From NCBI GenBank assembly GCA_009924895.1, contig RFQR01000007.1, forward strand, positions 1 through 63,710: a DNA stretch of 63,710 bases. Reading direction: 5' to 3'. Both the position numbers and the translations under genes were made by a program. Source of the stretch: a bacterium (lineage in GTDB: Bacteria > Patescibacteriota > Minisyncoccia > Phycocordibacterales > UBA2100). Position 1 is the stretch's first letter. Each line of letters starts with the position of its first letter. This document shows positions 1 to 63,710 of the stretch, one piece after another. The notes below the pieces were generated by a model. It had not been told where the DNA came from, ran no database searches, and saw only the letters and a list, made by a program, of their open reading frames with translations.

Positions 1-581
1 GTTATGCCTCTGGGCTCTTACTGTTTTTGCGTCCAGGAGTGATTTGCAGGCGAGGGCTGGGGCTCCACGAGCACGCGGGGATGTCCGAGCGTGGTCAGGC
101 GGAGAAAAGTTTCGACGGAAAATTTTCGAGCGTTTGACCGAGTCCCTCCTGGCGTACAAACGACAGAACAACCTGCACTGCTGCAGGTTGTTTTGCGTTT
201 GGGCGAGCCGGCACCTTGTGAGTACGCAAGTGCACTTGGATTTTTATAGACGGAGTACCGTCTTAAAAATCTCGGCGAAGCCATGTTTTGCTAGCGACCA
301 ATTTTTCTTGCCGGTACTCCGGCTAAGAAAAAGGAAGTACTCTTGTGGTGCAAGCAAAACGGGCGAGGCAGGTAAGGGCACACTTATGCAAAGCTTCGTG
401 AAATTTTATGAGCGACGGCGAGTAAAATATTCCTGACCACCCATAAATGCCTGATAAATTATGCGTGACGGAATCCCTCCTGGCGCAAAATATTTTTATT
501 TCCCTACTTATAAATCATATTTTTTGCTACCCCTATTTGCTGGGTGCGTGAGACTTTTAATGTTGTGTGTAAAAATATCAT

Positions 582-610
582 TTTACACCACCTCACTTTC
601 ATGGTATAAA
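582..610 (+). promoter_or_regulatory. sigma70-like promoter TTTACA-N17-TATAAA
   Basis: Boxes and 17-nt spacer read directly; near-twin at 1142-1170. Confidence 0.6.
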
Positions 611-627
611 CCAGTCCAGTATCAATC

Positions 628-999
628 ATGGGGAATACGCAAATGACACTCGTGTACGCATTCTTCTCAGGCCTCAACACGCTCCGACTCGGAGTCGGAT
701 ACGTCTTCAAGGTGATTGGGATCCTCTGCTTCTTTGCAGTTTTCCTTATCATTTTCGCAATGATAGCTGCGGCGATTATTGACTTGTCCGCTCTTTACTA
801 TCGCGGCTCGAGCTTTGGTCTCTTCTCTCTGTTTTTGAGCAGAGCATACGGCGACCATGGTTCTCAGTTCGATGAAATCGTGAGTCTCATCTTCCTCATA
901 ATGGTTGCAGGTCTAGCAAGCTACGGAATCGGCTGGGTACTGCGCATCGGACAGAACGAGCAGGACTCAGAGGGATTCTGGGGACCGCATCATTACTGA
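628..999 (+). CDS. Hypothetical membrane protein (about 3 TM)
   Basis: ORF with hydrophobic segments, own promoter and terminator; start may be ATG at 643. Confidence 0.6.
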   Translation: MGNTQMTLVYAFFSGLNTLRLGVGYVFKVIGILCFFAVFLIIFAMIAAAIIDLSALYYRGSSFGLFSLFLSRAYGDHGSQFDEIVSLIFLIMVAGLASYGIGWVLRIGQNEQDSEGFWGPHHY

Positions 1000-1004
1000 T
1001 ATAT

Positions 1005-1032
1005 CACCACCGGCTCCGATGAGTCGGTGGTG
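1005..1032 (+). terminator. Hairpin terminator caccaccggctc-cgat-gagtcggtggtg
   Basis: 12-bp stem just after the 628-999 stop. Confidence 0.6.
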
Positions 1033-1141
1033 AATCTTTTATACTTTCTAAATCTAAAATAATAAATTCAAATTAAGCCTGTCATTCTCTTAGATGCCTA
1101 GTCAGACACTCGTCATACCTGAACTTGAAAACCGCAAAATA

Positions 1142-1170
1142 TTTACACTCTATAACTTTCATGGTATAAA
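1142..1170 (+). promoter_or_regulatory. sigma70-like promoter TTTACA-N17-TATAAA
   Basis: Shares actttcatggtataaac with the promoter at 582. Confidence 0.6.
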
Positions 1171-1205
1171 CAAACTTAGTAAAAACCACTCGAAGGGACA
1201 TCATC

Positions 1206-1601
1206 ATGCCTCAATTTATTCCACACGAGCTTCTGGCCCGTGTAGAATCGCTTCTCAGTGACCCATTTAAGTGGGTAACTGGTGTTTATGCCTGTGATAG
1301 TGGAGGCAATCCCTGTGAACCCACGAATATTACTGCTGCTAAGTTCAATCCTGTCGGTGCGCTTGTGCGCGTTACTCATGACCTTGGCATTCCCAATCCC
1401 GAAGAGCATATCATTCAATCTTCGGCATATTTTGAAAAGGTGACGGGGCTGACATTGGCAGGCTTTTGTGACACTGAGTCTCGTAAACAGTATTTGGCGG
1501 CGATGGATGTCTTCATAAAGCATTTAAAAACCTCAAAACGCCTTAAAAAGGAACCTCCGAATTACCCGCCGCGACGGGCAGTGTATCGTAAGGGCAAGTA
1601 A
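1206..1601 (+). CDS. Hypothetical protein, DUF6197-like
   Basis: W-x-x-G-x-Y-A-x-D-x-x-G...A-x-K-F-x-x-x-GAL pattern recalled from DUF6197-type proteins. Confidence 0.5.
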   Translation: MPQFIPHELLARVESLLSDPFKWVTGVYACDSGGNPCEPTNITAAKFNPVGALVRVTHDLGIPNPEEHIIQSSAYFEKVTGLTLAGFCDTESRKQYLAAMDVFIKHLKTSKRLKKEPPNYPPRRAVYRKGK

Positions 1602-1620
1602 ATGTGCTCGCTATGTAGCC

Positions 1621-1648
1621 TGGACCGCCTCTCAAGAAAGGCGGTCCA
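1621..1648 (+). terminator. Hairpin terminator tggaccgcct-N8-aggcggtcca
   Basis: Perfect 10-bp stem followed by tcttt. Confidence 0.6.
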
Positions 1649-1700
1649 TCTTTGTTACAAAATGCCGAGTTTGGACCGATTCATGATGTATAATTCAGCT

Positions 1701-2087
1701 ATGCAAAAACTGCTTGCCTTTCTTGCTGCGGGAAGCTTGTACACGGTGCCGCTTCTGCTCTTTGCACAGCAGCAAAAAGCTATTGTGCCCTGTGATGGAG
1801 TGCAGTGCACGTGCAACGATCTTGGGCAACTAGCCAGTAACATCATGACTTGGATGCTCTACACGATGGTCTTTATTTCCGCAGGTACATTTTCATATGC
1901 TGGCTTTAAGTACCTGACCTCCGGTATGGTTGGGGAAGCTGCACAGGTTGAGAGCGCAAAGAAAATGCTCAAAAATGTTGCCAAAGGGCTTGTTCTTGCC
2001 CTGCTTGCATGGCTTATCGTCGACACGACAATAAGCACGCTCGGCAACTCAAAGCTAAACGATATGTGGATCAAGATTTGCAGTTGA
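1701..2087 (+). CDS. CPR-type pilin (TrbC/VirB2-like)
   Basis: Signal peptide, IVPCDG..C, two TM helices, GFKYLTS..G...AKK.L motif; start reassigned to ATG 1701, 6 nt after TATAAT. Confidence 0.75.
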   Translation: MQKLLAFLAAGSLYTVPLLLFAQQQKAIVPCDGVQCTCNDLGQLASNIMTWMLYTMVFISAGTFSYAGFKYLTSGMVGEAAQVESAKKMLKNVAKGLVLALLAWLIVDTTISTLGNSKLNDMWIKICS

Positions 2088-2116
2088 CGGATACATAGGG
2101 TATAGTTCTGCACGTT

Positions 2117-2275
2117 ATGTCTCAAGAACAACTCATCAAATTGGCCTGCAACAAGTGCAAGCGCATCAACTATTGGTCACGGAAGAACAAGAAGCTTGTG
2201 ACTCGTAAAATCGATCTCAAAAAGTACTGCCGCTGGTGCAAAGCTCACACCAAGCATGTGGAGGCAAAAAAATAA
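2117..2275 (+). CDS. rpmG: 50S ribosomal protein L33, zinc-binding type
   Basis: Manual translation MSQEQLIKLACNKCKRINYWSRKNKK...LKKYCRWCKAHTKHVEAKK; below the ORF-track cutoff. Confidence 0.95.
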   Translation: MSQEQLIKLACNKCKRINYWSRKNKKLVTRKIDLKKYCRWCKAHTKHVEAKK

Positions 2276-2367
2276 TTTCATTTTTCACTTAGTTTTCGCT
2301 TGTAGTAAGCCGAAAAATAAGGGTTGCTTGGTACTCACTGTAAAACCCGTGTATACTTCTCCGACAC

Positions 2368-2438
2368 GGGCGATTAGTTAAATGGTATAACTGCGGTCTC
2401 CAAAACCGCCGTCGTAGGTTCGATTCCTACATCGCCCG
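2368..2438 (+). tRNA. tRNA-Trp (CCA)
   Basis: Cloverleaf: acceptor GGGCGAT/ATCGCCC, anticodon loop CTCCAAA, T-loop TTCGATT. Confidence 0.95.
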
Positions 2439-2540
2439 CATCGTACAGTGCGTCATTACGAACAGTTTTGGAAGTTAAAAATGGCCCTGGAGGTAGTAAA
2501 ATCCCCAGGGCCACCGGCTCAGTAACGAGCCGTCTCACAC

Positions 2541-3191
2541 TTATGCGCCGACTGGATACTCAGGATCGTCCTTGCAAATATTGCGAGGAGATTTCCGTTG
2601 AGGACGGTCAGGTTTCGCAGAAGTGTCGACGTCAGGAAGCGACGGACGCTCAGCTCTTGCGGCTGGATTCCTGCCGACCTCATTCTGGAGATACGCAATA
2701 TCAATGAACTGATCCGCAGCGCGGCGCAGTTCGTCAGCGACCATGACTGGGTTTGTCTGTAGAGTCGAGACGACGCTCACGCGTTTTCCCTTTCCCATCA
2801 GCGCCAGTACAAGGGCTTTGAAATCACCGTCACCGGTGAAGAGCACGATGTGGTCGACGTTCTCGGCGAGACGCATTGCGTCCACCGCGAGTTCGATGTC
2901 CATATTGCCTTTCACTTTTTTCCTTCCAAAGGAGTCGGAGAACTCCTTTGTTGGCTTGGTGACGATGGTGTAGCCATTGTAGTCGAGCCAGTCGATCAGA
3001 GGACGAATTGATGAGTACTCCTGGTCCTGGGCAAGCGCCGTGTAGTAGTACGCTCGCACGAGGTGTCCCCTCTTTCGAAAGTACGTCAGAAGACTCTTGT
3101 AGTCGATATCGAACCCGAGGGCCTTGGCTGTCGTGTAGAGACTTACCCCGTCAATGAAGAGGGCAATCCTCTCGTCGTCGCGGAAGTACAT
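2541..3191 (-). CDS. NYN domain protein (LabA/DUF88)
   Basis: FIDG, KGNMDIELAVD, LFTGDGDF motifs; SD AGGAG at 3200-3204. Confidence 0.92.
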   Translation of the reverse strand: MYFRDDERIALFIDGVSLYTTAKALGFDIDYKSLLTYFRKRGHLVRAYYYTALAQDQEYSSIRPLIDWLDYNGYTIVTKPTKEFSDSFGRKKVKGNMDIELAVDAMRLAENVDHIVLFTGDGDFKALVLALMGKGKRVSVVSTLQTNPVMVADELRRAADQFIDIAYLQNEVGRNPAARAERPSLPDVDTSAKPDRPQRKSPRNICKDDPEYPVGA

Positions 3192-3348
3192 GCGACTTTC
3201 TCCTGTTTGCGGCTAACGCCGCGTTAGGTACCGAGGAAATCTCGGAACCAAGTGCATTATGCATTGAAATACGTATATGTCAATCGTAATTTTAGGAATA
3301 TACACATTCAGGCGTACAGCCAAAAAGTCTACCGTACAGTGATATACT

Positions 3349-3714
3349 GTGTCGGTGATATATCAAACGATAGTACTGCTTCATATTGCGGGTGCACTTG
3401 CGTCAGGTACCGTGGGTGCATGGTCGCTTGTTACGGTAGCGAAGCGACTTTCGCACTTCTTCCAACTCCAGGCACACCTCCTTGCGGCTCTTGCAACATT
3501 TGAGATACTCACCGGTACTACTCTTGCAGTCCTTTCACCGCAGATGACGGCACAATCGCTCTGCGCCAACATCGCACTGTATCTTTTTGCAGTAGCATTT
3601 TTAGAAGCGCTTTTACTCCAGCGTACGGTCGGCAGCGTTCAGAACACTCGTGTGCTCGCGCCGGTTGCTTTCAGTTGCATAGTCTTTATCGTCGTTCTTT
3701 CAGCTGGTCTGTAG
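3349..3714 (+). CDS. Hypothetical membrane protein (4 TM)
   Basis: Hydrophobic ORF 3 nt upstream of the NRAMP gene. Confidence 0.65.
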   Translation: MSVIYQTIVLLHIAGALASGTVGAWSLVTVAKRLSHFFQLQAHLLAALATFEILTGTTLAVLSPQMTAQSLCANIALYLFAVAFLEALLLQRTVGSVQNTRVLAPVAFSCIVFIVVLSAGL

Positions 3715-3717
3715 CAT

Positions 3718-5091
3718 ATGAAGGCGCAGGATATTGTCGAAGACTTTTTTAAAGCACCGGCAATTGTCCTCGAAGAAGGCGTCGAGCTGGGTGAAAAAAT
3801 TCAGGACGAGCTGGTGAGTAAACTACCTCTGAAGCAAGCAGAAGAGTATGTAAATACCCTTGGCCCCGGCCTTATAACGGGTGCGGCAGATGATGACCCG
3901 TCTGGAATTGCAACGTATTCTCAAGCGGGCGCACAGTACGGGTTTCAGCTCCTTTGGCTTGCGCTTTTTACCTTTCCCCTTATGGCTGTCGTACAGGAGA
4001 TGTGCGCACGCCTCGCGCTTGTTACGGGGCAGGGACTCGCCGCGAACATTCGCGAGCGTTATCCGCACGGGGTATTGATTCTCTGCACAACGCTTCTCTT
4101 TGCAGTGAACACATTCAACCTGGGTGCTGATCTGGGTGCAATGGCAAAAGCGATGCAGCTCTTGTTTCCGTCGCTTGATTTTACGTTTCTCGTTGTAAGC
4201 TTTGCCCTTGTCTCTCTCATGCTGCAAGTCTTTACGACGTATGCACGCTATGCACGATATCTGAAATACTGCACGTTGGCGTTGCTTTCGTATGTTGCTG
4301 CGGCGTTTGTTGTTCAGATAGATTGGACAGCCGTCGCTCGGTATACACTCGTTCCGTCGATAACCTTTTCGACTAACCAAATACTTTTGATATGCGCAGT
4401 ACTCGGCACCACCATTTCGCCCTATCTTTTTTTCTGGCAAACAGCACAGGAGGTCGAAGAGGAGATACTGCAGGGTAAAAATACGCTTGAGTTGCGACAG
4501 GGCACGAGTGACATTGAGATAAAGCGTATGCGCATCGATGTCTGGAGCGGCATGTTTTTCTCGAACCTTGTCATGTTTTTTATCATTGCAGTGTGTGGCG
4601 CGACACTCTACGTTCATGGCATCACCACAATTACGAGCGCCGATGAGGCGGCCGCTGCGCTGCGCCCGCTTGCTGGAGAGTTTGCATATCTCTTGTTTGC
4701 TCTTGGCATCATCGGCACCGGCATGCTTGCGGTGCCGGTTTTAGCAGGCTCCACATCGTATGCTCTTTCAGAAAGTTTCGCATGGGATATGGGGCTGTAC
4801 CGAAAACTGAACGAAGCATATGCGTTTTATGGCGTCATCATCGTCTCTATGCTTCTTGGTATTGCATTCAATGTGATCGGAATAGATCCAATTAAAGCTC
4901 TGATCTACTCTGCAATCGGCAATGGGCTTATTGCGCCGGTTCTACTCTTTTTTGTGGTGCGCCTCAGTAGCGATGCGTCAATTATGGGGGAGCTCATAAA
5001 TACGCGCCTCATTACACTTCTCGGATGGAGTACCGTTGTGCTTATGGCACTCTCTGGCAGCGCCGCTATCGTGGCGCTGTGTGTATCGTAA
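3718..5091 (+). CDS. NRAMP-family divalent metal transporter
   Basis: GPGLITGAADDDPSGIATYSQAGA and LGTTISPYLFFWQ motifs. Confidence 0.93.
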   Translation: MKAQDIVEDFFKAPAIVLEEGVELGEKIQDELVSKLPLKQAEEYVNTLGPGLITGAADDDPSGIATYSQAGAQYGFQLLWLALFTFPLMAVVQEMCARLALVTGQGLAANIRERYPHGVLILCTTLLFAVNTFNLGADLGAMAKAMQLLFPSLDFTFLVVSFALVSLMLQVFTTYARYARYLKYCTLALLSYVAAAFVVQIDWTAVARYTLVPSITFSTNQILLICAVLGTTISPYLFFWQTAQEVEEEILQGKNTLELRQGTSDIEIKRMRIDVWSGMFFSNLVMFFIIAVCGATLYVHGITTITSADEAAAALRPLAGEFAYLLFALGIIGTGMLAVPVLAGSTSYALSESFAWDMGLYRKLNEAYAFYGVIIVSMLLGIAFNVIGIDPIKALIYSAIGNGLIAPVLLFFVVRLSSDASIMGELINTRLITLLGWSTVVLMALSGSAAIVALCVS

Positions 5092-5138
5092 GACACTTAG
5101 CTTGCTAAGTGTAGAAAAATTTAGTATACTTCTCGCTG

Positions 5139-5597
5139 ATGAAAGCACTGCCAGAGAGCGCACGTATGGAGCGATTTCTTGTGTATGAGCTCCATATGCT
5201 CTACCACTTGCTCAGTAAGCATCTTGAAAAACGCTTTGCGCGCGATGCAGAACTTTCATTTTCGCAGTTTTGGATTGTCCACTGCCTCTGTTCGTGCGCG
5301 CACGATGCGCGTCACTCACAGAACGATATTGCCCGCATGCTCTTTGTTACCGAAGCCACGATAAGCAGACACCTTGATACGTTGGTGCGACGCGGCATTC
5401 TGAAGCGGTCGGTAGAAAAACAAAATAAGCGCAAGCATGACATCCGTATCACAGAAAAAGGTGAGAAGTGGTACCAGAAAGCGCAGCAGATTCTTGATGA
5501 TGAGCTGCGGAATATTTTTTCCCCACTTCAGATGTCGGAGCGCCAGCCACTCCTTATGACGTTACAAACTATTACTAATACTATCCATACGATATGA
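5139..5597 (+). CDS. MarR-family regulator
   Basis: Winged HTH (QNDIARMLFVTEATISRHLDTL...ITEKG), heading an RND operon. Confidence 0.9.
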   Translation: MKALPESARMERFLVYELHMLYHLLSKHLEKRFARDAELSFSQFWIVHCLCSCAHDARHSQNDIARMLFVTEATISRHLDTLVRRGILKRSVEKQNKRKHDIRITEKGEKWYQKAQQILDDELRNIFSPLQMSERQPLLMTLQTITNTIHTI

Positions 5598-7198
5598 ACA
5601 TTGTTCGCTCGTTTACCCGCCGCAGCATCGAATTTGTACAAAGCACTCTTCAGTGGTTTTTGAGTCTGAGCCGCCTCAAGCAAGGAGGTGCCGTGGCGCT
5701 TGTGCTTACCGCTCTTGTCTCGGCCTCACATCTTCTTGGTGGTGAGAAAAAAGAAGTGGTAGTCTCTGACGCTGTTCGTGCGGTCGAGGTAGTAAATGTA
5801 GGCGATCTTTCAAGCGCATCCGTCCCGCTCTCCCTTGTCGGGCTCGTTTCTTCTGTTACCGAAGCAACCATTCGTGCTGAAAGCGGTGGTGCCGTAACTG
5901 CGCTCTACAAAAAGCTTGGCGATACGGTGGGAGCAGGCCAAATCGTTGGCACTTTTGAAAACGCATCGGAACGCGCCGCTCTTCAGCAAGCGGAAGGCGC
6001 CTATGAGCAGGCAAAAACAGCGCGTGATATTGCAAAGGTTAATAACACGAGTACGGGCGATTCGCTCGGTGATGTAAAGCAAGGAGCACTCACCGCAATT
6101 GCAAGTGCTTATGTGGCGATGGACGATGCAATTCGCGCAAAAACGGATGCAGCAATTAGTAATCCACGCACTAGTCGGCCGATGGTCAACGCGCTTCTTA
6201 CAGACCAGAGTCTCAAATTTAAAATTGAGTCAGCACGAGTTGTACTTGAAGATGTGCTTAAAAATCGGGAGGCGCGCAATCGAGCGCTCTCCGTCTCGGG
6301 CGATCTCGATTCCGAGCTCTCGACGGTTTTGACTGAACTCAATCAAGTAAAGTTTTATCTCGATGATTTTGCAAAAGCGTATGCAGGCGCCATTTCAAAC
6401 GAAGTGATTTCACAAGCACAGATTGAAACACAAAAGGCAACGATTGGTGGCGCGCGTGGCTCAATCATTACTACTATTTCAAGCGTGACTGCCGCGCGGC
6501 AGTCGCTTCGTGCAGGGGAAACGAGTAACACGATTGCAAACGGCGGCGCTACGAGCCTCAGTGACGCATCAAACGATGCTGCGGTTAAAATTGCATACGG
6601 TGCATACAATGCGGCGCTTGCACGGTATGAAAAAACGGTGATTCGCAGCCCAATTTACGGGACCATTAATTCGCTTTCAATCAAACGCGGCGACTATGCC
6701 ACACCAGGACAAATGGTTGCGGTCATATCGAACAACCGGGCGCTTGAAGTTGTGACTACGATTTCAGAACAGGATGCGCGTCGTGTAACCGTTGGCGCGG
6801 CTGCGACCCTCGACGGCACCATTCCCGGTATTGTTACGCGCGTTGCGCCCGCGCTTGACCCTCTGACTAAAAAGATTGAGGTGAAAATCGGTATCAGCGA
6901 TACGAATAGCGGTCTCGTAAACGGCCAATCAGTCAGTATTACTATCGGAGGCGCGAAGAAGAAACCGATAAAAACAGCGGGGCCAATAAAAATACCGCTC
7001 TCAGCGGTGAAAATCACACCGCAAGGTTCGTATGTCTTTACGGTTGATGCGGCAGAGAAACTTGTTTCTCAAGCGGTGACTACCGGAGAAATCATCGGCG
7101 AGGACATTCAAATCGTAAACGGTATTACCGCCGATACAAACATTGTAAAAGACGCACGCGGTCTCAAAGAAGACATGACGGTTACTACCACTAATTAA
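5594..7198 (+). CDS. RND efflux periplasmic adaptor
   Basis: N-terminal anchor, lipoyl halves, long coiled coil, IRSPIYGTI. Confidence 0.88.
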   Translation: MNIVRSFTRRSIEFVQSTLQWFLSLSRLKQGGAVALVLTALVSASHLLGGEKKEVVVSDAVRAVEVVNVGDLSSASVPLSLVGLVSSVTEATIRAESGGAVTALYKKLGDTVGAGQIVGTFENASERAALQQAEGAYEQAKTARDIAKVNNTSTGDSLGDVKQGALTAIASAYVAMDDAIRAKTDAAISNPRTSRPMVNALLTDQSLKFKIESARVVLEDVLKNREARNRALSVSGDLDSELSTVLTELNQVKFYLDDFAKAYAGAISNEVISQAQIETQKATIGGARGSIITTISSVTAARQSLRAGETSNTIANGGATSLSDASNDAAVKIAYGAYNAALARYEKTVIRSPIYGTINSLSIKRGDYATPGQMVAVISNNRALEVVTTISEQDARRVTVGAAATLDGTIPGIVTRVAPALDPLTKKIEVKIGISDTNSGLVNGQSVSITIGGAKKKPIKTAGPIKIPLSAVKITPQGSYVFTVDAAEKLVSQAVTTGEIIGEDIQIVNGITADTNIVKDARGLKEDMTVTTTN

Positions 7199-7199
7199 T

Positions 7200-10100
7200 A
7201 TGCGCCCACTCTGGATTTTCTTTCTTGAACGAAAGTCGTTCACCTACCTCTTGATGATCTCGCTTGTTGCAGCGGGTCTTTTGAGCACCTACCTCATTCC
7301 AAAAGAATCAGCGCCCGAGGTTATTGTTCCTGTCGGAGTCGTGAGTACGACCTTGCGCGGGAGCTCGGCTGAGGATGTCGAAAAGCTCGTGACGAACAAG
7401 CTTGAACAGGAGATTGCGAATGTTGAGAATATCGACAAGATAACGTCGTCGTCAATGGACGGTATGTCAGTTATTTCTGCACAATTTTTCGCGAGCGCAA
7501 ATGTTGACAAGTCAATCCAGGACCTGAAAGACGCTATCGATAAAGTCCAGTCGGAATTACCCGAAGAGGCTGACAAGCCAGTAGTGTCGAAAGTGAATTT
7601 TGCTGATCAGCCGTCTCTTATCGTTTCTATTTCAAAAGACCTTACGCCGCGCGAGCTCACACAACTGAGTGATGATTTGAAACGTGAGCTCAAGAAAGTG
7701 AAAGGGGTGTCAAAAGTAGAGGTTTCGGGTATTCGTAAACGAGAAGTCCAGGTGGTGGTACAGAAAGAAAAGTTACTGCAGTACGGCATCAGCCTTAATC
7801 AAGTCGTTGGAGCACTTCAGAGTGCAAACACGTCGCTCCCGATTGGGAAAATCACGGTAGGGCCAGTTGATTATCCGATTAAGTTTTCGGGATCAATCGA
7901 GGAGGGAAGTGAGGTTTCTGATGTGAGTTTTGCAACTGATTCAGGTACGGTTGTGTATGTGCGCGATATAGCGCGCGTTTCTGATGGACTGGAGAACCCG
8001 ACGACCTATTCCCGCGTATCGGTCGCTGGAGAGCCAAGTCAGAACTCGTTTACGCTTTTTGTATTTAAAAAGAGCGGCGGGGACGTGACGGAAATCAGCA
8101 ATCGAGTAAAGACTCGAATCGACGAACTCAAGTCCTCGCTCCTGCGCGATGCGCAGGTTGCCGTCTCGATTGATAACGGAAAGCAGGTACGAAAAGACTT
8201 GAGTGAGTTGGTGCAAGCCGGGATTGAAACCGTCATACTGGTAATGCTTGTCCTTTTTCTCACCATAGGCTGGCGTGAAAGTCTTGTTGCGGGCCTCTCA
8301 ATACCGCTCTCTTTTGTTATTGCATTTATTGGACTGTACTATTCGGGGAATACTATTAACTTCGTGTCGTTGTTCTCACTCATTCTTGCAATCGGTATTT
8401 TAGTCGATGCGGGGATTGTAGTTGCTGAGGCGATTCATACGCGGCTCAATAAACTTGGTAATGTGCACGATGCCGCAGTACAATCAATTAACGAATACGC
8501 ATGGCCCCTTATTGCTGGCACCATGACAACCGTTGCCGTCTTTTTCCCGCTCTTTTTCCTCTCCGGCATCACGGGTAAATTCATCCAATCTATTCCGTTC
8601 ACCATTATCTTCGTACTCGTAGCCTCTATTGTCGTCGCTCTCGGTATGGTACCTGTTCTTGCGACAATTCTTACCCGCAAAGAAGCGAAATACAATCGGT
8701 TTACTGAATTGCAGGAAGAGTATTTCCACAAAGTGCAGACGTGGTATAAGTCGTTTTTGAGTGTAATGCTTGAAAGTCGGGCATTGCAACGTAATCTCTT
8801 TATCGGGCTCGCACTGTCATTTATAGGCTCCATCATGCTTCTCGTAGGAGGCTTTATAAAAGTGGAACTCTTTCCGCAGGACAATCAAAACTTTGTGGTC
8901 GTCAGCATCGAGAAGCCTGAAGGTACGCCGCTCGCGTACACCGATCTCGTGACGCGACAAGTCGAAGAGGTCTTGTATGCGCAGCCCTATGTTGAATCGT
9001 TTGTAACGACTGTGGGTGAATCGTCGGGTCTTTTAGATAACAGCGCCGGGGGCAAAAATACGAAATACGCGAACATAACTGTCATTCTCAAAGAGGATCG
9101 AGGCTCGCTTACCTCAACGGATGTGGTGGGCAAGTTGCGCGGTGAGCTTTCCGGTATAAAAGGTGGCGTGATTAAAGTGGGACAAGGCAACAATGGCCCG
9201 CCAAGCGGCAAGCCAGTGCTGATTCAATTCAAGGGAGATGATTTAGAGCAGCTTGCGCTCATTGCTGATAAAGCTGAAAAGATATTGCAGGAAATAAAAG
9301 GTGCAGCAGAAGTAGAAACGTCACTGCGTGACGATGGCACTCAATTTGAACTGGTGATTGACCGCGCCAAGGCTGCACAAGCCGGCATCTCAACTGCAGC
9401 GGTAGCTCAGACGTTGCGTACTGCTGTTTCTGGCGCTGTAGCGACTCGTATCAAAAAACAGGATGACGACATTGATATATTAGTTCGCGTAGGCCTTAAT
9501 CCCTCTTCATCACGCCTAGAAGAGGTGACAAAAACAACGCTCGACAGTATTTCTAATCTACAAATCCCTTCATCGCGTGGTCCCGTGCTTCTCGGAACGC
9601 TCTTGGATACCAAAGTCTCCGAAAGCCGTTCGGTCATTAAGCATGATAAGCAAAAGCGTGTCGTCTCTGTCAGCAGTGAGCTCAAAGATGGCGCAACGGC
9701 AACAGAAGTAGTGAATGTATTTTCAAAGCGTGAAAAAGAATTAGACGCTCCTTCTTCGGTACAAATAGTCTATGGCGGTGAGACTGAGGAGATTGATAAC
9801 ACATTCCGCGACATGCTTCTTGCGCTTATTGCTGGCATGGTTCTCATGCTCGCAATTCTTGTGCTGGAGTTTAATTCGTTCCGCTACTCATTTTATCTCT
9901 TAGGTACAATCCCGCTTTCCTTGATCGGCGTCTTGGTTGGACTCTTTGTGATGGGTAAAGCGTTTTCTTTCTCGGCGATGCTGGGCCTCGTTGCGCTTGC
10001 CGGCGTTATCATCAATCATGCGATTATCTTACTTGATTCGATGATTCATCGCCTCGATGCAGAAAAAGAAAAAGGGAACAAGAACGTGCTGTTCTCGGTC

Positions 10101-10316
10101 ATTGTTGAATCAGCCGCTATTCGTTTGCGCCCCATTGTGCTCACTACCGTGACGACCGTGGTCGGTATGATTCCGCTTGCGGGAGTCTCCGCGCTCTGGG
10201 GACCGCTTGCAATTGCCATTATGTTCGGACTTGCCTTTGCGATGATCCTTACGCTTGTCTTAATTCCTGTTCTGTTCTATCGCTATCCGGGAGCGCGCTA
10301 CCGCGATCTTAAATAG
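7200..10316 (+). CDS. RND efflux permease (AcrB/AcrD/AcrF family)
   Basis: 1038 aa, IGILVDAGIVVAE and RLRPIVLTT motifs. Confidence 0.95.
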   Translation: MRPLWIFFLERKSFTYLLMISLVAAGLLSTYLIPKESAPEVIVPVGVVSTTLRGSSAEDVEKLVTNKLEQEIANVENIDKITSSSMDGMSVISAQFFASANVDKSIQDLKDAIDKVQSELPEEADKPVVSKVNFADQPSLIVSISKDLTPRELTQLSDDLKRELKKVKGVSKVEVSGIRKREVQVVVQKEKLLQYGISLNQVVGALQSANTSLPIGKITVGPVDYPIKFSGSIEEGSEVSDVSFATDSGTVVYVRDIARVSDGLENPTTYSRVSVAGEPSQNSFTLFVFKKSGGDVTEISNRVKTRIDELKSSLLRDAQVAVSIDNGKQVRKDLSELVQAGIETVILVMLVLFLTIGWRESLVAGLSIPLSFVIAFIGLYYSGNTINFVSLFSLILAIGILVDAGIVVAEAIHTRLNKLGNVHDAAVQSINEYAWPLIAGTMTTVAVFFPLFFLSGITGKFIQSIPFTIIFVLVASIVVALGMVPVLATILTRKEAKYNRFTELQEEYFHKVQTWYKSFLSVMLESRALQRNLFIGLALSFIGSIMLLVGGFIKVELFPQDNQNFVVVSIEKPEGTPLAYTDLVTRQVEEVLYAQPYVESFVTTVGESSGLLDNSAGGKNTKYANITVILKEDRGSLTSTDVVGKLRGELSGIKGGVIKVGQGNNGPPSGKPVLIQFKGDDLEQLALIADKAEKILQEIKGAAEVETSLRDDGTQFELVIDRAKAAQAGISTAAVAQTLRTAVSGAVATRIKKQDDDIDILVRVGLNPSSSRLEEVTKTTLDSISNLQIPSSRGPVLLGTLLDTKVSESRSVIKHDKQKRVVSVSSELKDGATATEVVNVFSKREKELDAPSSVQIVYGGETEEIDNTFRDMLLALIAGMVLMLAILVLEFNSFRYSFYLLGTIPLSLIGVLVGLFVMGKAFSFSAMLGLVALAGVIINHAIILLDSMIHRLDAEKEKGNKNVLFSVIVESAAIRLRPIVLTTVTTVVGMIPLAGVSALWGPLAIAIMFGLAFAMILTLVLIPVLFYRYPGARYRDLK

Positions 10317-11188
10317 CTCATGACCGCAGTTATGGTGGGCAGACCCCAGTGTATTTTTTTATTGCGTTTCCAGTACGTCATCTGGCGTTTTGAGTAGTCG
10401 TGGATTTCGCGGAAAAGTTCTTGCTCAAATTGCGAGCGGGTAATTTTTTTCTGTAGCATACGGGCAACGTAGCGGTATTCGAGTCCCAGCTCTTCCATAC
10501 GCTTCCAAGACACGCCTTTTTTATGAAGTACCCCTACTTCCCGCACGATTCCAGGGATACGAACCTTGAGACGTTGTGCAATTTTTGTATCAAGCTGTGC
10601 TTGAGGAATACTGATGCCAAACCATTGGGCTGATATCTCAGGCATTAGTGGTGTCTGGGTGCGAGATTTTGAGCCCGCTATTTCCAAAGCGCGAATAAGC
10701 CGCACTTTGTTGTTACGTTCGCTCGGCGTGTTCATGTTCTGTGCGCGCTCAGGATCTCTTTTTTGTAGTAGCGAAAAGAGCTGTTCGGTGCTTTTGTGCG
10801 ACAACTGCTCTCGCAGTGCCGTGTCTCGTTCTACTTTTGGTAGAGAAACTCTCCCAAGCAGTGCATCAATATAAAACCCCGTTCCGCCCGCAATAATCGA
10901 CACCTTTCCTCGTTTTTGAATATCAGCCATTGCCTTTCTTCCGTGTTGCACGAAATCGTACGCGGTAAACACTTTTTTTGGAGAGGCAACATCAAGAAGA
11001 TGGTGAGGTACGCCACTCATCTCTTTTTTTGTGATTTTTCCTGTACCTACATTGAGCCCTTTATATACCTGTCTTGAGTCAGCGGAAATAACCTCGCCGT
11101 CAATTTTTTTGGCGAGCTGCACGGCAAGCGTTGATTTTCCTGAGGCGGTCGGTCCAATAATGACTATAGGTCTTTGCATGAGCGGCAT
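10298..11188 (-). CDS. miaA: tRNA dimethylallyltransferase
   Basis: GPTASGKS, ISADSRQVY, PHHLLD, GGTGFY; start at 11188 or 11179. Confidence 0.95.
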   Translation of the reverse strand: MPLMQRPIVIIGPTASGKSTLAVQLAKKIDGEVISADSRQVYKGLNVGTGKITKKEMSGVPHHLLDVASPKKVFTAYDFVQHGRKAMADIQKRGKVSIIAGGTGFYIDALLGRVSLPKVERDTALREQLSHKSTEQLFSLLQKRDPERAQNMNTPSERNNKVRLIRALEIAGSKSRTQTPLMPEISAQWFGISIPQAQLDTKIAQRLKVRIPGIVREVGVLHKKGVSWKRMEELGLEYRYVARMLQKKITRSQFEQELFREIHDYSKRQMTYWKRNKKIHWGLPTITAVMSYLRSR

Positions 11189-11296
11189 ACTAGCACTGCT
11201 GTGAGTGCACAAATCTTGACTTAACGCAGTAATCATGCTTTATTGCGTATAGCCTAGCATCATAATGGTGCAGTGCTAACAAAGAGGAACTACCAC

Positions 11297-11746
11297 ATGA
11301 TTCGTTCTCTCTCAGCTGCAGTATCGCTACTGGTCCTGTCGTCGTCGGCGCATGCTCTCGATTGCGCTCCAGGTCAATCGATCGAGCGGAAGGTGGCCTT
11401 TGCCATCAGCGAAAGCGGCAAGCCTGTGATGCCCGACGAATACAGCTTCATGACTGGCAATCTTCGGGTGGTCTCGGAGGTTTGCATCTCTGGCGAAAAA
11501 AACGTCGTCTACTTCGAGTCAGCGCCTGAGTTCAGAGCTGGTTCCGTTCGCGACCTGAAGCAGATTGTCGTTCGCTTGCTCGAGATTCAGAAGCTCGGCG
11601 GCACTGCTGACACCATCGGCAAGTTGATGGCGCATGTCGCCGTGGAAGCAGCAAGAGCAGAGCAGCCTAAGCCGAAGGTTGCTGATACGGGCACGCCCGA
11701 GGATTTCCAGACAAGCATTTTCGGTGGTGGCCCGAAGAAGAAATAG
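11297..11746 (+). CDS. Secreted orphan protein
   Basis: Signal peptide ending AHA; SD-like GAGGA; downstream hairpin. Confidence 0.65.
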   Translation: MIRSLSAAVSLLVLSSSAHALDCAPGQSIERKVAFAISESGKPVMPDEYSFMTGNLRVVSEVCISGEKNVVYFESAPEFRAGSVRDLKQIVVRLLEIQKLGGTADTIGKLMAHVAVEAARAEQPKPKVADTGTPEDFQTSIFGGGPKKK

Positions 11747-11820
11747 TGGTGATCCAATTCACTACAAAGCGCGCGACCCTTGTGGCCGCGCGTACTCATT
11801 TGTAATACAATATGACACTT

Positions 11821-11901
11821 GCCGGAGTGGCGTAATGGTAGCCGCGCGCGACTCAAAATCGCGTCTCGCAAGAGGTGAGAGTTCGAGTCTCTCCTCCGGC
11901 A
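11821..11901 (+). tRNA. tRNA-Leu (CAA)
   Basis: Acceptor GCCGGAG/CTCCGGC, anticodon loop CTCAAAA, long variable arm. Confidence 0.95.
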
Positions 11902-11947
11902 CAGGTAGGTGCATAACCACTGAAACTGAATGTGGTAGAATGCACCC

Positions 11948-12904
11948 ATGGCACACACAGGCTATATGGGAGATTCAATATTTTGGGTGGAGGTCGAGCG
12001 TATAAAGCCAAACCCGTTTCAGCCGCGTAAGACGTTTGATGAGGTGGCGCTTGCCTCTCTTGCAGAGTCGATTCGCCAATATGGCGTTTTGCAGCCGCTT
12101 ACGGTAACGCGCAAAGAAATCGAGCGACCAGGAGAGGGGATTTTTGTTGAGTATGAACTGGTGGCGGGTGAGCGCAGGCTGCGCGCATCAAAGCTCGCCG
12201 GTATCGCACAAGTACCGGTTGTGATTCGCAGCGCTGAGGATACGGATCGCATGAAACTCGAGCTTGCGATTATCGAAAACTTGCAGCGTGAAGATTTGAA
12301 CGCAGTTGATCGCGCGCTTGCATTTAAGCGCTTGGCAGATGACTTTGGTCTCAAGCATGCTGAAATAGGACAGCGTGTTGGAAAGAGTCGCGAATATGTT
12401 TCAAATACGCTGCGCATTTTACTTTTGCCGCAAGAAATGCTTGACGCGTTGTCGCGGGGGGACATCAGCGATGGTCACACGAGGCCGCTTCTTATGCTGC
12501 AAGACAGGAAAGAAGAGCAGGCGACGCTCTTTCATGACATAGTTGCACGCCGCCTCTCGGTGCGCGACACTGAACAGCTGGCTCGGCGTGTTGCGGTGGA
12601 TAAAGTACGCAATCACGAATCACTTTCGCCCGATGTGATAGCACTCGAGAAGCAGTTGAGTGAAGCACTCGGCACAAAGGTCCGCATCGAAAAGAAAGAA
12701 AAAGGAGGAAAAGTCACCATTGATTTCTTCTCACCGGAAGATTTGGCAAATCTCTGTATGTCGCTTGCAATGAAGCCGGAATCATCGGCTGCGAGTATTC
12801 CTTCTGAGCCCGCGCCGACGAGTAGCGAGCCGCTTCCTGCTGCGCCGGTACAGAAAAAAGAAGACGATCAAAACTTATACTCAGTATCGGGATTCACGGT
12901 CTAG
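11948..12904 (+). CDS. parB: ParB/Spo0J partition protein
   Basis: NPFQPRK, GVLQP, LVAGERRLRA, IENLQREDLN. Confidence 0.95.
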   Translation: MAHTGYMGDSIFWVEVERIKPNPFQPRKTFDEVALASLAESIRQYGVLQPLTVTRKEIERPGEGIFVEYELVAGERRLRASKLAGIAQVPVVIRSAEDTDRMKLELAIIENLQREDLNAVDRALAFKRLADDFGLKHAEIGQRVGKSREYVSNTLRILLLPQEMLDALSRGDISDGHTRPLLMLQDRKEEQATLFHDIVARRLSVRDTEQLARRVAVDKVRNHESLSPDVIALEKQLSEALGTKVRIEKKEKGGKVTIDFFSPEDLANLCMSLAMKPESSAASIPSEPAPTSSEPLPAAPVQKKEDDQNLYSVSGFTV

Positions 12905-14421
12905 GCTTTCTTTTGCGCGCTGGTGAGTGCTGATTTAATCTGTTTTTTTGCGAGCGACGTCTTTGCGATGGACAGCCACTTCTGGGAGGGTTTTCCTTTT
13001 GGTTTTGTGATTATTTCAACTAAATCGCCGTTGTGAAGTGGGGTATCGAGGGAGACCATTTTTCCATTCACTCGTGCACCCGACATTACATCGCCAATGT
13101 CAGAGTGAATCGCATAAGCGAAATCAATCGGGGTCGCGTGAATAGGCATGTCGATGACATCTCCTTTCGGGGTAAAGATAAAAATACGATGAGAAAAAAA
13201 GTCTGATTTAAGCGTGTCGAGGTACTCTTCTGACTGGGCAGTTCCAACGCCATCGGCGAGTTCTTGTACCCATTTCAGCGTGGGGGTGTCCCCGGCAAGC
13301 GCTGGCGTACTGCTCGCCCGCGTAAGTTTGGGAAGAAATTGTGTTACCCAACCAAGGCCACTACGCTCCTGATTTTCTTGGACTTCTTTGTAGGTGAGAT
13401 GCGATGCGATGCCGTACTGCGCTTCGCGGTGCTGGGCTTCGGTGCGTAGTTGTATCTCAAGAGCCCCACCGTCGCCGGTATACACCGTAGTATGAATAGA
13501 TTGATAGCCGTTTGGCTTCGGGAAGGCAATATAATCTTTAATTTTTCCTGGCACCGGTCGCCAGTGTCCGTGGATAACGCCGAGCGCACTATAACAGTCT
13601 GCCACCGTAGGGAATATAATGCGAAGAGCCCGTATATCGTAAATACTAGTAATATCCCACTTTTTCCGTTCAAGTTTTCGGAACAGTGAATAGATACCTT
13701 TGACGCGCGCCTCCGTACGAAAAGTTCGGATTCCAGCGTCGGCAAGTTCACGCTTCAAATCATGCTCTGTTTTTTCGAGTCGTTTTTCATTTTCGCGCGT
13801 CTTTTCTTTTAGAAGCTCCCGGGTTTTTTCATATTCTTTTTGGAATGCATAGGGAAATGCTGCGTCCTCGAGTTCATTTTTTAAGACACTCATACCAAGT
13901 CGATCAGCAATTGGTGCATATATTTCAAGTGTCTCAAGAGCGATACGTTTTCGTTTGTCAGGGCGGGGAACGTGATTGAGGGTGCGCACATTGTGGAGAC
14001 GGTCCATCAATTTGACGATAAGTACTCGGATATCTTGCGCGGTTGCAGCAAAGAGCTTGCGGAGTGATTCCGTGTGACGTTCGACTCCCTGATACCGCAA
14101 AGCACCGAGTTTAGTAACTCCCTGTACAATCGTGAGTACGTCAGATCCAAATTTTTCTTCAATTGTTTTTGCGGGCAATCCTGCGTCTTCGACCGTGTCG
14201 TGAAGGAGTCCGGCGGCAACGGTTATTGCATCAAGCCCATATGAGGCGAGAAGGTATCCGACTTCGGCGGGGTGAATGAAATACGGATCCCCTGAAAAGC
14301 GCTTTTGCTCTTTATGTGCCTCTTTTGATAATTCGTATGCGGCGCTCACGAGTGCGATATCGGGCTCAGTTTTACTGCTGAGCGCACCTATGATGTCTTT
14401 GAGGGGGCGTGCTTGAGCCAT
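12901..14421 (-). CDS. relA: RelA/SpoT homolog (HD + synthetase + TGS, no ACT domain)
   Basis: HDTVED, DRLHN, KPNGYQSIHT, EIQLRT, TPIDFAYAIHS; start likely ATG 14421. Confidence 0.92.
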   Translation of the reverse strand: MAQARPLKDIIGALSSKTEPDIALVSAAYELSKEAHKEQKRFSGDPYFIHPAEVGYLLASYGLDAITVAAGLLHDTVEDAGLPAKTIEEKFGSDVLTIVQGVTKLGALRYQGVERHTESLRKLFAATAQDIRVLIVKLMDRLHNVRTLNHVPRPDKRKRIALETLEIYAPIADRLGMSVLKNELEDAAFPYAFQKEYEKTRELLKEKTRENEKRLEKTEHDLKRELADAGIRTFRTEARVKGIYSLFRKLERKKWDITSIYDIRALRIIFPTVADCYSALGVIHGHWRPVPGKIKDYIAFPKPNGYQSIHTTVYTGDGGALEIQLRTEAQHREAQYGIASHLTYKEVQENQERSGLGWVTQFLPKLTRASSTPALAGDTPTLKWVQELADGVGTAQSEEYLDTLKSDFFSHRIFIFTPKGDVIDMPIHATPIDFAYAIHSDIGDVMSGARVNGKMVSLDTPLHNGDLVEIITKPKGKPSQKWLSIAKTSLAKKQIKSALTSAQKKA

Positions 14422-14447
14422 ACGGGCATCATACCGCTCTCTTCTCA

Positions 14448-14520
14448 CTACTTCAATTTGTGGGGATTGTGGTTTGCACAGGTCTTATTACTACACCTTT
14501 CGGGTATCGTTTTGTGTCCC
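14448..14520 (-). pseudogene. Relic second copy of the topA 3' end (KTIPERCSNKTCANHNPHKLK*)
   Basis: 17 of 19 aa identical to the topA C-terminus encoded at 14582-14638. Confidence 0.85.
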
Positions 14521-14562
14521 AGCCCCAGCAAAAAGCGAGTACGCTTAGTGCTGGGTAGCTGG
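14519..14562. repeat. 44-nt imperfect hairpin between topA and its relic 3' end
   Basis: ccagc-cccagca-aa-aagcg-agta-cgctt-ag-tgctggg-ta-gctgg. Confidence 0.75.
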
Positions 14563-14563
14563 A

Positions 14564-16729
14564 CTACTTTTTTGAATCAATTTTGTGCGGATTGTGGTTC
14601 GGACATGTTTTACTTGAGCAACGCTCAGGGATGGTCTTAGTCCCATGCATCATAAGAGAGCCGCACATCTTACAGAGTGCGCCAGTAGGGCGTGCCTTGA
14701 TAGCATTTTTGCAGTCGGGATAATTTGAACACGAGAAGAAAGGTCCGAAACGACCGCGGCGCTCCACCATTTCGCCCGTTTTGCACACAGGACATATCAC
14801 ACCCGTTTTTGAACGTGCCTCTTCTTCAGCATTTTTCTTTACGAACTTACATTTTGGATATTTTGAGCAGGCAATGAATCTGCCAAACCTCCCTTCGCGC
14901 TCAATGAGGTTACTGCCGCAGACAGGACATTTTTCATCCAATTCTTTTGGAGGCTCGATGACAGAGCCATCCTCTTTGCGCGCACCTTTACACTCAGGAA
15001 ACTTTTTACACGACATAAAGCGGCCGCTACGCGACAATTTATACTCCATTTCGCCACCACAGGTGGGGCATGTGAACTCGGGGGGTACATCGCCCATACC
15101 GGTAATTTTGGGAATTTTGTCTTTTGCTTTTACCGCTTTATGGAACGCACCATAAAAGTCGCGCAGTGTTTTTGCATATTCGCGCGTGCCCTCGGCGATT
15201 TCATCGAGCTCGTTTTCCATTTCGGCAGTAAAGGTGTCAGAGATATAGTCATTAAAGTGACTTTCGATAAAGGTGGAAACGACATCGCCAGTGTGAGTCG
15301 GTAAGAGCGTGCGACCCTGTTTTTCGACGTAGCCTCGCTCCTCAAGTGTCGAAATAATTGATGCGTAGGTAGAAGGGCGTCCGATACCTCGTTTTTCAAG
15401 TTCTTTAATAAGTCCTGCCTCGCTGTATCTCCCCGGCGGCTGCGTTTCTTTCCCTTCTGATTGGATATCGTGAAGCGTGAGTCTTTCGCCCTGTGTAACT
15501 GCGGGAAGTTGCACATCTTCGCCTCGAGCATCGGGATCGGCCTTGAGCCATCCGTCAAAGACGACACGCGAACCATTTGCGGTAAAATCAGGGATACCTT
15601 TATCTGAGTGCGCGATAATTTTAGTACGCATGACGCGGGCATCAGTCATTTGAGAAGCAAGTGAGCGCGCGAGAATAAGCGCATAGACCTGTTTCTGGTC
15701 GTCATTCGCTCCTGCCGAACGCTTTCCTGGATTTGTGGGGCGAATAGCCTCGTGTGCTTCTTGGGCGTTTTTTGACTTGGTTTTAAAGACACGTGCTTCA
15801 GTATATTTTTCACCAAACTCTTTCTGTACGGTTGCGAGAAGCGCTGTCTGAGCGTCTTTTCCGAGGTTGGTCGAGTCGGTACGCATATAGGTAATACAGC
15901 CTGCCTCGTACAGTTTTTGTGCCGCTCGCATCGTACGAGAGGGAGAGAACCCAAGTCGTGTTGAAGCTGCCTGTTGTAGTGTGGATGTGGTAAAGGGTGC
16001 CCGCGGTGAGCGAGCCTGCTCACTTTCGTCGACTGAGAGAACGGTCCAATTACTGTCTTGTGCGGTCGTGACTATGCGGTTCGCCTCTTCTTCGGTCTTT
16101 GGTTCTTCCACGCAAGTAGTTGGGAAGTGTTGTTTGTTAGTACCAGAAAACTGTGCGGTGATGACCCAGAACTTCTCCGGAACAAATGCGCGGATTTCGC
16201 GCTCCTTTTCCATGATGATGCGTAGTGCCGGCGATTGTACACGGCCAGCAGAAAGTCCGTAGCGCACTTTTTTCCAAATAAGTCCTGAAAGATCGTACCC
16301 GAAAAGACGGTCAAGGACACGTCGCGCTTCTTGCGCTTGGCGCAGACTCTGGTCGATTGCACGGGGTTTTGCAATCGCTTCTTTCACTGCAGTTTCAGTA
16401 ATTTCGTTAAAGGTCGCACGCTTTGGCTTTTTTAGTTTGAGTGTTTCAGCAAGATGCCATGCAATCGCTTCGCCTTCACGATCAGGGTCGGTTGCAAGAA
16501 TAATTTCATCCGCTTTATCAGCCTCACTATGGAGATCGTCAATGATGTGCTGCTTGCCTGCGACTATTTGGTAGCGTGGACGAAAATCATCTTCAATATC
16601 AACGGCATCTTTGTTACTTTTGGGTAAATCACGAATGTGCCCGACTGATGCGCGGACAGTGTAGCCTTTACCAAGATACTTCTCGATGGTTTTGGCTTTT
16701 GATGGCGATTCAACGATGACGAGTTTCAT
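14564..16729 (-). CDS. topA: DNA topoisomerase I (type IA) with C-terminal zinc ribbons
   Basis: MKLVIVESPSKAKTI, ATDPDREGE, ITYMRTD; start reassigned to 16729. Confidence 0.97.
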   Translation of the reverse strand: MKLVIVESPSKAKTIEKYLGKGYTVRASVGHIRDLPKSNKDAVDIEDDFRPRYQIVAGKQHIIDDLHSEADKADEIILATDPDREGEAIAWHLAETLKLKKPKRATFNEITETAVKEAIAKPRAIDQSLRQAQEARRVLDRLFGYDLSGLIWKKVRYGLSAGRVQSPALRIIMEKEREIRAFVPEKFWVITAQFSGTNKQHFPTTCVEEPKTEEEANRIVTTAQDSNWTVLSVDESEQARSPRAPFTTSTLQQAASTRLGFSPSRTMRAAQKLYEAGCITYMRTDSTNLGKDAQTALLATVQKEFGEKYTEARVFKTKSKNAQEAHEAIRPTNPGKRSAGANDDQKQVYALILARSLASQMTDARVMRTKIIAHSDKGIPDFTANGSRVVFDGWLKADPDARGEDVQLPAVTQGERLTLHDIQSEGKETQPPGRYSEAGLIKELEKRGIGRPSTYASIISTLEERGYVEKQGRTLLPTHTGDVVSTFIESHFNDYISDTFTAEMENELDEIAEGTREYAKTLRDFYGAFHKAVKAKDKIPKITGMGDVPPEFTCPTCGGEMEYKLSRSGRFMSCKKFPECKGARKEDGSVIEPPKELDEKCPVCGSNLIEREGRFGRFIACSKYPKCKFVKKNAEEEARSKTGVICPVCKTGEMVERRGRFGPFFSCSNYPDCKNAIKARPTGALCKMCGSLMMHGTKTIPERCSSKTCPNHNPHKIDSKK

Positions 16730-16778
16730 ACAACTATATGTGATTAGAATGTCATACTTTTGTGAGATTGCAAAAATG

Positions 16779-16820
16779 TCAGCGCAGACACGGGGTCTGC
16801 GCTGAGCCGAACATGTCGGC
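16779..16820 (-). terminator. Tandem hairpins ending the small 16824-17069 gene
   Basis: tcagcgcagac-N5-gtctgcgctga with a minus-strand T-run, plus gccga-acatg-tcggc. Confidence 0.55.
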
Positions 16821-16823
16821 AAA

Positions 16824-17069
16824 TCAATTCGAACTATCGAAATTCAGTCGAACATTGTTCGTGTGTTGGATGCAAAGTCCACTACCCGGCTGCTGTTCCT
16901 CAAAAGCACATCTCCCACCGTTTGAGAGTTCTGCAGTACACTGGCGCCGTTCGCTTGCAGCGAGTACTCTTTGCGTTGCCGCAGGCCGTTCAGGTTCGTG
17001 ATGGAACGATTCCGCTCCAGAGATAGAACCAGAGCACATGCGACGGAGGCGATACAGATTCAGGGCCAT
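16824..17069 (-). CDS. Small orphan with putative C-x8-C-x10-C-x2-H zinc finger
   Basis: QCTAELSNGGRCAFEEQQPGSGLCIQH; AGGA SD; terminator follows. Confidence 0.5.
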   Translation of the reverse strand: MALNLYRLRRMCSGSISGAESFHHEPERPAATQRVLAASERRQCTAELSNGGRCAFEEQQPGSGLCIQHTNNVRLNFDSSN

Positions 17070-17187
17070 GTCTCATTCCTAGAGTTGTGTTTCGTGGAAG
17101 CACATGCTCCACGCGACAATCCTACACCCATTTTGCAAAAATACAATAACATGGTGTGATTACTAATAACCGAAAATACCTCGCTCC

Positions 17188-18048
17188 TTATGTGCGTCGT
17201 ATGAGGCCAACTTCTTCGACAATAAGCCCTTTTATTTCCATCAACGAAAGCAGTACCTGAACGTCGGTAGTTGCCATCTCGAGCGATTCAAGTAACTCGT
17301 CACGAGAGAGCGGGAATGAGAGTAGTTCCATAACCCGTCGTTCGTTTTCATCGAGATGTTCAAGTGATCGCCTTTCATCATTCTCTTTTTTCTCTATACC
17401 AAGTGCGTCTAAGATGTCAGCGGCATCAGTGATGGGTGTTGCTCCTAATTTTAAAAACTGATGCGTGCCGCGCGACGTATCACTAAAGATTGAACCTGGC
17501 ACTACTAAGAGTTCACGATTGTACTCAGTCGTAAGTCGCGCGGTAATAAGTGAGCCAGATTTTTCTTGTGCCTCAATAACGAGTGTGGCGTGACAGAGGC
17601 CCGCCATGATTCTGTTACGCTGCGGGAACGTATAATCTGCCGCTTTTATTTTTGGTTCAAATTCAGAAACAAGTGCACCTCCTTTTTCGATAATCTCTCG
17701 AGTAAGTGAGACGTTTGCGCGCGGGTAGAGTACTGACCAGTCGAGCCCTGACCCAGGTACACCAACGGTGATGAGTCCCATTTCAAGCGCGGTTTTGTGT
17801 GCAAGCGCGTCGACGCCATAGGCAAGACCCGAGACGATGACAATTGGATATCCGCGGAGTCCCTGAAAGAGGTGTTGGATTACTTGTCTGCCATACGGAG
17901 AAATCGCTCGTGATCCCACTACCGCAATCCATTTGCTATCGTACGACGGCAGTGTCCCGCGCACGAACAATTGCTTTGGTTTATCAGGAATTTCAGAAAG
18001 AAGAAGAGGAAAGTCAGATGGGGATAGACGCTTGAGTTCAGATTCCAT
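17188..18048 (-). CDS. dprA: DNA-processing protein DprA
   Basis: IAVVGSR, IVSGLAYGVD, FPQRNRIMAGL, SGSLITA; true start MESEL at 18048 (the longer ORF is antisense to serS). Confidence 0.95.
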   Translation of the reverse strand: MESELKRLSPSDFPLLLSEIPDKPKQLFVRGTLPSYDSKWIAVVGSRAISPYGRQVIQHLFQGLRGYPIVIVSGLAYGVDALAHKTALEMGLITVGVPGSGLDWSVLYPRANVSLTREIIEKGGALVSEFEPKIKAADYTFPQRNRIMAGLCHATLVIEAQEKSGSLITARLTTEYNRELLVVPGSIFSDTSRGTHQFLKLGATPITDAADILDALGIEKKENDERRSLEHLDENERRVMELLSFPLSRDELLESLEMATTDVQVLLSLMEIKGLIVEEVGLIRRT

Positions 18049-18066
18049 AGTGGTATTCTTCTCTCT

Positions 18067-19338
18067 ATGCTTGATATTAAGTTTATCAGAGAAAACAAAG
18101 ACCTTATTATTGCGGGTACAAAAAAAAAGCACCTTGTTGTTGACATTAATAGGCTTCTTAGTATTGATGACAAACGCCGTGAGCTGCAAGGTTCTATCGA
18201 TGAGAAGCGTGCCGAGCAAAACAACGCTTCGAATATGATTGTCACAGCAAAGACTCCCGAAGAGAAACAGGGGATTCTTGCTCGTATGCAGACGCTGAAG
18301 GAAACTCTGAGGCTTGAAGAAGAGTCGCTCGCGGAAGTGATGAAAGAGTGGCGCGCACTCATGGTTTTGGTACCGAATATCCCCGATATGACGGTGCCGG
18401 AAGGTGAGAGCGATGCGCAGAATATGGAAGTGAAGACATGGGGAGTTATTCCAGAGTTCACATTCCCAATTAAAAACCACGTTGACCTCTTGCTCGATAA
18501 CGCCATGGTTGATTATGAGCGCGGCACCAAAGTTGCTGGCTTTCGCGGGTATTTCTTGAAAGGTGACGGAGCGCGATTGGTGTGGGCGCTCGAGCGTTTT
18601 GTTCAGGACCGATTTACGAATCGCGAAGGCTTTGAGCCCGTGATTGTTCCATCTATGGTTCGCAAGGAACCGTTTATGGGTACTGGCTATTTACCGCAGA
18701 GTGAAGAAGATTTGTACAAAACCCAAGATGGGGAATATTTAGCAGGCACCGCAGAAGTTGCAGCGATGGGGTATTACATGAATGAGACGGTAGAGAAATC
18801 GCAGCTCCCGCTTAAGTTCTTTGCGTTCTCTCCCTGCTTCCGTCGCGAAGCAGGAAGTCATGGTAAAGACACTCGCGGCATTTTTCGTATTCACGAATTT
18901 GTGAAATATGAACAAGTAGTCCTCTGTGAAGCGTCGCATCAGGAATCGGTAAAGCATCACGAAGAGCTTACTGCCAATTCAGAAGCACTCTTGCAAGAGC
19001 TTGAGTTGCCGTATCACGTCGTCGTGAATTGTGGTGGAGACCTCGGTCTTGGACAGGTCAAAAAGTACGACATTGAAGCGTGGATGCCGTCAGAGAAGCG
19101 CTATCGCGAAACCCACTCGTCGTCCTACTTCCACGATTTTCAGGCGCGACGCCTTAACATCCGCTATCGCGATACCGATGGCGCGCTTAAATTCGTACAT
19201 TCACTCAACAATACCGCGCTTGCAATGCCGCGCATCCTCTGTCAGATAGTCGAAAACAATCAACAGGTAGATGGCTCGATCAAAGTACCAAAAGTACTGC
19301 AACAGTACCTCGGCAAAGAAGTTATCAAGAAGGGGTAA
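18067..19338 (+). CDS. serS: Seryl-tRNA synthetase
   Basis: MLDIKFIR, LAGTAEV, FRREAGS, HSLNNT. Confidence 0.98.
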   Translation: MLDIKFIRENKDLIIAGTKKKHLVVDINRLLSIDDKRRELQGSIDEKRAEQNNASNMIVTAKTPEEKQGILARMQTLKETLRLEEESLAEVMKEWRALMVLVPNIPDMTVPEGESDAQNMEVKTWGVIPEFTFPIKNHVDLLLDNAMVDYERGTKVAGFRGYFLKGDGARLVWALERFVQDRFTNREGFEPVIVPSMVRKEPFMGTGYLPQSEEDLYKTQDGEYLAGTAEVAAMGYYMNETVEKSQLPLKFFAFSPCFRREAGSHGKDTRGIFRIHEFVKYEQVVLCEASHQESVKHHEELTANSEALLQELELPYHVVVNCGGDLGLGQVKKYDIEAWMPSEKRYRETHSSSYFHDFQARRLNIRYRDTDGALKFVHSLNNTALAMPRILCQIVENNQQVDGSIKVPKVLQQYLGKEVIKKG

Positions 19339-19370
19339 GTTGCCTGCCCACGCAGCGGTTATACTGAAAA

Positions 19371-20294
19371 ATGATGCGAAAAAAGGTTATTGATCTACGC
19401 GGTAAAAAACCGCAGCCTCGTGTGCTGCCGGTGAAGAAGGTTGTTGCGCGTACGCGCTCGACCTCGCCGCTTCATCGTAAGCGTATTCACAAGCATACGG
19501 TTCTGGTTTTATCGTTTGCGACCGTGCTTGTTTCTTTGGTGGGGTGCGTCTCTATTATTTCGTACTTGCCTGCACTCACAGTTACCTCGGTTGCCGTCAC
19601 AGGAAGCGATCGGGTACCAGAGAGACTTGTGCGTGCCCAAGCAGAAGCGTCGGTGTATGATTCCGGGTACTCTTTTTTGTCTCCAAGTAATATTTTTCTT
19701 GTCTCGCCAGAACGTATAGCTCAGAGCATTCGTTCGAACATACCACGCTTGAAAGAGGTGAGCGTCTCACGCACGTCGCTTTTTGCACAAGCGTTGCAGG
19801 TTACGGTGACAGAGCGAACGGCGTACGCTCGGTGGTGTGAGAGTATTCACGAGTGCTACCTTATTGATGATCAAGGGTTCATTTTCTCTCGCTACAGCAC
19901 TGCTGATACGATAGCAACCAACTATAGTTTTTGGGGAGGGATAGATTCATCCGTGCCCCTTGGTTCAACCATTGACTCCGCTCGATTTTCTCGCGCAAAG
20001 GAAGTTTTGGTGTTGCTCACCAAGTATCGCTACCAACCTGACCGCATCATTTTTTCTGCAGACGCGTTTGACGTTGTATGTGATGACTTTACGATCAAGG
20101 CGTCCTTTGACGAAACCCCCGAAATGACGGTACGTAATCTGGAACTCGCGCTGTCATCTCCCTCGATGCGGAGCTTACGAAACATTGAATATATAGACCT
20201 CCGATTTGGAAATCGCGTCTATTTCAAGCAGCGTGCCGCAGTCCCTTCTGTGCAACCTGTCGCAACGAGTACCGCCGTTGACACCGAGGAATAA
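19371..20294 (+). CDS. FtsQ/DivIB-like protein (POTRA)
   Basis: Basic N-terminus, one TM, POTRA-like region, EYIDLRFGNRVYFK. Confidence 0.8.
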   Translation: MMRKKVIDLRGKKPQPRVLPVKKVVARTRSTSPLHRKRIHKHTVLVLSFATVLVSLVGCVSIISYLPALTVTSVAVTGSDRVPERLVRAQAEASVYDSGYSFLSPSNIFLVSPERIAQSIRSNIPRLKEVSVSRTSLFAQALQVTVTERTAYARWCESIHECYLIDDQGFIFSRYSTADTIATNYSFWGGIDSSVPLGSTIDSARFSRAKEVLVLLTKYRYQPDRIIFSADAFDVVCDDFTIKASFDETPEMTVRNLELALSSPSMRSLRNIEYIDLRFGNRVYFKQRAAVPSVQPVATSTAVDTEE

Positions 20295-20312
20295 AAGCGA
20301 GACAGTGCCGCT

Positions 20313-21287
20313 ATGCAATCATTGTGGGAACAACTGCCGCGGCCCTTTTTTGTTCAGGCGCCTCTTGAAGATGTAACCGACGCCGCTTTTCGTCGGATGT
20401 TTGCACTCCACGGCAAGCCGCATGTGATGTGGACTGAGTTTACCTCTGCAGATGGTCTTGTGCTTGCGCAGGGGAGCGGGCTCGAAAAGCTCCGAGCAAA
20501 ACTGCGCTTTTCTGAAGATGAACGACCAATTGTTGCGCAGCTCTTTTCGGCAGTACCGGAGCGCATGAAGGCCGCCGCATCCGTGGTGCGCGAACTCGGC
20601 TTTGATGGTCTTGATATCAACATGGGGTGTCCTGATTTATCAGTCGAGAAGGGCGGTGCAGGTGCTGCGCATATCAAGAATCCCGAGAGGGCGTCTGAGA
20701 TTATCGCAGCGGCAAAGGAGGGAGTGGGGAACGCAATCCCCGTCTCGGTTAAAACCCGCCTTGGTTACAACGTCGATGAGGTTGAAACGTGGATTCCTCT
20801 CATTCTCAAGCAAAACGTTGCCGCGCTCACGGTGCATGCGCGTACTCGCAAAGAAATGTCACTCGTACCCGCGCGGTGGGAGCGACTCGCTCGTGTAGTA
20901 GAGCTTCGCGACGCAATCGCTTCTCAGACGCGCATCATCGGAAACGGAGATGTTACCTCGCTCTCCGATGCAAAAACGCGTGCATACGAATCGGGAGTCG
21001 ACGGGGTTATGGTGGGTCGTGGCCTTTTTGGTAACCCATGGTTTTTTACGGGATACGCGGCCTCGCCGCACGAGCGAATAACCGCACTTGATGAGCATCT
21101 GCACTATTTTGAAAAAGAGCTTACGGGTATTACCAACTATGCAACCATGAAAAAGCATTTCAAAGCGTATATCTCAGGATGGGACGGGGCACGAGAACTT
21201 CGCGCACTGCTTATGGATACACATTCAGTCTCTGAGGCGCGATTGGTGCTCACCGATGCGATTGAGGCGCGTGGAAAGAAGGAATGA
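20313..21287 (+). CDS. dus: tRNA-dihydrouridine synthase
   Basis: APLEDVTD, DINMGCP, SVKTRLG, TVHART, IGNGDV. Confidence 0.95.
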   Translation: MQSLWEQLPRPFFVQAPLEDVTDAAFRRMFALHGKPHVMWTEFTSADGLVLAQGSGLEKLRAKLRFSEDERPIVAQLFSAVPERMKAAASVVRELGFDGLDINMGCPDLSVEKGGAGAAHIKNPERASEIIAAAKEGVGNAIPVSVKTRLGYNVDEVETWIPLILKQNVAALTVHARTRKEMSLVPARWERLARVVELRDAIASQTRIIGNGDVTSLSDAKTRAYESGVDGVMVGRGLFGNPWFFTGYAASPHERITALDEHLHYFEKELTGITNYATMKKHFKAYISGWDGARELRALLMDTHSVSEARLVLTDAIEARGKKE

Positions 21288-21346
21288 CACCGTGTATCGG
21301 CGTGCTATGGTACAGAGCAGTTCAACACCAACGTGAGGAGTCAGCC

Positions 21347-21568
21347 GTGTTTGAACACTGCTTTCTTGAAGATATGTGAATCTTGGATCGAATGCTCGGT
21401 GCATGCGCACGTTTGCAGAGCACTCAACAAAAAGTAAGCGCAGCGTCTATTGCCTCTGAACTTGAGTTGAGTATCTGGAGCACGCTGTATGCAATTTCAT
21501 TTCATAAAGCGTGGGGAATGCTGGGTCTTGACCGTGACGTTGAATGCGTAGGACCACATCGCACCTAA
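21347..21568 (+). pseudogene. Orphan small gene with in-frame TGA at 21377-21379 (weak HTH-like)
   Basis: SD GAGGAG + GTG, 10 codons, TGA, then 62 more in-frame codons. Confidence 0.45.
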
Positions 21569-21684
21569 TGATTAGCATGTACCCTGTGAAAAGCACCGCC
21601 AAAGAGCGCCGCTTTTGCTCATTTACTTTTTCATAAAATATGCTTTAATTTCATTTAGAAGAAACCGCAACCAGGAGTATACGC

Positions 21685-21882
21685 ATGCTCAGAAAACAGC
21701 TACGACGGCCTGCTGTTCAGTTTTTGCTCGCGATCGTGATCGGCATCTTCGTCACACTCGGGGTAACTGCGTACTTCGGCCCTGTAGCAGGCTTTACCTG
21801 CGCTATTATCTCGGCACTTCTCAATTGCTACATCCTGTTTTCTATGGGATTTCTCTTATTTGAGCCGGAGGATGGGGCCTAA
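21685..21882 (+). CDS. Small membrane protein (2 TM)
   Basis: SD AGGAG; perfect 11-bp hairpin at 21888-21916. Confidence 0.6.
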   Translation: MLRKQLRRPAVQFLLAIVIGIFVTLGVTAYFGPVAGFTCAIISALLNCYILFSMGFLLFEPEDGA

Positions 21883-21932
21883 AGATAAGGGGCGTCTCAC
21901 TGCGCGAGACGCCCCTCTGCTATACTATTGCC

Positions 21933-22979
21933 ATGTCAAAAAAGCCCGAATCTAAATATACAACGCTCTACCGTGAGTACCGCCCCGCGGTCTTTAACGA
22001 AGTGCAAGGACAAGATCATATCGTCTCGGTGCTTGAGTCGGCGATACATAAAAAAAAGATTTCTCATGCCTATCTTTTTTCGGGTGGTCGTGGAACGGGG
22101 AAAACCTCGGTTGCGCGTATTTTCGCCCGTGCTCTTGGGGTAACCGACAAAGACATGATTGAAATGGATGCTGCTTCAAATCGCGGTATTGATGATATTC
22201 GCGAACTGCGCGAGGGCGTGTATGCCATGCCATTTGAATCTCCGTACAAGTGCTATCTGGTTGATGAGGCGCACATGCTTACCAAAGATGCGTGGAATGC
22301 ACTTCTCAAAACGCTGGAAGAGCCGCCCGCACATGCACTGTTTATTCTTGCAACGACCGAAATCGATAAAGTACCCGACACGATTCGCTCGCGCTGCGAA
22401 GTGTATGCATTTAAGCAACCAACCCGAGAAATGCTTGCGGACACAATTGTGGCGGTTGCAAAAAAAGAAAAGTATACGATGGAGCGTTCAGCCGCAGAAT
22501 TGGTAGCGCTCCTTGCAGAAGGGTCATTTCGTGACGCGTTATCTATTTTGCAAAAAGTTCTCACGGTAGCCGAAGAGACAAAAGTGACCCTCTCTCATGT
22601 TGAGTCGGTTACCGGCGCGCCTCGCGGGGAATTGGTTCGTTCATTTGTCAAAGCAATTGCAGAAAAGGATGCGCCTCGTGCTCTTCGGTGTATTACCGAG
22701 GCAGTGCAGAACAATATCGATATACGCATCTTTAGCCGTCTTATTCTGCAGCGCCTGCGCGTTGTGTTGTTACTGCGTTTTGCACCCGATCTTGCAGACG
22801 AACTATCTCGAGAACTCTCCGAAGCTGACACCACTCTTGTACACACGCTTTCAAAGAACCCATCCGTCACCTCAGAGACTATAAAAATTATGCTTGAAGC
22901 CTATGCAACCATGGCAGTTGCTGCGCTCCCACACCTGCCGCTTGAACTCGCTGTCGTGGATATGTGCAAAAAAATATGA
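21933..22979 (+). CDS. dnaX: DNA polymerase III gamma/tau (short form)
   Basis: LYREYRP, GGRGTGKT, EMDAASNRG, DEAHML, SRC. Confidence 0.95.
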   Translation: MSKKPESKYTTLYREYRPAVFNEVQGQDHIVSVLESAIHKKKISHAYLFSGGRGTGKTSVARIFARALGVTDKDMIEMDAASNRGIDDIRELREGVYAMPFESPYKCYLVDEAHMLTKDAWNALLKTLEEPPAHALFILATTEIDKVPDTIRSRCEVYAFKQPTREMLADTIVAVAKKEKYTMERSAAELVALLAEGSFRDALSILQKVLTVAEETKVTLSHVESVTGAPRGELVRSFVKAIAEKDAPRALRCITEAVQNNIDIRIFSRLILQRLRVVLLLRFAPDLADELSRELSEADTTLVHTLSKNPSVTSETIKIMLEAYATMAVAALPHLPLELAVVDMCKKI

Positions 22980-23740
22980 CAAACAAAAAAATAACAACGT
23001 GGGGGCATGTAGCGCAGTGGTACGATGCGCATTTGCAAGAGGAAGATACCTATCATGCAAAGGTAATTTTGCCGAATCTTATGCGCCTTGTCGGGCGAGG
23101 GAATGGAAAGAAAGCACTTGATATCGCCTGTGGTCAGGGCTATTTTACGCGTGCGCTCGGTAAAAATGGGTTTGATGCTCATGGGGCGGACATAGCGCCC
23201 GAGCTTATCGAACAGGCACAAAAATACTCTAATGAGCATGGACAGTACACCGTTGCACCAGCAGAAAAACTTCCATTTTCGGCGCATCGTTTTGAAGTGG
23301 CTACCTGCGTTTTGGCGCTTCAAAATATTCGCGATCTTCCTGCGGCGGTGACAGAGGCTTATCGTGTGCTTGCCCCAGGCGGTCAATTCATAGCGGTCCT
23401 TAACCATCCTGCATTCCGTATCCCTAAACACAGCTCGTGGGGGTGGGACAATGAACATCGTACACAGTACCGTCGGCTTGATGCGTACATGTCAGAGTCA
23501 CACGCTGATATTGAAATGCACCCAGGAAAAGATAAGGAAGTCTCTACGGTGTCGTATCACCGACCACTCCAAGTGTATATAAAGACGCTCGTAAAGGCGG
23601 GCTTTGTCGTCACTGGTTTTGAAGAATGGATTTCGCATAAAGTAAGTGAAAAGGGACCGCGACAGGGAGCAGAGGACAAGGCGAGAAAAGAGTTTCCATT
23701 CTTTCTTTGTCTTGTTGCAACAAAAAGCTATAAAAAGTAA
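22976..23740 (+). CDS. Class I SAM-dependent methyltransferase
   Basis: LDIACGQG motif; ATGA overlap with the dnaX stop. Confidence 0.9.
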   Translation: MTNKKITTWGHVAQWYDAHLQEEDTYHAKVILPNLMRLVGRGNGKKALDIACGQGYFTRALGKNGFDAHGADIAPELIEQAQKYSNEHGQYTVAPAEKLPFSAHRFEVATCVLALQNIRDLPAAVTEAYRVLAPGGQFIAVLNHPAFRIPKHSSWGWDNEHRTQYRRLDAYMSESHADIEMHPGKDKEVSTVSYHRPLQVYIKTLVKAGFVVTGFEEWISHKVSEKGPRQGAEDKARKEFPFFLCLVATKSYKK

Positions 23741-23806
23741 TACGAGAACGGCGGGCTCCTTGTTTTTATGCCAATTATCGAGCATCATTGTCAGTGTTTG
23801 AAACGC

Positions 23807-23877
23807 TGCCGGATCGTCTAATGGTAGGACATCGCCCTTTGGAGGCGAGTATCTTGGTTCGAATCCAAGTCCGGCAA
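23807..23877 (+). tRNA. tRNA-Gln (TTG)
   Basis: Acceptor TGCCGGA/TCCGGCA, anticodon loop CTTTGGA. Confidence 0.95.
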
Positions 23878-24050
23878 CACGAGGAGTGTAACGACGAGAG
23901 TCACCGAAAGAAATGTGTTGAACACATTTCGTCTTGGATTCGAAGCCCGGAGCGATGTTGCGCGAGTACGCGCAACCGCGAGGGCAGGTCCGAGCAAATT
24001 TTTGCCTGACGAGGCAAAAATTATGCAGGGCTAATCCAAGTCCGGCAACA
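23862..24050. mobile_element. Small non-coding insert bounded by an exact 18-bp repeat of the tRNA-Gln 3' end
   Basis: aatccaagtccggcaaca at 23862-23879 and 24033-24050; three internal hairpins; inverted T-arm copy at 23933-23944. Confidence 0.7.
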
Positions 24051-24165
24051 AGCGAGAGAAGGCGAGCTGCAGCGACTGAACGCGAGTGAAGAAGTGCCAA
24101 AGCACAGCAGTGCGTGGTATGCCTTTGCCAGCAGGCGGCGGGTACAAGCGAGCGAAGGCGAGCTG
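24048..24165. repeat. Second module bounded by a 22-bp direct repeat (1 mismatch)
   Basis: acaagcgagagaaggcgagctg at 24048-24069 vs acaagcgagcgaaggcgagctg at 24144-24165. Confidence 0.7.
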
Positions 24166-24194
24166 TTTTTTTGTAAAGACGTATAATAATCAGA

Positions 24195-24701
24195 ATGAAA
24201 CAAAAAAATACCATCGCGCTTACGATCCTTCTTTTTGCGACTATTTTATGGCTCTACATGGAGTATGCGATTACGGGCGTTCCTATACCTGAGCCGGTTG
24301 CTGCACCTCAAAAACAGCATGTGGAACTGATCACAACAAGCGCGCCAGAGCGCACCCTACCTGCGGTTACGCAAAAGCCTGTGACTCAAAAAACAAAGCC
24401 CATACTCCCGAGTCAGAGCACATCAACTGCGACGACATCCACTCCAGCAAAGGCTATCGCGCCGCTCCCAACTACCTTTAACATGCAGACGCTTGCTCAA
24501 TATGATGGCTCAGACCCGAGTCTCCCGATTCTCATTGCCTTTGAAGGAAATGTGTATGACGTGACGCCCGGGAGATCTTTTTACGAACCAGGAGCCGGGT
24601 ATCATTTTCTTGCCGGGACTGATGACACAAAACTACTGCAAGTAATCGGAGGGGATATTATTAAAAGAAAATATAAAGTAGTGGGCGCGTTTACGCAGTG
24701 A
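24195..24701 (+). CDS. Cytochrome b5-like heme/steroid-binding protein (MAPR-like)
   Basis: LAQYDGSD..ILIAFEGNVYDVT..FY..GAGYHFLAG. Confidence 0.85.
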   Translation: MKQKNTIALTILLFATILWLYMEYAITGVPIPEPVAAPQKQHVELITTSAPERTLPAVTQKPVTQKTKPILPSQSTSTATTSTPAKAIAPLPTTFNMQTLAQYDGSDPSLPILIAFEGNVYDVTPGRSFYEPGAGYHFLAGTDDTKLLQVIGGDIIKRKYKVVGAFTQ

Positions 24702-24734
24702 TATGGCACTCTCTGCACAATGAGGGCGTTGTGA

Positions 24735-24763
24735 TTGACATTTTGTATAGTAATGAGTATAGT
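24735..24763 (+). promoter_or_regulatory. sigma70 promoter TTGACA-N17-TATAGT
   Basis: Near-consensus boxes upstream of SD AAGGAG and ATG 24791. Confidence 0.7.
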
Positions 24764-24790
24764 ATTTCAGGTCAAACCAAGGAGAAGACC

Positions 24791-25564
24791 ATGCGTCGAC
24801 TAACTCTGGCCGTGTCGTCACTAGTCGTTGCAGCTCCTGCGTGGGCGCAGCAAGAATATCGTTTCTGTGGCGGTCTTGAGAAAGACCGTGATGCAAGTAG
24901 GATTGAAAGGTGTATCAGTGAAATGAAGGATCAGATCGAGCGACTCCAGCGAGAGAAAAGTGAACACCAAACTGCACTTACTGATGCCTGGGACATTTTT
25001 CGCGACCCTGTCTCAATCGTCAACTATCTCGTCATGGCCGATGTTCGTGCCGCTGTCGCACATTCCGAACCGGTATGGCGCGTTGGCCAAGAACAGCTCG
25101 CCACAACAGAACGAAGGCTGGATCCGAGCGGAAATCGCCTCGCAAGGCAGGTTTTGCGGGCATTTATCGCCAATCCAGTGACGTTCGCGCAGCTCGAGCC
25201 GCAATTTCGCGCCCGAGTGCTCAAGCAGGTGTATGAAGCTGGTGCACAAGGTGCGGTTCTGGATATCTTGGAACACATCAAGCCAGTCTTGGAAAAACCA
25301 CTTGATCCTGTTCTTGCGCACAAAGGAAACGAATGGCTCTTGAAGACAAGATGTACTTCAGAAGAAGGAAAAACCGAGCAGGCGTGTACGTCATCGCCGT
25401 TCCTGCGGGAGTTTAAGCAGTACTATGGTATTGAGCCAACGTTCGATACCGTGTACACCGTTGGGTTTCTGTGGCGTCGCGCACTCGATCATCGAGAGTT
25501 GTCCAAGTTGGTGCAAGAATCGGTACTCAAACTCATGAACGATCTTCAGGCTCCGAAGAATTGA
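24791..25564 (+). CDS. Secreted orphan protein
   Basis: Signal peptide ending AWA; own promoter, SD and 13-bp hairpin terminator (25570-25600). Confidence 0.75.
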   Translation: MRRLTLAVSSLVVAAPAWAQQEYRFCGGLEKDRDASRIERCISEMKDQIERLQREKSEHQTALTDAWDIFRDPVSIVNYLVMADVRAAVAHSEPVWRVGQEQLATTERRLDPSGNRLARQVLRAFIANPVTFAQLEPQFRARVLKQVYEAGAQGAVLDILEHIKPVLEKPLDPVLAHKGNEWLLKTRCTSEEGKTEQACTSSPFLREFKQYYGIEPTFDTVYTVGFLWRRALDHRELSKLVQESVLKLMNDLQAPKN

Positions 25565-25641
25565 TTGCTGCAGGCAACTTCCATATGGGAAGTTGCCTGC
25601 TTGTTTTTGAGTACGTTGTCTAACGCGGTAGTATGGTATGC

Positions 25642-26001
25642 ATGGCAACCCTCTTCCCCGAACGTAAGAAGCCAAAACCAATACCGAAAGTTACCTTTAG
25701 TGAACGCGTGGTAAAACTCGCGCTCTCCATTCCATCTGGCAAAGTAACTACGTATGGCGCACTTGCTCGCGCCGCGGGAGGCGGCGCGATGGCATCGCAG
25801 AGTATCACGAATATTTTAGGGAAAGCCCATAAAAATGGTGAGACGCGGATTCCATTTCATCGCATTGTCTACAGTGACGGCAAAATTTGGACTTCACCGC
25901 GCTATCATGCAAAGCGCATGGCACTCTATAGAAAAGAGGGAATACAAGTCGACAAACAAAACCGGATTATTGATTTCCGAGACAGCCTGTTTGAGTTTTG
26001 A
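25642..26001 (+). CDS. Alkyltransferase-like / MGMT C-terminal-domain protein
   Basis: IPSGKVTTYGALA and IPFHRIV (Phe in place of the catalytic Cys of PCHR). Confidence 0.88.
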   Translation: MATLFPERKKPKPIPKVTFSERVVKLALSIPSGKVTTYGALARAAGGGAMASQSITNILGKAHKNGETRIPFHRIVYSDGKIWTSPRYHAKRMALYRKEGIQVDKQNRIIDFRDSLFEF

Positions 26002-26046
26002 GACTCAAAATGAAGCGAGTTCTGCGTATAGCAGCACTCGCTTTTC

Positions 26047-26450
26047 TCATCCAGGGTCTTTTTCCCATACCTTTTCATCTGTGCCGCGAATGGAGGTGTG
26101 TGCCATCGGCGCGGCAATGAGCGTCACGCTGACTTTGAATTTTCCGAGGCGCTCAAACTGGCAGGTATCGACATACTATTCTCGCACACCACGTGCAATT
26201 TTTCTGCAATATCCGTTCGCTGTCTGAGAATATAGTCTTGCCCGTCGATCCAGATGTATGGTTCGATGTGATCAGAAAAGAAGTGTACTTCGTGAAGCGC
26301 TCGTTCTCTCGTAAGGATGTCGACATCAACAACCATTTCGCGGCCATCAGGTATGAGGCCTTTTCGGATGATAGGTCTCGTTTCGTCGAGCAGAGATTTT
26401 AGCTCTTACGGGTGCATGTACCCATGAGCAATAAATGCAAGAGCACGCAT
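26047..26450 (-). pseudogene. Decayed orphan gene
   Basis: SD GGAGG + ATG 26450, TAA at codon 15, apparent 1-nt loss in an A-run near 26200, in-frame TAG, end TGA 26047; hairpin at 26011-26041. Confidence 0.5.
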
Positions 26451-26524
26451 AGTGAGCCTCCGTGTTGCGACTGAGGACAAACCTACCATATGCACCGGTA
26501 GAAATACAGACGTATACTAGAAGC

Positions 26525-27775
26525 GTGATAGCGCAACCCTATGCAAGAAAAGAAAAAGCAATCCTCCACATGGACGGGGATGCGTTTTTTGTAGGGGTGG
26601 AAGTAGCAAAGAATCCAAAGCTCCGAGGGTTACCAGTTGTAACCGGGGAAGAGCGCGGTATTGCAACAGCAATGTCGTATGAAGCGAAAGCACTCGGTGT
26701 CACGCGCGGCATGCCCGTATTTCAAATCAAAAGAGAATTTCCGCAGGTGCGCATCCTGCCGGGGGACTATAAATCGTATGTTCAGTACTCGGGAAAGATG
26801 TTTGATATCGTGCGTCGGTATACCGACGACGTGGAGGAGTACAGCATTGATGAGTGTTTTGCAGACATCACTGGATGGGACAAACCACTAAAACTTTCAT
26901 ACTTCGATATTGCGAAAAAAATACAGAAAGAGATTCAGAAAGAATTAGACATTTCTGTCTCTATCGGTGTAGCGCCGACCAAAGTGCTTGCAAAAGTTGC
27001 TTCAAAGTTGAAAAAGCCACACGGACTCTCTGAGATTACCAGCGAGAGCCGACTCGACTTTTTGAGAGAAGTGCCGATAGAAAAGGTGTGGGGAATTGGT
27101 CCACACACTACAGTCAAGTTACACAAGAAGGGAATTAAGACTGCTGCGGACTTTGCGGCAAAACCACATGCGTGGGTACATGATTCTTTCACCAAGCCCT
27201 ATGAAATGATATGGCGCGAGCTCAACACTGAATCGGTGATGCCAATTGACCCATCACTCAAGACTGTGTATGCCTCCATTCAAAAAACGCGTTCATTTCA
27301 TCCTGCAACAAGCGATAAGAGGTTCCTGTTGTCGCAGATTTCAAAACACATAGAGAATTCCTGTGCAAAGGCGCGTCACTATGCACTGATTCCACGCAAG
27401 ATTTCTCTCTACCTCAAGACCAAGCAATTTACCTACCACAGGCACACTATCCCGCTGACACATTCCACCAATGCTCCTGAGATTCTTATTGCACTCGCTG
27501 AGAAGTATTTTTCAGAAATCTTTGACTCTAAGATGCTCTATCGCGCAACGGGAGTGACGCTTCATGAGCTTCTACCAGAGAGTGCGGGGCAGGGAGATTT
27601 ATTCGGCGAAACAATTCGTGCACGAAAATTTCAAGCACTTCACCATCACCTCGATACATTAGAACAAAAACAGGGGAAGCGCATGGTGCACCTTGCTTCA
27701 ACCCAAGCAGCGTTGAATCACAAAGCGGGTGGGACTGACTCGGATGACTTGGATCGAAATCTGTTGTTTCTATAA
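26525..27775 (+). CDS. dinB: Y-family DNA polymerase (DinB/Pol IV-like)
   Basis: HMDGDAFF, SIDECFAD, SIGVAPTKVLAK, VWGIG; start likely GTG 26525. Confidence 0.92.
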   Translation: MIAQPYARKEKAILHMDGDAFFVGVEVAKNPKLRGLPVVTGEERGIATAMSYEAKALGVTRGMPVFQIKREFPQVRILPGDYKSYVQYSGKMFDIVRRYTDDVEEYSIDECFADITGWDKPLKLSYFDIAKKIQKEIQKELDISVSIGVAPTKVLAKVASKLKKPHGLSEITSESRLDFLREVPIEKVWGIGPHTTVKLHKKGIKTAADFAAKPHAWVHDSFTKPYEMIWRELNTESVMPIDPSLKTVYASIQKTRSFHPATSDKRFLLSQISKHIENSCAKARHYALIPRKISLYLKTKQFTYHRHTIPLTHSTNAPEILIALAEKYFSEIFDSKMLYRATGVTLHELLPESAGQGDLFGETIRARKFQALHHHLDTLEQKQGKRMVHLASTQAALNHKAGGTDSDDLDRNLLFL

Positions 27776-27867
27776 ACGTTGAATGGTGTTGGAACTGCTA
27801 TGTAATTTTGACAGAGGTAAATTTTTATGGTAGTAAAAAAAGAGAGAAAACAAAGGGAGTCTCGACG

Positions 27868-29664
27868 ATGCAAGAGAAAATGCGAATGCTTTTTGCGCAA
27901 CGGAAAGAGGCAATTCTAAGCGCGTATCGAAAGGTCGTCCCCATTGACCCATTTCTAGTGCATGTGAACCTAGTCGTGAGAATGGCACAGTCACTGAAAG
28001 ACATTAGTCTTTTCGTTGGCGGAGCATACATTTTTGAACAGGGGTTCAATAATCAAAAAATGTCGTGGGCATGGGTTGGTGTTGGTATTGCTCTTTACGC
28101 CTTGTACATGGTTATGGGGCTTGGGGTGCGAGCGTGGGGTCAAGAAAGGCACAAGCTTTTCGAAACTGCACTTTCAACCCAACTGGACATGGAGCGTGCT
28201 CGCCACTTGTCAAAACTCGACCTGGGGCGGCTTATCGATCCTGAGTTTCAAGAAATTGAATCAATGTTCGACAGGAGGGGTACACGTGCAGTCACACATC
28301 TGTGGGAAACGTTTGTTCGATTGTGCGCCCAAAGTCTTTCGTTTGTTGCTGGTTGCGCCATTCTTCTGGTTCTTGATCCGGTCTTGGCACTGCTCACAAG
28401 CGTGCTTGCCATTCCGGAAATCGCAGAAAAATGGTTTGAGGCAGAGCGTCGGCGATGGCTCGATGAAGAAGAATGGGAAATCAGGCGTCAACGATCGGTG
28501 ATTGGTGACTTCCTTACCTCCAGTGACAATACATTTGTGCGTCTCCTGCGCTTCACCAAACCGTTCTTTGAGCGGTATCAGATGCTCACGCAAGTGCTTG
28601 ACACAAATGTAAAACAATTCGCGCTCTATGAACGCAATTGGTCGCTTGTGGTAGGAACGATACTCACCGTGGGTTTTGTAATCATCGGACTGTACTTCGG
28701 CTCGAATGTGGTTGAGGGAAAGTACTCGTTGATGCAGCTCGCGGCAATCTTTGCAAGCGTGAAGATGGCGACATCGTCACTGAGTGGTCTCGGGTGGGCA
28801 TTCGGAGAATTTGAACAGGAAGTTAAAGACTACGGATATGTCAGAAAATTCTTTGAGACGAAGCCCTTGGTCGATGAATCAAACTGTCTCCCAGTGCATC
28901 TTACAAGCACTCCACCGATTGAATTTCATGAGGTGGCGTTCAGGTATCAAAACACCGAGAGGTTCGTGATTAAGGACTGCTCACTTGTTTTGAAGCCTGG
29001 TGAGAAGGTTGCAATTGTTGGCCCGAACGGAAGTGGAAAGACGACATTGCTGCGCCTTTTGTCTCGGATATATGTACCAGTAAATGGTGTTGTTCGAGCA
29101 CAGGAGGACCTCTCAATGGTGACACAAGAATCGTGGCTCAATCACTTTGTCATGATGGTGCAAGGCGCGAAGTTTCGGAGTATGGAACTTGTACGTGCCA
29201 TCACAGGAAGTGAGTTATCCACCGTTGATGAAGGGAGGCTTGCAAAGGCTCTTGCGATTACTAGTGCTGCTGAAGTGGTACGAGATTCGCCGCATGGTCT
29301 TGAAACGTGGCTCGGAGCTTTCTGGGCAAAAGGAAAAGGTTTCTCAACTGGTCAAGAGCAGCGAATAGCTCTCTCGGCTGTTGTATACCGGCTTCTTGAA
29401 CCCACGGTGTTTGTAGGTGTGTTCGATGAGCCGACCGCGAATTGCGATGCAGAAATGAAATCGCGGTTCTATGGTGCGCTTACCAACACGCCTGAGTTTA
29501 AAGACAAGACCATTGTCGTGTGTCTCCACGATCCGCTCTACCTACCATTCTTCAATCGTGTCATTCATGTTGAGGATGGTCGCGTGGTGAAAGATCTGAG
29601 GACCACTCCTGAGATTGAGGCGTACATGAAAGATATTGCGCTTTCGCTCTCGGTTGATCTATGA
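27868..29664 (+). CDS. Divergent ABC exporter (fused TMD + NBD)
   Basis: GPNGSGKTT, FSTGQEQR signature, DEPTAN; own promoter, SD and hairpin (29671-29697). Confidence 0.85.
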   Translation: MQEKMRMLFAQRKEAILSAYRKVVPIDPFLVHVNLVVRMAQSLKDISLFVGGAYIFEQGFNNQKMSWAWVGVGIALYALYMVMGLGVRAWGQERHKLFETALSTQLDMERARHLSKLDLGRLIDPEFQEIESMFDRRGTRAVTHLWETFVRLCAQSLSFVAGCAILLVLDPVLALLTSVLAIPEIAEKWFEAERRRWLDEEEWEIRRQRSVIGDFLTSSDNTFVRLLRFTKPFFERYQMLTQVLDTNVKQFALYERNWSLVVGTILTVGFVIIGLYFGSNVVEGKYSLMQLAAIFASVKMATSSLSGLGWAFGEFEQEVKDYGYVRKFFETKPLVDESNCLPVHLTSTPPIEFHEVAFRYQNTERFVIKDCSLVLKPGEKVAIVGPNGSGKTTLLRLLSRIYVPVNGVVRAQEDLSMVTQESWLNHFVMMVQGAKFRSMELVRAITGSELSTVDEGRLAKALAITSAAEVVRDSPHGLETWLGAFWAKGKGFSTGQEQRIALSAVVYRLLEPTVFVGVFDEPTANCDAEMKSRFYGALTNTPEFKDKTIVVCLHDPLYLPFFNRVIHVEDGRVVKDLRTTPEIEAYMKDIALSLSVDL

Positions 29665-29802
29665 GTGCGATGCCCGTCACCCCTGTGGTGACGGGCAGAT
29701 TTTATGCGTAATGAGGTTGCTGTGCAGAAACTATAGAAGAGCTCAATTGTAAGCAAGTGGCACTTGACGCGTCATCATGTATACAGCACAGTTAACACAT
29801 CT

Positions 29803-30522
29803 ATGAAGCACTCTTGTTCACTTTTTATTTTATTTATCCTTATTTGTGGAGCCTCTCCGGTGCACGCAGCCACCTTTTCTAGCTCAGCAATTCGACTCAT
29901 TATGCCGGATGCGGTGGTGGTTGCCACAACCACTCAATCAGAACGAACTACAGAAGTTCCCACGTCTGGAGGAGGTGCTCTTGATCCGCTTTCATGCGCA
30001 GAACGTCTGGAACAGGCGGAAAAAGAGTATCTCGCAGGTCTTCTTACTCAAGATCAGTTGATGTCTAAGATTTGTGAGACTGACAAAGGGCTCGCAGCAT
30101 CTTGGCTCATTAATCACTCAGTGCAATCTCAGGGTGAAGTTGAGAATAAAGTGCAGGAAGGTCTTGGTGCAGCGGCGGCAACATCTTCACCAGCTCGCGT
30201 TTCTCCTTCGGCGATGAAGACCATTCCAGCATCCGCAACTTCAAGTACAAAAAGGATATCACCAATGCTACCGCTACAAACTGACTGTGCTCAGAAGTTT
30301 GAGAAACTCAAGAAGCAACTCTTGAACGAAGAGATTACTACGGATCAATTCGTGGCAGGCGTGTGTTCAAAGGATAAAGCTGCTGCAGCTTCGTGGGTAG
30401 TAAGTCAGGGATTCAAGAACGCTTCTGGTCCTCAGGTGGGGACTACGACGCATGAAAATGATTCAAAGCAAAAGAGTGTATTTGAGCAGATTTCACACTG
30501 GTTCACTTCACTATTTTGGTAG
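29803..30522 (+). CDS. Secreted hypothetical protein with an internal duplicated Cys-containing domain
   Basis: Signal peptide; CAERLE..LLTQDQLMSKICETDKGLAASW repeated as CAQKFE..EITTDQFVAGVCSKDKAAAASW. Confidence 0.7.
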   Translation: MKHSCSLFILFILICGASPVHAATFSSSAIRLIMPDAVVVATTTQSERTTEVPTSGGGALDPLSCAERLEQAEKEYLAGLLTQDQLMSKICETDKGLAASWLINHSVQSQGEVENKVQEGLGAAAATSSPARVSPSAMKTIPASATSSTKRISPMLPLQTDCAQKFEKLKKQLLNEEITTDQFVAGVCSKDKAAAASWVVSQGFKNASGPQVGTTTHENDSKQKSVFEQISHWFTSLFW

Positions 30523-30528
30523 ATTTCT

Positions 30529-30798
30529 ATGGATGAGAATCCTATAGAAGAGTTGGAGAAAGTGGTTCACAATGTGCACGAACTGTCAGTTCAGCACACG
30601 CGACCCTTGTTCAGTAAATATCCGTTGCTGTTTGCTTTCCTTGTAGTGTTTAGCATTGGAGCATTGCTTCATGGTTTTGATTTATGGATTGATTCGGTGC
30701 CAGTACTGAAACAGCATCCTGGGTATCTTATGCTTGCTGGAATAGGAGGATTACTTATAACCGGCTCTTTGTATAGTTGGCTTGAAAAAGTGCAGTGA
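30529..30798 (+). CDS. Small membrane protein
   Basis: Two TM segments, tightly spaced in a gene run. Confidence 0.65.
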   Translation: MDENPIEELEKVVHNVHELSVQHTRPLFSKYPLLFAFLVVFSIGALLHGFDLWIDSVPVLKQHPGYLMLAGIGGLLITGSLYSWLEKVQ

Positions 30799-30825
30799 TT
30801 CACTTGCCACGATATACTGTGTGGC

Positions 30826-31500
30826 ATGAAATATTTTCTTTTTGCACTCGGCGCGCTTGTTATTGGGGGAGTTGGTTTTTTCTTGTCACAACGTGCGCCG
30901 GTAGGTACCACTGTTTCTGAAGGTTATTCAACGCAGAACACCTCGTCCACGCAGGAGAAGCAAGTCGTTTCCGAACAGGTGTCACCTTCACAGTCTGTCA
31001 CTTCTCCAGTACACTCAAAACCTATGAAAGCAACTATTACAACAAATCAGGGAGTTATTACAATCAAGTTGTTTGGTGATCAGGTTCCAAACACAGTAGC
31101 GAATTTTGCAAAGCTTGCAGGAGAGAAATTTTATGATGGCACCAAGTTTCATCGCGTTATCGAGAACTTCATGATTCAAGGCGGTGATCCGCTTACCAAA
31201 GACGATGCACAGATGGACCGATGGGGAACGGGTGGTCCAGGGTATCGTTTTAACGATGAGATTGGTGCAAACAACCGTAACGATGTCGGCACTATCTCAA
31301 TGGCAAATGCTGGTCCCAACACCAACGGCAGCCAATTTTTTATCAATACTGCGAACAATAATTTCCTCGATACTAAGCACACTGTTTTTGGAAAAGTGAT
31401 TGAAGGTATGGACGTTGTCATGAAAATCAGCGGCACAAAAACAGGTCCCGGTGACCGCCCCGTGTCGCCCATGGTAATTGAGCGTATTACGGTTAAGTAG
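30826..31500 (+). CDS. Cyclophilin-type peptidyl-prolyl isomerase, membrane anchored
   Basis: FYDGTKFHRVIENFMIQGGDP, SMANAGPNTNGSQFFI. Confidence 0.95.
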   Translation: MKYFLFALGALVIGGVGFFLSQRAPVGTTVSEGYSTQNTSSTQEKQVVSEQVSPSQSVTSPVHSKPMKATITTNQGVITIKLFGDQVPNTVANFAKLAGEKFYDGTKFHRVIENFMIQGGDPLTKDDAQMDRWGTGGPGYRFNDEIGANNRNDVGTISMANAGPNTNGSQFFINTANNNFLDTKHTVFGKVIEGMDVVMKISGTKTGPGDRPVSPMVIERITVK

Positions 31501-31529
31501 TGCTGCGCCGTCAGTGTACAATACCGTGT

Positions 31530-32195
31530 ATGGTGAATCAGCGTGGATATGTGGGTCCGTATGCGCTCGCAACGGTATTCTTTTTCATATTCTCTGCACT
31601 TGGCCTGTTTGTCTTTTTCACGTTTGTTGTCCCGATCCTCAGTGATGCGCCATCCCGGTCGTTTGAGGCTGCTGCAGCAACTACCACGGTGTATTCTATT
31701 TCGAGTACGAGTACCCTGGGCGCTGAAGTTGTCGCAAATGCATCGTCATCGTTAGAAATGGCAACAACGACAAGTAATCGAGTCGGATATTTTGTGCTCC
31801 GTAAACTGGATATGGGGAAGCGACCGTATGCGATTGACATTGCACTCTCTCCCGATGTACCGACCTCGACCCCGAAAGTTTCTCTTACTGGCTGGAAGTT
31901 ACAAAGTACAGTGACAGGATATACGTATGAGTTGCCTGATACCGTTGGGACGATGATGACATTTGCGGGCGTGCCACACTCCTCTACGACTGCTGAAATC
32001 GTCGTGTATCCTTCTACGGGTTTTGCGCACATAACGGTGTATCAAGATGGGAATCCAAATGATAATTACATCCGGCAAACAGAAGTTACCGACTATGGAC
32101 TCTTCATTGGCGCGCTTGCATCGGTGTGGAGACCGAAAGACACTGTTGTGCTGCTTGATGAGAAGGGAGCGGTGATAACTACATTGACCTTGTAA
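31530..32195 (+). CDS. Hypothetical membrane-anchored protein (possible lamin-tail-like beta domain)
   Basis: One TM; SLTGWKL and DTVVLLDEKG motifs. Confidence 0.6.
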   Translation: MVNQRGYVGPYALATVFFFIFSALGLFVFFTFVVPILSDAPSRSFEAAAATTTVYSISSTSTLGAEVVANASSSLEMATTTSNRVGYFVLRKLDMGKRPYAIDIALSPDVPTSTPKVSLTGWKLQSTVTGYTYELPDTVGTMMTFAGVPHSSTTAEIVVYPSTGFAHITVYQDGNPNDNYIRQTEVTDYGLFIGALASVWRPKDTVVLLDEKGAVITTLTL

Positions 32196-32245
32196 GGTGC
32201 ATGCAGAGGACTACTAAAAATTTTTCTCTGAGGCATAATGAGGAG

Positions 32246-32896
32246 ATGAAAAAATTACTTTCGTCTTTCATTATAAGTCTGTGTGCTCTTGTCCCTTTTG
32301 CTGCTTCTGCGGCGAGTACGTTTGATTATCTGTGGGAGAATACCTTCCACTATACAACATTGTTTGAAAGCTTGGATGGCTATCATGTGAGCGGAAATGC
32401 TTCGGTCGACGGCAGCCAGCTTCTCCTAGTTGCTGACAATACAACTGGAACCTCAGAAGTGAAAAAGACTCCCGCGTGGCAAGGAGTAATTACGTTTTCG
32501 CAGCGCAGTCGTTTTCGAACGACCATCGCCATGGCAGATAGCAGTAAGGCGGTTGTCTACTATGGCATTGGTGACCGCACGAGGCAAGGATACGGATTTA
32601 AAATAGTTGATGGTTTTTTGTATGGCTACACGAATGATGGTACGACAGAAAAAACAACGCTCGTAGGCGCCGTGAAGCCCGGAGAAATCTATACTCTCGA
32701 AGCGCGCTTTAAACCAAACAGTATGGCTGTGTTTTATGTTAACCGCGTCATCATGGGTACTATCAAATCCTCGCTCCCTCGCGCTACAAAGGTCCCTAAT
32801 AGAAACTTCTTTACAATTACACTCATCAGTGCTGACGGTACGGCGAAATCGTTCCAGACGTCCTACTTTGAGTACCTGCAGACTCGCAACGAGTAA
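32246..32896 (+). CDS. Secreted beta-rich hypothetical protein
   Basis: Signal peptide ending ASA. Confidence 0.65.
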   Translation: MKKLLSSFIISLCALVPFAASAASTFDYLWENTFHYTTLFESLDGYHVSGNASVDGSQLLLVADNTTGTSEVKKTPAWQGVITFSQRSRFRTTIAMADSSKAVVYYGIGDRTRQGYGFKIVDGFLYGYTNDGTTEKTTLVGAVKPGEIYTLEARFKPNSMAVFYVNRVIMGTIKSSLPRATKVPNRNFFTITLISADGTAKSFQTSYFEYLQTRNE

Positions 32897-32898
32897 GT

Positions 32899-33621
32899 AT
32901 GGTCTCGCCTGCTGTCACGCGTTTTTATACTGGACTACATGCAAACGCAACGAGTGCGCGCCTCAATTGGTTACGCGCGTCAGTCTTGGGAGCAAACGAT
33001 GGTATCGTTTCAATCGCAGCACTGGTTGTTGGCGTTGCGGGGGCAACAGTGAGTGCAAGCACCATTCTTGTTACCGGAATTGCAGGGCTCCTCGCGGGGG
33101 CACTTTCTATGGCGGTTGGCGAATATGTCTCGGTGTCGAGCCAGCGGGATACCGAAGAAGCACTTCTTGAAAAGGAAAAATATGAGCTCGATGCGTTCCC
33201 GCAGGCGGAACTTGAAGAACTGGCACACATGTATGAACAAAAAGGAGTCAGTAAGGAAACGGCGCTCGAGGTTGCAAAAGAGCTGACAGCACACGATGCA
33301 TTTGCCGCTCATGTCGAAGCGGAATTACACATTGATCCGAACGATCTTACCAACCCATGGCACGCCGCGTTTGCTTCCGCTGCGTCCTTTACCGCTGGTG
33401 CACTCATACCACTCATTGCAGTTGTGCTTTCACCGGAAAATGTGCGCGTGTTTCTCACCTTTATAGCGACCGCACTTGCGCTTGTCGTTACAGGCTTTTT
33501 AAGTGCACGAATGAGCGATAGTAATGCCCTCAAGGTGATAACACGCGTGGTACTTGGTGGAGTCTTTGCAATGGCAGTCACCTTTGGTATCGGTATGCTG
33601 TTTGGTGTTTCGGGTATCTAG
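32899..33621 (+). CDS. VIT1/CCC1 family Fe/Mn transporter
   Basis: LRASVLGANDGIVS, GALSMAVGEYVSVSSQRD. Confidence 0.95.
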   Translation: MVSPAVTRFYTGLHANATSARLNWLRASVLGANDGIVSIAALVVGVAGATVSASTILVTGIAGLLAGALSMAVGEYVSVSSQRDTEEALLEKEKYELDAFPQAELEELAHMYEQKGVSKETALEVAKELTAHDAFAAHVEAELHIDPNDLTNPWHAAFASAASFTAGALIPLIAVVLSPENVRVFLTFIATALALVVTGFLSARMSDSNALKVITRVVLGGVFAMAVTFGIGMLFGVSGI

Positions 33622-33642
33622 AGTCAGATGTACAATGGTCGC

Positions 33643-34149
33643 ATGAAAACACTTATATGGGTAGCGGGTGGTTTACTCGTCATTATCATTAGTGGTGGTT
33701 GGTTTGTGTTCCAAAAGGGTGCAGCTAAAGAAGGCGGGGCAGCTGCTCCACAGCAGGAGACGACTTCGTCGTGGACCGATGTTCTCAAGTCAGGCGGTGA
33801 CCACGTGTGTACTGTTGCGGTGACAAAGGGTCCGGCACAGTCCAAAGGAACCTTGTATGTTTCTGGCAGTGATGTCCGTGGGGACTTTGTGAGCAGTGTC
33901 GCGGGGCAAAATATCCAATCGTTTATGATCATGACTGGCGGTTTCGTATACAACTGGACTAATCAGTACCCACAAGGCATAAAGGTACCTGTTGCCCCTA
34001 ATGCTGATCCGGTATCGATCATGGCAAAAACACAAACCGATATGCAAGGTGTCACATATGATTGCAAACCATGGACGCGTGATGCATCAAAGTTTACTCT
34101 TCCGAAGAGCGTGCAGTTTATGTCGCCCCCAACAGTGCCAGGTCGATAG
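33643..34149 (+). CDS. Hypothetical secreted or anchored protein
   Basis: N-terminal TM; C-terminal YDCKPW..D.SKF.LP motif. Confidence 0.7.
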   Translation: MKTLIWVAGGLLVIIISGGWFVFQKGAAKEGGAAAPQQETTSSWTDVLKSGGDHVCTVAVTKGPAQSKGTLYVSGSDVRGDFVSSVAGQNIQSFMIMTGGFVYNWTNQYPQGIKVPVAPNADPVSIMAKTQTDMQGVTYDCKPWTRDASKFTLPKSVQFMSPPTVPGR

Positions 34150-34155
34150 AGTGAT

Positions 34156-34656
34156 ATGAAGCGTGCCCTGTTTTCAGCGACTCCCCTTTTGTGTGTGGTC
34201 TGGTTTGTGACGCTGTTGGTGTATGTCGTCGCACAACAGATATACCGAACAGGACATAATGATCCACAAATGTTGAAGTTGTCGGAAGGGGTGAGAAAAT
34301 TGATATTGAAAAAAGTCTGGCGCCGTTTATCGGGGTCTATGATATAGACGGTACACCACTTGAGTTCTCAGGATTTATGAGTGGGTCAGTTCCGCAGCCG
34401 CCGAAGGGTGTTTGATGCTGCTCGAGAGCGAGGTGAGCACCGTGTAACATGGGAGCCAAAAAAGGGAGTGCGTATTGTGCTTGTTGTTGTGCCGACAAGC
34501 AAGGGTTGGTTTGTTGCTGCGGGACGGAATATGAGTGAGGTTCAGCATCGGATTGGCGTATTGGCAAGGCTCTGTCTCGTATTTGCTACGACAGCCACGG
34601 TGCTTTTGTACGCCCTTATGCTTGGTACGAACAAAATGAGGCGCACCCAAGAGTAA
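34156..34656 (+). pseudogene. Frameshifted membrane protein gene
   Basis: Three frames join into one coherent protein: AQQIYRTGHNDPQ / IDIEKSLAPFIGVYD..PQPPKGV / FDAARERGEHRVTWEP. Confidence 0.7.
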
Positions 34657-35227
34657 AGAGCTTTTTGCAGCGGGTGCGGTTGTCCTCGCGATTGGGGGTA
34701 ATGCACCCTATATTCGCAATATTTTTTGAGGAACAGTACGACCCCATCCGTATACCTGGTTTGTTGGTTCCTTAGTTTCGGGTATCACGCTTTTCGGTAT
34801 GTATGTAAAAGGGGCTGGTGTTGGGGCCATACCGGTTCTTGTCTCTGAATTATTCACGATTAGTATTTTTGTGCTTGCGCTGCGATATGGTTTTCGATCG
34901 ATACATCCAACGGACCACATCTTTTTGGTAATTGCGCTTCTCGGTCTTATCCCATGGTTTATAACACAGGACCCAGCAGTTTCGGTTGTAATCACCATAG
35001 CGATTGACGCTGTCTCATTTGTGCCGACTATTCGGAAAAGCTACCATTTTCCGCGTACAGAATATGTTGCGCTTTTTGGTGCAAATGTGGTGCGCCATGT
35101 ACTTATTTTGTTTTCACTCGAAGCATACAATATTGCGACGACTTTGCATTCCATTGCCATGATTCTGCTCAACACAGGTATGACCCTGCTCCTCTTGCTT
35201 CGAAAGCGGGAGTTGCCAGAGATATAA
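34657..35227 (+). pseudogene. Membrane protein gene with in-frame TGA (34727-34729) and no intact start
   Basis: KELFAAGAVVLAIGGNAPYIRNIF*GTVRPHPYTW continues in frame into the 34799-35227 ORF. Confidence 0.7.
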
Positions 35228-35281
35228 ACGAACACTGTGGCGCAGAAAAGCTACGAAGTAATCATTTGTTATACTATTCGA

Positions 35282-36082
35282 ATGGCCCAATTCAGAAAAT
35301 CATATAATCCATATCGTTCGAGCGACTGGAACTACGGCGGCAACAAGTGGCGACTCTCGCGCTCAAAAATTGAACTCTTCACCGAGTGCCCGCGTTGTTT
35401 TTACCTCGATAATAAGCTGGGAACAGGGCGTCCTCGAGGCCCAGCGTTCACGCTCAACGTTGCGGTCGATGCGCTTCTCAAAAAAGAATTCGATTCGCAT
35501 CGCGTTGCAAAATCAGCGCACCCCTTGATGGAGCAATACGGTATTGATGCGGTCCCATACGAACATCCCAAAATGGATATTTGGCGCGAAAATTTTAAAG
35601 GAATTGAGTATGCTGAACCCGAAACGGGGTTTGTTGTCTCTGGCGCAGTCGATGATGTGTGGCAGAGCCCACAAGGCGAGCTCATTGTAGTCGACTACAA
35701 AGCAACCTCCAAAGACGGCACTATTGAGACGCTCTCAGATTCGTCGTGGGAAGATTCATATAAACGCCAGATGGGTGTGTATCAGTGGCTTTTGCGTAAG
35801 AATGGATTCACGGTTTCTGACACGGGATATTTTGTCTACGCCAATGCCTCATCCGACAAGTCTGCATTTGATGCGCAGCTTGAATTTGAAGTAACGCTTG
35901 TCCCGTGTACCGGTGAGACTGATTGGATAGACGAGACACTTCCGCAGATTAAGGCCTGCCTCGATAGCGATGCGTTGCCGGTCGTGGGCGAGCGGTGCGA
36001 GTATTGCCCGTATCGTGAGGCAGCAGGGAAGAAGCTCCAGGCGCTTGCAAAAGCGGCAAAACAGCCAAAACTCGAGTTGTAG
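35282..36082 (+). CDS. PD-(D/E)XK nuclease family protein
   Basis: LSRSKIELFTECPRCFY, GAVDD..IVVDYKAT..RQMGVY, CEYC. Confidence 0.88.
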   Translation: MAQFRKSYNPYRSSDWNYGGNKWRLSRSKIELFTECPRCFYLDNKLGTGRPRGPAFTLNVAVDALLKKEFDSHRVAKSAHPLMEQYGIDAVPYEHPKMDIWRENFKGIEYAEPETGFVVSGAVDDVWQSPQGELIVVDYKATSKDGTIETLSDSSWEDSYKRQMGVYQWLLRKNGFTVSDTGYFVYANASSDKSAFDAQLEFEVTLVPCTGETDWIDETLPQIKACLDSDALPVVGERCEYCPYREAAGKKLQALAKAAKQPKLEL

Positions 36083-36147
36083 CTTAAACATGCTGCATCT
36101 TAGGTATATAACAATCGACGGTCCAATCAAGGATCAGGAGATACCCA

Positions 36148-36453
36148 ATGATTCGTCCATTCTATCTGTATCGTACCTGGGTGCTTGAGCCGGTTGCATA
36201 CGCTATTCGCGATATCTGCCGGAGTTTCTGGTGGTTCTTTCGGGGGCTCCGGTATGTGCTGGGTCTCTCGCTCTTAGGCGCTGGATTTTGCGCACTCTAC
36301 GAATTGTATACCGCAGAGCAGATTCTGTTTCTGTGGATTGATCACGAGACTGCGCGGACCGACGGCGCCTTCATTGCGGACATAGTGTACGGTGTCTACG
36401 CGCTCATAGCGATCGTATTCGGCACGAACATTCTTGTTCCTTCACGAGAGTGA
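36148..36453 (+). CDS. Orphan membrane protein
   Basis: SD AGGAG, two TM, hairpin near 36464-36487. Confidence 0.6.
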   Translation: MIRPFYLYRTWVLEPVAYAIRDICRSFWWFFRGLRYVLGLSLLGAGFCALYELYTAEQILFLWIDHETARTDGAFIADIVYGVYALIAIVFGTNILVPSRE

Positions 36454-36573
36454 GTGAGAACACAAAGGCGGGCTTCGGACCGCCTTTCCTGTTCAAAGAA
36501 TTTCCTTGAGCTTTACAAATGGAGTAAAAAGTGAGAATTTTCAGGCAGTAGTAACCCAAGAGGAGAAAGGCAG

Positions 36574-37128
36574 ATGAGGCTAATCTATTCTCTCGGAGGG
36601 GACAGAAGCGCCGTCTTATACCTTGAGGCCCAAGTCCGCTTTGTAGTCCCTGGCGCGATAATAGTTAGAAATAATCCAAGTCAACTTGGTCCAAGGATAC
36701 CGTTGCTTACATTGCAATACGAGCTCGGCACTCTCGGTGGCGTTTCGGCGATACTTGGTCAGATGAAGTGCAAGCATGAAGAGCCTGTTGTCTATGTCTG
36801 GGACGAAGAAAAACCTGAGCCGGAAGTCGCGATTCTATTCCGAACCGATTCTCCAGAGAAAGAGGTGCTCGATCGGATTTCAGGCAGCACGGGCGCACTT
36901 GTTAATGCAACAGTGGTAGAAGGCGGGCGTGTACACGCGTTCACCCTTGCTGAAGTCAATCTGAGTTCTCGTTATGTTCGTCAGCTTGTTGCCGATAGTG
37001 CTGCGCTCGACATGAAGCTCGTTGTCGACGTTCACGAAACAGGTACTCAGCTCGACGTTCGCGCTGAACCCATAGCTCGGTTCACTGGAGCAAGACTCAA
37101 GCGGGAAGAGCTGCCTCGCTTACTGTGA
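36574..37128 (+). CDS. Orphan hypothetical protein
   Basis: SD AGGAG (36561-36565), hairpin at 37136-37164. Confidence 0.65.
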   Translation: MRLIYSLGGDRSAVLYLEAQVRFVVPGAIIVRNNPSQLGPRIPLLTLQYELGTLGGVSAILGQMKCKHEEPVVYVWDEEKPEPEVAILFRTDSPEKEVLDRISGSTGALVNATVVEGGRVHAFTLAEVNLSSRYVRQLVADSAALDMKLVVDVHETGTQLDVRAEPIARFTGARLKREELPRLL

Positions 37129-37232
37129 AATGAAGCCGTTCAATTGTTTCGCAATTGGACGGCCTAGTATTTGTTGGCGTGAGCTGGAATCAGCGCGAAT
37201 TTTTTAGTATATTTGTACGGCTAGTTATGTAC

Positions 37233-37304
37233 GGCCCTATCGTCTAGCGGCTAGGACGTGTCCTTCTCAAGGATAAAACCGGGGTTCGATTCCCCGTAGG
37301 GTCA
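37233..37304 (+). tRNA. tRNA-Glu (CTC)
   Basis: Acceptor GGCCCTA/TAGGGTC, anticodon loop TTCTCAA. Confidence 0.93.
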
Positions 37305-37359
37305 CAATTAGAGACAAAACGGCTCTCAAGAGCAACAAAGCCGTTTTTACACTTAAAAT

Positions 37360-38079
37360 ATGACCACCCACGAGATGAAGTTACAACCAAATCCGTTTGA
37401 GAAAATCAAAGCGGGGTCAAAAACAATTGAGATACGGCTCAACGACGAGAAACGCCAACTCGTGAAAGTCGGAGACCGCATTGTTTTTTCACTGATGACA
37501 GACCCGACCCAGAGAATTGAAGTGGGCGTTGTAGATTTGTATAAGCACTCATCGTTTTCAGAGCTGTTTGACGCTCATCCCGCATCGGATTTTGGTGCCA
37601 CTGACAAAGCCGATTTGATGGGAATACGTAAATATTACTCCGAGGAAGATGAGCAAAAATATGGTGCGCTAGGTATCAGAATAAAATACATCCACGAACG
37701 AGGAGAAATCCCTAAAATCATCAAAGATGTGGGGTTTGATTTCAACTGGGAGGAAGAAAAAGTTTGGGCACTTGATATACCTGTTGAGGAGATAGATATA
37801 AGTGAACTCACGTGGCATTTTGATATTCCATTTCTCTGGGAAAGAGGTGTGTATGACCTCAAACCACAGGATGTCATAGATAACCCCAATGCCCACAAAA
37901 AAGAGTACGAACGCACAATGAAAGCAGACCTCGTACACCCGATAGACATAATGCAAAACAAAGGTCGGTGGCTGATTTTGGATGGACTGCATCGTTTGAT
38001 GAAGGCATCAACTTTGGGTATGCAAAAAGTGAAAGTCCGTAAAGTACCACGTGAACGTATACCTGACATTGAAAAATAA
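37360..38079 (+). CDS. ASCH domain fused to a ParB/sulfiredoxin-like domain
   Basis: N-terminal IKAGSKTIEIRLND..GDRIVF; C-terminal HPIDI..WLILDGLHRLMKA. Confidence 0.82.
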   Translation: MTTHEMKLQPNPFEKIKAGSKTIEIRLNDEKRQLVKVGDRIVFSLMTDPTQRIEVGVVDLYKHSSFSELFDAHPASDFGATDKADLMGIRKYYSEEDEQKYGALGIRIKYIHERGEIPKIIKDVGFDFNWEEEKVWALDIPVEEIDISELTWHFDIPFLWERGVYDLKPQDVIDNPNAHKKEYERTMKADLVHPIDIMQNKGRWLILDGLHRLMKASTLGMQKVKVRKVPRERIPDIEK

Positions 38080-38084
38080 TTTTT

Positions 38085-38438
38085 ATGATACTTCCAGATA
38101 CACCCATTGAAGATAAGGACTCTGACAAATTACGCCGTGCACCACTCGCCGCGAAGGTGGCAGAACTTGTAAACAACTTTGAAGGCAAGGAGAGTTTTGT
38201 TGTTGGTATTGAAGGTGTGTGGGGTTCAGGAAAGACATCCTTTGTAAATCTCATAGTTGATAATTTGAGTTCTGAAAAAACGGTTGTCATACCATTCAAC
38301 CCGTGGAACTTTTCCGGTCAGAACGAACTCATAGAGGACTTTTTTACTACACTCGTATCTCAAATCAACGAGTTCAAATCAGACAAAGATAAGGCGAAAC
38401 AAATCAAGGGTATGGACACTCTAAAATCACGCCCTTGA
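38085..38438 (+). pseudogene. Truncated KAP-family P-loop NTPase (N-terminal ~110 aa)
   Basis: DKLRR, VGIEGVWGSGKTS, FNPW; stops before Walker B. Confidence 0.8.
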
Positions 38439-38464
38439 CCTCCTCCCCTAAAAATACGTATAGT
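38435..38464 (+). promoter_or_regulatory. sigma70 promoter TTGACC-N18-TATAGT
   Basis: Overlaps the KAP fragment stop; SD AAGGAG at 38491. Confidence 0.55.
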
Positions 38465-38503
38465 CCACGCGGGCACTTCTGCCCCTTGATAAGGAGTCAA
38501 GAA

Positions 38504-39361
38504 ATGAGTCTCTTCAGAAAGAGCGTGTTGGCACTGGCCCTCGTGGCTGCGCCAACGATGGCGTTCGCGCAACCTGCGACCGAAGCGCGCTTCATCCGCA
38601 TTGAGCAGAATGCAAAGCAAGAACCGATTGCTCTGCAAACGGCGATTGCCAAGTACACCAAGACTGTTGGTGGCCGCACGATCGAAGTCGACCTCGTGGG
38701 TGTCATCCATGTGGGAGAAAAGCAGTACTACGATCGTCTGAACGTGGTTCTGAAAGACTACCAACGAGTCCTCTATGAGCTCGTTGCGCCCAAAGGGACA
38801 CGACCAGAGAAAGGGGCAAAGCTCGAATTCGGCGACCCGCTTGCAATGCTGCGGGAGAGCATGAAAGAGAGCCTGAAAATCGACGATCAGAGGCTGATCG
38901 ACTATAGCCCGGCAAGCTTTGTGCATGCTGACCTTTCGTTTGAGGGCATCATTGCTGCAGCGCAGAATCGTGGCGAGAACGCATGGACATTCGCCCTCGG
39001 CCTCTTCAAAGACTTCATGATCGCAAGTAACCGTCAGAGGTCACTGCAGAGACCGGAGATCTCCGAAGAGGACATGAAAGACCCTCTCAAGATGCGCCGA
39101 ATCGTCGCACAACAGTTCGCTGATAGCGGCGGAGAGTCGATGTTTGGCGAGACGCTCGATGCGTCGATTGTCAAAGATCGGAATATCGAGTGCATGTCTG
39201 TTCTCCAGAAAGAATTGGCGGCTGGTCACACCAAGCTCGCCATCTTCTACGGAGCCGGGCACAATGAGGACTTCGATAAGAGGCTGAAGAGTCTCGGCTT
39301 CACCCGAGTCGGCACCGACTGGTTATCAGTGTGGAGCCTGGTCGAGGTCACCAAGAACTAA
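38504..39361 (+). CDS. Secreted protein, TraB/GumN-like fold suspected
   Basis: Signal peptide; VDLVGVIHVGEKQYY..VLYELV, DRN, AIFYGAGH; start ATG 38504. Confidence 0.7.
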   Translation: MSLFRKSVLALALVAAPTMAFAQPATEARFIRIEQNAKQEPIALQTAIAKYTKTVGGRTIEVDLVGVIHVGEKQYYDRLNVVLKDYQRVLYELVAPKGTRPEKGAKLEFGDPLAMLRESMKESLKIDDQRLIDYSPASFVHADLSFEGIIAAAQNRGENAWTFALGLFKDFMIASNRQRSLQRPEISEEDMKDPLKMRRIVAQQFADSGGESMFGETLDASIVKDRNIECMSVLQKELAAGHTKLAIFYGAGHNEDFDKRLKSLGFTRVGTDWLSVWSLVEVTKN

Positions 39362-39479
39362 TCTGACACGTGTTGCTTTCGAGGGCCGGCCTGGGAAACC
39401 AGGTCGGTCTTTCTTTTTTGCCAAAATTTTTATAAGGAGTAGGATATCCGACACCCGTACACAAGAAGGGAATGGTGCA

Positions 39480-39842
39480 ATGCAAGAAGCAATCCGTGAC
39501 GTACTGTCTCGACTTGAGGAAGTGTCATTGTTTGCAGTGCGAACTGCTGAACGCCTCGTGGAATGGGCGCATGCATATCCACTCGATGCCTTTGCGGCGG
39601 GGTGGTTTATCTGCGCATCGGTCATGAGTGTTCGTATCGCCCGCAGTGGGCGCTACATTTCACCGAATACATCATCAATGCTCTGGAGTTTTGTCGCAGT
39701 CGGCAGTTGGCTTCTTAGCATCGCTCTTGCGCTCGATATGTTCGGGAAGCCAGTCGTTGCAATTGGTAACACGCCAATGGTTGCACTCGCAGCGTTGGGA
39801 CTCGTGAGTTTCAGTTGCGTGACGCATCACTATACGGGATGA
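39480..39842 (+). CDS. Orphan membrane protein
   Basis: Three TM; perfect 11-bp hairpin at 39847-39871. Confidence 0.6.
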   Translation: MQEAIRDVLSRLEEVSLFAVRTAERLVEWAHAYPLDAFAAGWFICASVMSVRIARSGRYISPNTSSMLWSFVAVGSWLLSIALALDMFGKPVVAIGNTPMVALAALGLVSFSCVTHHYTG

Positions 39843-39904
39843 GAATGGGGCCGGCGCATCGCGCCGGCCCCAGACTATGCTAAAATTATTGCTTACAAAA
39901 CACT

Positions 39905-40189
39905 ATGGATTTTTCATCACTAACGACTCTCGCTAAAAAAGCGCTCGCTGGCTCGGCACCTGCACCAGAGAATACCGCTGCCCATCTAGATCAGCATGCC
40001 GCAATCGCGGGTATGAATCCCGCAATGCTTCAGGAGATGACAAGGCAGCTCAAGCGCATGCTTGCTGATGGAAAAATTACCGAAGATGAGGTGAGGGCAC
40101 AGCTTGCGCACGTAGCATCGAAAATTGGTATTCCAAAGATGTTGGTACCAAAATTAACACAAGCGGTTTTTGAACATTTGAAAAAGTAA
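39905..40189 (+). CDS. Small helical hypothetical protein
   Basis: ORF 3 nt upstream of sppA. Confidence 0.6.
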   Translation: MDFSSLTTLAKKALAGSAPAPENTAAHLDQHAAIAGMNPAMLQEMTRQLKRMLADGKITEDEVRAQLAHVASKIGIPKMLVPKLTQAVFEHLKK

Positions 40190-40192
40190 TCT

Positions 40193-41038
40193 ATGCACGT
40201 TCCACCATACGCAAAAGAAGCGCTGTGGCGCGAAGGAATACGGGCGATGTTTCTCCTTGTCAGTGTTGTACTTGCTTTTGTCACAATCTTGTTTTCATTT
40301 GAGTGGTGGTATGCAGATGCACAACGAGAACTTGCGGGTCTTGCACCACTGCCAGCTCACTGCAATGTTTCGGTTATTGCCGTTACCGGCCCCATCGGCA
40401 TGAGTACGAACGACCAAAGCATCTACACTGATGTGGATACAACCCTCTCGCAACTGCGCAGCGCTGAACAAGATCCAACCATTCAGGCGGTGTTGGTACG
40501 TGTCGATTCGCCCGGTGGTGCGCCCGTTGCTTCTGACATACTCTCTGCGGCACTCAAAAAGAGCACGCTGCCGGTCGCTGCGGTGATACGTGATATCGGG
40601 ACTTCTGGTGCATACTTGGTGGCAACCGGCGCGCGCTATATCGCTGCATATCCGTCTTCAGAAGTTGGTTCTATCGGTGTCACCGCGTCGTATCTTGATG
40701 AAAGCGGAAAAAATACCGAAGAAGGATATCGCTTTATTTCTCTCACCTCCGCGCCGTATAAAGATATGTTAAATCCCTCTCGACCACTTTCAGAAAAAGA
40801 GCGCCTACTCATTCAGCGTGATTTGGAAAGCGTTCATACCGATTTTGTCCGTGCCGTTGCCCGTAATCGAAGCCTTCCCTCTGAAGACATAGAAAAACTC
40901 GCCGATGGTTCGAGTATGACGGGGTCTCTTGCTTTGCAGCGGAAGTTGATTGATTCAACTGGTGGTGAGTATGCCGCCCTCTCTTGGATTGCTGAAAAAA
41001 CCGGCATTGCCGTACCTGATGTTGTGTTGTGTGAATAA
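40193..41038 (+). CDS. sppA: S49 family signal peptide peptidase
   Basis: VRVDSPGG, SGAYLVA, VGSIGV, YKDM. Confidence 0.9.
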   Translation: MHVPPYAKEALWREGIRAMFLLVSVVLAFVTILFSFEWWYADAQRELAGLAPLPAHCNVSVIAVTGPIGMSTNDQSIYTDVDTTLSQLRSAEQDPTIQAVLVRVDSPGGAPVASDILSAALKKSTLPVAAVIRDIGTSGAYLVATGARYIAAYPSSEVGSIGVTASYLDESGKNTEEGYRFISLTSAPYKDMLNPSRPLSEKERLLIQRDLESVHTDFVRAVARNRSLPSEDIEKLADGSSMTGSLALQRKLIDSTGGEYAALSWIAEKTGIAVPDVVLCE

Positions 41039-41080
41039 GAAGCGTCTTGACACGAGAGCCTTCTTTGAGAAGATGGGGGA

Positions 41081-41255
41081 GGAAGCTTGCGCTAACGCCC
41101 CGGGCGAACAGCAACAGCTATTCCAAAAGCGCACTCAACTTGTAACCCACCCGCCAGTCCGGCCGGTCATGGTTGGTGAACACAAGAGTGTAGTGCGCTC
41201 TTTGTTTCCGAATCCACCTGTCTTTCCGAGTCTTGCTTGATGCCGCAGGTTTAAC
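41081..41255 (+). ncRNA. Probable 6S-like RNA
   Basis: ~175-nt rod with central bubble; TTGACA at 41047; GGTTGGTGA and TCCACCT segments recall 6S RNA; terminator follows. Confidence 0.5.
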
Positions 41256-41268
41256 GAATCGGGAACTT

Positions 41269-41302
41269 GAGGGGAGAGCGGCACGCCGCTTTCCCCTCTT
41301 TT
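41269..41302 (+). terminator. Intrinsic terminator gaggggagagcggc-ac-gccgctttcccctc-tttt
   Basis: 14-bp stem with T-run on the + strand. Confidence 0.75.
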
Positions 41303-41304
41303 AC

Positions 41305-42723
41305 TTACGGTGTTTGCAACGAATTTATTTTTGCACGAGTCGCAGGACCACATGTTCCATACCCCCGCTGTCCTTTTTTTGCGAGGCCATATTTTTCTTG
41401 GAAGCGACTTACCGCTCGCTCGGTCCCGGGGCCATAGAATCCTGAAACGGTACCCTCGGGATATATCGTCGTATCCTGCGCAAGAAATTGCTGGAGTTGA
41501 GTGACATCAGCACCTTTTGATCCGCGTTTTAAGTTTTGTAAAAATGGCATGCGTGTCGCAGTGCTTGTTGAGGTAAGGGCAATCGACAGAGCTGCAAGCG
41601 AAGAGACAGGTGGCTGCGGCGCAGCAATAACTACGCGCGCTGGTACTAATAGTGAGAGTGACTTGCCTACAGTACCCTGATACGTGCCGTTAGATTTTTG
41701 TGGGAGTAGGAGCAAGGAGATCGGACGCACAAACGAGTCAGGATTTGTGACGATGAGTGTGGTGGTGCCCGATGAGGTGAGCGGCTGGGAAAATGCGGGC
41801 GTGTTGCAGGGGAGTGTCTTTGCGTTGCTTGAGGTTGCAAATGAGATACCCTCAGTACACGTGATTTGTATGTTTGCTCCGGCAGCGTTTTTAGTGGCCC
41901 ATTGTAGATTGAGCATCGTGGTTGTCCCAACGGCACTCACTGTTCCGGAAAAGCTCTGTACCACTGGTTCGGGTGGTAGTACATATCCTGCAACAGTGAA
42001 TGAAAGAGTCTTACCACGCGAAGCGTCGTAGAGGCCCGCAGCGATTGCCGGACGAATGGTTACCTGTACCGGCACGGCAGAAAGGGAAGTGTTCACGGCA
42101 GTAAAGACATATGTGCCGCTTATGGGTAAATCCGCCGTTTGCACTTCATTGCCGCACGGGAGCGGCGCAGAGGTGGTTGCATTGTCTTTGTACAAGCGTA
42201 CCGAGTCAGCACAGCTAAAGACAAGAATGCTTCCGGGTGCATCGGTGCCACTCCATGAGAGTGCCGCTGGTGTTCCTGAGATCACGGTGGTGGAAGAGAG
42301 GGAGAAGTCGCTAATCGGCTGTACTGCGCTACTTGCGGTGAAAGACGCTATGGTAGAGAGTGCATCGTACACAACATTCATCTGATCTTTTGGAAAGAGG
42401 CGTACGCTTACGGTTGCACTCGAGCCGCTTACGTTCGTCACGGTGTATCCAAGCGACCCGACAGCAACTGAAACAGGAAAACGATTACCGCATGTCACGG
42501 TAGCTCCGTTTGTATCTTTCAAGTAGACACCGATAGGGCAGGTGATAAGGAGGTCTGCGCCGACAGAGTTATCTATATTCCATGCGACTGAGACGTTGTA
42601 ATTATTGCTAATTGACGATGGGGAAACGGTAAAAGTCGAAATGGTTGGCTGGGCAGCATGGACCCACGTACTGCTTAGTGTGAAACAGACGATCGCTACC
42701 ATGAATGTGCGATAGTGCCTCAT
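41305..42723 (-). CDS. Secreted repeat protein with C-terminal peptidoglycan-binding domain
   Basis: Signal peptide, three Ig-like repeats, LKRGSKGADVTQLQQFL..GFYGPGTERAVSRFQ. Confidence 0.85.
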   Translation of the reverse strand: MRHYRTFMVAIVCFTLSSTWVHAAQPTISTFTVSPSSISNNYNVSVAWNIDNSVGADLLITCPIGVYLKDTNGATVTCGNRFPVSVAVGSLGYTVTNVSGSSATVSVRLFPKDQMNVVYDALSTIASFTASSAVQPISDFSLSSTTVISGTPAALSWSGTDAPGSILVFSCADSVRLYKDNATTSAPLPCGNEVQTADLPISGTYVFTAVNTSLSAVPVQVTIRPAIAAGLYDASRGKTLSFTVAGYVLPPEPVVQSFSGTVSAVGTTTMLNLQWATKNAAGANIQITCTEGISFATSSNAKTLPCNTPAFSQPLTSSGTTTLIVTNPDSFVRPISLLLLPQKSNGTYQGTVGKSLSLLVPARVVIAAPQPPVSSLAALSIALTSTSTATRMPFLQNLKRGSKGADVTQLQQFLAQDTTIYPEGTVSGFYGPGTERAVSRFQEKYGLAKKGQRGYGTCGPATRAKINSLQTP

Positions 42724-42803
42724 GCACCAGAGTATACCTTCTCTCTCCGTGTGAGGGTGCAGCGCAGTGGATACGGTAGAGAAAATGAGGTATGATGCCG
42801 CGC

Positions 42804-43646
42804 ATGGCAGTTGAAAAAGCAGTTGAACAAGCGGCGCATACGCTCGCCGCTTCTACCGGTCTAGAGCATGAGGCGGCACACCATACGGGCATTCACGTAG
42901 CGCTTGCAGCCGAAAAAATTGGTACGTTTTTGGGGCTCCCCATCACCAATACGCTCCTCACGAGCTGGATTGTCATGGCGCTTCTTATCGCTGTTGGGCT
43001 TTGGATGAACAGGCGCGTCGCGCGCGTACCCGGACGGCTTCAGACTGCGCTTGAAATGGTGTTTAGTTTCTTTTATGACTTTGTCGCTGATACGCTCGAG
43101 AGTCGCGAACTGGCACGGAAGTTTTTCCCGCTCCTCATGACCACGTTTTTTTTCATTTGGATTGCAAATGCGGTCGAATTTACTCCTGGTATCGGATCAA
43201 TCGGATTTTTCCACGAAGGTGGGGAATTCACCCCGCTCTTTCGTTCGGTCAATACCGATCTCAACATGACGCTCGCGCTTACGTTTATTGCGGTGGGGGT
43301 CATTGAGGTCACCGGGGTATTAGTTCTCGGATTCCGCACGTATATGAGCAAATTTTTTACCCTCAAGTCGCCGGTTGCGACCATGGTGGGCATTATCGAA
43401 CTGGTAGGAGAGCTTGCGCGCATCGTGTCATTTTCGTTTCGTCTTTTTGGGAACATTTTTGCAGGCGAAGTTCTGATTGCAGTCGTCGCGTTTTTTGTTC
43501 CGTATGTTTTGCCGGTACCGCTTATGGCATTTGAGATGTTTGTTGGTCTCGTACAAGCCGCAATCTTTACGCTCCTTATGCTGTTCTTTATCAAAATGGC
43601 GATTACGCATCACGATGAAGGAGACGAAAAGGCACACGCCCACTAA
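42804..43646 (+). CDS. atpB: F0F1 ATP synthase subunit a
   Basis: ITNT, FRSVNTDLN, SFSFRLFGNIFAGE, VQAAIF. Confidence 0.95.
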   Translation: MAVEKAVEQAAHTLAASTGLEHEAAHHTGIHVALAAEKIGTFLGLPITNTLLTSWIVMALLIAVGLWMNRRVARVPGRLQTALEMVFSFFYDFVADTLESRELARKFFPLLMTTFFFIWIANAVEFTPGIGSIGFFHEGGEFTPLFRSVNTDLNMTLALTFIAVGVIEVTGVLVLGFRTYMSKFFTLKSPVATMVGIIELVGELARIVSFSFRLFGNIFAGEVLIAVVAFFVPYVLPVPLMAFEMFVGLVQAAIFTLLMLFFIKMAITHHDEGDEKAHAH

Positions 43647-43650
43647 ATAG

Positions 43651-43670
43651 TTTTCCACAGCGTTTCCACA
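43651..43670 (+). promoter_or_regulatory. Two tandem DnaA-box-like 9-mers
   Basis: TTTTCCACA (fits TTWTNCACA) and GTTTCCACA (1 mismatch). Confidence 0.35.
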
Positions 43671-43690
43671 TATACACACGATGTGTGTAT

Positions 43691-43718
43691 TTGACGGGAA
43701 AGTACAGGTTGTTACTAT
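43691..43718 (+). promoter_or_regulatory. Promoter TTGACG-N16-TACTAT
   Basis: Precedes the non-coding structured unit. Confidence 0.55.
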
Positions 43719-43724
43719 CCTCAG

Positions 43725-43928
43725 TAGGTTGGTCCTCTGGTAACGGAGGTAACAGCGTCTCCGACGCCGTGGGTCTCAGACTCATTAAGTCGTGGTACGG
43801 AATAGCCGTTCCTCTGCCTCCCAGAGGTCGTGCCCAGCAAGAGCCTCGGCTCACCCATGTTGTGCATGTAAACGGGTAATACCGTATATTCCCTTGTGGG
43901 AAAGACTTGTCGCCACACTACCAGCCTC
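43725..43928 (+). ncRNA. Unknown multibranched structured RNA candidate
   Basis: 5'/3' closing stem, several internal hairpins, no SD-led ORF, flanked by promoter and terminator. Confidence 0.55.
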
Positions 43929-43932
43929 ATTT

Positions 43933-43971
43933 TGCGGGTCGCTCGTTCCACGAGCGACCCGCATTTCTTTT
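43933..43971 (+). terminator. Intrinsic terminator tgcgggtcgctcg-ttcca-cgagcgacccgca-tttctttt
   Basis: Perfect 13-bp stem plus T-tract. Confidence 0.8.
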
Positions 43972-44010
43972 GCGTAAAAAAGAACGAATATTGCGCAAGC
44001 GGTCAATGTA

Positions 44011-44039
44011 TTGACTTAAGTGCAATTTTAGTGTATAAA
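44011..44039 (+). promoter_or_regulatory. sigma70 promoter TTGACT-N17-TATAAA
   Basis: Upstream of the 44099 gene. Confidence 0.65.
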
Positions 44040-44098
44040 TCCTTTACCGCTTCAATGGGAGTGGTATACCAACATACACACAGAAAGGGTTACTACAA

Positions 44099-44995
44099 AT
44101 GAGAAGGATCATGCTTTCCGTTGTCGCACTCACGAGTTTCGTGGGCGTCGCACAGGCAGAATCGATCTCAACCTCAAGTGGGTTTTCACCTGCTGTCATC
44201 GTTGAGGCGTTCAGAAACTGGCCCACCGAAGATAAGTCGATGCGTTTTGCGAACCAAACGCAATCTTCCTTCTTCAAACAATTCGGTGCTATGGACCTCA
44301 GGCCCTACAAGGGAATTCTTTGGGGCATGGGAGGACGGTGTGGCGAGGTGAATACGTTTCTCGCCGAGAATGGGTTTCCTGACGTGCGTTTGGACGATGG
44401 GCCGGACTGCGTTGGGGCTGCGGGTGTGTTCAAGAAGGAAGTCAAGCACAAATCACCTGGCACCGAAACCGTCATGGACGTTCCTTCGGGGCGCTACCAA
44501 GGCGCCAAGTTCAGTCACTTTGAGTTTGCGAGGAGTCGGGGTGGTGATGTCATACTCCGAATTCCGTCGGAAGAGGAAGGGTGGTCGCTCAATATCAGTC
44601 CTGTCAGCAAGCATTACGCTGATTTGAACGCCTACACTCACGTCCAAAAGATGGTCGAAGATATGAAGCAAATCCCAAGTCGGGAAGGCTACACCCATCT
44701 CGAACTTCCGGCTGCGAAGATGCGTGTCGATGTGGATGTGAAATGGGTCCTGAACCTCAGAATTGGTGGCGACAAAATTGATCAGGCGTTCAAAAAAGTG
44801 GTCTTTGAATTCGATCACGTGAGCGCGAAAGGTGAGGCCGCTTTCGGTGCAGGCGCGACCCGTTCCATGGGAGCGAAAACCCATGAGAAGGTCTTTCGCA
44901 TCGATGGTTCCTATCTTGCATGGTTCAGCAAGGATGGGATGAATGAGCCAGCGCTTGTTGTCTACGTGGCGCAAGACGGTTGGATCAAGAAGTGA
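44099..44995 (+). CDS. Secreted protein with serpin-like C-terminus
   Basis: Signal peptide; LELP, IDQAFKKVVFEFDHVSAKGEAA, TRSM, FRIDGSYLAWF; hairpin at 45006-45032. Confidence 0.6.
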   Translation: MRRIMLSVVALTSFVGVAQAESISTSSGFSPAVIVEAFRNWPTEDKSMRFANQTQSSFFKQFGAMDLRPYKGILWGMGGRCGEVNTFLAENGFPDVRLDDGPDCVGAAGVFKKEVKHKSPGTETVMDVPSGRYQGAKFSHFEFARSRGGDVILRIPSEEEGWSLNISPVSKHYADLNAYTHVQKMVEDMKQIPSREGYTHLELPAAKMRVDVDVKWVLNLRIGGDKIDQAFKKVVFEFDHVSAKGEAAFGAGATRSMGAKTHEKVFRIDGSYLAWFSKDGMNEPALVVYVAQDGWIKK

Positions 44996-45056
44996 ACCAG
45001 ACGAATCGGCCTGTCCCGCAAGGACAGGCCGACATTTTTTGTGATACTATTTTTTT

Positions 45057-45314
45057 ATGAAACCAGATTGCCCCAACAATTGCGAAAGCTGCTTGATGCC
45101 GTTTAGTAACGACCCGGGAAAACGTGAGTCAGACAAATACTGTAGTCTTTGTTTTAAAGATGGAAAATTATGTTACGAAGGAACTGATTTGAAGGAATTT
45201 CAAAAAGTTGCATATGAAAGTATGCGCTCACGTGGTACTAACTTTTTTTCCCGCACATCTGTATACCTGGATGATTCGCTTCGCACCACGCTGGAAAAAA
45301 AGCGTAACCTATGA
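45057..45314 (+). pseudogene. Zinc-ribbon protein with homopolymer frameshift
   Basis: CESCLMPF..KYCSLCFKDG; the expected WMIRFAPRWKK tail lies in another frame after T7 at 45243-45249. Confidence 0.65.
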
Positions 45315-46549
45315 TGGATGCGTTGTTTCAATTTTTTACACTTGCAATTACCGCGGTGCTTTCGTGGGTTGGGATTGGTACAGTGCCGGCGCGACTCATT
45401 GATACTGTTGCTACCACAACACCACAGACCATAGTCCAAGAAATAACGAGCCCTGTTTCTCCGGCGCATGTCCCTGTTGTGGTCCCACCAGAGTCTGCAT
45501 CTGTAAAGCGCGGATATACGCACGATGAGTTGCTTGCTGTGGCAGACAACACCTATGCAAACGGTATGGTGCCACTCGGTGACTATCATTACGTTACCGA
45601 AGGCCCGAAGAAAGGGTATGTCTATCTCTGCCGTGTTCGAGAAGACAATCCAGGCTCCATGGTAAGTGGTCCATGGATGGGAAGTGATTCGTGGAACTTT
45701 CTGAAAAAGGTTTCGGTTGAAGGCGTGGTGCCATGGCCGAACGCACGTTTTTCTAATCTAACATCGGGTACGAACCGTACGCTCTCTGGTAATGCTTTGC
45801 CCGTTTCTCACACCACGGGCGTTTTTCCTGTATCGCGAAGTAGTGAAGCGGGACAATATGATCCAAATCCCAACACCATCTCTGAACAGTCGCTTCGCGT
45901 TTCGATACCCAAAAATCCTACCTATTCAGAAACACCGTACTGTATGGGCGGGGAAGTCGGCATTATGCTCACGGGTGTGCCACTCTTTAATGCTTTTGAC
46001 GCAGGGCTGCGCGATGCCCCCGCGCATGAATTGCAAGACTCATGTGGTGGCCACCCACAAGGAAGCGGTGAATACCATTACCACAGTTTGAGTTCATGTT
46101 TTAAAGATACATCAGTTTCTACTGTACTTGGTTACGCATATGACGGCTTTCCGATTACGGGTGGAAAAGTTGCAGATAAAAAATTTCTCACGACGGAAGA
46201 TTTGGACAAATGCCACGGTCTTACGAGTGAAGTGATGATCGATGGAAAAAAAGTGACGACCTACCATTATGTGATGACGCGCGATTTTCCCTACTCGGTG
46301 AGCTGTTTTCGTGGAAAGCCAGTAACAACTGGTCCGAGTGTCGGTATGGGACAAGGCGGACAGGGAAAACGACAAGAAGGTGGTGTACCCGGCGGGCCGC
46401 CTGCAGGCGGACCGCCCCAAGAGGCAGTCAATGCGTGCTCTGGTAAGAGCGCGGGCGATAGATGTTCGTTCATCACACCATTTGGAGACGCGGTTTCAGG
46501 CGCGTGTGACACGCCACCGCAATCAAGTCTCGCTTGCGTTCCTCGATAG
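45311..46549 (+). CDS. YHYH domain protein
   Basis: DSCGGHP..EYHYH, GYAYDGFPI, DLDKCHG, YHY..FPY. Confidence 0.88.
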   Translation: MMDALFQFFTLAITAVLSWVGIGTVPARLIDTVATTTPQTIVQEITSPVSPAHVPVVVPPESASVKRGYTHDELLAVADNTYANGMVPLGDYHYVTEGPKKGYVYLCRVREDNPGSMVSGPWMGSDSWNFLKKVSVEGVVPWPNARFSNLTSGTNRTLSGNALPVSHTTGVFPVSRSSEAGQYDPNPNTISEQSLRVSIPKNPTYSETPYCMGGEVGIMLTGVPLFNAFDAGLRDAPAHELQDSCGGHPQGSGEYHYHSLSSCFKDTSVSTVLGYAYDGFPITGGKVADKKFLTTEDLDKCHGLTSEVMIDGKKVTTYHYVMTRDFPYSVSCFRGKPVTTGPSVGMGQGGQGKRQEGGVPGGPPAGGPPQEAVNACSGKSAGDRCSFITPFGDAVSGACDTPPQSSLACVPR

Positions 46550-46576
46550 TCTACAGTGGTGTAGTACACTGCACCC

Positions 46577-47827
46577 ATGCGTATCGTGTTCTCGTGGTCG
46601 CAGATTCTTTCTACCGCACTGATAGTTTTTTTATTTGTAGGTGTATCGTTACTCTCTTCGCTCTACCAGCACCAGCTGTATGACCTTGTTGCTTTTGAAG
46701 GGTGGTATGGCATGGTGGCGTACACTCTTTTGACTGCAGGTGCCATTATCATTGCGCCGTTTTCTACGCTGCCTTTGATCCCGATCGCATCGCATATGTG
46801 GGGATGGGGCGCAGCTGCGCTGCTCTCGATTGTCGGCTGGGTTGTTGGCTCACAAATCGCGTTTCTAATTGCGCGCTCGTGGGGGAAACCGATAGTAGAG
46901 AAATTTATTTCGATCAACCATGTGTCTTGCTTTGAAACCTACTTTGACCGAGAGAGATTGTTTTGGACCGTCGTTCTGTTGCGCCTGACCGTACCGGTTG
47001 ATGTATTTTCGTATGCGCTCGGACTTTTCTCTCGCATGAATGCTCGAGATTTTTTCCTCTCCACTCTTATCGGCGTTGCTCCGTTTGCTTTTGTGTTTGT
47101 ATATATCGGCACGCTTCCGCTCTCGCTTCAGCTCTTTGCCTTTATTGAGGTTGCGTCAGTTATTGTTGCAATTCACGTCGTGCACAATCAGCGCGATGTA
47201 CGGCGAGCGCTCTTGTTTCTCGCACTCCTCACTGCAGGTTTTTGTCTCTGGGTTTTTCGTGCAGAAGCGTACGCCAATGTGAAGATGCTTGAAGCGGCGA
47301 GTGCAACACACCCGCTGTCTGTCGGTCTTTCTTTGATAGGACTTAAATCTATCCTTGCGCCTCTTGGTTTTCCCGGGGCACCGCTTACCCTTCTTTCGGG
47401 CTCTGTTTTCGGAATCTGGTGGGGGACATTAATTGCACTTATCGGAAATACTCTTGGCGCAGCACTCGCCTTTCTTGCGTCGCGCTATATTTTCTATGAT
47501 TGGGTGCAACAGACAATCATGAAAGAATATCCGCGAGTGCACGCATTTGAAGATCGTATGCGCGAACATGGCTTCAGTACGGTTGTTCTCTTGCGGCTTA
47601 TCCCACTCTTTCCATTTAACGCACTCAATTTTGTACTCGGTATAACTACTATATCGTTTCGAAACTATATGATTGGTTCTTTTGTAGGCATGATACCCGG
47701 GACTTTTTTGTTTGTATACGTTGGCGACTCAATTGCACGCATAAGTCCTCTCAATATTGGTATTAGTATTATTGGCTTGTTTCTCATAACATATGTAAGT
47801 AAACGATATGCAGCAAAACTCTCATAA
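46577..47827 (+). CDS. Tandem TVP38/TMEM64 (VTT/DedA) membrane protein
   Basis: Two VTT repeats (LLRLTVPVDVFSY; LLRLIPLFPFNALN). Confidence 0.88.
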   Translation: MRIVFSWSQILSTALIVFLFVGVSLLSSLYQHQLYDLVAFEGWYGMVAYTLLTAGAIIIAPFSTLPLIPIASHMWGWGAAALLSIVGWVVGSQIAFLIARSWGKPIVEKFISINHVSCFETYFDRERLFWTVVLLRLTVPVDVFSYALGLFSRMNARDFFLSTLIGVAPFAFVFVYIGTLPLSLQLFAFIEVASVIVAIHVVHNQRDVRRALLFLALLTAGFCLWVFRAEAYANVKMLEAASATHPLSVGLSLIGLKSILAPLGFPGAPLTLLSGSVFGIWWGTLIALIGNTLGAALAFLASRYIFYDWVQQTIMKEYPRVHAFEDRMREHGFSTVVLLRLIPLFPFNALNFVLGITTISFRNYMIGSFVGMIPGTFLFVYVGDSIARISPLNIGISIIGLFLITYVSKRYAAKLS

Positions 47828-49229
47828 TGTTGACATTATTGTGGTTGGTGCAGGCTCTGGTGGGCTCAATGTTGCATCATTTTGCAATCGCATTGGTCTC
47901 TCGGTAGTGCTTATAGATAGAAGCGATGAACATATCGGTGGTGATTGTTTGAATTACGGCTGCGTCCCATCAAAGGCGCTGATTCATGTTGCGCGCGAAG
48001 TGAGGGCGGCTCGCTCAGTCAGCGATTTTGGTTTGAACGTGGTGGGGCAGGTTGATATCGCGCGGATCATGCAGTATGTACGTGATCGGCAAAATATCAT
48101 CCGAGAGCACGAACATGCAGAATACTTTCGATCGAAAGGAATAATCGTTGAGTTAGGGGAGGCGAGTTTTACCGGAGAGAGAGCCGTGTCAATTAATGGA
48201 ACTAAGTATACTGCCAAAAATATCGTACTCGCGACTGGTTCGCGCCCGCGCCCGCTTTTGCTCCCAGGGTTTGAAACCCTTCCGGTCTACACCAATGAAA
48301 CTATTTTTTCAATGACGCAGCTGCCGAAACGTTTTGTGTTTGTCGGTGGCGGCCCGATATCAATCGAGCTTGGACAAGCCTTTTCGTTTTTGGGCTCAGA
48401 GGTAACAATCGTACACTCGGGGAGCCGTATTTTGGAGAAAGAAGCGCCCGAAGTCAGTGTCTTTATGGAAAAGCAATTACGCGAACAGGGTGTCAGTTTT
48501 GTTTTTGATGCCAAGCCTCTCAAAGTGGAAGGAGGTGACATGGCGATCCAAACTAAAAACGGTGAGAAGAGGATACACTGTGACGCGGTGTTTGTGGGTA
48601 TCGGGCGAGTGTTGAATACTGAAAACCTTGATCTCGAAAAAGCGGGAATAGAGAAAACCGCAGATGGCTCGAGGCTGATAATTGATGAGTATTTACGAAC
48701 GACAAACAAGCGTGTTTGGGCGGTTGGCGATATCGCGGGTAACTATCAGTTTACTCACGCGGCTGAAGAGCATGCGAAGGTGGTGATTAATAATGTAATA
48801 AACCCTCTGAAGAAAAAATTTCAAACGCATATGGCGTGGGTGACCTATACGTCTCCGGAAGTCGCCACCTTTAGCCGCTCACATAATGAGCTTGAAAAAA
48901 CCGGGACGATGCATGAGGTTGTTACCGTACCACTCTCTGAAGACGACCGCGCTATTATTGATTCCGCAGAAGGTTTTATATCCCTGAGTATCGGAGCGCG
49001 CGGGAGGATTTTCGGTGGGACGCTTGTTGCACCGAATGCGGGCGAAATAGTCGGGGAGCTTATTCTCGCAGAGAGTCAGGGTTTAAGTGCCATAGATTTG
49101 TTTAATCGAGTCGCTCCCTATCCAACCGCTTCGCGCATTATCCGTAAAGCGGTAGGAAAGCATGAAGGTAATAGACTAACTGAGTGGACAAAGACAATAC
49201 TCAAAATATTGTATAGAATGAAGGTGTGA
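47808..49229 (+). CDS. Pyridine nucleotide-disulfide oxidoreductase (LPD/MerA-like class)
   Basis: [26 protein letters not shown]; lacks the C-terminal CC of MerA. Confidence 0.9.
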
Positions 49230-50488
49230 AAACGGTCCTTGTACTTTCCTTGCTTGCCGCTCTTGGTGTTGGTGCCATCGTCCTCTTACCAAAAAATAAA
49301 GAAGCAGAAGAGACGGAGGGGGAAATAGTGCATCCGCTTCCACAGAGTACAAGCACGGTCACTGTACACGACCTTCAAGCACCCGCAACAACAGTATCAA
49401 CATCTGATCAAACAAAACTAGCTCAAACCATGATGCCGAATGCTACGTACAAAACCATGATGCTCGCGGGCGGATGCTTCTGGTGTGTTGAGAGTGATTT
49501 GGAAAAGCTGCCAGGGGTTATTGATGTGGTCTCAGGCTACGCCGGTGGTGAGGGTGAGAACCCGACATATCAGAATTATGGAAAACGTGGGTTTAAAGAA
49601 GTGGTGCAGGTGACGTATGACCCGAGCAAAATTACGTATGCAAACCTCGTTGATTTTGAGCTGCGGCACACGGACCCGACCGACCCGGGTGGTACCTTTT
49701 ATGACCGTGGTCCGCAATACACCACTGCTGCGTACTATGAAACTGAAGACGAGCGAGTAGCGGCACTCAAAGTGATTGCAGACACTGATGTAAAGAAGGT
49801 GTTTGATAAGCCCATTGTGATGGAAGTATTGCCGCGAGTGAAGTTTTGGCCTGCAGAAGAGTACCATCAAGACTACGCAAAAAAGAATCCGTTGCGGTAT
49901 TCATACTATCGACACGGGTCGGGGCGAGATGCGTTTATCAAAAAATATTGGGGTGACGATGTGATTCCCAAGCCACTTGGACCAGTAGCAAATGAAAAAC
50001 CACAAATTACAAACAATAAAGTAGAAACTATGGATAAACCCTGGATGCGTTTTGTAAAACCAAGTAACACTGAATTGCAGGCAACATTAACGCCTATGCA
50101 GTATCAAGTGACACAAGAAGAGGGAACTGAGCCACCATTTAAGAATGAATATGACAAAAATTATGCCGATGGTATTTATGTCGATGTGGTCTCAGGCGAG
50201 CCTCTATATTCTTCGAAAGATAAGTTTGATTCAGGCACCGGCTGGCCGTCATTTGCAAAGCCGCTTTCTCCTGATGCGGTGACGGAACATACAGACCGAA
50301 AGTTATTCTTTAGTCGAACAGAGGTGCGTTCAAAGATCGCTGATTCGCACCTCGGTCATGTCTTTAACGACGGCCCTGCTGAACGTGGGGGTATGCGGTA
50401 CTGCATGAATTCTGCTGCGCTTCGATTTATCCCTAAAGAAAAAATGACTGAAGAGGGGTATGGGGAGTATCTGAAGCTGTTTCAGTAA
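49226..50488 (+). CDS. msrAB: Membrane-anchored MsrA/MsrB fusion
   Basis: [32 protein letters not shown]. Confidence 0.95.
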
Positions 50489-50489
50489 T

Positions 50490-50518
50490 TTGACAAAAGC
50501 CTATTTTTAGTGTAAAAT
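50490..50518 (+). promoter_or_regulatory. sigma70 promoter TTGACA-N17-TAAAAT
   Basis: Near consensus, immediately after the msrAB stop. Confidence 0.7.
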
Positions 50519-50602
50519 TCATTTGCTCGATCCAAGGTACCGGTTTGGTGCAATGAGGCACTACTGGCAGAAAGCTTTGGCGAGCAAAAAACGGAGACTA
50601 GA

Positions 50603-51013
50603 ATGTCAGATACAAGAATCTATCTGAAAGGTGACTTTCCTTTCAAGACGGAAAGCGATCCAGGCTTTAAGAGGTTTCTCGTTGCATTTGACCGAAAGGT
50701 TGACGAGTCCCTACCTGGACATCCGTTCATCCGTATCGGGGATCCAATGAAACCGGGGTTCGTTGACCCACAGGTGCCACCTGAATACTGCGACTACGTC
50801 CTTCACCAGAGCACGTGGGTAGGCGCCACCTGCAAAGATGGTCTCTATGGTAACGGCGGGAGCATCACTGGTCGAATCGAGACGATTCGTGCCGGGACCG
50901 AGCAAAGTATTGAGGTCAAGGCGGATACCATTGATGGGATCCGCGTCGCCTACGACGGGATTCGCACCGGAAGGTGGCAGCCGACGAACGACTGGAGTGG
51001 TCGCAAAGACTAA
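50603..51013 (+). CDS. Orphan hypothetical protein
   Basis: Own promoter, GGAG SD, terminator near 51037-51070. Confidence 0.65.
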   Translation: MSDTRIYLKGDFPFKTESDPGFKRFLVAFDRKVDESLPGHPFIRIGDPMKPGFVDPQVPPEYCDYVLHQSTWVGATCKDGLYGNGGSITGRIETIRAGTEQSIEVKADTIDGIRVAYDGIRTGRWQPTNDWSGRKD

Positions 51014-51130
51014 TCGCTCCGCTCGTTCCGCATGAACTCAAACAGCTGCGTCGAGAGGCGCGGCTGTTTTTTTGTTGCAAATAATTTCTCTTTCATATAC
51101 CGTGTCGGAAGTCTAAACCAGGAGACTGAC

Positions 51131-51853
51131 ATGACGTCCTTCATGAACTGGCTTAAAGTCGAGCGTTCACCGCTCTGGCTTTTAGGTTTTGCATTCGCAG
51201 TTGCGATAGTAAGCCTCGCCGTTGAGATTCCTATCTCTGAACTACTCGAGCCGTATCTCAAAACGCCGGAAACCGAAAAGTATTCGGAAGAAGTTCGGAA
51301 GCTTTTCTTAGGCGACGAGTACCGGACAGAATACAAAAAGGCAATGTTCCACCTTAGTGTATTTGGGGTCGTCTTTCTCTTTGCTCTGTGGGAGGAAGTG
51401 GTATTTCGGATGATGCCGTTGGGTATGCCTATCAGTGCACAGCGCCGGTCGTGGATCGCAACACTCCTCATTGTTGCGGGTCTTCTCATTGCAGGTGCAA
51501 TACTGTACGACAACTTCGGGGTTCTTTTCAGAGGCAGGGACCCGATCATTCTGATCATCCTCTCGACACTGCTCGCTGTTAGTATGTTCTTGATGATATT
51601 TCTCAAGACGCCATGGCTCTTGTGGGTCATGATTGTGTGTTCGTCGGCGTTGTTTGGATACACCCATCACGGCTGTATCAGTCTTTTCATGCAAGGTCTC
51701 GGCGGTATCACGTTGAGCATCGTCTACTTGAAATGTGGCGGGGTGAACGGAAAGTAGTTTATGGGAACGATGTACTCTACGCTTTCCCACGCGTTCTTCA
51801 ACATGGCACTCATGGAGTGGACGCTTTATGAACTCCTGAAAGCAGTGAAGTGA
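51131..51853 (+). pseudogene. CPBP/Abi intramembrane metalloprotease with in-frame TAG at 51755-51757
   Basis: WEEVVFR and FGYTH motifs precede the TAG; motif-4 HAFFN follows in frame; terminator at 51870-51896 lies after the TGA at 51853. Confidence 0.75.
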
Positions 51854-51927
51854 GGCCAACGAATGAAGCAGCAGCCGTCCTTTGAGGACGGCTGCTTTCT
51901 GTTTTTGTACATGCTATAATGATAGAT

Positions 51928-52329
51928 ATGCAACAAATGCTCTCGTTATATTTCTTTACTACTATCGCTTTTTTCGCTATCGACATGGTGTGGCTTGGTG
52001 TTGTTGCAAAAGATTTCTATCGTGCACAGATAGGTCACCTGATGACGACGCAGATTAACTGGGTAGCGGCAATTATTTTCTATCTCATTTTTTTGATGGG
52101 GCTTCTGTACTTTGCAGTCTATCCCGCAATCCAAGAAAACTCGCTTGTGAAAGCGGTTATGCTTGGGGCGCTCTTTGGCTTCTTCACCTATGCAACCTAT
52201 GACCTCACAAACTATGCGACGCTTCGCGACTGGCCGCTTTTGGTTACAGTAGTTGATATGGCGTGGGGGACAGCTCTGGGGGCTACTGTTGCGGGAATTA
52301 GTTTCTGGATCAGTCGTTTTATCTATTGA
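51928..52329 (+). CDS. DUF2177 family membrane protein
   Basis: IDMVWLG, YATYDLTNYATL, DMAWG. Confidence 0.88.
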   Translation: MQQMLSLYFFTTIAFFAIDMVWLGVVAKDFYRAQIGHLMTTQINWVAAIIFYLIFLMGLLYFAVYPAIQENSLVKAVMLGALFGFFTYATYDLTNYATLRDWPLLVTVVDMAWGTALGATVAGISFWISRFIY

Positions 52330-52330
52330 T

Positions 52331-53113
52331 ATGGTAGCTGCGAGTATTGTGGGTGGGCTCGCAGTATACATGTGCATTGCCTTTGGTATTGCCCTTGTCA
52401 GAAAAGATAACGGTATTGCAGATGTTGCATACGGTGGCGCGCTTATAGTCTGTGCATGGAGCTCCTCCATCCTGGGTACTCCTTCGGTTCTTGGTACGGT
52501 ACTTACGGCGCTCGTGACGCTCTGGGGAATGCGCCTCATGATACGGATAGCACGCAAAAATTGGGGGAAGCCAGAAGACTTTCGCTATCGCGCATGGAGA
52601 GAATCGTGGGGACAGTGGTTTGTACTCCGTAGTTTTTTTCAAATTTATATGCTCCAGGGAGCGATAGCTGCGATTATTGTTTTGCCAGTTACTGCGGTAA
52701 ATCTGTATGGGGCATCAGCACACATTCTTAGTATCACTACAGGAGTAGTATTGTGGGCGATAGGATTTCTATTTGAGGTTATTGCAGACTCTCAACTCGA
52801 CTCATTTTTACGAAACCCTGAGAATAAGGGGAAGCTGATGCAGTACGGTCTTTGGAACTATTCTCGCCACCCCAATTACTTTGGCGAATCTATGATGTGG
52901 TGGGCAATTGCGTTTTTAGCTATCGTTGCACTCACTCCCTCTTTTCAGGTGCTTGCATTTCTTTTGCTTTCAAGTCCGGTACTTATTACCTGGCTCTTGT
53001 TGCGCGTATCGGGAATACCGATGCTTGAGAAAAAAATGGCAGCTCATCCTGATTGGTCACTCTATGCAGCCCGGACAAATGCATTTATCCCGTGGTTTCC
53101 AAAGAAATCATAG
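52331..53113 (+). CDS. DUF1295 family (steroid 5-alpha-reductase-like)
   Basis: EDFRY, GLWNYSRHPNYFGE, SGIPMLE. Confidence 0.9.
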   Translation: MVAASIVGGLAVYMCIAFGIALVRKDNGIADVAYGGALIVCAWSSSILGTPSVLGTVLTALVTLWGMRLMIRIARKNWGKPEDFRYRAWRESWGQWFVLRSFFQIYMLQGAIAAIIVLPVTAVNLYGASAHILSITTGVVLWAIGFLFEVIADSQLDSFLRNPENKGKLMQYGLWNYSRHPNYFGESMMWWAIAFLAIVALTPSFQVLAFLLLSSPVLITWLLLRVSGIPMLEKKMAAHPDWSLYAARTNAFIPWFPKKS

Positions 53114-53127
53114 TGTACGATGTGAGC

Positions 53128-53760
53128 ATGTCACTCTACTCAATTATAGGAATCGTTGTGGTGGGAGGACTCTTCCTCTGGAGCGCTACGGCGTACTGGA
53201 CGGTGCGCGGCATTGAAGAACCAGCATATACGGTGATTGAAAAACGAAAGGGGTATGAATTGCGCAAGTACAATTCGTACATCATTGCGACTGCTCGCGT
53301 GCGTGGCACCTATCGCGAAGCACTCAATCAGGGATTCCGTATCATTGCCGGCTATATTTTTGGCGGCAATACCAAGCGAGAAGGAATCGCAATGACGGCA
53401 CCGGTTCAGGAAAGCTCATCAGAGCAGATCGCGATGACCGTTCCGGTAAAAGAAGAGGGAAGCGATACTGAGCGTTCGATATCGTTTGTGATGCCAAAAC
53501 AGTACACGCTCGCAACGCTGCCAAAGCCGAATGATGATAGGGTAAAGCTCACTGAAGTTCAGGCGCGTACCATGGCGGTACTTTCATACTCGTGGTGGGC
53601 GTATCCATCGCGTGTTGAATCAAAAAAGCAAGAACTCATTACACTCTTGCAACGAGATTCTGTGCAAGCGACCGGTACTGTCGAAGCCGCATTTTATAAT
53701 CCGCCATTTACGCCGCCGTTTATGCAGCGGCACGAAGTGATGGTGGAAGTGGTGCGATAA
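53128..53760 (+). CDS. SOUL heme-binding protein
   Basis: EEPAYTV, YELRKY, GFRIIAGYIFG, IAMTAPV, YNPP. Confidence 0.92.
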   Translation: MSLYSIIGIVVVGGLFLWSATAYWTVRGIEEPAYTVIEKRKGYELRKYNSYIIATARVRGTYREALNQGFRIIAGYIFGGNTKREGIAMTAPVQESSSEQIAMTVPVKEEGSDTERSISFVMPKQYTLATLPKPNDDRVKLTEVQARTMAVLSYSWWAYPSRVESKKQELITLLQRDSVQATGTVEAAFYNPPFTPPFMQRHEVMVEVVR

Positions 53761-53787
53761 ATAATGTAGTGGTTCGGACGAGATGGG

Positions 53788-54477
53788 TTACAGCCCGAGA
53801 CTTTTGAGAAACTGCGTGAGTGTCGCACCGGTAATGGCTTGGTATTCGCCTTCTTTCAAATCGCGCAGCTCAATGTTCATGATGCGAATGCGCTCAAGGT
53901 CCGCAACCGCAGTATTGAGTGCGGCACACATGCGACGAATTTGATGCTTTTTCCCCTCGGTGAGGATAATTTCAAACTTCTTCGGAGAAAGCGTGCGCAC
54001 CGTGCAGGGCTTCGTGAGATACCCTTCGATATTGACGCCCTTTTCCATGCGTTCACGAAAAGTGTCAGGCGCAGTTTGTTGTAGCGTCACTCGATACTGT
54101 TTTTCATGTTCGTATTTTGGATTAAGAAGCCGATCAGTCACACGCGCATCGTCGGTGAGGATAATGAGACCGTGAGAATCCTTGTCGAGTCTGCCAATGG
54201 GGAACGTACCCCAGAGTTTACTTGCACCCACGGCATCCTTCTCACCAAACTGCGGTGAATGGGTCACTACCCCTTGTGGCTTATTAAACGCAAAGTAGCG
54301 GTAGGCGCGTTCCTTGGTATGCACTTCTATGGTGTCATGCTCGTGCACTTTCTCACCCAGAACAGCTTTGCGGCCATTGATGAGTACGCTTCCGCGTTCA
54401 ATCAAAGTGTCTGCTTCGGTGCGAGTGCAGTATCCTTTATGGGCAATGTATTTATTTATTCGGATAGGGAAATCCAT
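53788..54477 (-). CDS. rRNA pseudouridine synthase (RsuA/RluB/RluF family)
   Basis: S4 domain, GRLDKDSHGL, EGKKHQIRRM. Confidence 0.93.
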   Translation of the reverse strand: MDFPIRINKYIAHKGYCTRTEADTLIERGSVLINGRKAVLGEKVHEHDTIEVHTKERAYRYFAFNKPQGVVTHSPQFGEKDAVGASKLWGTFPIGRLDKDSHGLIILTDDARVTDRLLNPKYEHEKQYRVTLQQTAPDTFRERMEKGVNIEGYLTKPCTVRTLSPKKFEIILTEGKKHQIRRMCAALNTAVADLERIRIMNIELRDLKEGEYQAITGATLTQFLKSLGL

Positions 54478-54577
54478 ACAAAAAGGAGTCTAGCATACAT
54501 ACTTGAAAAAGACTAAGAATCGTGTTACAAAATGTTTAGCCCAAATCCTGGGTGCACAAGAAACTACGGAGAATAAC

Positions 54578-55060
54578 GTGGGTTTGTCAAACAACACTAT
54601 AGAGCGCATTTTGAACGGTGCGCGCTCTCTGTTCGAGCGCTAGGTTCAACACCACAATCTCATCGATCGTCCGGGTGCTTCGCTGTGCCTTGCTGATGAA
54701 AAAGGCCGCCCACGACTCACTGTTGTTATTGGGTGCCCACCGGATGAGAAGTACGATCGGTATGTCTCATTCAGTCAAGAAAAAGCGCGACGCCTTGCGA
54801 ATCATGCAATGGTAGGAAAGCATGTGAGCAGCTGGCAATCACGCAATCCAGAGATTGACCGCTACGGCGGTGCCATCTGGCTGCGCAACTACGGCGCCGC
54901 GCTCTCGCTCTCGGGCCTTCCCGAACTACACGATAAAGCGTTCGCCGCTTCTCTTGCATTTTTCGGTGAGCTGATTGAGTTTGAGTATGTCCTTTCGATC
55001 AGGGATGCGAGCGATAATTATTTCATCCTTCCTTCGATCTCATCCCTCGAGACGGCCTGA
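54578..55060 (+). pseudogene. Orphan gene with in-frame TAG at 54641-54643
   Basis: GGAG SD + GTG 54578, 21 codons, TAG, then open frame to TGA 55060 (EKARRL..SSWQSR..YGGAI..SGLPE). Confidence 0.65.
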
Positions 55061-55120
55061 GGATACCGGGACCGCAAGCGCTGCTTGTGGTCCACACTTT
55101 TTTGTTGCACCATATTTACT

Positions 55121-55993
55121 ATGAAGAAAACAGCCTTGTTTTTGCTTGTGATTATAGCTCCGTTGTTTACGAGTGCCGCTTCTGCCTCAGATCTTTCAAT
55201 CACTCGTGAGGGTAGTTTTAATGCAAAAAATCTGGTAGTGATTCAAAAAGCAGGAACGAATATCTTTGCACGTGCGGTGTGGGGAGATTCGTTTATTCGC
55301 ATTACGCTTCTTACAAGCACGTCAACAAAAGTGGAGAAGGCATACGGAGAAAGCGCACGCGTCGACGATATTTCTGAGGGTGATACGCTCGATGTTGACG
55401 GTGTCCTTGCAAATGGTGCGGGAACCATCATCGTGAAGGCGCAGACAATAAAAGATTATGCACTCGTCAGAGACAGAAAAGTGCTCTCAGGTACCGTACT
55501 CGATACCAACACCAATGCATTTGTATTCACACTGCTTGGTAAGAATAAAGCGACCACGACGGTACAGCTTTCTGCTTCGACCATGATAACCAAGGGTAAG
55601 CGGACTATAGAATTTTCTGATATCCGTGTCGGAGATAGAATAAACATGGTCGAGGGCATGTACGACTACCCTACAAACACGCTGACGGTCTCAAAAATCG
55701 ATATCTATCAAGACCAAAAGATATTTGCGCCGCGCGTCTTTGAAGGAATACTTCTCTCGACTTCTTCATCACTGCCTGCGACCATAATGCTTGCGATAGG
55801 TACGAAAGGCATGAAGGAGTATCATGAGTACGCTGTGTATCTTTCTGGCGATACTGTTGTATACAATAAAGCAAAAAAGAAGACCGAACTATCACGCTTC
55901 GTAGTGGGGGATACGGTAAGAATCTTTGGCGCCATCCGTCTTACTAATTTGAACGAGATTGATGCAGAAGTTATACGAACGATGGCTTTTTAA
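55121..55993 (+). CDS. Secreted protein with three OB-fold/DUF5666-like repeats
   Basis: Signal peptide; repeated DI..GD.(L/I/V).V.G motif. Confidence 0.7.
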   Translation: MKKTALFLLVIIAPLFTSAASASDLSITREGSFNAKNLVVIQKAGTNIFARAVWGDSFIRITLLTSTSTKVEKAYGESARVDDISEGDTLDVDGVLANGAGTIIVKAQTIKDYALVRDRKVLSGTVLDTNTNAFVFTLLGKNKATTTVQLSASTMITKGKRTIEFSDIRVGDRINMVEGMYDYPTNTLTVSKIDIYQDQKIFAPRVFEGILLSTSSSLPATIMLAIGTKGMKEYHEYAVYLSGDTVVYNKAKKKTELSRFVVGDTVRIFGAIRLTNLNEIDAEVIRTMAF

Positions 55994-56006
55994 TTCCATA
56001 CAATCT

Positions 56007-56444
56007 ATGCCCATTCCCAAAGCAATCATAGGTAGTGCGCTCGTGCTCTTTCTCCTTGCCGGAGGCACATTGTTCTATGGATTTATTGCTGCACCGACAG
56101 AACAATCGAAACTTGAAACACCGAATTCAAACCGTGCCGAGTCTATCCCGCCAAAGAACTCCGACCGCGTTTCTTCACCCGTGCCATCGCCCGCAACACC
56201 AAAACCAGCGGGCCTTACTCTGAGTGCCGTTGCACAGCATAATTCTGCAGAGAGCTGCTACACCGTGATTAATGGTGTTGTATACGATGTGACATCGTTC
56301 ATCAGTAAGCATCCGGGCGGTCCGCAGCGTATTTTGCGATTATGCGGCGTTGACGGCACCGAGCGTTTTGAAAACCAGCATGGCGGTGAGACGAGGCCAG
56401 AGTCGCTGCTTGCAGCACTCAAGGTGGGGGTTCTTGCGCGCTAG
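56007..56444 (+). CDS. Cytochrome b5-like protein, membrane anchored
   Basis: VAQHN..CYTVINGVVYDVT..HPGG..FENQHG. Confidence 0.9.
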   Translation: MPIPKAIIGSALVLFLLAGGTLFYGFIAAPTEQSKLETPNSNRAESIPPKNSDRVSSPVPSPATPKPAGLTLSAVAQHNSAESCYTVINGVVYDVTSFISKHPGGPQRILRLCGVDGTERFENQHGGETRPESLLAALKVGVLAR

Positions 56445-56447
56445 AGT

Positions 56448-56858
56448 ATGGTGACAGTGCACCTCATCGCGCTTTCGTTCGTGTTTCTCACGATGGTTAT
56501 TTCTGACATACAGGCGGTTCAATGGTTTTTTGGAAAAAAGCAGGTTCTTTCTGAAGAGCATCTGCGTCGCTCGCACTACGCTATGTGGGCCGGTCTTATC
56601 GCGATGATCGTTTCAGGCATGTTTCTTGCCTATCCAGAGGCGGACTATCTCCTCCATAATGTCTATTTTATTGCAAAACTTTTGTTCGTCGCAACTCTTA
56701 TCGTGAATGCCGTTCTCATTGGTCGTATCATGCATATCGCAACAACGACCCCGTTTGCCACGCTTTCATCGCACGAAAAAATAGTACTGCTTTCATCGGG
56801 TGCTATGTCGCTTGTCAGCTGGATAGCGGCAGCGAGCATCGGTTTTTTTGTGCTCTAA
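56448..56858 (+). CDS. Hypothetical 4-TM membrane protein
   Basis: Hydrophobic, coupled to the b5 gene. Confidence 0.7.
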   Translation: MVTVHLIALSFVFLTMVISDIQAVQWFFGKKQVLSEEHLRRSHYAMWAGLIAMIVSGMFLAYPEADYLLHNVYFIAKLLFVATLIVNAVLIGRIMHIATTTPFATLSSHEKIVLLSSGAMSLVSWIAAASIGFFVL

Positions 56859-56879
56859 ACGTGTGATACTATATACGAC

Positions 56880-58436
56880 ATGCTCGAGGCATTTCGACAC
56901 GCTGCCCACGCCGTACTACTCATGATTCGCACACGGCTGTTTGTATCATCAGTGTTCATCATTGTGCTCGGGGTAGGATGGTGGTATTTCTTGGGGTCAG
57001 AAAAGAGCGTCCCGATGCAGACTCTCACGGTTACGAAGGGTGATTTCGTGACACAAGTCACGGTATCGGGAAAAGTAAAATCCGCCTCCCAAGTTGACCT
57101 CGGGTTTGCACAAGCAGGAAGAGTAACGGGTGTCTATACTTCTGTCGGAAATAGTGTCTCTGCTGGAGCTCTCTTGGCGCAAGTGGAGAACGATGATCTG
57201 CGCGCCCTTGTTGAGCAACGACAAGCCGTTCTTGCAAATCAGCGTGCCAAGCTCCGCTCTCTTGAGGCGGGAACGCGTCCCGAATCAATCGCGGTGACAC
57301 AGTCGCAGCTCGAGAGTGCAAAAACCGCATATGCGGAAAGTACGATAGCGCTTCAAAACGCTCTTGCAGATGCCTACACGACATCAGATGCTGCAGTCCA
57401 TAACGTCGTCGATCTGTTTGTAAGTAATCCACGATCAGAATTTCCCCAGATCGTATTTCAAACTTCCGATTTACAGATGACCTCTGACTTTGTTGCGGCG
57501 CGCGTGAAGGCAGAGAGTATGCTTTCGCAGTGGTCAAATACGGTGAGCACGACTCCAGCTGCCGTTACTGAAAATATAAACCAAATCGTACGATTGCTTG
57601 AAATGGCAAACGCGGTCTTAAATCGCGGTATTTCGAATCAGTCGACTCCTCAGAGCAGCATTAATGCATTGGTGACTTCTGTCTCTGCTGCTCGCACGAG
57701 CGTTAACGGTGCGCTCAGCACCCTCACCGCAGCAATGACTGCCGAGAAAAGTGCTGCAAATGCGGTTGTCACCGCTCAAAACAACTTAAAGCTCGCACAA
57801 GCTGGTGCAACACAAGCAGATCTCGACGCGCAGCGCGCGCAGGTGCAAAGTGCGCAGGCTGATGTTGATTCGGCACGGGCACAGCTCGCACGCACTCTTA
57901 TCACTGCACCATTTTCAGGAACAGTAACGAAAGTGGACGCCAAGCGCGGGCAAATCGCTTCCACCAATGTTCCGCTTATCTCCATGATGAGCCGCGGCGT
58001 ATTTGAAATAGAAGTTTATGTGCCTGAGCTCTCTATCGCAAAAGTAAAAGTGGGGAATACGGCGACCGTAACGCTCGATGCTCTTCCTGACGCGCAATTT
58101 GAGGCGAAAGTCATTTCCATAGACCCGGCGGAAACGGTGCGTGATGGCGTGGCATCATACAAAGTCACACTTGAATTTAGTGAAAATAATGCGCGCCTCA
58201 AATCAGGCCTTACCACCGACGTAACAATTACAACCGAGCGGCGCTCTGATGTGCTGCTTATCCCCGAAGGCGCCGTGACAGAAAAAGATGGTGATATGGC
58301 GGTCGTGATTTCTCGTCCCGATGCTACGAGCGAAGAAAGAAAAGTGGTGACGGGAGAAGTTTCCTCTACCGGCCTCATTGAAATTATTTCCGGACTCTCA
58401 GTCGGCGACTTGGTTCTTGTTCCGTCACAAAAGTAG
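56880..58436 (+). CDS. MacA/HlyD-like adaptor
   Basis: VTVSGKV, VDLGF..GRV, ITAPFSGTV, LKSGLT. Confidence 0.9.
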   Translation: MLEAFRHAAHAVLLMIRTRLFVSSVFIIVLGVGWWYFLGSEKSVPMQTLTVTKGDFVTQVTVSGKVKSASQVDLGFAQAGRVTGVYTSVGNSVSAGALLAQVENDDLRALVEQRQAVLANQRAKLRSLEAGTRPESIAVTQSQLESAKTAYAESTIALQNALADAYTTSDAAVHNVVDLFVSNPRSEFPQIVFQTSDLQMTSDFVAARVKAESMLSQWSNTVSTTPAAVTENINQIVRLLEMANAVLNRGISNQSTPQSSINALVTSVSAARTSVNGALSTLTAAMTAEKSAANAVVTAQNNLKLAQAGATQADLDAQRAQVQSAQADVDSARAQLARTLITAPFSGTVTKVDAKRGQIASTNVPLISMMSRGVFEIEVYVPELSIAKVKVGNTATVTLDALPDAQFEAKVISIDPAETVRDGVASYKVTLEFSENNARLKSGLTTDVTITTERRSDVLLIPEGAVTEKDGDMAVVISRPDATSEERKVVTGEVSSTGLIEIISGLSVGDLVLVPSQK

Positions 58437-58546
58437 CATATGCCCAGCCCAAATTTTCTCCAGTCGAAAGTAGTCTCGAGATATTTTTTTTCTACACAAG
58501 GACAGTGCGCCATTATTGATTTACCGAACCTAGATTAGAGCTGGGT

Positions 58547-59803
58547 ATGGCACTCAGTAACGATGTGCGCATTGGGTTCTTTTTAGCCCTCCGTCAGCTT
58601 CGTCGCTCGTCTCTATGGACGACGGGACTCATTGTGTTTGTGATGGTGCTCACATTTTTGAATCTTGTTGTCGTTTCAGGTCTTTTGGTGGGTCTCATTC
58701 AGGGGGCAGTCCAGCAGCTGCGTGTGCAGTACACTGGTGACGTCATTATTTCTCCGCTTTCTGATAAGACGTATATCGAAAATACGCCGTCAGTCTTGGC
58801 AACGCTCTCGACCATTTCTACGATTAAAGCATTCTCATCGCGTTACACAGACCGCGCCACGCTCGAAGCAGATTATTTGAATCGCCGTGAAGGGGAAAAG
58901 CGCGACACGGCAAGCGGCCAGGTCTACGGCATCGACCCTGCCGCGGAGAATAAAACCACCAATCTTGGAAAGTTTTTAAAGGATGGCGCATATTTGAAGC
59001 CTGATGATTTTGATCAGATTTTAATTGGGTATTTTCTGCTTAAAAAGTATCTTCCATTTGATGACAGTCCAAACTTTACTGCACTCAAAAAGGCCGACGT
59101 TGGCGAAAAGGTACGGGTGACTATCAACGGGCAAACACGCGAGATGACCATAAAAGGAATTTTGGGCAGCAAGGTCGATAATATTCGACAAGGCATTTTT
59201 ATGACGGACACGCAGCTTCGTGCTCTGTCTGGTAGAAGTGATAACAACGTGGGGGCAATTGCAATTCATGTAGCGGATGGCGTCGATCCGCTCTCGGTTC
59301 GTAAAGACATTACGCTTCGAGGTGTGGGGAAGTACGCAAAAGTACAAACATTTGAAGAGGCACAGCCCCAAGGTTTCAAAGATATTGTAAAGACATTTTC
59401 GATGCTCGGAGCATTTTTCAGCGCATTTGGTCTCATTGTCGCTGCGATTACCATCTTCATTGTCATCTTCATTAATGCTCTCACGCGCCGCAAGTTTATC
59501 GGTATTTTGAAAGGTATCGGCATCAGCGGGCACGCAATTGAAATTGCGTATGTGTTTCAGTCAGTGTTTTATGCAATTATCGGTTCGGGAATTGGGCTTA
59601 TCGTTGTATACGGACTTTTGGTGCCCTATTTCACAGCACATCCGATAAACTTTCCATTTTCTGACGGCATCCTTTATGCACCATTTAACACAACCTTCTT
59701 TCGTGTGGGACTTCTTGTTGTGGCGACACTTGTTGCGGGATATCTACCTGCTCGCATGATTGTTCGAAAAAATACGCTTGATTCGATCTTAGGACGTAAC
59801 TAA
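58547..59803 (+). CDS. MacB/FtsX-family ABC permease
   Basis: N-terminal TM, large extracellular loop, RRKFIGILKGIG. Confidence 0.9.
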   Translation: MALSNDVRIGFFLALRQLRRSSLWTTGLIVFVMVLTFLNLVVVSGLLVGLIQGAVQQLRVQYTGDVIISPLSDKTYIENTPSVLATLSTISTIKAFSSRYTDRATLEADYLNRREGEKRDTASGQVYGIDPAAENKTTNLGKFLKDGAYLKPDDFDQILIGYFLLKKYLPFDDSPNFTALKKADVGEKVRVTINGQTREMTIKGILGSKVDNIRQGIFMTDTQLRALSGRSDNNVGAIAIHVADGVDPLSVRKDITLRGVGKYAKVQTFEEAQPQGFKDIVKTFSMLGAFFSAFGLIVAAITIFIVIFINALTRRKFIGILKGIGISGHAIEIAYVFQSVFYAIIGSGIGLIVVYGLLVPYFTAHPINFPFSDGILYAPFNTTFFRVGLLVVATLVAGYLPARMIVRKNTLDSILGRN

Positions 59804-59805
59804 TT

Positions 59806-60083
59806 TACCCGCCTAAATTTTATGCACTACGTCTATGTACTCCACAGTAAGAAGGATAAACAACTGTATGTTGGTTGTACCAATAATCTCAAAAAGAGAT
59901 TTACCTTGCATAACGCTGGAAAAGTCCTTTCGACGAGGTTGCGGACCCCGCTCACACTTGCTCACTATGAAGCTTTTATAAGCGAGAAAGACGCTTTTCT
60001 TCGTGAGAAGTGGCTAAAAACAGGATGGGGTCGCAACCAACTCCGGACGATGTTACCAGAATCTCTTAAAATTTTGGCGGGTA
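59806..60083. mobile_element. Putative GIY-YIG element with 17-bp terminal inverted repeats
   Basis: TACCCGCCTAAATTTTA (59806-59822) and TAAAATTTTGGCGGGTA (60067-60083), 1 mismatch. Confidence 0.7.
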
Positions 60084-60088
60084 TATGA
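59822..60088 (+). CDS. Small GIY-YIG nuclease
   Basis: YVYVL..LYVGCTNNLKKRFTLHN..HYEAF..A..REKWLK. Confidence 0.92.
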   Translation: MHYVYVLHSKKDKQLYVGCTNNLKKRFTLHNAGKVLSTRLRTPLTLAHYEAFISEKDAFLREKWLKTGWGRNQLRTMLPESLKILAGI

Positions 60089-60747
60089 TCACCGTAAAAA
60101 ATCTTAAGCGAAGTTTCAAAGATGGTGAGCGTACCATCGATGTTTTGAAAGGCATTGATCTCACAGTTAAAAAAGGTGAGTACATTGCCATCATGGGCCG
60201 TTCAGGCGCAGGAAAATCTACGCTCTTGTATCAAATATCGCTTCTCGACGACCCGACTAGTGGTGAGATAGTAATCGACGGAAAAAATACTCACGACATG
60301 ACGACGTACGAAAAAACTCAATTTCGATTGAATACGCTGGGGTACGTGTTTCAAGATTACGCACTTTTGCCCGAGCTTACCGCACTTGAAAACGTTGCGT
60401 TACCACTTCTGATGCAAGGACTCTCAAAACAAGAGGCCTATGGAAAGGCGCAAAAGTCACTCGAGCGAGTAAATCTGGGCCACCGTCTCGGTAACTTGCC
60501 ATCAAAGCTCTCGGGTGGAGAACAGCAGCGCGTCTCTATTTCGCGGGCAATTGCCCATGATCCGGTCATTCTCTTTGCTGATGAGCCAACCGCAAATCTT
60601 GATAACGAGTCGTCACGTCTCGTTATGGATATCTTTGATGAACTGCACAAGAAAGGACAAACAATTGTGTTGGTGACTCACGAAGAAGACTTTGGAAAAC
60701 GCGCAAACCGAATTGTAAAAATTGATGATGGAAAAATAGTCGTATAG
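60085..60747 (+). CDS. ABC ATPase (LolD/MacB-like)
   Basis: [26 protein letters not shown]. Confidence 0.95.
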
Positions 60748-60806
60748 TTGACCGGTGCATTGTGGTGCGGTAGCTTTTAAAAAGTCTTCAAGAATGGGAG
60801 TGAGCC

Positions 60807-61325
60807 ATGGAAGAAATTATCAGTGCGTTTTGGTTCTTTTTGCCTGCATTTGTAGCAAATCAGTGCCCTGGATTTGCGAGGTGGGCTGGGATACCCCCTG
60901 TCACTATAAGCCGACGGCTTCTTGGCGGACACAAAACAATTGACGCGTATCTTGTTGGTTTTGTCGGGGCGTATATTGCTGTTGATTTTCAGCAAAGTCT
61001 TCATAGTTTTAATACGCGTCACAATGTACTTTTTGCAGACACCACTGAACAGAAAGTGTTATATGCATTTTTGTTTGGGTGTGGAGCAGTGGTAGGAGAT
61101 CACCTCAAGTCGTACTTCAAACGGCGAAGAGGAATCCCGCCGGGTTCACCGTGGTGGCCTTATGACCAACTTGATTTTGCGGTGGCAGCTTTGATCGCAA
61201 TCCTTCCGTTCTCGGGATGGATAGGGGTAAACCACATTGTGATTATTCTGGTGGTCTCGGTACTTTTTCACCCGGTGGTGAACTGGGTGGGATGGAAAGT
61301 CGGAATAAGAAAGACTTGGAAATAA
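60807..61325 (+). CDS. CDP-archaeol synthase (CarS/DUF46)-family protein
   Basis: LPAFVAN, LGGHKT, GD..KSYFKRR.GIPPG.PW..YDQLDF. Confidence 0.8.
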   Translation: MEEIISAFWFFLPAFVANQCPGFARWAGIPPVTISRRLLGGHKTIDAYLVGFVGAYIAVDFQQSLHSFNTRHNVLFADTTEQKVLYAFLFGCGAVVGDHLKSYFKRRRGIPPGSPWWPYDQLDFAVAALIAILPFSGWIGVNHIVIILVVSVLFHPVVNWVGWKVGIRKTWK

Positions 61326-61328
61326 AAC

Positions 61329-61356
61329 AGGGGTCGGCGCTGGTGCGCCGACCCCT
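61329..61356. terminator. Bidirectional hairpin terminator
   Basis: ggggtcggcgc-tggt-gcgccgacccc between convergent genes. Confidence 0.7.
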
Positions 61357-61365
61357 CTTGTGATG

Positions 61366-62280
61366 TCATATTCCCAGATTGTTCGACAGATACCCTCCAA
61401 TGTGAATCAGCGCTTTTCGCTTTTCTTCAGGATCGGTATGGAGTCCTTGATCTCGACTGACAGCAATACATGGCCTGTCGATGGGGAGAAGTCCGCGCAT
61501 ACAGTAGTCTGCCTCGTCTCTGACATTGTTGAGTACATAACCCTGAACATGTGCACCGAACTCTTCGATAACTGCTCGTATCTTTGCAGTTTGTTTTATG
61601 GGGCTTTCTTCAGGAATACAGACGATGAAGTACAGTGCCTTCTTCAGTGCGTCAACGGTCATAAGCATTCGTCGCGCAAAAAAGTCTGCACGTTGTATGT
61701 ACTCTCCTTTGAGGTATGTAGCAATATCGGGCCACTTGGCACCAAGAGCTGCGAGAGAGATTTTTCCCTTTTTTTGCAGATTAGTCAGACTGTGAGCTGT
61801 AGCGTCAGAATACTTAAGCAGCCTTGTCATGCCGTCTGTTGGCTCGATGTCTAGCACGATGTGCTTTGTTCCGGTCTCGTAGAGATGGGTTCCTAAGGAT
61901 ACGAGCCCGCAGAATTTTTGCAGCATGTGCGTGTCTGAAGGTATGCCAAAGAATGCGTTTGCCATATCGGCGAGCGGAATAAGACCGTGGTCGCTTGGAA
62001 ATTGTTCCAAGTATTTCTTTACCGACATCTTTCGTTTCTTTGCATCTGCAATTGAGATGTAATTGACGGGCTCGATGACACCGACTTTGAGGTGAGGATT
62101 TACTTCTTGAATTGAGTTAAAGGGAATGCTTTCTTTCCCTAAGGTGACACCAACGCTATGCCCACCGTCGGAGTCTAGGATACCAACATGTACTCCCTGC
62201 TGCGCTTTGTGAAGTGCAAGTGCTACGGCATTTGTGGTTTTACCAACTCCGCCTTTGCCAGTAAAGATAGAAACGTACAT
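61366..62280 (-). CDS. ArsA/GET3-family ATPase
   Basis: TGKGGVGKTT, DSDGGHS, LDIEPT, VCIPE, VLNNV. Confidence 0.82.
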   Translation of the reverse strand: MYVSIFTGKGGVGKTTNAVALALHKAQQGVHVGILDSDGGHSVGVTLGKESIPFNSIQEVNPHLKVGVIEPVNYISIADAKKRKMSVKKYLEQFPSDHGLIPLADMANAFFGIPSDTHMLQKFCGLVSLGTHLYETGTKHIVLDIEPTDGMTRLLKYSDATAHSLTNLQKKGKISLAALGAKWPDIATYLKGEYIQRADFFARRMLMTVDALKKALYFIVCIPEESPIKQTAKIRAVIEEFGAHVQGYVLNNVRDEADYCMRGLLPIDRPCIAVSRDQGLHTDPEEKRKALIHIGGYLSNNLGI

Positions 62281-62382
62281 CGTGAGGTTCCTCTCGGTTG
62301 CTATGGACTATCGACATGTATACCTGTTTTACTCGAGAAAAGAAAGCCTGGACACGCTCAGCGCGTTTTGTACAATTACGAC

Positions 62383-62955
62383 ATGAAAACAACTTCTAGA
62401 GGCGTTGCCTCAACATGGGTCATTATTGGAGTTCTTACAGTTATCGTTTTGATGGTAGGCGGAAAGTATAACGGTCTTGTGCGCAGTAATGAAGGCGTTA
62501 CGGCACAGTGGGCACAAGTGGGAACGCAGTACCAGCGTCGTGTCGATTTGATTCCAAACTTGGTTGAGTCAGTAAAAGGCGTGATGAAGCAAGAGCAGAC
62601 CGTCTTTGGCGCACTTGCGCAAGCTCGGGCAAATTACGCAGGAGCGCGCAGTACAGACGAGAAGGCAGCTGCGGCTGGACAAGTAGAGAGTGCGTTTGGG
62701 CGCCTTCTTGCGGTCATGGAAAACTATCCGCAATTGAAATCGGCAGAAAATGTACAGTCACTCATGGCAGAGATTGCCGGGACTGAAAATCGTGTATCGG
62801 TCGAGCGCATGCGCTACAATGAAATCGTACGCGACTTTAATGTGAGTGTAAAAACATTCCCGGGATCGTTGCTCGCATCGTGGTTTGGATTTGCACCACG
62901 CACCATGTTTGAGGCAGAGGTAGGGGCAGATAAAGCACCAAAAGTACAGTTTTAG
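62383..62955 (+). CDS. lemA: LemA family protein
   Basis: QYQRRVDLIPNLV, ENYPQLKS, TENRV..R.RYN. Confidence 0.95.
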   Translation: MKTTSRGVASTWVIIGVLTVIVLMVGGKYNGLVRSNEGVTAQWAQVGTQYQRRVDLIPNLVESVKGVMKQEQTVFGALAQARANYAGARSTDEKAAAAGQVESAFGRLLAVMENYPQLKSAENVQSLMAEIAGTENRVSVERMRYNEIVRDFNVSVKTFPGSLLASWFGFAPRTMFEAEVGADKAPKVQF

Positions 62956-62959
62956 CTAT

Positions 62960-63710
62960 ATGAAGCAACTTCTTGTTGCTATAGTGGGTATACTTACGGG
63001 CGTCGCATTCGTGGCGCCCGCTTCCGCCTTTGAAGTTTCGGCACGACCACAGGGTTTTGTGAATGACTATGCAAGCGTGCTTACCCCGGAAACAATAGCT
63101 TCTCTCGAGAGTACGCTCGTAGTGTTTACAGCAAGTACCTCAAACGAAATCAGCGTAGTGACTGTGCCTGACATGGGAGGGGATTATATTGAACACTACG
63201 CAGTCACACTTGCTCAGAAGTGGGGTGTGGGGGATAAGCAAAAAGACAACGGCATTATGCTGCTTCTTTCGAAAGAGGAGCACGCGATTCGCATTGAAGT
63301 GGGATATGGGCTCGAAGGCGCTGTGCCGGATAGCGTTGCAAACAGAATCATACAGAATGACATGGTTCCGTATCTTAAACAGGGGGATTACGATACTGCA
63401 GTTACAAACGCCGTCACAAGTCTCATAAAAGCGACAAACGGTGAGTACAAAAATAACGTTTCAGTTTCTATGAAAGACATTGAAAGTGCTCTGCCATTTA
63501 TTTTTGTGTTTGGTGCGTTGGCTCTTCAGTGGCTCGGAGCGATATTGGGACGCACCAAGCAGTGGTGGCTTGGTGGTCTTCTTGGTGCAGGACTCGGTGT
63601 TAGTATTAGTACTTTTATTGGATGGTGGCTGATAGGAGGTGCGTTTCTTACGCTGGGACTCACACTCTTCGGGCTTCTCTTTGATTACGTTGTGTCGAGT
63701 ACGGCAGCAC
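62960..63710 (+). CDS. TPM domain protein (3' truncated by the window end)
   Basis: Manual translation: GFVNDYA, KWGVG..KDNGIMLL, RIEVGYGLEG; no stop before the window end. Confidence 0.9.
   Translation, partial: MKQLLVAIVGILTGVAFVAPASAFEVSARPQGFVNDYASVLTPETIASLESTLVVFTASTSNEISVVTVPDMGGDYIEHYAVTLAQKWGVGDKQKDNGIMLLLSKEEHAIRIEVGYGLEGAVPDSVANRIIQNDMVPYLKQGDYDTAVTNAVTSLIKATNGEYKNNVSVSMKDIESALPFIFVFGALALQWLGAILGRTKQWWLGGLLGAGLGVSISTFIGWWLIGGAFLTLGLTLFGLLFDYVVSSTAA

Follow-up and report, generated by a model that had tools for sequence, protein, structure and literature searches.

Introduction

CIMEs are gene-less attL–attR remnants of integrative elements that target tRNA genes, and they are mobilised in trans. 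Insertion sequences of the IS110/IS1111 and IS200/IS605 groups depend on a recombinase that they encode themselves, and their insertion creates no long duplication of the target. Among protein genes, icd is the target of prophage e14, which supplies the 3′ codons of the gene upon integration and leaves a 163-bp pseudo-icd′ (PMC6379469). For e14 and phage 21, the insertion in the 3′ end of icd in Escherichia coli is credited to Hill et al. 1989, as cited in PMC6379469.

Here we analyse a stretch of 63,710 nt (the window; contig RFQR01000007.1 of GenBank assembly GCA_009924895.1) from an ultra-small bacterium of the Patescibacteriota. In the window, the gene of DNA topoisomerase I (topA) is followed by a second, diverged copy of its own 3′ end. 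This feature is probably the scar of a tiny gene-less integrative element that carried a replacement topA end.

Results

Anatomy of the duplicated topA end

The region contains the following features (coordinates are those of the window).

14564–16732, minus strand: topA, 722 aa, ending in copy X1; Pfam domains Toprim, Topoisom_bac, and three Zn_ribbon_Top1
14564–14638, minus strand: X1, the in-use last 24 codons and TAG, KTIPERCSSKTCPNHNPHKIDSKK; completes topA; residues S and I and the DSKK tail are unlike those of the sister lineage L081
14567–14573, minus strand: slippery heptamer A_AAA_AAG, in frame and directly 5′ of the topA stop; AAA and AAG are zero-frame codons
14516–14564, minus strand: hairpin spacer, 49 nt, assigned by folding
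14448–14513, minus strand: X2, the displaced native end, 21 codons and TAG, KTIPERCSNKTCANHNPHKLK; aligns with the working topA end of L081–L083
12901–14421, minus strand: relA/spoT-type (RSH) gene; Pfam domains HD_4, RelA_SpoT, and TGS

The whole duplicated feature is 191 bp, in which the insert (X1 and the hairpin) occupies ~125 bp ahead of X2. An earlier note on this DNA had described a same-strand duplicate of the topA 3′ end 125 bp downstream of the gene's own, and the anatomy bears it out, with a start-to-start spacing of 125 nt between X1 and X2 and a direct repeat of 57 nt (70% identity). Its codon count also agrees with ours. Over 20 codons, the copies differ at 19 nt, which fall into 11 synonymous codons and three non-synonymous ones (S/N, P/A, and I/L), and 17 of the 19 common residues are identical. 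Across 80 relatives, the topA C-terminal motif GTKTIPERCSNKxCPNHNPHKL hardly varies. Of the last zinc ribbon, X2 retains only the second half (CxxxxC), and the CxxC knuckle is absent. The frame of X2 is −1 with respect to topA, and its stop lies 26 nt 5′ of the likely ATG of relA/spoT at 14421, which is placed by alignment with L081; the open frame of relA/spoT extends from a GTG at 14448.

The two copies are separated by a hairpin, as the earlier note had seen, and the hairpin is slightly larger (49 nt) than the 44 nt given there (14519–14562). It folds with about −29 to −30 kcal/mol. For the 141-nt region, folding gives a z-score of −2.9, with no equally good fold among 200 shuffled sequences. 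The hairpin begins at the G of the topA stop codon. In particular, GTCCAGC at its left end forms a stem with GCTGGGAC on the side of X2, and its 3′ arm includes GGGAC, which duplicates the Gly-Thr codons preceding X1. The hairpin has no T-run and is therefore not terminator-like. The search for the hairpin elsewhere that the earlier note proposed, by blastn in the window and ~200 loci, returned no second copy.

X2 occupies the native position

The nearest relatives (L081, L082, and L083) have an empty site, in which the topA stop is followed by 24–31 nt and then by relA/spoT. L081 is the sister lineage in the topA tree (SH-aLRT 99), and the gene order dprA–topA–relA/spoT–parB is the same in L081–L083 and in the window. 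X2, its stop, and the 26-nt downstream spacer align with the native arrangement of L081's working end. In addition, X2 agrees with L081 at all three residues at which the copies differ (N, A, and L), and X1 agrees at none. A random working end is expected to match all three residues ~4% of the time. The A is found in 11 of 141 working ends, and the S and I of X1 are found in 12 and 9 of 141, respectively. The DSKK tail of X1 also differs from L081. X2 thus combines the native position with the residues of the sister lineage, indicating that X2 is the displaced native topA end and X1 the newcomer. At least the 3′ part of X1 would then be an imported replacement end.

Unfortunately, the nucleotides cannot tell which copy is native, because the synonymous sites are saturated. 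The comparison with relatives suggested in the earlier note is hence informative at the level of residues, which point to X2, and uninformative at the level of nucleotides, where all relatives are as distant from X1 as from X2 (11–12 differences in 60 to the nearest for both). Codon by codon, the comparison of the two copies with L081 gives a mosaic. Neither the core nor upstream topA has distances that correlate with those of X1 and X2 (rho ~0), consistent with saturation. Tails at other loci disagree: X1 looks native in L075 and L022, and X2 looks native in L027, L030, and L031. In alignments of filled with empty sites (L021 with L016, L017, and L056; L032 with L028), the downstream regions are too diverged.

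The topA end is a recurrent target

The topA site is filled in 12 of 80 species-level relatives. Ten of the 80 have the arrangement X1–insert–X2 at the same codon. In L032, the module is present without X2. In L069, a 1-kb cargo lies between two topA ends and consists of a SocA/Panacea antitoxin-like gene pair, with no recombinase. A scan of metagenomes for the right junction adds ~55 non-redundant pairs to these, together with several arrays of three to four copies. The filled sites fall in at least eight places on the topA tree, and the closest relatives of filled sites are empty.

In the 65 filled loci, the copies are 174–305 nt apart with no gene between them; the spacer of the window is 49–51 nt. 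No integrase or recombinase is found in or beside the insert in the window or in the 65 filled loci. Of the cargo or integrase that the earlier note suggested looking for between two topA ends in other genomes, cargo is thus present in L069 and an integrase in none of the 65 loci. Relatives P0005–P0009 have long topA–relA spacers, in which a second copy is absent. Among L081–L083 and P0005–P0009, no relative shares the arrangement of the window.

A folded insert family at gene ends

The usual occupant of the topA site, present in many Paceibacteria, is a conserved, gene-less, folded insert of ~130 nt. This canonical insert has four helices (P1, hairpin A, stem B, and stem C), and of its 50 predicted pairs, 33 show compensatory changes. 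Pairing in P1 reaches 97%, and double changes number 96 versus 30.5 ± 4 in shuffled controls. The P1 arm follows X1 over X2 (29:1 and 30:5). It tracks four synonymous wobble positions of GGN-ACN-AAR-ACN, of which two lie outside the duplicated segment. In a covariance-model search for the conserved folded core (stems B and C), model R1 scores 122–160 bits at 10 topA sites of relatives.

The canonical family is also found behind tRNA-Leu, tRNA-Tyr, tRNA-Trp, and tRNA-Gln, with 12–22-nt repeats of the tRNA end. The window contains one such copy and a further partial copy of the module.

23880–24050, plus strand: canonical insert behind tRNA-Gln (23807–23878); R1 90.7 bits, E 2.8e-20
274–439, plus strand: further partial copy of the canonical module at the window start; R1 41.3 bits, E 1.3e-7

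The tRNA-Gln insert has a mirror arm, CTTGGATTCGAA, at 23933–23944 and an 18-nt direct repeat of the tRNA end at 23862–23879 and 24033–24050, and it is also present in metagenome runs X1–X3. The copy at the window start is accompanied by a 12-nt, tRNA-end-like direct repeat, ..TCCCTCCTGGCG, at ~146–157 and 473–484. In L027 and L031, one half of the insert is 100% identical while topA is just ~78% identical; judging from this pair, the canonical element appears to move or recombine.

In Rfam searches (gathering score or E ≤ 10), only tRNAs are matched in 10 filled loci, and nothing credible is matched on the L021 and L035 units. A full-text literature search found no account of these inserts. 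Three known classes can be set aside. A diversity-generating retroelement is at odds with differences between the copies that are not adenine-specific and with the lack of a reverse transcriptase; a group I intron is at odds with the lack of a splice-site U·G pair; and known self-cleaving ribozymes are at odds with a core of only two hairpins that no Rfam model matches.

The window spacer is a minimal hairpin-type variant

The canonical module is absent from the topA spacer of the window, where model R1 scores just 8.5 bits and has 82 core positions as deletions. Instead, in its design and its ends the spacer resembles the hairpin-type spacers that L157, L123/L147, and L197 have at this site. 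The direct repeat starts at the K codon of KTIPERC in the window and in all 65 pairs. The repeat of the window reaches 5 nt further upstream (GGGAC), and the same is true of L157, L123, and L197. At the right boundary, X2 of the window includes GGGAC, whereas canonical X2 follows GTGACC. The left end of the window hairpin pairs on the X2 side, unlike canonical P1, which follows X1. The window spacer is thus a minimal hairpin-type variant and not a canonical module. We also considered that it might be an internally deleted canonical module and dropped this reading in view of the low R1 score, the different right boundary, and the four other loci with the hairpin design. The shared design and short end motifs suggest that the hairpin-type spacers of the window, L157, L123/L147, and L197 are kin, and the hairpin type may in turn be kin to the canonical insert family.

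Origin of the duplicated end

The most likely route to the arrangement would be a Campbell-type (single-crossover) insertion of a very small element into the topA 3′ end. The insert of ~125 bp, composed of X1 (the last 24 codons and the stop) and the 49-nt hairpin, would have been placed before the ancestral last 21 codons, with a recombination enzyme supplied in trans. topA is essential and highly conserved; the gene would stay intact because the element brings its own copy of the gene end. X2 is no longer part of topA and remains at the former gene end, 26 nt upstream of relA/spoT. The present effect of the insertion is probably only a longer, structured spacer between topA and relA/spoT. 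The earlier note had likewise proposed an integrative element with its attachment site in the topA 3′ end, which supplies a replacement end and displaces the native one, a proposal that fits the empty sites, the native character of X2, and the recurrent use of the target.

The divergence of the copies is allele-like. In 61 intact pairs, 557 codon differences are synonymous and 106 are non-synonymous. The non-synonymous/synonymous ratio is 0.06–0.30 in pairs, no higher than the 0.25–0.32 of working ends of different genomes at equal distance; by our own rough estimate, neutral decay of one copy would predict a ratio of ~1.5. The pattern argues that the copies are two working alleles rather than a fresh duplicate with one copy decaying, and the idea of long-separated alleles, raised in the earlier note for the window, extends to the whole family. 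Under an insertion, the differences between X1 and X2 would be mostly synonymous because the copies descend from two working topA alleles, that of the element or donor and that of the host. X2 is frameshifted in three pairs (L121, L129, and L140), and residues never seen in working ends occur 15 times in X2 versus three times in X1, indicating that X2 is the idle copy.

Another route starts from a local tandem duplication associated with the hairpin, which would make X1 equal to X2, and continues with homologous recombination with a related lineage, which would overwrite the gene-side copy or the entire 3′ part of topA. Such a route could do without a mobile element that brings its own gene end. 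Five of 66 pairs are in fact identical over the 60-nt copies and share lineage-specific letters, at one end of a continuum from 0 to ~23 differences, indicating that some duplications were made locally or homogenised. Rare lineage-specific residues are also common to both copies within a genome (V in L075, MCK in L089/L128, and Q in L035). Recombination between lineages has left a trace at this site: L089 and L128/L159, on two separate contigs, share 100% identity over a stretch that begins with the insert, passes X2, and enters relA/spoT, and their topA sequences up to the X1 stop are ~20% different, which places a recombination breakpoint at the insert. In the window, dprA directly adjoins topA upstream, and these bacteria are thought to take up DNA. 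Local duplication, however, leaves unexplained why the same codon is used in at least eight lineages by a conserved folded module, and why the module occurs at tRNA ends with matching repeats. Moreover, duplication followed by replacement needs two events where one suffices, and topA of the window has no direct sign of an upstream breakpoint. We therefore regard this route as unlikely for the window. Allele replacement by recombination, the second option of the earlier note, does occur at this site (L089/L128), and in the window it ranks behind integration; a part of the divergence between X1 and X2 may come from a later replacement of this kind.

A possible programmed frameshift into X2

X2 might instead be conserved because it is translated. 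A −1 ribosomal frameshift at A_AAA_AAG, stimulated by the hairpin, would lead via VVQLPSTKRTRFLLGLGH into X2 and give TopA a second tail of 39 aa. Like a dnaX-type site, the topA end of the window combines this same heptamer, in frame at the stop, with a strong downstream hairpin and an open −1 frame. An X_XXY_YYZ heptamer of any kind is found at the stop in only 8 of 138 topA ends, and A_AAA_AAG in only two. The −1 frame, in which X2 lies, is open from the stop to X2 in only two of 65 pairs.

The usual distance from heptamer to structure is 5–9 nt (dnaX and IS911); in the window, the hairpin starts 2 nt downstream of the heptamer and its upper stem 11 nt downstream. In 63 of the 65 analogous pairs, a stop codon closes the frame of X2, and the three frames are used at near-equal frequencies (17, 28, and 20). 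Translation is not needed to account for synonymous-only divergence, since the closed-frame pairs have the same divergence. By our own estimate, ~0.5 such combinations are expected by chance among ~65–70 pairs, so that the frequency is at chance level. The extension would consist of half a zinc ribbon, which makes a useful fold of the X2 tail doubtful, and no relative with the same arrangement was found among those compared. A frameshift into X2 is accordingly very improbable.

The arrangement in independent metagenomes

Logan contigs of runs X1–X4, which come from four different lake or freshwater metagenome studies dated 2015–2024, have no differences across 14393–14715 and no joints or indels. 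In runs X1, X2, and X3, one contig each spans the whole region. Run X5 gives low-depth fragments only. The window comes from a metagenome-assembled genome, and repeats can mislead assemblers; since four independent assemblies reproduce both copies and the hairpin exactly, without joints or variants, an assembly artefact is ruled out, and a chimera produced by joining two strains at the conserved end of topA, which the earlier note had named as one observation that would overturn its reading, has a negligible probability.

The contigs of the four runs, which drop rare variants, contain neither an excised nor an empty form of the site in this species. No metatranscriptome holding this organism was found; the shares are at most 0.12 and reflect tRNA only.

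Discussion

The last codons of topA have been swapped repeatedly by gene-less inserts of 50–200 bp in at least 15% of related species. The coding target lets a synonymous/non-synonymous test be run, which is impossible with tRNA targets. The slight decay since insertion suggests that the inserts are young or frequently renewed. Duplicated gene ends of this kind should be annotated as insertion scars rather than as small genes or assembly errors.

That the arm tracks silent variation on the gene side constrains any mechanism for the insert family. We tentatively raise the possibility, which we hold with low confidence, that the inserts at topA and at tRNA ends form one class of protein-less, self-addressed mobile elements. 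Such an element would have a folded core of ~100–130 nt, as RNA or single-stranded DNA, with a retargetable arm that pairs across the gene-side junction, and it would carry a spare gene end. A host or trans-acting enzyme would insert it harmlessly into conserved gene ends. The hairpin-type spacer of the window would be a minimal or decayed relative of the class.

The inserts at the topA end are absent from Rfam and from the literature searched; replacement ends of the e14 type are already known. Like the bridge or seek RNAs known from IS110/IS1111 and the guide pairing at IS200/IS605 ends, the gene-end inserts have a short segment that is complementary to the site and target-specific. Unlike those insertion sequences, they are without a recombinase gene.

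The closest parallel in a protein gene is that of e14 and phage 21 in icd. In both cases, the insertion is in the gene's 3′ end, the incoming DNA gives the last codons so that the gene stays functional, the displaced native end is left as a pseudo-end, and the two ends differ mostly conservatively or synonymously. The elements themselves differ: e14 and phage 21 span kilobases and use a tyrosine integrase, whereas the insert of the window is ~125 bp (the canonical insert, ~200 bp) and gene-less, and no integrase is present in 65 filled sites.

As in tRNA-targeting elements and CIMEs, the direct repeat begins inside the gene (at the T-loop in tRNAs) and extends to the 3′ end of the gene. Patchy presence, tandem-accretion arrays, and gene-less derivatives are further traits in common with CIMEs. 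To our knowledge, neither a conserved folded core nor a junction-complementary arm is known for att sites or CIMEs, whereas the inserts of Patescibacteria have both: a conserved, covarying folded core, and an arm that is complementary to the gene-side junction and tracks its synonymous variation.

Arrangement of the topA end

The earlier note described a synonymously diverged duplicate of the topA 3′ end. In the features below, X1 denotes the last 24 codons of topA in use (14564-14638) and X2 denotes the second copy.

14564-16732, minus strand: topA (Pfam Toprim, Topoisom_bac, and three Zn_ribbon_Top1 domains), C-terminal end ...GTKTIPERCSSKTCPNHNPHKIDSKK and stop
14516-14564, minus strand: 49-nt hairpin spacer after the topA stop, folding at about -29 to -30 kcal/mol
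14448-14513, minus strand: X2, KTIPERCSNKTCANHNPHKLK and stop, in the -1 frame relative to topA
Following X2, minus strand: relA/spoT-type gene (HD_4, RelA_SpoT, and TGS domains)

Over 20 codons, X1 and X2 differ at 19 nucleotides, with 11 synonymous and 3 non-synonymous codons, confirming the duplicate and the codon count first reported for it. The 141-nt region folds with a z-score of -2.9, a stability reached by none of 200 shuffles. The hairpin in the window lacks a T-run and is not terminator-like. At present, the insert probably serves merely as a longer structured spacer ahead of relA/spoT.

The 501-nt stretch over the feature is complete in three metagenome runs from three studies and mostly present in a fourth. 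Compared with window positions 13900-15200, the run contigs show zero differences, indels, or joints across both copies; the comparison is of assembled contigs, not raw reads, and rare variants could escape it. A chimera of two strains, which the earlier note had considered, is excluded, since contigs of four runs carry the identical arrangement and match both copies without a joint.

The native copy

A scan with one genome per species yielded 80 topA loci of 62-78% identity, all from Patescibacteria (Paceibacteria, Kaiserbacteria-like). The motif GTKTIPERCSNKxCPNHNPHKL is near-invariant at the topA C-terminus across the 80 loci, so any pair of lineages has almost the same peptide, written in different codons. 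Between lineages, the background is 17.7 ± 3.2 differences per 60 nt, with 9.9 synonymous and 3.2 non-synonymous codons.

The nearest relatives in the protein search (L081-L083) share 83-84% identity over the C-terminal 303 residues (79% over the whole protein for L081 TopA) and have the gene order serS, dprA, topA, relA/spoT, parB in common with the window. Their site is empty, with 24-31 nt between the topA stop and relA/spoT. In the topA tree, L081 is the sister of the window (SH-aLRT 99). X2 together with its stop and the 26 nt that lead to the relA/spoT ATG aligns with the working topA end and spacer of L081, and the hairpin, not the native spacer, follows X1. At the three residues that differ between the copies, L081 has N, A, and L as in X2, and X1 has S, P, and I. 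The residue frequencies in 141 distinct working ends are A 11, S 12, and I 9, and a random working end would agree with L081 in all three residues about 4% of the time. Because X2 aligns with the L081 end and shares N, A, and L with it, we conclude that X2 is the vertically inherited end and X1 the newcomer, at least in its 3′ part and DSKK tail. As to whether both copies are equally close to the same relative, nucleotide distances do not discriminate because synonymous sites are saturated; the residues place X2 with L081.

The topA-relA/spoT spacer is a variable region even without a duplicate. In the close relatives L204-L207, it spans 275-382 nt with terminator hairpins and small called ORFs on the opposite strand, and a second topA end is absent.

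Recurrent filling of the site

A second copy lies about 200 nt downstream of the first in 10 of the 80 species. L075 has a third copy as well, and L032 has an insert without X2. Filled sites, i.e. topA ends with an insert, are spread over eight or more separate places in the topA tree, beside empty relatives. Metagenomes scanned for the right-hand junction (GTGACC, then the K codon) yielded at least 120 stretches. Together, the first set and the scan give at least 66 non-redundant X1-X2 pairs, with spacings from 174 to 305 nt; the matches listed include several arrays with three or four copies, and in none of the listed pairs (at least 66) does a gene lie between the copies.

Arrays of three or four topA ends with inserts between them are seen at L123/L147, L157, L197, L100, L101, L111, L149, and L075, some with both canonical and hairpin-type spacers. 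No stop interrupts the +1 frame of L123 across an AT-rich hairpin spacer of 151 nt and into the following copy.

Cargo or an integrase between two topA ends, as the earlier note suggested looking for, was found in part: L069 carries 1 kb of cargo, from which a recombinase is absent.

3782-4690, opposite strand (L069, Sungiibacteriota genome): cargo with a PF13274 SocA/Panacea antitoxin-like gene (E 3.7e-23)

With an adjacent 122-aa ORF that has no Pfam match, this cargo looks like a toxin-antitoxin pair.

A conserved folded insert

The spacers of filled sites are alignable, and RNAalifold yields four helices. Helix P1 is predicted to pair the start of X1 with a short arm in the spacer; predicted hairpin A directly follows the stop, stem B comes next, and stem C would reach the base preceding X2. 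Compensatory changes occur in 33 of the 50 predicted pairs, and the fold is sense-strand-specific owing to a conserved G.U pair. The spacers have no match in Rfam.

As the codons GGN-ACN-AAR-ACN vary silently, the P1 arm varies with them. P1 cells are paired in 97% of cases, versus 82% in shuffles and 41-52% with the partner slid, and double changes number 96 versus 30.5 ± 4 in shuffles (reached in 0 of 500). Of the four variable positions of P1, two are located upstream of the segment that is duplicated. At sites of difference between X1 and X2, the arm agrees with X1 over X2 by 29:1 and 30:5.

R1, a covariance model of this canonical insert built from 13 copies, detects the module behind tRNA genes as well (tRNA-Leu, -Tyr, -Trp, and -Gln); in each case the arm runs antisense to either the T-arm or the 3′ strand of the acceptor, and a 12-22-nt repeat of the tRNA 3′ end follows the module. 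The window itself contains the following units.

23880-24050, plus strand: complete canonical insert behind tRNA-Gln(UUG) (tRNA and insert, 23807-24050), R1 90.7 bits
1-485, plus strand: two tandem structured units, with an R1 hit of 41 bits on a partial copy (274-439)

The arm of the tRNA-Gln insert, CTTGGATTCGAA (23933-23944), runs antisense to the T-arm of the tRNA. The tRNA end occurs twice as an 18-nt repeat (23862-23879 and 24033-24050), and the insert is fixed in metagenome runs X1-X3. Directly after this insert, a 96-bp unit (24058-24153, plus strand), flanked by a direct repeat of about 21 nt (ACAAGCGAG.GAAGGCGAGCTG), is missing from the strain of run X3 (joint 24057 to 24154); the population is still polymorphic for this second small insert. 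Behind each unit at the window start stands ..TCCCTCCTGGCG, probably a repeat of the 3′ end of a tRNA gene that the window edge truncates.

L012 has a nested partial second module within its insert (8260-8340), and the L032 module (8161-8300) lacks the end of stem C and has a terminator-like hairpin at its own end. These two inserts look like decayed or rearranged members of the insert family.

Divergence of the two copies

Among the matches listed, 61 intact pairs show 557 synonymous versus 106 non-synonymous codon differences. The within-genome non-synonymous/synonymous ratio is 0.06-0.10 at 7-16 differences and 0.30 at 17-21, not above the 0.25-0.32 between working ends of different genomes at equal nucleotide distance. 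By our estimate, a ratio of about 1.5 would be expected if one copy of a fresh duplicate decayed neutrally, and this origin is rejected. The copies look like two working alleles, and the proposal of long-separated alleles thus holds family-wide. X2 is frameshifted in three pairs (L121, L129, and L140) and damaged at conserved positions in one (L155), and residues never seen in any working end occur 15 times in X2 and 3 times in X1; X2 is the idle copy.

The duplicates do not all have the same origin. In five pairs, the copies are identical over 60 nt and carry lineage-specific letters, distances are continuous up to about 23, and rare residues are often common to both copies of one genome. In addition, inserts recombine between lineages. 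In L027/L031, half of the insert is 100% identical and topA is about 78% identical; in L089 and L128/L159, contigs from different samples, the sequence from the insert through X2 into relA/spoT is 100% identical and topA is about 20% different up to the stop of X1. The conserved insert seems to act as a homology patch for inter-lineage recombination.

A hairpin-type variant

The window topA spacer is not canonical: R1 scores 8.5 bits, with the whole core deleted. A search for the hairpin elsewhere, as had been proposed, covered the window and about 200 loci and found no other copy of its sequence. The same design occurs at the same site in L157, L123/L147, and L197, in arrays alongside canonical inserts. 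Such spacers begin right after the stop with GTCC(C/A)GC, consist entirely of one hairpin (-13 to -49 kcal/mol), and end with GG(G/C)AC(N), so X2 repeats the Gly-Thr codons too. Given the low R1 score, the unique sequence, and the recurring design, we class the window spacer as a minimal variant of the hairpin type; a relationship to the canonical family is plausible.

Mechanism and alternatives

The earlier note suggested that the site could be the scar of an element using the topA end as its attachment site, or else an allele replacement by transformed DNA. The insertion anatomy, empty sites, native X2, recurrence, and allele-like divergence are shown and fit the scar reading, and the route of insertion is our proposal: a very small element with its own copy of the gene end would insert ahead of the native end by a single crossover, and the enzyme acting on it would be supplied in trans. 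We could link no recombinase to the inserts.

Local duplication followed by allele replacement finds support in the identical pairs and the L089/L128 recombinants, but it leaves the conserved module and its tRNA targets unexplained, and we consider it unlikely.

A programmed -1 frameshift into X2 is very improbable: a dnaX-type A_AAA_AAG (14567-14573, minus strand) does lie in frame immediately before the topA stop, where any such heptamer is rare (8 of 138 topA ends), and the -1 frame is open into X2, as in only 2 of 65 pairs among the matches listed, but the other 63 are closed to such reading and have equally silent divergence, about 0.5 coincidences of this kind would be expected in the examined pairs, only 2 nt separate the hairpin from the heptamer, and X2 contains half a zinc ribbon. 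One A added to the A6 run there would fuse topA and X2 in one frame.

Comparison with known elements

In Rfam and the literature searched, we found neither gene-less inserts of 50-200 bp replacing the end of an essential gene nor a conserved folded core or junction-tracking arm. The topA copies add coding-based tests and the hairpin-type variant. A replacement gene end brought by an integrating element is a known principle, and the proposed insertion at topA would follow the same logic as prophage e14 in icd, where the prophage supplies the 3′ codons and a 163-bp pseudo-icd′ is left behind (PMC6379469).

Follow-up and report, generated by a model that had tools for sequence, protein, structure and literature searches.

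A diverged copy of a structured, tRNA-trailing element behind a patescibacterial tRNA-Gln gene

Results

The tRNA-Gln gene is followed by a member of a structured element family

Directly behind the tRNA-Gln gene of the 63,710-nucleotide stretch of DNA analysed here (the window) lies a unit of 171 bp (23880-24050, taken together with the last 18 nt of the tRNA gene), which represents a diverged member of a family of structured elements trailing tRNA genes. The family consists of widespread, small, gene-less and folded elements of Patescibacteria (CPR), and it appears to be undescribed; a literature search within a limited collection found no description of a tRNA-trailing element family. Our preferred, tentatively held reading is that the unit is a non-autonomous cassette at the T-loop of a tRNA gene, whose folded arms and core would be the site at which a trans-acting enzyme recombines the DNA.

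Three features define the borders of the unit:

23807-23877, + strand: tRNA-Gln(UUG), called by ARAGORN and matching Rfam RF00005 with 64 bits; intact, CCA not encoded
23862-23879, + strand: DR1, sense copy 1, an exact 18-mer within the functional tRNA
24033-24050, + strand: DR2, sense copy 2, an exact duplicate of the tRNA 3' end that also provides the 3' strand of helix P1

A previous reading of this locus from its letters alone (the sequence-only reading) had described an exact 18-bp repeat that brackets 153 bp, and this description is accurate. AATCCAAGTCCGGCAACA is found at 23862-79 and 24033-50 only, with 18/18 identity between DR1 and DR2, there is no additional match in the window at up to two mismatches, and none is expected from 100 shuffles. 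The repeat extends from the start of the T-loop to 2 nt beyond the discriminator. The element begins 2 nt past the discriminator of the tRNA-Gln, on the same strand as the tRNA, and the 153 bp between the two copies are non-coding. A 238-aa open frame on the minus strand (23498-24214) crosses the tRNA and shares its sequence in part with the 3' end of the methyltransferase gene, and we take it as spurious. The gene-less, tRNA-associated character of the unit and its attL/attR-like geometry, with a direct repeat from T-loop to 3' end, are therefore confirmed.

The antisense T-arm segment proposed in the same reading is also present. CTTGGATTCGAA (23933-44) is the exact reverse complement, over 12 nt, of TTCGAATCCAAG (23858-69), these are the sole two occurrences of the pair in the window, and none is expected. 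TTCGAA is palindromic and the T-arm is itself a hairpin, so that the focal 12-mer taken alone is also readable as a sense CTTGG-TTCGAA with one inserted A. We read it as antisense, because the antisense arms of the relatives described below extend into the acceptor strand (19-20 nt). The focal match of 12 nt is shorter than the canonical 17-20 nt. Nevertheless, the focal arm fits its own tRNA best, with 13/21 positions compared to at most 12 for other tRNAs.

The interior of the unit forms one three-helix fold

Three hairpins had been noted behind the tRNA-Gln, and the inverted repeats at 23910-30, 23957-76 and 23997-24022 were all verified. They are, however, not independent features but arms of a single conserved Y-shaped fold. 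The 124 nt from the antisense segment to DR2 fold as one three-helix unit with a minimum free energy (MFE) of -59 kcal/mol and z = -6.5 on the + strand, compared to a weaker fold of -52 kcal/mol and z = -5.1 on the opposite strand. The parts of the focal copy are as follows:

23880-23932, + strand: spacer with hairpin hp1 (23910-23930), defined by the inverted repeat and by family comparison
23927-23944, + strand: antisense arm, defined by the fold and by covariance-model alignment; its exactly complementary part is 23933-44
23933-40 with 24033-40, + strand: closing helix P1, from the fold; 8 bp plus 3 outer pairs in the MFE structure
23945-23985, + strand: P2 arm with closing pairs GCCC/GGGC and GCG/CGC and the hairpin GUUGCGCG-AGUA-CGCGCAAC (23957-76)
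23987-24032, + strand: P3 arm, GGUCC/GGGCU with G-U pairs and a long hairpin (23994-24026) that is rich in A/U and has GACG as its loop
24043-24165, + strand: second module with a 27-nt imperfect direct repeat (24043-69 / 24139-65) and a 96-bp period

The sequence-only reading had suggested that the antisense arm could pair with the target DNA or the pre-tRNA. The arm is indeed complementary to the tRNA, but it pairs at least equally well with the downstream sense copy, and it is this pairing that closes the fold. The spacer with hp1 stands where canonical members of the family have a terminator-like spacer hairpin. We also considered the third hairpin as a terminator and rejected this, as the orientation of its A-run and T-run flips from copy to copy. 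The second module, which adjoins the focal unit, includes the joiner-like GCGTGGT...CAGGCGG and has no match to the family model.

Homologous elements trail tRNA genes in other genomes

The interior of the unit recurs in at least 12 related copies. What had been described as a 'miniature insert' is not a one-off; it belongs, as a diverged copy, to a structured family that is conserved. One homologous element is found in a genome (L033) whose flanking methyltransferase is 68% identical, again behind that genome's own tRNA-Gln. The antisense arm of this element, GCCAGACTTGGAATCGAAC, is an exact 19-nt complement of its own tRNA. Moreover, the T-loops of the two genomes differ (AATCC in the window, ATTCC in L033), and in each genome the difference is mirrored in the tRNA, in the antisense arm and in the downstream sense copy. 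The P3 arm is kept in L033 with three compensatory pair changes, and its flanks GGCAGGyCCGAGC and ATGCrGGGC are conserved. Among the 20 relatives at approximately 50% identity that were found in GTDB genomes via the methyltransferase, none has a tRNA-Gln at the orthologous place, and in a 63% relative (L025-28), which also lacks it there, LysE comes after the methyltransferase.

The L033 motif GAGCGCTTGACTCGATTCC also borders a short contig of 377-500 bp that is unplaced and comes from the lake metagenomes in which the organism of the window occurs. This contig carries a canonical element, which ends in the 3' end of a tRNA-Gln followed by the very 17 nt that trail the focal DR2, and its depth is 1-2x that of the host in all four runs. 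It probably sits behind a second tRNA-Gln gene of the window's genome. AGCGAGAGAAGGCGAGC is common to the short contig and the focal locus.

JGI metagenome contigs were then scanned for GAGCGCTTGACTCGATTCC, which yielded nine loci, seven of them with clearly homologous elements:

L063 and L067: behind tRNA-Glu(CTC), from the motif scan
L064 and L068: behind tRNA-Glu(TTC), from the motif scan
L066: behind tRNA-Arg(GCG), from the motif scan; a decayed copy
L069 and L070: on cut contigs without a tRNA call, with a Glu-type tRNA 3' end only, from the motif scan

All seven share one order of parts. Behind the tRNA comes a spacer that contains a small hairpin of terminator-like form and GGCGACAATAATTTTTG, followed by the antisense arm ending in GGAATCGAAC and by GGCGAG. 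Then come the variable hairpin P2 with a G-rich bulge, GAGCGTGGTCAGGCGGAG, the A/T-rich P3 with its GACG loop, GAGCGCTTGACT and finally CGATTCC plus the 3' end of the host tRNA. These seven members were collected through an exact 19-nt joiner motif, and the invariance of their joiners is therefore partly an effect of ascertainment. The canonical joiners GGCGAG, GAGCGTGGTCAGGCGGAG and GAGCGCTTGACT are not present in the focal copy, which has GAGGGCAGGTCCGAGC and ATGCAGGGCT in their place. Since the latter two are shared with the second module of L033, we assign the focal copy to a 'b' subtype. Its P2 hairpin (GCGCGAGTACGCGC) is homologous to CCGCGAGTACGCGG of L069 and L070 and to the L067 hairpin TCGCGCAAGCTTGCGCGA. 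Modules are arranged in tandem in L033, L069 and the window.

The fold is conserved by compensatory changes on the tRNA-sense strand

RNAalifold predicted five helices: P1, formed by the arms, the P2 outer stem, the P2 inner hairpin, an 8-bp helix GTCAGGCG / CGCTTGAC and P3. Over 49 pairs in seven sequences, 91% of the cells are paired, compared to 25-50% when the partner is slid, and 19 of the 49 pairs have changed on both sides. The covariation score of 0.343 was reached in none of 500 shuffles (0.13 in shuffles) and compares to at most 0.11 with slid partners. In the core helices G-U combinations are seen 12 times and A-C once, a single invariant G-U position contributing seven of the 12. 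In addition, a C/T change between the copy at 30-156 of the window and its counterpart in another assembly converts a C-G pair to U-G. The excess of G-U over A-C, together with this change, shows that the fold forms on the tRNA-sense strand, either as RNA or as single-stranded DNA.

We built a covariance model (R1) from the seven members, which themselves score 114-141 bits in training. R1 aligns with the focal copy over its full length (positions 1-128) at 28.4 bits, with E-values, which are rough, of 2.9e-6 in 601 nt and 3.1e-4 in the whole window on both strands with filters off. The focal copy thus retains the helices and a perfect sense copy, combined with 'b'-type joiners. R1 also detects further members outside the set from which it was built. 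One lies in the window itself:

30-156, + strand: canonical copy, E2 of the tRNA-Tyr locus just to the left of the window; R1 93.8 bits

Another canonical copy (R1 92 bits) lies directly behind the tRNA-Tyr gene to the left of the window, on a 631-kb scaffold (L071), and its antisense arm follows the unusual T-loop TGCAAAT of that tRNA. Finally, a diverged copy matching R1 is found behind a tRNA-Gly in L005.

These results bear on one explanation of the locus, an inert scar, that is, a decayed attL/attR remnant of a tyrosine-integrase island or prophage whose body was deleted and whose hairpins are incidental. Elements of this kind classically leave a direct repeat that runs from the T-loop to the end of the tRNA (PMC4383910), and no integrase remains. 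But an architecture of approximately 130-200 nt that recurs with covariation at at least 12 loci and six tRNA identities excludes an inert integrase scar. The repeat is moreover perfect (18/18), strains with differences elsewhere have an identical interior, and an antisense arm is foreign to such scars. We consider this explanation very improbable.

A folded tRNA-sense strand could also be RNA. According to this alternative the element is transcribed with the tRNA, or from a start of its own just before the antisense arm, and the resulting structured RNA acts on the tRNA that it trails. Its antisense arm would pair with the 3' half of the pre-tRNA or, alternatively, with the sense copy as a decoy. 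Once closed, the structure would mimic an acceptor/T-stem minihelix that RNase P, RNase Z or the CCA-adding enzyme could recognise, and a protein or ligand would bind at the conserved three-way junction. This would fit the folding strand with its conserved and variable G-U pairs, joiners that are invariant among elements at different tRNAs, an element orientation that is always that of the tRNA, a core that is retained where DR2 is lost (L068 and L033a), and two subfamilies that each have their own conserved joiners across genera. However, searches of RNA runs and metatranscriptomes gave no evidence of a transcript, and the tRNA-Tyr copies have a strong terminator-like hairpin with a T-run between tRNA and element. 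Only one of the four tRNA genes of the window has a copy behind it, the copy at 30-156 belonging to the tRNA-Tyr locus outside. Furthermore, tandem and truncated modules, the lack of a tRNA directly upstream of the copy at 30-156 and the polymorphism between strains resemble selfish spread. We regard an RNA device as the main rival of the cassette reading, though an unlikely one.

The arms track the host tRNA, whereas the core does not

In a matrix of arms against tRNAs, each antisense arm and each intact sense copy matched its own tRNA best, with the exception of the antisense arm of the decayed L066; the sense copy of L068 is lost. Whether the antisense segment tracks the host tRNA had been put forward as a check on the sequence-only reading, and it does so for tRNAs of Gln, Glu, Gly and Tyr, while at the tRNA-Arg copy, which is decayed, the match is weaker. 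With the interior recurring elsewhere, neither of the two outcomes named as refuting that reading was observed. The P2 hairpin behaves differently: that of the Glu copy L063 is closest to the one of the Arg copy L066 (78%), whereas the two Glu(TTC) copies are only 60% identical. As P2 similarity cuts across tRNA identity, related cores stand behind different tRNAs with re-written arms. At L067, the displaced copy TGAGGTC pairs with the 5' strand of the tRNA better than the resident end TGGGGTC does, as would be the case had the 3' end been replaced by one that came with the element.

The re-written arms bear on the earlier idea of a guide-carrying mobile element, in which the antisense arm is an RNA that pairs with the tRNA gene or the pre-tRNA and so guides a nuclease or recombinase acting in trans, by the logic of bridge RNAs, omega-RNAs or the exon-binding sites of group II introns. 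The arms do track their target over five tRNA identities, related cores are found at different tRNAs, and a structured scaffold adjoins the target-matched segments. On the other hand, the Pfam data on the open reading frames of the window and flanks contain no DEDD, TnpB, IscB or reverse-transcriptase gene, and there is no Rfam match to HEARO, omega-like or intron families. Both target-matched segments span the same stretch and pair with each other, whereas bridge-RNA guides are bipartite, and direct repeats of 18-63 nt are not a product of such systems. RNA guidance found no backing in a transcript, a nuclease or recombinase partner, or a circular junction or empty site of the focal unit, and we hold it to be improbable.

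Strains differ by single repeat periods

The focal unit is present in all four strain contigs, and its 153-bp interior is identical in all conspecific contigs except for one base. Contigs with an identical methyltransferase fall into two alleles that differ by exactly 96 bp, the period of the second module. A larger difference is seen at the tRNA-Tyr locus, where two 192-nt [spacer + element] direct repeats, 97% identical, surround a 2.4-kb segment that is itself bracketed by 296-nt inverted repeats. The stretch of tRNA-Tyr that is duplicated here measures 63 nt, trailer included. Strain L077, which has an identical ClpB, is without exactly one [spacer + element] period of 3,129 bp at this locus.

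An insertion at the element and a deletion between elements both fit the 3,129-bp difference, deletion being at least as likely. We considered the 2.4-kb segment as mobile cargo and rejected this, since homologues of its 421-aa protein occur in unrelated or syntenic chromosomal contexts without the element; its three open reading frames have no Pfam hit. For the 421-aa protein, the product of the largest of the three, a distant homologue is encoded on another contig within the same rpsP-KH-trmD neighbourhood, from which the element is absent, and this favours deletion at the tRNA-Tyr locus. Plain homologous deletion, with the direct repeats as its endpoints, could account for both strain polymorphisms, of 96 bp and 3,129 bp.

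Such enzyme-free events are the basis of another explanation, namely a structured repeat, REP/BIME-like, that spreads and homogenises its arms by template switching, gene conversion or unequal crossing-over, by way of a microhomology shared by nearly all T-loops (GGAATCGA ... TCGATTCC) and of the palindrome in the terminator spacer. That the core ends in inverted T-loop-like 8-mers, that tRNA end, spacer and antisense arm form a long quasi-palindrome around the spacer hairpin, and that both polymorphisms equal one repeat period would all be accounted for, as would the 63-nt tRNA-Tyr duplication, which is excessive for a target duplication of the transposase type. However, the asymmetric internal loop of the spacer is conserved between elements at different tRNAs, which indicates that the spacer is passed on with the element and does not arise anew each time. 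Likewise, the strong covariation and the invariant joiners point to selection on the fold. We give this explanation little credence.

Searches for a partner enzyme, a viral relative and a transcript

That no integrase lies nearby, as the sequence-only reading had stated, was borne out. Neither phmmer searches with gamma-delta resolvase and XerD as seeds, nor Pfam searches of 30 open reading frames, nor precomputed Pfam data revealed a tyrosine or serine recombinase in the window, and none was detected in the fetched flanks (approximately 10 kb). Transposase and reverse-transcriptase domains were equally missing from the Pfam data on the open reading frames of window and flanks. A PD-(D/E)XK nuclease is encoded at 35237-36082, and no link to the element was seen.

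In searches against Rfam 15 the tRNA alone gave a match; the element matched nothing at E-values up to 10 (window) or 1 (eight loci). AATCCAAGTCCGGCAACA is found in four IMG/VR contigs, which is around chance level; three of them are the same virus, and the match lies in a coding region without a tRNA. Four other motifs gave nothing or chance matches in viral contigs. A phage or attP origin is thus not supported, as no viral relative of the element was found. In the RNA runs only tRNAs of other organisms were recovered, and metatranscriptomes from the study of one of the DNA samples contained no contig of the locus. Finally, a circle or tandem junction of the 171-bp unit would read ...ATGCAGGGCT-AATCCAAGTCCGGCAACA-CGAGGAGTG and an empty site would have GGTTCGAATCCAAGTCCGGCAACA joined to AGCGAGAGAAGG; neither was seen in the assembled contigs.

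Discussion

A cassette that is mobilised in trans is the reading that we tentatively prefer. The cassette would deliver a tRNA 3' end of its own, by which the gene is now completed, and the earlier 3' end, pushed downstream, would be DR2. By pairing with a sense copy of this end, the antisense arm would form a duplex image of the target that closes the three-helix, Y-shaped core, which folds on the tRNA-sense strand. The role of the folded arm-plus-core as recombination site, its action as single-stranded DNA, the identity of the enzyme and the crossover point are inferred: the fold would be used as single-stranded DNA, like an integron attC site or the attP hairpin of CTX phage, by a recombinase encoded elsewhere. 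Repeated events may then lead to tandem modules and to one-period differences between strains. Against this stand the failure to find a recombinase partner and the lack of a circular junction or empty site in the contigs. Moreover, invariant joiners and an invariant G-U are more like a functional or protein-bound RNA than like known folded DNA sites, plain homologous deletion could give both polymorphisms, and the reading gives no account of how the arms are re-written for a new tRNA.

We also consider a bolder proposal, which we regard as possible but doubtful. The elements may represent a new class of target-matched nucleic-acid device, in which a conserved three-helix core, made of RNA or single-stranded DNA, lies between antisense and sense copies of the tRNA 3' end. 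With its arms re-written for each tRNA, the device would program either its own site-specific insertion, with no protein encoded by the element, or a strand-exchange switch that controls maturation or repair of the tRNA.

How do these elements compare with known systems? Integration sites of tyrosine integrases in tRNA and tmRNA genes, including a sublocation at the T-loop, were reportedly described by Williams in 2002. Tyrosine-integrase islands and prophages in tRNA and tmRNA genes include the T-loop sublocation (Islander, PMC4383910). Such islands share with our family the target at the 3' end of a tRNA gene, the restoration of the gene, a displaced fragment from T-loop to 3' end at the far end and tandem accretion. 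However, they measure kilobases, whereas family members have approximately 0.15-0.2 kb and are without integrase or cargo, and they have neither an antisense copy of the target nor a folded core that covaries on a single strand.

Integron attC cassettes and attP sites of CTX phage and other Xer-exploiting elements belong to gene-poor or gene-less units mobilised in trans, whose site is a strand-specific hairpin of two inverted arms, and in attC sites it is structure rather than sequence that is conserved. Tandem arrays beside a fixed site and a structure kept through compensatory change are common to these systems and to the family. Yet no IntI, Xer or attI context was found, and the arms of the family are copies of tRNA ends rather than GTTRRRY or dif-like boxes. 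With respect to the attC boxes RYYYAAC ... GTTRRRY, the T-loop sequences GTTCGAT / ATCGAAC fit 6/7 positions at best, and the window has no integrase. The joiners of the family are, unlike attC sequences, highly conserved, and a single-stranded intermediate is only proposed for the family. A strand-specific fold kept by compensatory change was found, and the resemblance to attC is thus one of working mode, not of membership.

Integrase-less units bordered by attL and attR, tRNA-proximal hot spots and arrays of partial tRNA repeats are also known from CIMEs and from cargo-only satellites of tycheposons (10.1101/2020.12.28.424599), but these are kilobase-sized remnants or satellites of known autonomous parents, whereas the family is a structured module for which no parent was found. 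Bridge or seek RNAs of IS110/IS1111 and omega-RNAs of TnpB/IscB resemble the family in having a structured non-coding scaffold of approximately 130-200 nt beside target-matched segments. In contrast to them, the family has no adjacent recombinase or nuclease gene, no bipartite guide loops and no Rfam match, and it has long direct repeats. The focal fold accordingly lacks what characterises a bridge RNA of the IS110 type, an adjacent DEDD or serine recombinase gene and two internal guide loops. REP/BIME, Correia-type and MITE-like repeats are, like the family, small, gene-less, hairpin-forming and multicopy; such repeats are often co-transcribed with neighbouring genes. The arms of the family, however, are re-written for each tRNA, and its members are strictly found at tRNA 3' ends in the orientation of the tRNA. 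Instead of the constant terminal inverted repeats and the short target duplication of a MITE, we find arms that vary with the tRNA and duplications of 18-63 nt.

Much of bacterial diversity belongs to the Patescibacteria (CPR), in whose tiny genomes few mobile elements have been recognised. The family accounts for many of the 'partial tRNA duplicates' and assembly breaks in their genomes. Its defined fold of approximately 130 nt with invariant joiners is amenable to biochemical tests, and target-matched arms around a constant scaffold are a natural case of the design principle behind programmable recombination tools. If the elements are cassettes, they would represent a new route by which DNA homes to essential genes without harming them; if they are RNA devices, they would add a new layer to tRNA-linked RNA biology.

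Family copies at the tRNA-Tyr locus

Immediately to the left of the window, tRNA-Tyr is followed by one family copy (E1), a 2.4-kb segment and a second copy (E2), the latter lying just inside the window's left end. Inverted repeats of 296 nt (96%) bracket the 2.4-kb segment between the two copies. Moreover, the unit formed by spacer and element recurs as a 192-nt direct repeat with a spacing of 3,129 bp, and exactly 3,129 bp are missing from this locus in the conspecific strain L077. After E1 there is also a perfect repeat of 63 nt, consisting of the tRNA-Tyr end and its terminator spacer. E2 is followed, at window 157-400, by a series of additional hairpin modules, in which arms resembling P2 and P3 of the focal element can be recognised.

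L071 13036-16425 (= L075 8763-12152): tRNA-Tyr locus
Window 30-156: canonical family copy (E2), 93.8 bits with the covariance model
Window 167-196: terminator-like hairpin
Window, near 215-230: hairpin module CTTGTGAGTACGCAAG
Window, near 238-271: hairpin module GATTTTTATAGACGG-AGTA-CCGTCTTAAAAATC

A probable second tRNA-Gln locus and contig breaks at the elements

Window 24035-24067 is matched by a contig of 377-500 bp in four independent lake/freshwater metagenomes (runs X1-X4, which hold the host organism), at a depth of about 1-2 times that of the host. This contig carries a canonical element, its sequence reading ...TTTTTCTGAGCGCTTGACTCGAT followed by TCCAAGTCCGGCAACAAGCGAGAGAAGGCGAGC and GCAGTGCCCCTTGCAGGCAAGCAAGGGGGT. 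It probably represents a second tRNA-Gln locus in the same genome as the focal one. Logan contigs of the host and of related species regularly break within tRNA genes or elements (L034 2202-2237, the ends of L072 and L074, and the end of L078), a pattern that fits the elements being multicopy repeats that exceed the assembler's word size.

The focal region and its neighbours

Across the focal element and the adjoining second module (window 23880-24170), the motif CGAG or GCGAG is strikingly common, occurring some 11 times, as in AGCGAGAGAAGGCGAGCTG and CGCGAGTG; this recurrent word may be a protein-binding site. It is reminiscent of GAGCG, present three times in the conserved joiner sequences of canonical copies.

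A 238-aa open frame (window 23498-24214, minus strand) lies antisense to the tRNA and to the entire intergenic region, and it extends over the 3' end of the methyltransferase gene; it was taken to be open by chance and not to be a gene. Elsewhere in the window, tRNA-Glu(CTC) has a PD-(D/E)XK nuclease superfamily protein (35237-36082; Pfam E = 1e-15) encoded about 1.1 kb upstream of it. That tRNA is not followed by a family element, and no link between the nuclease and the family was seen.

A composite element behind another tRNA-Glu

The metagenome sequence L067 holds a family member that lacks the antisense arm.

L067 1401-1695, minus strand: composite element behind tRNA-Glu(CTC)

Here, the displaced sense copy (TGAGGTC) is a better fit to the 5' acceptor strand of the tRNA than the gene's resident 3' end (TGGGGTC) is, which suggests that an element from another host replaced the 3' end of the gene.

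Follow-up and report, generated by a model that had tools for sequence, protein, structure and literature searches.

The spacer 3' of atpB in the stretch of DNA analyzed here (63,710 nucleotides; hereafter, the window) very probably carries a real, conserved small RNA gene derived from 16S rRNA. In the window, the RNA is approximately 205 nt long and multibranched (approximately 43725-43928), and it consists of two parts, i.e., a family-specific 5' module (P1, P2, and P3) and a 16S-like 3' module. The 3' two-thirds of the molecule is a miniature of helices h7 to h10 of 16S rRNA (the V2 region), in which GGAAUAGC, GGUAAUACCG.AUA, and GAAAGAYUURUCGCC occur in the 16S order and fold. The host appears to be an uncultured Parcubacteria-type bacterium in which the RNA is most likely a real gene, and the promoter, the RNA, and the terminator together would form a compact accessory cassette that is carried by a few Paceibacteria/Kaiserbacteria-like CPR lineages.

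Genomic context and overall fold

The features of the locus are listed in Table 1. Transcription is predicted to start at approximately 43725 (UAGG), and the distance between the end of the -10 element and UAGGU is 5 to 6 nt in the window and in the two homologous loci described below, L082 and L181. The terminator, the hairpin of which contains 14 bp (10 GC), stands between the RNA and the next gene. As putative signals of an independent gene, promoter-like sites are found in the window, in L082, and, in a weaker form, in L181, and terminators are found in three of the three loci. Three metatranscriptomes from one study (X15 to X17) contained no sequence matching the stretch.

The segment 43715-43975, which includes the terminator, has an MFE of -110.1 kcal/mol and a z value of -6.1 relative to shuffled sequences, and the z value of the RNA without the terminator (43724-43929) is -4.3. 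The promoter-like site (43691-43718), the terminator (43933-63), and the z value of -6.1 support the proposal of an earlier note on this DNA, according to which the spacer encodes a multibranched noncoding RNA that has a promoter and a terminator of its own. The closing stem that had been placed at 43726-33/43920-27 is part of the MFE structure, and two of its positions covary. The hairpins that had been drawn at 43734-49, 43755-67, 43811-27, 43841-52, and 43889-902 are also folded and are kept through two-sided changes. G43799-G43800 pair with C43882-C43883. The putative extra hairpin at 43769-85 is invariant in the sister strain X4, and neither L082 nor L181 shows an equivalent of it.

Overlapping open reading frames of 61 to 83 amino acids are present in the RNA region. 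They were rejected as genes; the region is regarded as noncoding because X4 carries indels of +1, +2, and -2 and because no open reading frame is common to the homologues.

The two TTTCCACA repeats had been taken for DnaA-like boxes, an assignment that does not hold: the consensus TTWTNCACA occurs in the window at the frequency expected by chance (6 observed versus 5.98 expected), and neither of the two homologues, L082 and L181, has the repeats in its upstream region. The repeats probably lie outside the conserved unit, as the hairpin at 43669-93 probably does.

On the other side of the cassette, the next gene encodes a secreted protein in the window and is atpE in L082 and L181. None of atpE, atpF, atpH, and atpA is found within the 63.7-kb window. 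As read by eye, AGTGCAATTTTAGT in the spacer 43972-44098 resembles the atpE leader of the relatives (TTTAGTGCAATTAGT in L082), and this likeness suggests that atpE may formerly have followed the cassette at this locus as well. No ribosomal-protein gene adjoins the RNA, the neighbors of which are atpB and the gene for the secreted protein or atpE.

Table 1. Features of the atpB-proximal locus in the window
Feature	Position	Strand	Basis or remark
atpB (ATP synthase F0 subunit a)	42792..43646	+	Pfam PF00119 (ATP-synt_A), E=3e-40
Spacer 3' of atpB, containing the RNA cassette	43647-44098		
Two TTTCCACA direct repeats	43652-59, 43663-70	+	"DnaA boxes" of the earlier note
11-nt imperfect hairpin	43669-79/43683-93	+	Overlaps the promoter -35
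Promoter-like site, sigma-70-like TTGACG-16-TG-TACTAT	43691..43718	+	TG upstream of -10
P1 closing stem	43726-43733 (AGGUUGGU)/43920-43927 (ACCAGCCU)	+	MFE, covariation
P2 hairpin CCUCUG-GUAA-CGGAGG	43734..43749	+	MFE, homologues
P3 hairpin GCGUC-UCC-GACGC	43755..43767	+	MFE, homologues
Extra hairpin GUGGGUC-UCA-GACUCAU	43769..43785	+	MFE alone; window lineage only
h7-like helix, 5' strand AGU.GUGGU	43788..43796/43912-43919	+	Aligns to 16S h7
GGAAUAGC, corresponding to the h7/h8 junction of 16S rRNA (E. coli GGGAUAAC)	43799..43806	+	
h8-like arm with lineage-specific expansion of ~60 nt	43806..43875	+	Base CCGUU/AACGG
Expansion hairpin CCUCUG/CAGAGG	43811-27	+	Within the h8-like arm
Expansion helix, 11 bp	43829-39/43858-68	+	Within the h8-like arm
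Expansion hairpin GAGC/GCUC	43841-52	+	Within the h8-like arm
GGUAAUACCGUAUA, counterpart of 16S GCUAAUACCGCAUA (h8 3' side, junction)	43875..43888	+	
h9-like hairpin UUCCC-UUGU-GGGAA	43889..43902	+	
AAGACUUGUCGCC	43902-14	+	
AAGACUUGUCGCCACACU	43902..43919	+	16S-like GAAAGAUUUAUCGCC segment, h10-less layout, then h7 3' strand
Intrinsic terminator	43933..43971	+	14-bp stem (43933-63), 3-nt loop, then UUUCUUUU
Spacer with the promoter-like site of the next gene	43972..44098	+	Read by eye

Comparison with described RNA families

The RNA belongs to no described RNA family. At the gathering score, a search of the whole window against Rfam 15 returned only 4 tRNAs, and at E<=10 there was no relevant match for positions 43600-44110 or for the L082 homologue, for which the SSU models and RF01067 were included. 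This check agrees with the judgment of the earlier note, which had been reached without database searches. RNase P, SRP, 6S, and tmRNA were rejected by eye, as their hallmark motifs are absent, and no models of these RNAs matched. A scan of viral contigs gave 0 matches. In the literature on stand-alone rRNA-mimic small RNAs and partial 16S copies in CPR bacteria, nothing relevant was found.

The same note had suggested a new class of CPR noncoding RNA or a ribozyme. The former part is supported by the CPR homologues with compensatory changes, and the latter is unsupported, as no known ribozyme core was seen and the nucleotides that are both unpaired and conserved correspond to an rRNA junction. 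Although a multibranched fold followed by a terminator might be expected of a ribozyme or a riboswitch, we regard this explanation as hardly tenable: even at E<=10, there is no match to an Rfam ribozyme or riboswitch model, an antiterminator that could compete with the 14-bp terminator is not evident, and the gene that would be controlled differs between lineages (secreted protein in the window and atpE elsewhere).

Homologues in related Patescibacteria and conservation of the helices

Searches of 80 atpB loci of related Patescibacteria genomes with the window RNA by nhmmer and blastn gave zero matches, and the homologues were found by reading the long atpB-atpE spacers (L082) and by a motif scan (L181). 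The AtpB proteins of the three carrier lineages are 62 to 80% identical to one another. In L082, the atpB-atpE spacer is 289 nt long, and the identical sequence is found in four other samples (L083 to L086). It contains a promoter-like site (TTGACG-17-TATCAT, 10/12), an RNA of 137 nt that starts with UAGGUUGAUCC and has a closing stem, a terminator (assigned by eye), and then the atpE promoter. The blocks GUGGUNNGGAAUAGC, GGUAAUACCG, and GGGAAAGAYUURUCGCCA are common to L082 and the window. The order in L181 is atpB, an RNA of 190 nt, a terminator, and atpE; the promoter-like TTGATT-17-TACAAA of this locus is weak and was read by eye, not being flagged by promoter prediction.

A covariance model made from L082 only matches L181 (34.8 bits, E=1.6e-5) and the window (31.3 bits, E=9e-5), where the E-values, being those of a home-made model, are rough; both matches span model positions 1-141, i.e., the model from end to end. 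Nothing else was matched, either elsewhere in the 63.7 kb of the window or among 30 further atpB loci, and the cassette is present in a single copy in the window, with none extra in the 30 related loci. The score of one real 16S sequence (L179) equals that of the window, so this model does not separate the RNA family from 16S rRNA.

P2, P3, h7, h8, and h9 differ in sequence between the lineages yet remain paired. Across the window, L082, and L181, one position of P1 is occupied by G-C, A-U, or C-G, and another is occupied by U-A or A-U. P2 is CCUUC-UUUG-GGAGG in L082 and CGUUC-UUU-GAACG in L181, and in both loci the place of P3 is taken by a hairpin of wholly different sequence. The h9-like hairpin is UCCCG-ACCA-CGGGA in X4 and CUGUC-UUCG-GACGG in L082, and it is also remodeled and kept in L181. 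The h8 of L082 is a plain 5-bp hairpin, and that of L181 has a different expansion, inside which lies the second of two copies of a GGUAAUACC.UAUA motif. This duplication hints that the segment may be a recognized functional site. The GGAAUAGC segment is invariant in the window, X4, L082, and L181.

The run X4 represents a sister strain that differs from the window at 47 positions over 5.9 kb. Within the 157 nt of 43809-43965 lie 20 substitutions, which are counted among the 47 positions, and 3 indels (+1, +2, and -2), and 27 differences are found in the remaining 5.7 kb. The density of differences in this segment is, by our calculation, approximately 25-fold that of the background, and on this ground the segment appears to be a divergent allele that was imported by recombination and has left the strain a mosaic. 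In the first expansion hairpin (43811-27), a G-C pair has become U-A. Of the changes at 43829, 43833, 43834, and 43867, four of four keep or create pairs in the 11-bp helix, and the terminator contains a compensatory change from G-C to A-U at 43936/43960. The 16S-like junction nucleotides and the entire 5' module are unchanged. The base pair 43809/43872 of h8 is broken in X4, and the same U-U is found in L181.

These data also bear on two long-range stems that had been proposed in the earlier note. The cgtgggt/acccatg stem is not in the MFE structure, has no counterpart in the relatives, and conflicts with the h7-like helix (43788-96/43912-19); the ggtacg/cgtgcc stem is likewise absent from the MFE structure and from the relatives and clashes with the same helix. 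The four X4 changes at 43829, 43833, 43834, and 43867 fit the 11-bp helix 43829-39/43858-68 instead, and both stems were abandoned.

Base pairs are thus kept via two-sided changes in a manner that appears to be that of a structured RNA under selection, where the three lineages and the one strain variant that were compared represent few independent events.

Likeness to helices h7 to h10 of 16S rRNA

The counterpart of the 3' module is the part of the 16S 5' domain that comprises h7 to h10 (approximately 122-239 in E. coli). Both contain GGAAUAGC, GGUAAUACCG.AUA, and GAAAGAUUUAUCGCC in the same order, and both contain the helix h7, the GG/CC closing pair, h8, and h9. The RNA differs from 16S rRNA in that it represents only approximately 85 of approximately 1,500 nt and is closed by the unrelated P1, with two unrelated 5' hairpins and its own promoter and terminator.

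A pattern derived solely from the two RNAs then known (window and L082), GGTAATACC-N(8-38)-AAGAYTTRTCGCC, was used to scan metagenome contigs and gave at least 119 loci, nearly all of which are 16S genes matched at approximately 150-190. With a profile of these 16S 5' regions, matches were obtained to L082 (E=9e-10) and to the window (E=2e-8), and the aligned elements run from TGGT.CGGAATAGC through a hairpin, GGTAATACCG.ATA, and another hairpin to GGGAAAGATTTATCGCCAT. As this profile is biased by the scan pattern, the flank was tested separately. The upstream flank, which is independent of the pattern, aligns to the correct 16S flank in three of the three lineages, and only 2 to 5 of 500 shuffles per lineage reach the observed score. 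In the window, this flank is GUGGUACGGAAUAGCC, which matches 16S genes at 16 of 16 nt.

The three RNAs were further aligned with 15 diverse segments of real 16S rRNA, and the consensus that was obtained by RNAalifold is the textbook arrangement of h7, the GG/CC closing pair, h8, and h9. Of the 23 consensus pairs of h7 to h10, 18 to 19 are formed in the three RNAs versus 20 to 23 in real 16S rRNA, and some of the shortfall of the RNAs is due to a bulge in L181, at which the alignment is shifted. The RNAs have a single hairpin followed by GAAAGAUUUAUCGCC, a layout without h10. CPR 16S rRNAs are reported to lack h10, and the small subunits of these bacteria have lost the neighboring surface helices h6, h10, and h17 (PMC9297842). 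The layout of the RNA agrees with this h10-less CPR form.

The first 50 to 66 nt (P1 to P3), in local alignment with 16S 5' ends and full genes, score no better than shuffles, and the same is true of the lineage-specific expansions aligned with full 16S genes. The 5' end AGGUUGAUCC is tempting as a 16S 5' end in L082; it was rejected, as the likeness is at the level of shuffles and absent in L181. A complete 16S gene was also rejected, as the RNA measures 137 to 205 nt between the promoter and the terminator and gives no Rfam SSU match. The likeness of the conserved core to h7 to h10, which changes the kind of RNA that is concerned, had been missed in the first reading of the sequence.

The compensatory pattern of the 16S-like part could in part be inherited from real 16S rRNA via gene conversion. 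When the 56-nt 16S-like stretch was compared at >=80% with the contigs of four runs containing the organism or a sister strain, the locus alone matched, and the absence of a second match at this level argues weakly against ongoing gene conversion.

A 16S gene copy that once adjoined atpB could also have left a decaying, functionless pseudogene fragment. Such a relic would account for a 16S likeness that is only partial, for the absence of the RNA from most relatives, and for the lack of a match in the three metatranscriptomes. We nevertheless consider it quite unlikely. The architecture, the promoter-like site at a fixed distance, and the terminator are kept in three lineages with AtpB proteins 62 to 80% identical; the closing stem P1, which is common to the three, is not part of 16S rRNA; and the sequence has diverged past detection by nhmmer, with the helices still paired. 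Every within-helix change in X4 is counted here as preserving or creating pairs, which is to be read together with the broken pair 43809/43872 at the base of h8.

Distribution and possible mobility of the cassette

The cassette occurs in only 3 of approximately 25 lineages with an AtpB that is >=60% identical to that of a carrier. It lies between the atpB stop codon and a conserved atpE promoter (TGTGGTAnAnT). The noncarriers have spacers of 60 to 100 nt with just the atpE promoter, or unrelated inserts, and the empty sites of close relatives keep only this promoter. The other long atpB-atpE spacers (20, plus L219) contain small open reading frames on the minus strand, tandem repeats, and other hairpins. 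The carriers are scattered over the AtpB tree, where all three of them have closer relatives that lack the RNA, and three changes are needed. The cassette is therefore dispensable, as it is absent from most close relatives. Numerous losses would account for the distribution, as would spread via homologous recombination in the conserved flanks, and the X4 mosaic indicates that exchange by recombination does happen.

The scattered distribution, the empty sites, and the mosaic import in X4 are what would be expected of a selfish or neutral islet that spreads by homologous recombination through the atpB and atpE flanks without benefit to the cell, the RNA fold serving solely its own stability or spread. 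No terminal inverted repeats of the cassette were found, and no transposase, integrase, or nuclease gene accompanies it. The sole flanking direct repeat (8 nt) and a 9-nt inverted repeat were considered as a mobile-element signature and rejected, being estimated to be at chance level. Since an islet of this kind also leaves the identity of the conserved nucleotides with the 16S junction unexplained, we judge it unlikely, and it is compatible with, rather than exclusive of, a decoy role of the RNA. The site beside atpB is probably permissive and recombination friendly rather than functionally linked to the RNA.

The constant position directly 3' of atpB raises the question of whether the structure acts in cis on the atp transcripts, i.e., as a stabilizer or processing site in the atpB 3' untranslated region or as an insulator that separates atpB from atpE. 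In cyanobacteria, the ATPC motif (Rfam RF01067), likewise a structured RNA, is located between the ATP synthase genes that encode subunits a and c. That motif is small and lies inside the operon transcript, whereas the RNA described here is larger and 16S like and has its own promoter and terminator; moreover, RF01067 gave no match. The -35 and -10 elements at a fixed distance from UAGGU argue for a start of its own, the window has lost atpE but kept the RNA, and most relatives manage with a spacer of 60 to 100 nt. A cis element is therefore improbable.

Comparison with known RNA mimics

To our knowledge, rRNA mimicry is known only as short motifs in the mRNA leaders of ribosomal proteins, and we know of no described mimic of h7 to h10. 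The leaders of ribosomal-protein operons (S8/spc, S15, L1, L20, and S6:S18), in which a short RNA likewise imitates a protein-binding piece of rRNA, may be regarded by analogy as the closest known working principle. These leaders lie in the 5' untranslated region of the regulated mRNA, and the motif that is mimicked is usually small, whereas the RNA described here is predicted to be a separate transcript beside atpB in which a whole multihelix junction is copied.

Abundant, stand-alone structured mimics are known in bacteria: 6S RNA mimics open promoter DNA, CsrB and RsmY mimic mRNA leaders, and the bacterial Y RNAs carry a tRNA-like module. Like these RNAs, which sequester proteins, the present RNA may sequester a protein. 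None of these RNAs is known to mimic a domain of rRNA, and their Rfam models gave no match here. Fragmented rRNAs and partial rRNA copies (organelle pieces and orphan genes in reduced genomes) are, on the other hand, similarly derived from rRNA and located off the rRNA genes; the pieces of fragmented rRNAs pair with other pieces and are essential, whereas the RNA described here is closed on itself and dispensable.

We consider it highly improbable that the RNA is a piece of the ribosome supplied in trans, i.e., an additional or fragmented rRNA segment that joins the small subunit or docks on it. The rRNA-domain fold and the loss of h6, h10, and h17 from CPR subunits (PMC9297842) would be in line with such a role, but P1 closes the RNA on itself and leaves no strand for pairing with 16S rRNA, and the absence of the RNA from most relatives is unlike what is seen for an essential rRNA piece.

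Proposed function and significance

The reading that we prefer combines an independently transcribed small RNA gene with a mimic of 16S h7 to h10 that acts as a decoy; taken as a whole, we rate it as plausible at somewhat less than an even chance, and the decoy mechanism itself is put forward tentatively. The free RNA, the peripheral helices of which vary or expand as the variable regions of rRNA do, would fold like the h7-h10 corner of the 30S body and, by molecular mimicry of the 16S junction, would serve as a decoy or sponge for the factor that recognizes this junction. According to 30S structures and footprinting, the proteins bS20, uS17, and bS16 bind this neighborhood of the 5' domain. 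One of these three proteins, or a factor for the assembly or processing of the 30S subunit, might be the partner, which the RNA would titrate or keep in reserve.

In its most extended form, this reading would make the RNA a self-closed replica of h7 to h10 encoded in trans and a new class of bacterial small RNA. By sequestering a 5'-domain protein or assembly factor, it would regulate the biogenesis of ribosomes or the homeostasis of ribosomal proteins in CPR bacteria, or else it would dock, as an accessory RNA, on the reduced small subunit of these bacteria. Strains would exchange it as a modular cassette, the core of which is conserved and the peripheral helices of which are interchangeable. 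We hold this extended form to be rather doubtful.

With a size of 137 to 205 nt, the RNA is suited to in vitro synthesis and protein-binding assays. For annotation, the cassette implies that a fragment in which 16S signatures are found away from the rRNA operons is not necessarily an assembly error or a pseudogene. If the proposal is true, a free-standing copy of an entire rRNA junction would be a new route to the ribosome assembly machinery, in CPR bacteria, the ribosomes of which are already unusual in their missing helices and proteins.

Genomic context and allelic variation of the RNA

The atpB gene that precedes the RNA in the window is isolated from the other atp genes. No atpE, atpF, atpH, or atpA was found anywhere in the 63.7-kb window; these four genes lie downstream of atpB in all of the relatives examined. 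The position of atpE on the 3' side of the RNA is occupied by a gene for a 298-amino-acid secreted protein with no Pfam match. What is left of atpE in this region is AGTGCAATTTTAGT, a short remnant similar to its leader.

The sister strain in sequencing run X4 is 99.2% identical to the window across 5.9 kb and has a divergent tract of 157 nt, which contains 20 substitutions and 3 indels and coincides exactly with the 3' part of the RNA and its terminator. This tract looks like a mosaic with a divergent allele, i.e., a product of gene conversion or recombination. The two TTTCCACA repeats, the hairpin on their 3' side, and the recurrence of ATACACAC immediately before the start of the next gene are restricted to the lineage of the window.

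In the homologous RNA of lineage L181, the h8 expansion holds an additional copy of the 16S-like motif GAGGUAAUACCUAUA, which is located in a hairpin loop that directly precedes the regular GGGUAAUACCAAUUA. The small-RNA model, which was built from the L082 RNA alone, aligns over its full length, at 31 bits, with a genuine 16S gene (L179) that may be of the planctomycete type. The h6 tip of this gene (CCACCUUCGGGUGG) aligns onto P2 of the model. P2 could in principle be a relic of 16S h6, a reading that sequence tests do not support.

Features of the RNA locus and of the compared loci
Locus	Position	Feature
Window	42792-44995	Isolated atpB and surroundings
Window	43652-43693	Pair of TTTCCACA repeats separated by 11 nt
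Window	43652-43693	Hairpin CATATACACAC-GAT-GTGTGTATTTG, overlapping the -35 element
Window	~44018-44033	AGTGCAATTTTAGT
Window	44074-44081	ATACACAC
X4	43809-43965	Divergent tract of the X4 strain (window coordinates)
L181	1420-1470	Additional GAGGUAAUACCUAUA
L179	228-382	16S gene segment
L219	2320-2518	TTGCTT-17-TACAGT, ~60 nt including GGAACGGAAAGUCAGGGGAG, then GC-rich terminator
L054	1793-1900	ACAGACA, ~15 times
L039	3745-3810	GTGAGTA, ~8 times
L003	3835-4017	Spacer 3' of atpB
L017	3739-3927	Spacer 3' of atpB
L098	3190-3537	Small gene in 507-nt spacer
L002	3745-4100	Small gene in 360-nt spacer

Contents of the atpB-atpE spacer in relatives

A different small unit is present in the atpB-atpE spacer of L219, a relative without the 16S-like RNA, and possibly represents another small RNA. 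The spacers 3' of atpB in L003 and L017 (183 to 189 nt) carry promoter-like sites and GC-rich hairpins, with no sequence relation to the RNA under study. In the more distant Patescibacteria L054 and L039, the atpB-atpE spacer is filled by a long perfect tandem repeat. The spacers of L098 and L002 each contain a small gene encoded on the opposite strand, the product of which is apparently a hydrophobic protein; because of these genes, it appears that small inserts have repeatedly entered the atpB-atpE spacer.

Follow-up and report, generated by a model that had tools for sequence, protein, structure and literature searches.

On a 63,710-nucleotide stretch of DNA from a bacterium of the Patescibacteriota (contig RFQR01000007.1; the whole analysed stretch is called the window), a small gene for a GIY-YIG nuclease lies between the permease and the ATPase genes of an ABC transporter and is bracketed by inverted repeats. 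This locus raises the question of what kind of unit the nuclease and its repeats form, and whether it is an unusually small mobile element with terminal inverted repeats, as was put forward in the original prediction. The features of the locus are the following.

56880 to 58436, forward strand: gene of a HlyD-type membrane-fusion protein, the first gene of the operon
58440 to 58548, forward strand: weak candidate for a degenerate gene-less hairpin, ATG-CCCAGCC-CAAATTTT ... GCTGGG-TATG
58547 to 59803, forward strand: gene of an FtsX/MacB-type ABC permease, the upstream host gene, with its stop codon at 59801-59803
59803 to 59822, forward strand: left arm of the putative hairpin, ATT-TA-CCCGCC-T-AAATTTT-A
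59822 to 60088, forward strand: ORF of the GIY-YIG nuclease, 88 aa, single domain
60067 to 60086, forward strand: right arm of the putative hairpin, T-AAAATTT-T-GGCGGG-TA-TAT
60085 to 60747, forward strand: gene of an ABC ATPase, the downstream host gene, which directly follows the permease gene in the nearest relatives

As had been predicted, the 88-aa ORF is placed between inverted repeats of which the left one gives the A of its ATG and the right one encodes LKILAG. The 17-nt left arm, TACCCGCCTAAATTTTA (59806-59822), starts 2 nt behind the permease stop codon, contains the core CCCGCC (59808-59813) followed by an obligatory unpaired base (T59814), and ends with the A of the GIY ATG at 59822. 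The 17-nt right arm, TAAAATTTTGGCGGGTA (60067-60083), codes for the C-terminal residues ...LKILAG(I), and the last seven GIY codons lie in it. Its core GGCGGG (60076-60081) is preceded by the unpaired T60075 and ends 3 nt 5' of the ATPase ATG (60085), which overlaps the GIY stop codon in the sequence ATGA. Of the 17 arm positions 16 are complementary, T59814 opposite T60075 being the sole exception, and a repeat search extended the repeat to 20 nt at 90% identity (59803-59822 / 60067-60086). The cassette has a length of ~278-284 bp (59803-60086). An SD-like motif was detected in 7 of 49 window genes, most genes look leaderless, and the right arm was therefore rejected as a Shine-Dalgarno site for this host. 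Since the ORF reads through the right arm into the ATPase ATG and SD sites are rare, the ATGA overlap plausibly preserves translational coupling of permease, nuclease and ATPase.

This is the only GIY-YIG gene in the 63.7-kb window, which harbors no further clear copy of the arms, no transposase gene near the cassette and, within 55000-63710, no Rfam match. The candidate hairpin at 58440-58548 occupies the 110-nt spacer between the HlyD and permease genes. The three nearest relatives have 1-17 nt at this place. The right arm of the candidate adjoins the permease ATG; its fold was no better than that of shuffles (z 0.18). A hairpin in the tRNA-Gln region (23997-24022), which had been suggested as a relative of the element, was ruled out, as the two are unrelated and have no arm sequence in common.

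The repeat of the cassette is confirmed as real, and chance is excluded because the observed inverted-repeat score was reached by none of 3000 shuffles of the flanks. Among 600 random places of equal geometry in the window, the score was reached at one. The terminal stem was present in both the MFE and the centroid fold, as DNA and as RNA (z = -4.6 and -4.4). The inner AAATTTT is of low complexity and self-complementary, as would be expected if the repeat had arisen by chance or reflected the high AT content of the DNA around a small ORF, but the shuffles and the identical, covarying arms at dozens of independent loci (see below) leave this reading a negligible probability.

To place the unit in its operon, the permease was compared with its relatives. 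Among the relatives of the permease none is close, and the amino acid identity of the best matches is 63-64%. The three nearest relatives are part of the same HlyD-permease-ATPase operon, in which the permease stop codon and the ATPase ATG are 1, 9 and 15 nt apart, and neither the arms nor the GIY gene was found at these three junctions, which are too diverged from the window for a base-by-base alignment. The comparison with the nearest operon relatives shows that the gene and its two arms, as one unit, represent an insertion, in agreement with the earlier proposal that it splits the permease from its ATPase. As the junctions of the relatives contain neither repeat nor gene, the arms came with the gene and do not represent pre-existing host sequence. 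It had also been proposed that a TA was duplicated at the target. Deletion of the unit with retention of one TA does give TAA-TTTAT-ATG, so the arithmetic of that proposal is correct, but the duplication itself is not supported: across the family the flanks are the conserved sequences TTNA and TNAA, and their variable base matched within loci at a frequency of 0.15. Because the flank bases of the family are conserved arm bases, the TA...TA of the window is read as an extension of the arms and not as a demonstrable duplication.

GIY homologues with 55-71% identity are spread across the Patescibacteria, and a profile search yielded 3918 clusters (50% identity) at E<=1e-10. A set of 80 homologous GIY loci from GTDB species genomes of the CPR was used for the analysis of the flanks. 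A significant inverted repeat across the ORF (score above all 50 shuffles) was detected in ~50 of these 80 loci, and the same arm motif was present on both sides in at least 42 of them, so that the question raised beforehand of whether homologous GIY-YIG genes carry such repeats is answered positively. The family arms read 5' TTNA-CCCGCC-N-AAATTTT... before the ATG and ...AAAATTT-N-GGCGGG-TNAA at the 3' end. Distant GIY homologues were found without arms, and the arm-bearing copies cluster on one side of the GIY protein tree, which is based on 80 columns and poorly resolved. In more than 160 loci examined the GIY gene was the only gene between the arms; a DDE or HUH transposase with the same ends, which had been named as a possible source of mobility, was not found between such arms in any locus examined.

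The genomic placement of the family is diverse. The genes downstream include those for ABC ATPases, nusG, rpsL, ndk, dinB, glyA, rpsO, ileS, nusB and others, response regulators and tRNAs are also among the neighbours, and ABC transporter junctions account for 10 loci. All GIY-bearing copies have the same orientation as the gene downstream of them. In 29 of 40 loci the start of that gene is -1 to +5 nt away from the right core, the right arm being usually 3-5 nt before it, and the distance from the upstream gene to the left arm ranges from 0 to 254 nt. Apart from the start codon, the insertion sites have no sequence in common. For the six permease-ATPase copies a single origin was not rejected in a tree test (p-AU 0.52), and therefore some of the site sharing may be vertical. 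We consider it fairly probable that the cassette belongs to a large family in Patescibacteria (CPR) in which the GIY gene is carried in the loop of a long-range hairpin, a judgement that applies jointly to all parts of the explanation favored here. The copy in the window is a typical member of this family, and its own traits are a T.T mismatch and a C-terminus that reads through the arm.

The pairing between the arms was analyzed by comparing the complementarity of the two arms of a locus with that of permuted partners. This resulted in z = 7.4 for the core, 7.4 for AAATTTT and 7.9 for the inner variable 7 nt, values that are inflated by the relatedness of the loci. At variable arm positions, matched pairs with all four bases occur, and the outer TTNA/TNAA is conserved without covariation. 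Two loci with both neighbours in common (L018 and L036) differ by a compensatory change from C-G to T-A in the core. At position +6, which follows the core on its inner side, all of 34 loci have a mismatch, namely A.A in 28, G.A in four, C.A in one and T.T in the window. In the window both bases thus deviate from the family norm while the mismatch is retained, and given A.A in 28 of 34 loci, its T.T makes the polarity relative to the gene atypical. The arm sequence AAAAATTTAGGCGGGTAA is translated as ...LKI-stop in 84-aa proteins and as ...KNLGG-stop in 87-aa proteins; one arm DNA is therefore read in two reading frames, and its conservation acts at the level of the nucleic acid. Since the arms covary, keep an obligatory mismatch and are conserved independently of the frame, the sequence comparison points to a hairpin that folds and is recognised by a protein, and the view of the unit as a classical element with double-stranded TIRs is not supported. 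On the sense strand nine G.T and six A.C mismatches were counted, a bias that is not significant and does not tell DNA folding from RNA folding.

The same arms also occur without the gene. The suggestion that gene-less palindromes might accompany the element was borne out both in the GTDB loci and in 83 metagenome stretches. Gene-less copies in ~100-nt and 31-35-nt forms were found in L004, L021, L023, L034, L036, L041 and L071; in L004, L036, L071, L034 and L041 the arms surround ~100 nt of non-coding DNA, while the 31-35-nt palindromes enclose few bases and are in tandem in L021. Some gene-less hairpins are arranged in tandem arrays or nested, and in four loci (L022/42/44/46) a ~100-nt gene-less hairpin overlaps the 3' end of the GIY gene. 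Two gene-less copies have TATG on both sides. The 83 metagenome stretches were identified with an exact-arm pattern and a loop of 1-61 nt, and the sizes of their compact hairpins cluster at 30-38 and 58-88 nt. A GIY homologue was co-encoded in ~20 of 80 compact-hairpin metagenome loci, in several of them directly adjacent, which is far above the expectation from one or few GIY genes per ~1-Mb genome. The compact hairpins lie away from start codons in 69 of 82 cases and show no bias in orientation to the downstream gene (21 vs 20), and a purely translational-control reading of the arms is therefore weakened.

The ORF of the window matches PF01541 (GIY-YIG, E=6e-13) over residues 1-66 and contains no other domain. 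Among 33 homologues 19 positions are invariant, including Y5, Y16, R26, H30 and E62. The AlphaFold (AF2) model consists of one GIY-YIG domain (pLDDT 89), and the best matches among solved structures were the UPF0213 protein BH0048 and the nuclease domain of SLX1. SLX1 is a structure-specific nuclease. In close pairs dN/dS was 0.09-0.13, demonstrating that the enzyme is maintained by purifying selection.

The closest published analogue is the Ssn family. Ssn proteins are 94 aa long, consist of a single GIY-YIG nuclease domain and bind their hairpin repeat (NTS/SRM) exclusively in the form of ssDNA. They cleave this ssDNA in a strand-specific manner, a small number of bases 5' of the repeat, and act neither on dsDNA nor on RNA; the loop is dispensable (PMC11893778). 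SsnA of Neisseria meningitidis belongs to CDD cd10448, and the transformation of Neisseria with DNA that carries the repeat is restricted by Ssn (Chenal et al. 2025, PMC11893778). As a rule, an Ssn gene has its own hairpins on its flanks, and the NTS-ssnA-NTS layout was termed IS-like by the authors (PMC11893778). The earlier view of the unit as an unusual minimal mobile one has therefore to be qualified: it has a close published analogue in Ssn (PMC11893778), and the copy studied here is fixed in all contigs of the species. On plasmid AZO_p3 of Azospirillum lipoferum we found a 97-aa GIY-YIG gene between sufB and sufC that is flanked by four exact NTS/SRM motifs (CGTCATCCCCGCGAAGGCGGGGATCCAG). 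The window protein is 37% identical to this protein (hhalign probability 98.0, E=1.8e-13), and Y6/Y17/E64 of SsnA correspond to Y5/Y16/E62 of the window protein, with Y8/Y19/E66 of the Azospirillum protein in alignment. A search with the SRM consensus HGTCWY...RNCYNB gave no match on either strand of the window, and the same script gave four at the Azospirillum locus.

The cassette and the Ssn systems thus have in common a GIY-YIG protein of one domain and ~90 aa in which the catalytic Tyr/Tyr/Glu are equally spaced, hairpin-forming repeats with a GC core that bracket the gene, and dispersed gene-less copies of the repeat, and the SRM-flanked Azospirillum member is likewise wedged into an operon (sufB/sufC). 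However, the flanks of the CPR cassette are half-hairpins that pair across the gene, whereas those of Ssn are complete SRM hairpins; the CPR arms are outside the SRM consensus and carry an obligatory mismatch; and the GIY-bearing CPR copies adjoin the start codon of the next gene. Further, Ssn genomes are rich in SRMs, in contrast to the 63.7-kb window with no second clear arm copy, and CPR hosts are absent from PMC11893778. By its sequence the window protein is as close to UPF0213 as to the Ssn type, with an hhalign probability of 98.2 (E=5e-14) to YazA of B. subtilis and 38-41% similarity to UPF0213. UPF0213 (B. subtilis YazA, E. coli YhbQ, BH0048) and SLX1 provide the best annotated and solved matches in sequence and structure, but UPF0213 genes have a conserved housekeeping context without hairpin arms, in contrast to the variable context and the enclosed gene of the family of the window, and SLX1 has extra domains and a partner. 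The cassette therefore looks like an undescribed CPR variant of the Ssn-type nuclease/hairpin systems and not like a literal member of them. The literature search yielded no report of hairpin-enclosed GIY-YIG genes from CPR bacteria; GIY-YIG ORFs were reported in CPR rRNA insertions (PMC11270868), and GIY-YIG was mentioned among transferred genes (PMC12455944).

CPR bacteria depend on DNA uptake. By analogy with Ssn, the 88-aa nuclease would recognise its own arms when these are folded in ssDNA, which could be provided for example by the lagging-strand template or by imported DNA. Strand choice and cleavage would then be determined by the +6 mismatch together with the conserved flank TTNA. An interaction of the nuclease with the folded arm, and not the binding of double-stranded TIRs, would maintain the architecture, and over evolutionary time the same interaction may have spread the cassette and its gene-less derivatives. 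A stronger version of this proposal is that the ~280-bp unit is an autonomous mobile element that is moved by its 88-aa GIY-YIG protein via hairpin-guided ssDNA cleavage at its own folded ends, the 30-100-nt gene-less hairpins being non-autonomous derivatives; we regard this as a possibility, albeit a doubtful one.

The stem might instead be a cis-acting RNA that pairs the ends of the GIY mRNA and serves as translation throttle, coupling device or processing site, in which case the nuclease would be a domesticated protein of the UPF0213/Ssn type that is no longer, or never was, self-mobile. The stem indeed folds as RNA as well, its left arm covers the GIY start codon and its right arm the junction to the next gene, and the constant co-orientation of the GIY-bearing copies with the downstream start that they adjoin, the strong purifying selection on the protein and its fixation within the species would all fit such a function. 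However, an obligatory mismatch is more typical of a fold recognised by a protein than of a plain stem, sequestration of an SD site is not needed in a host in which such sites are rare, and the unit is missing from the nearest relatives yet occurs in many unrelated contexts. Together with the position and orientation of the compact hairpins, some of which are tandem or nested, this renders an RNA function in place of the nuclease-arm interaction unlikely. The gene-less copies also permit the view that the hairpins are moved by a transposase encoded elsewhere, e.g. of the IS200/IS605-type (HUH), with the GIY gene as a passenger. Hairpin-dependent HUH transposases are known (cited in PMC11893778), and at one related locus (L102) a Y1_Tnp gene is found ~1 kb away. 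With the GIY gene as sole gene inside the arms, GIY genes strongly enriched near gene-less hairpins, a dN/dS of ~0.1 that is not expected of a passenger and no transposase near the element in the window, passive carriage is very improbable.

A free-standing homing endonuclease similar to T4 seg, which cuts an empty double-stranded site and is copied in by repair while the repeats are incidental or regulatory, was considered as well. Homing would produce a gene that is inserted between two conserved ones and whose site is empty in relatives, as observed, and GIY-YIG is a classical homing fold, with a weak match of the window protein to TIGR01453. This match reached only 19.8 bits against a cut-off of 56, though, and an 88-aa protein without a DNA-binding domain, insertion sites that share nothing but the start codon, arms that travel with the gene, covary and occur without it, and copies that stay intact after fixation leave homing with a very low likelihood. 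A nuclease that acts on its own folded arms is the preferred explanation.

Comparison with other mobile systems places this explanation in context. With IS200/IS605 and REP/RAYT the cassette would have in common the recognition of an ssDNA hairpin with irregular stem bases as marks of specificity, a small single protein and dispersed gene-less hairpins without classical TIR chemistry, but these systems use HUH (Y1) transposases and a separate subterminal hairpin per end, whereas the CPR cassette has a GIY-YIG protein and one enclosing hairpin. Nucleases of the T4 Seg and I-TevI type also have the GIY-YIG catalytic fold and are encoded by selfish-looking genes between conserved genes; they differ in their DNA-binding domain (>200 aa), their dsDNA targets and in having neither an enclosing repeat nor gene-less derivatives. 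Integron attC sites are similar as imperfect palindromes that act as folded single strands and in which unpaired bases set the choice of strand, but attC follows the ORF of its cassette instead of enclosing it and is recombined by a tyrosine integrase encoded elsewhere. Classical TIR transposons resemble the cassette in their terminal inverted repeats (20 nt at 90% in the cassette). Double-strand binding of TIRs, however, does not predict the covariation of the arms and the kept mismatch, the ORF of the cassette is GIY-YIG only (no DDE, DEDD, HUH, Ser or Tyr transposase), and the cassette is present as a single copy in the window.

The state of the insertion within the species was followed in public contigs and sequencing runs. 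Exact-protein look-ups of the GIY protein and of the ATPase led to 13-14 contigs, all of which contain the element. In contigs of four independent metagenome runs (lake, freshwater, groundwater) the sequence was identical and revealed no joints or variants, and a polymorphism of empty and filled sites within the species was not found in these contigs and runs. For the copies in nusG and rpsL context, exact-protein look-ups of the neighbours gave filled sites only. No RNA runs containing the stretch of the window were found, and carriage by phages is rare, with one match among 2.9 million viral contigs. Fixation within the species and strong purifying selection are compatible both with a selfish element of long standing that depends on its nuclease and with a function that has been domesticated.

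Should the nuclease indeed act on the hairpin that encloses it, the cassette would constitute a compact, self-contained pair of nuclease and recognition site with a specificity unlike that of the published Ssn, which would be useful for ssDNA tools, and its activity would explain the recurrent small insertions that split operons and precede housekeeping genes in CPR. If the nuclease also mobilises the cassette, this would represent a new transposition chemistry; as an autonomous element, it would extend the recognised transposase chemistries by GIY-YIG and would be among the smallest self-contained transposons. Insertions of this kind also confuse gene calling, as their ORFs read through the arms or fuse to neighbours.

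Insertion of a single-domain GIY-YIG gene into an operon was also found in the published Ssn family (PMC11893778). In Azospirillum lipoferum, a canonical Ssn-type gene splits sufB and sufC and is accompanied by two inverted pairs of exact NTS-like motifs. This locus shows that operon-splitting insertion extends to the Ssn family, the gene being wedged into an operon as is the GIY cassette of the window. The locus is listed below together with loci of compact hairpins, which have arms of the same kind but no GIY gene inside, and a spacer in the window.

AZO_p3 (plasmid of A. lipoferum; L194), 255396-255904: Ssn-type gene locus
L021, 5190-5320: compact hairpin locus
L129 and L155: compact hairpin loci
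L138, 10835-10907: compact hairpin locus
Window, 58437-58546: HlyD-permease spacer

Compact hairpins of 35 nt form tandem arrays of three to four copies immediately upstream of a start codon, and at L138 one hairpin lies within another, the nested one in the opposite (T.T) polarity. A longer gene-less hairpin of about 100 nt was detected at L022, L042, L044 and L046, a GIY subclade marked by the C-terminus ...DMNPPKLSNK. Its left arm overlaps the 3' end of the GIY ORF, its right arm provides the A of the ATG of the following gene, and a direct ATGAA repeat is present on both sides. In the window, the HlyD-permease spacer measures 110 nt, against a length of 1-17 nt in each of the three closest relatives, and ends in CCCAGCC/GCTGGG arms with a direct TATG. 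The fold of this spacer was not significant, which leaves it a weak candidate for a gene-less hairpin element that has decayed.

Two regions at tRNA genes and one transposase gene were also recorded.

Window, 23807-24050: tRNA-Gln region with duplicated 3' end
L058, 2950-3290: GIY cassette at a tRNA 3' end
L102, 2992-3453: IS200/IS605-type Y1 transposase gene

The 3' end of tRNA-Gln, AATCCAAGTCCGGCAACA, is directly repeated (23862-23879 and 24033-24050), and the 153 nt between the copies harbor an inverted T-arm copy, CTTGGATTCGAA (~23933-23945), and an 11-bp hairpin (23997-24022). The arrangement resembles the outcome of an insertion event in which the 3' end of the tRNA was duplicated. The original prediction tentatively linked the hairpin of this insert to the GIY element, which was not borne out, as the sequences of the insert and the GIY arms are unrelated. 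At L058, the tRNA acceptor end supplies the left arm of a GIY cassette that is bracketed by a 13-nt direct repeat, GTCTCCCGCTCCA, with one copy per side. Remoter GIY-YIG homologues (L061, L062, L072, L076, L083) are devoid of arms, and their ORFs continue directly into tRNA genes. Among the strain variants of the secE-GIY-nusG-rplK locus, one carries the Y1 transposase gene at the position that secD occupies in the others.

In the GIY family profile search, matches of 110-130 aa were numerous, and P0248 and P0246 reached 214 and 655 aa. In some members the GIY stretch occurs twice or the N-terminus is extended by ~30-40 residues, which suggests read-through into, or fusion with, neighbouring ORFs.

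Many ORFs of the window have a TATAAT/TATACT-like box 6-10 nt upstream of the ATG, which suggests that its mRNAs are mostly leaderless. A GGAG/GAGG/AGGA motif at -22 to -4 was found in only 7 of the 49 long ORFs.
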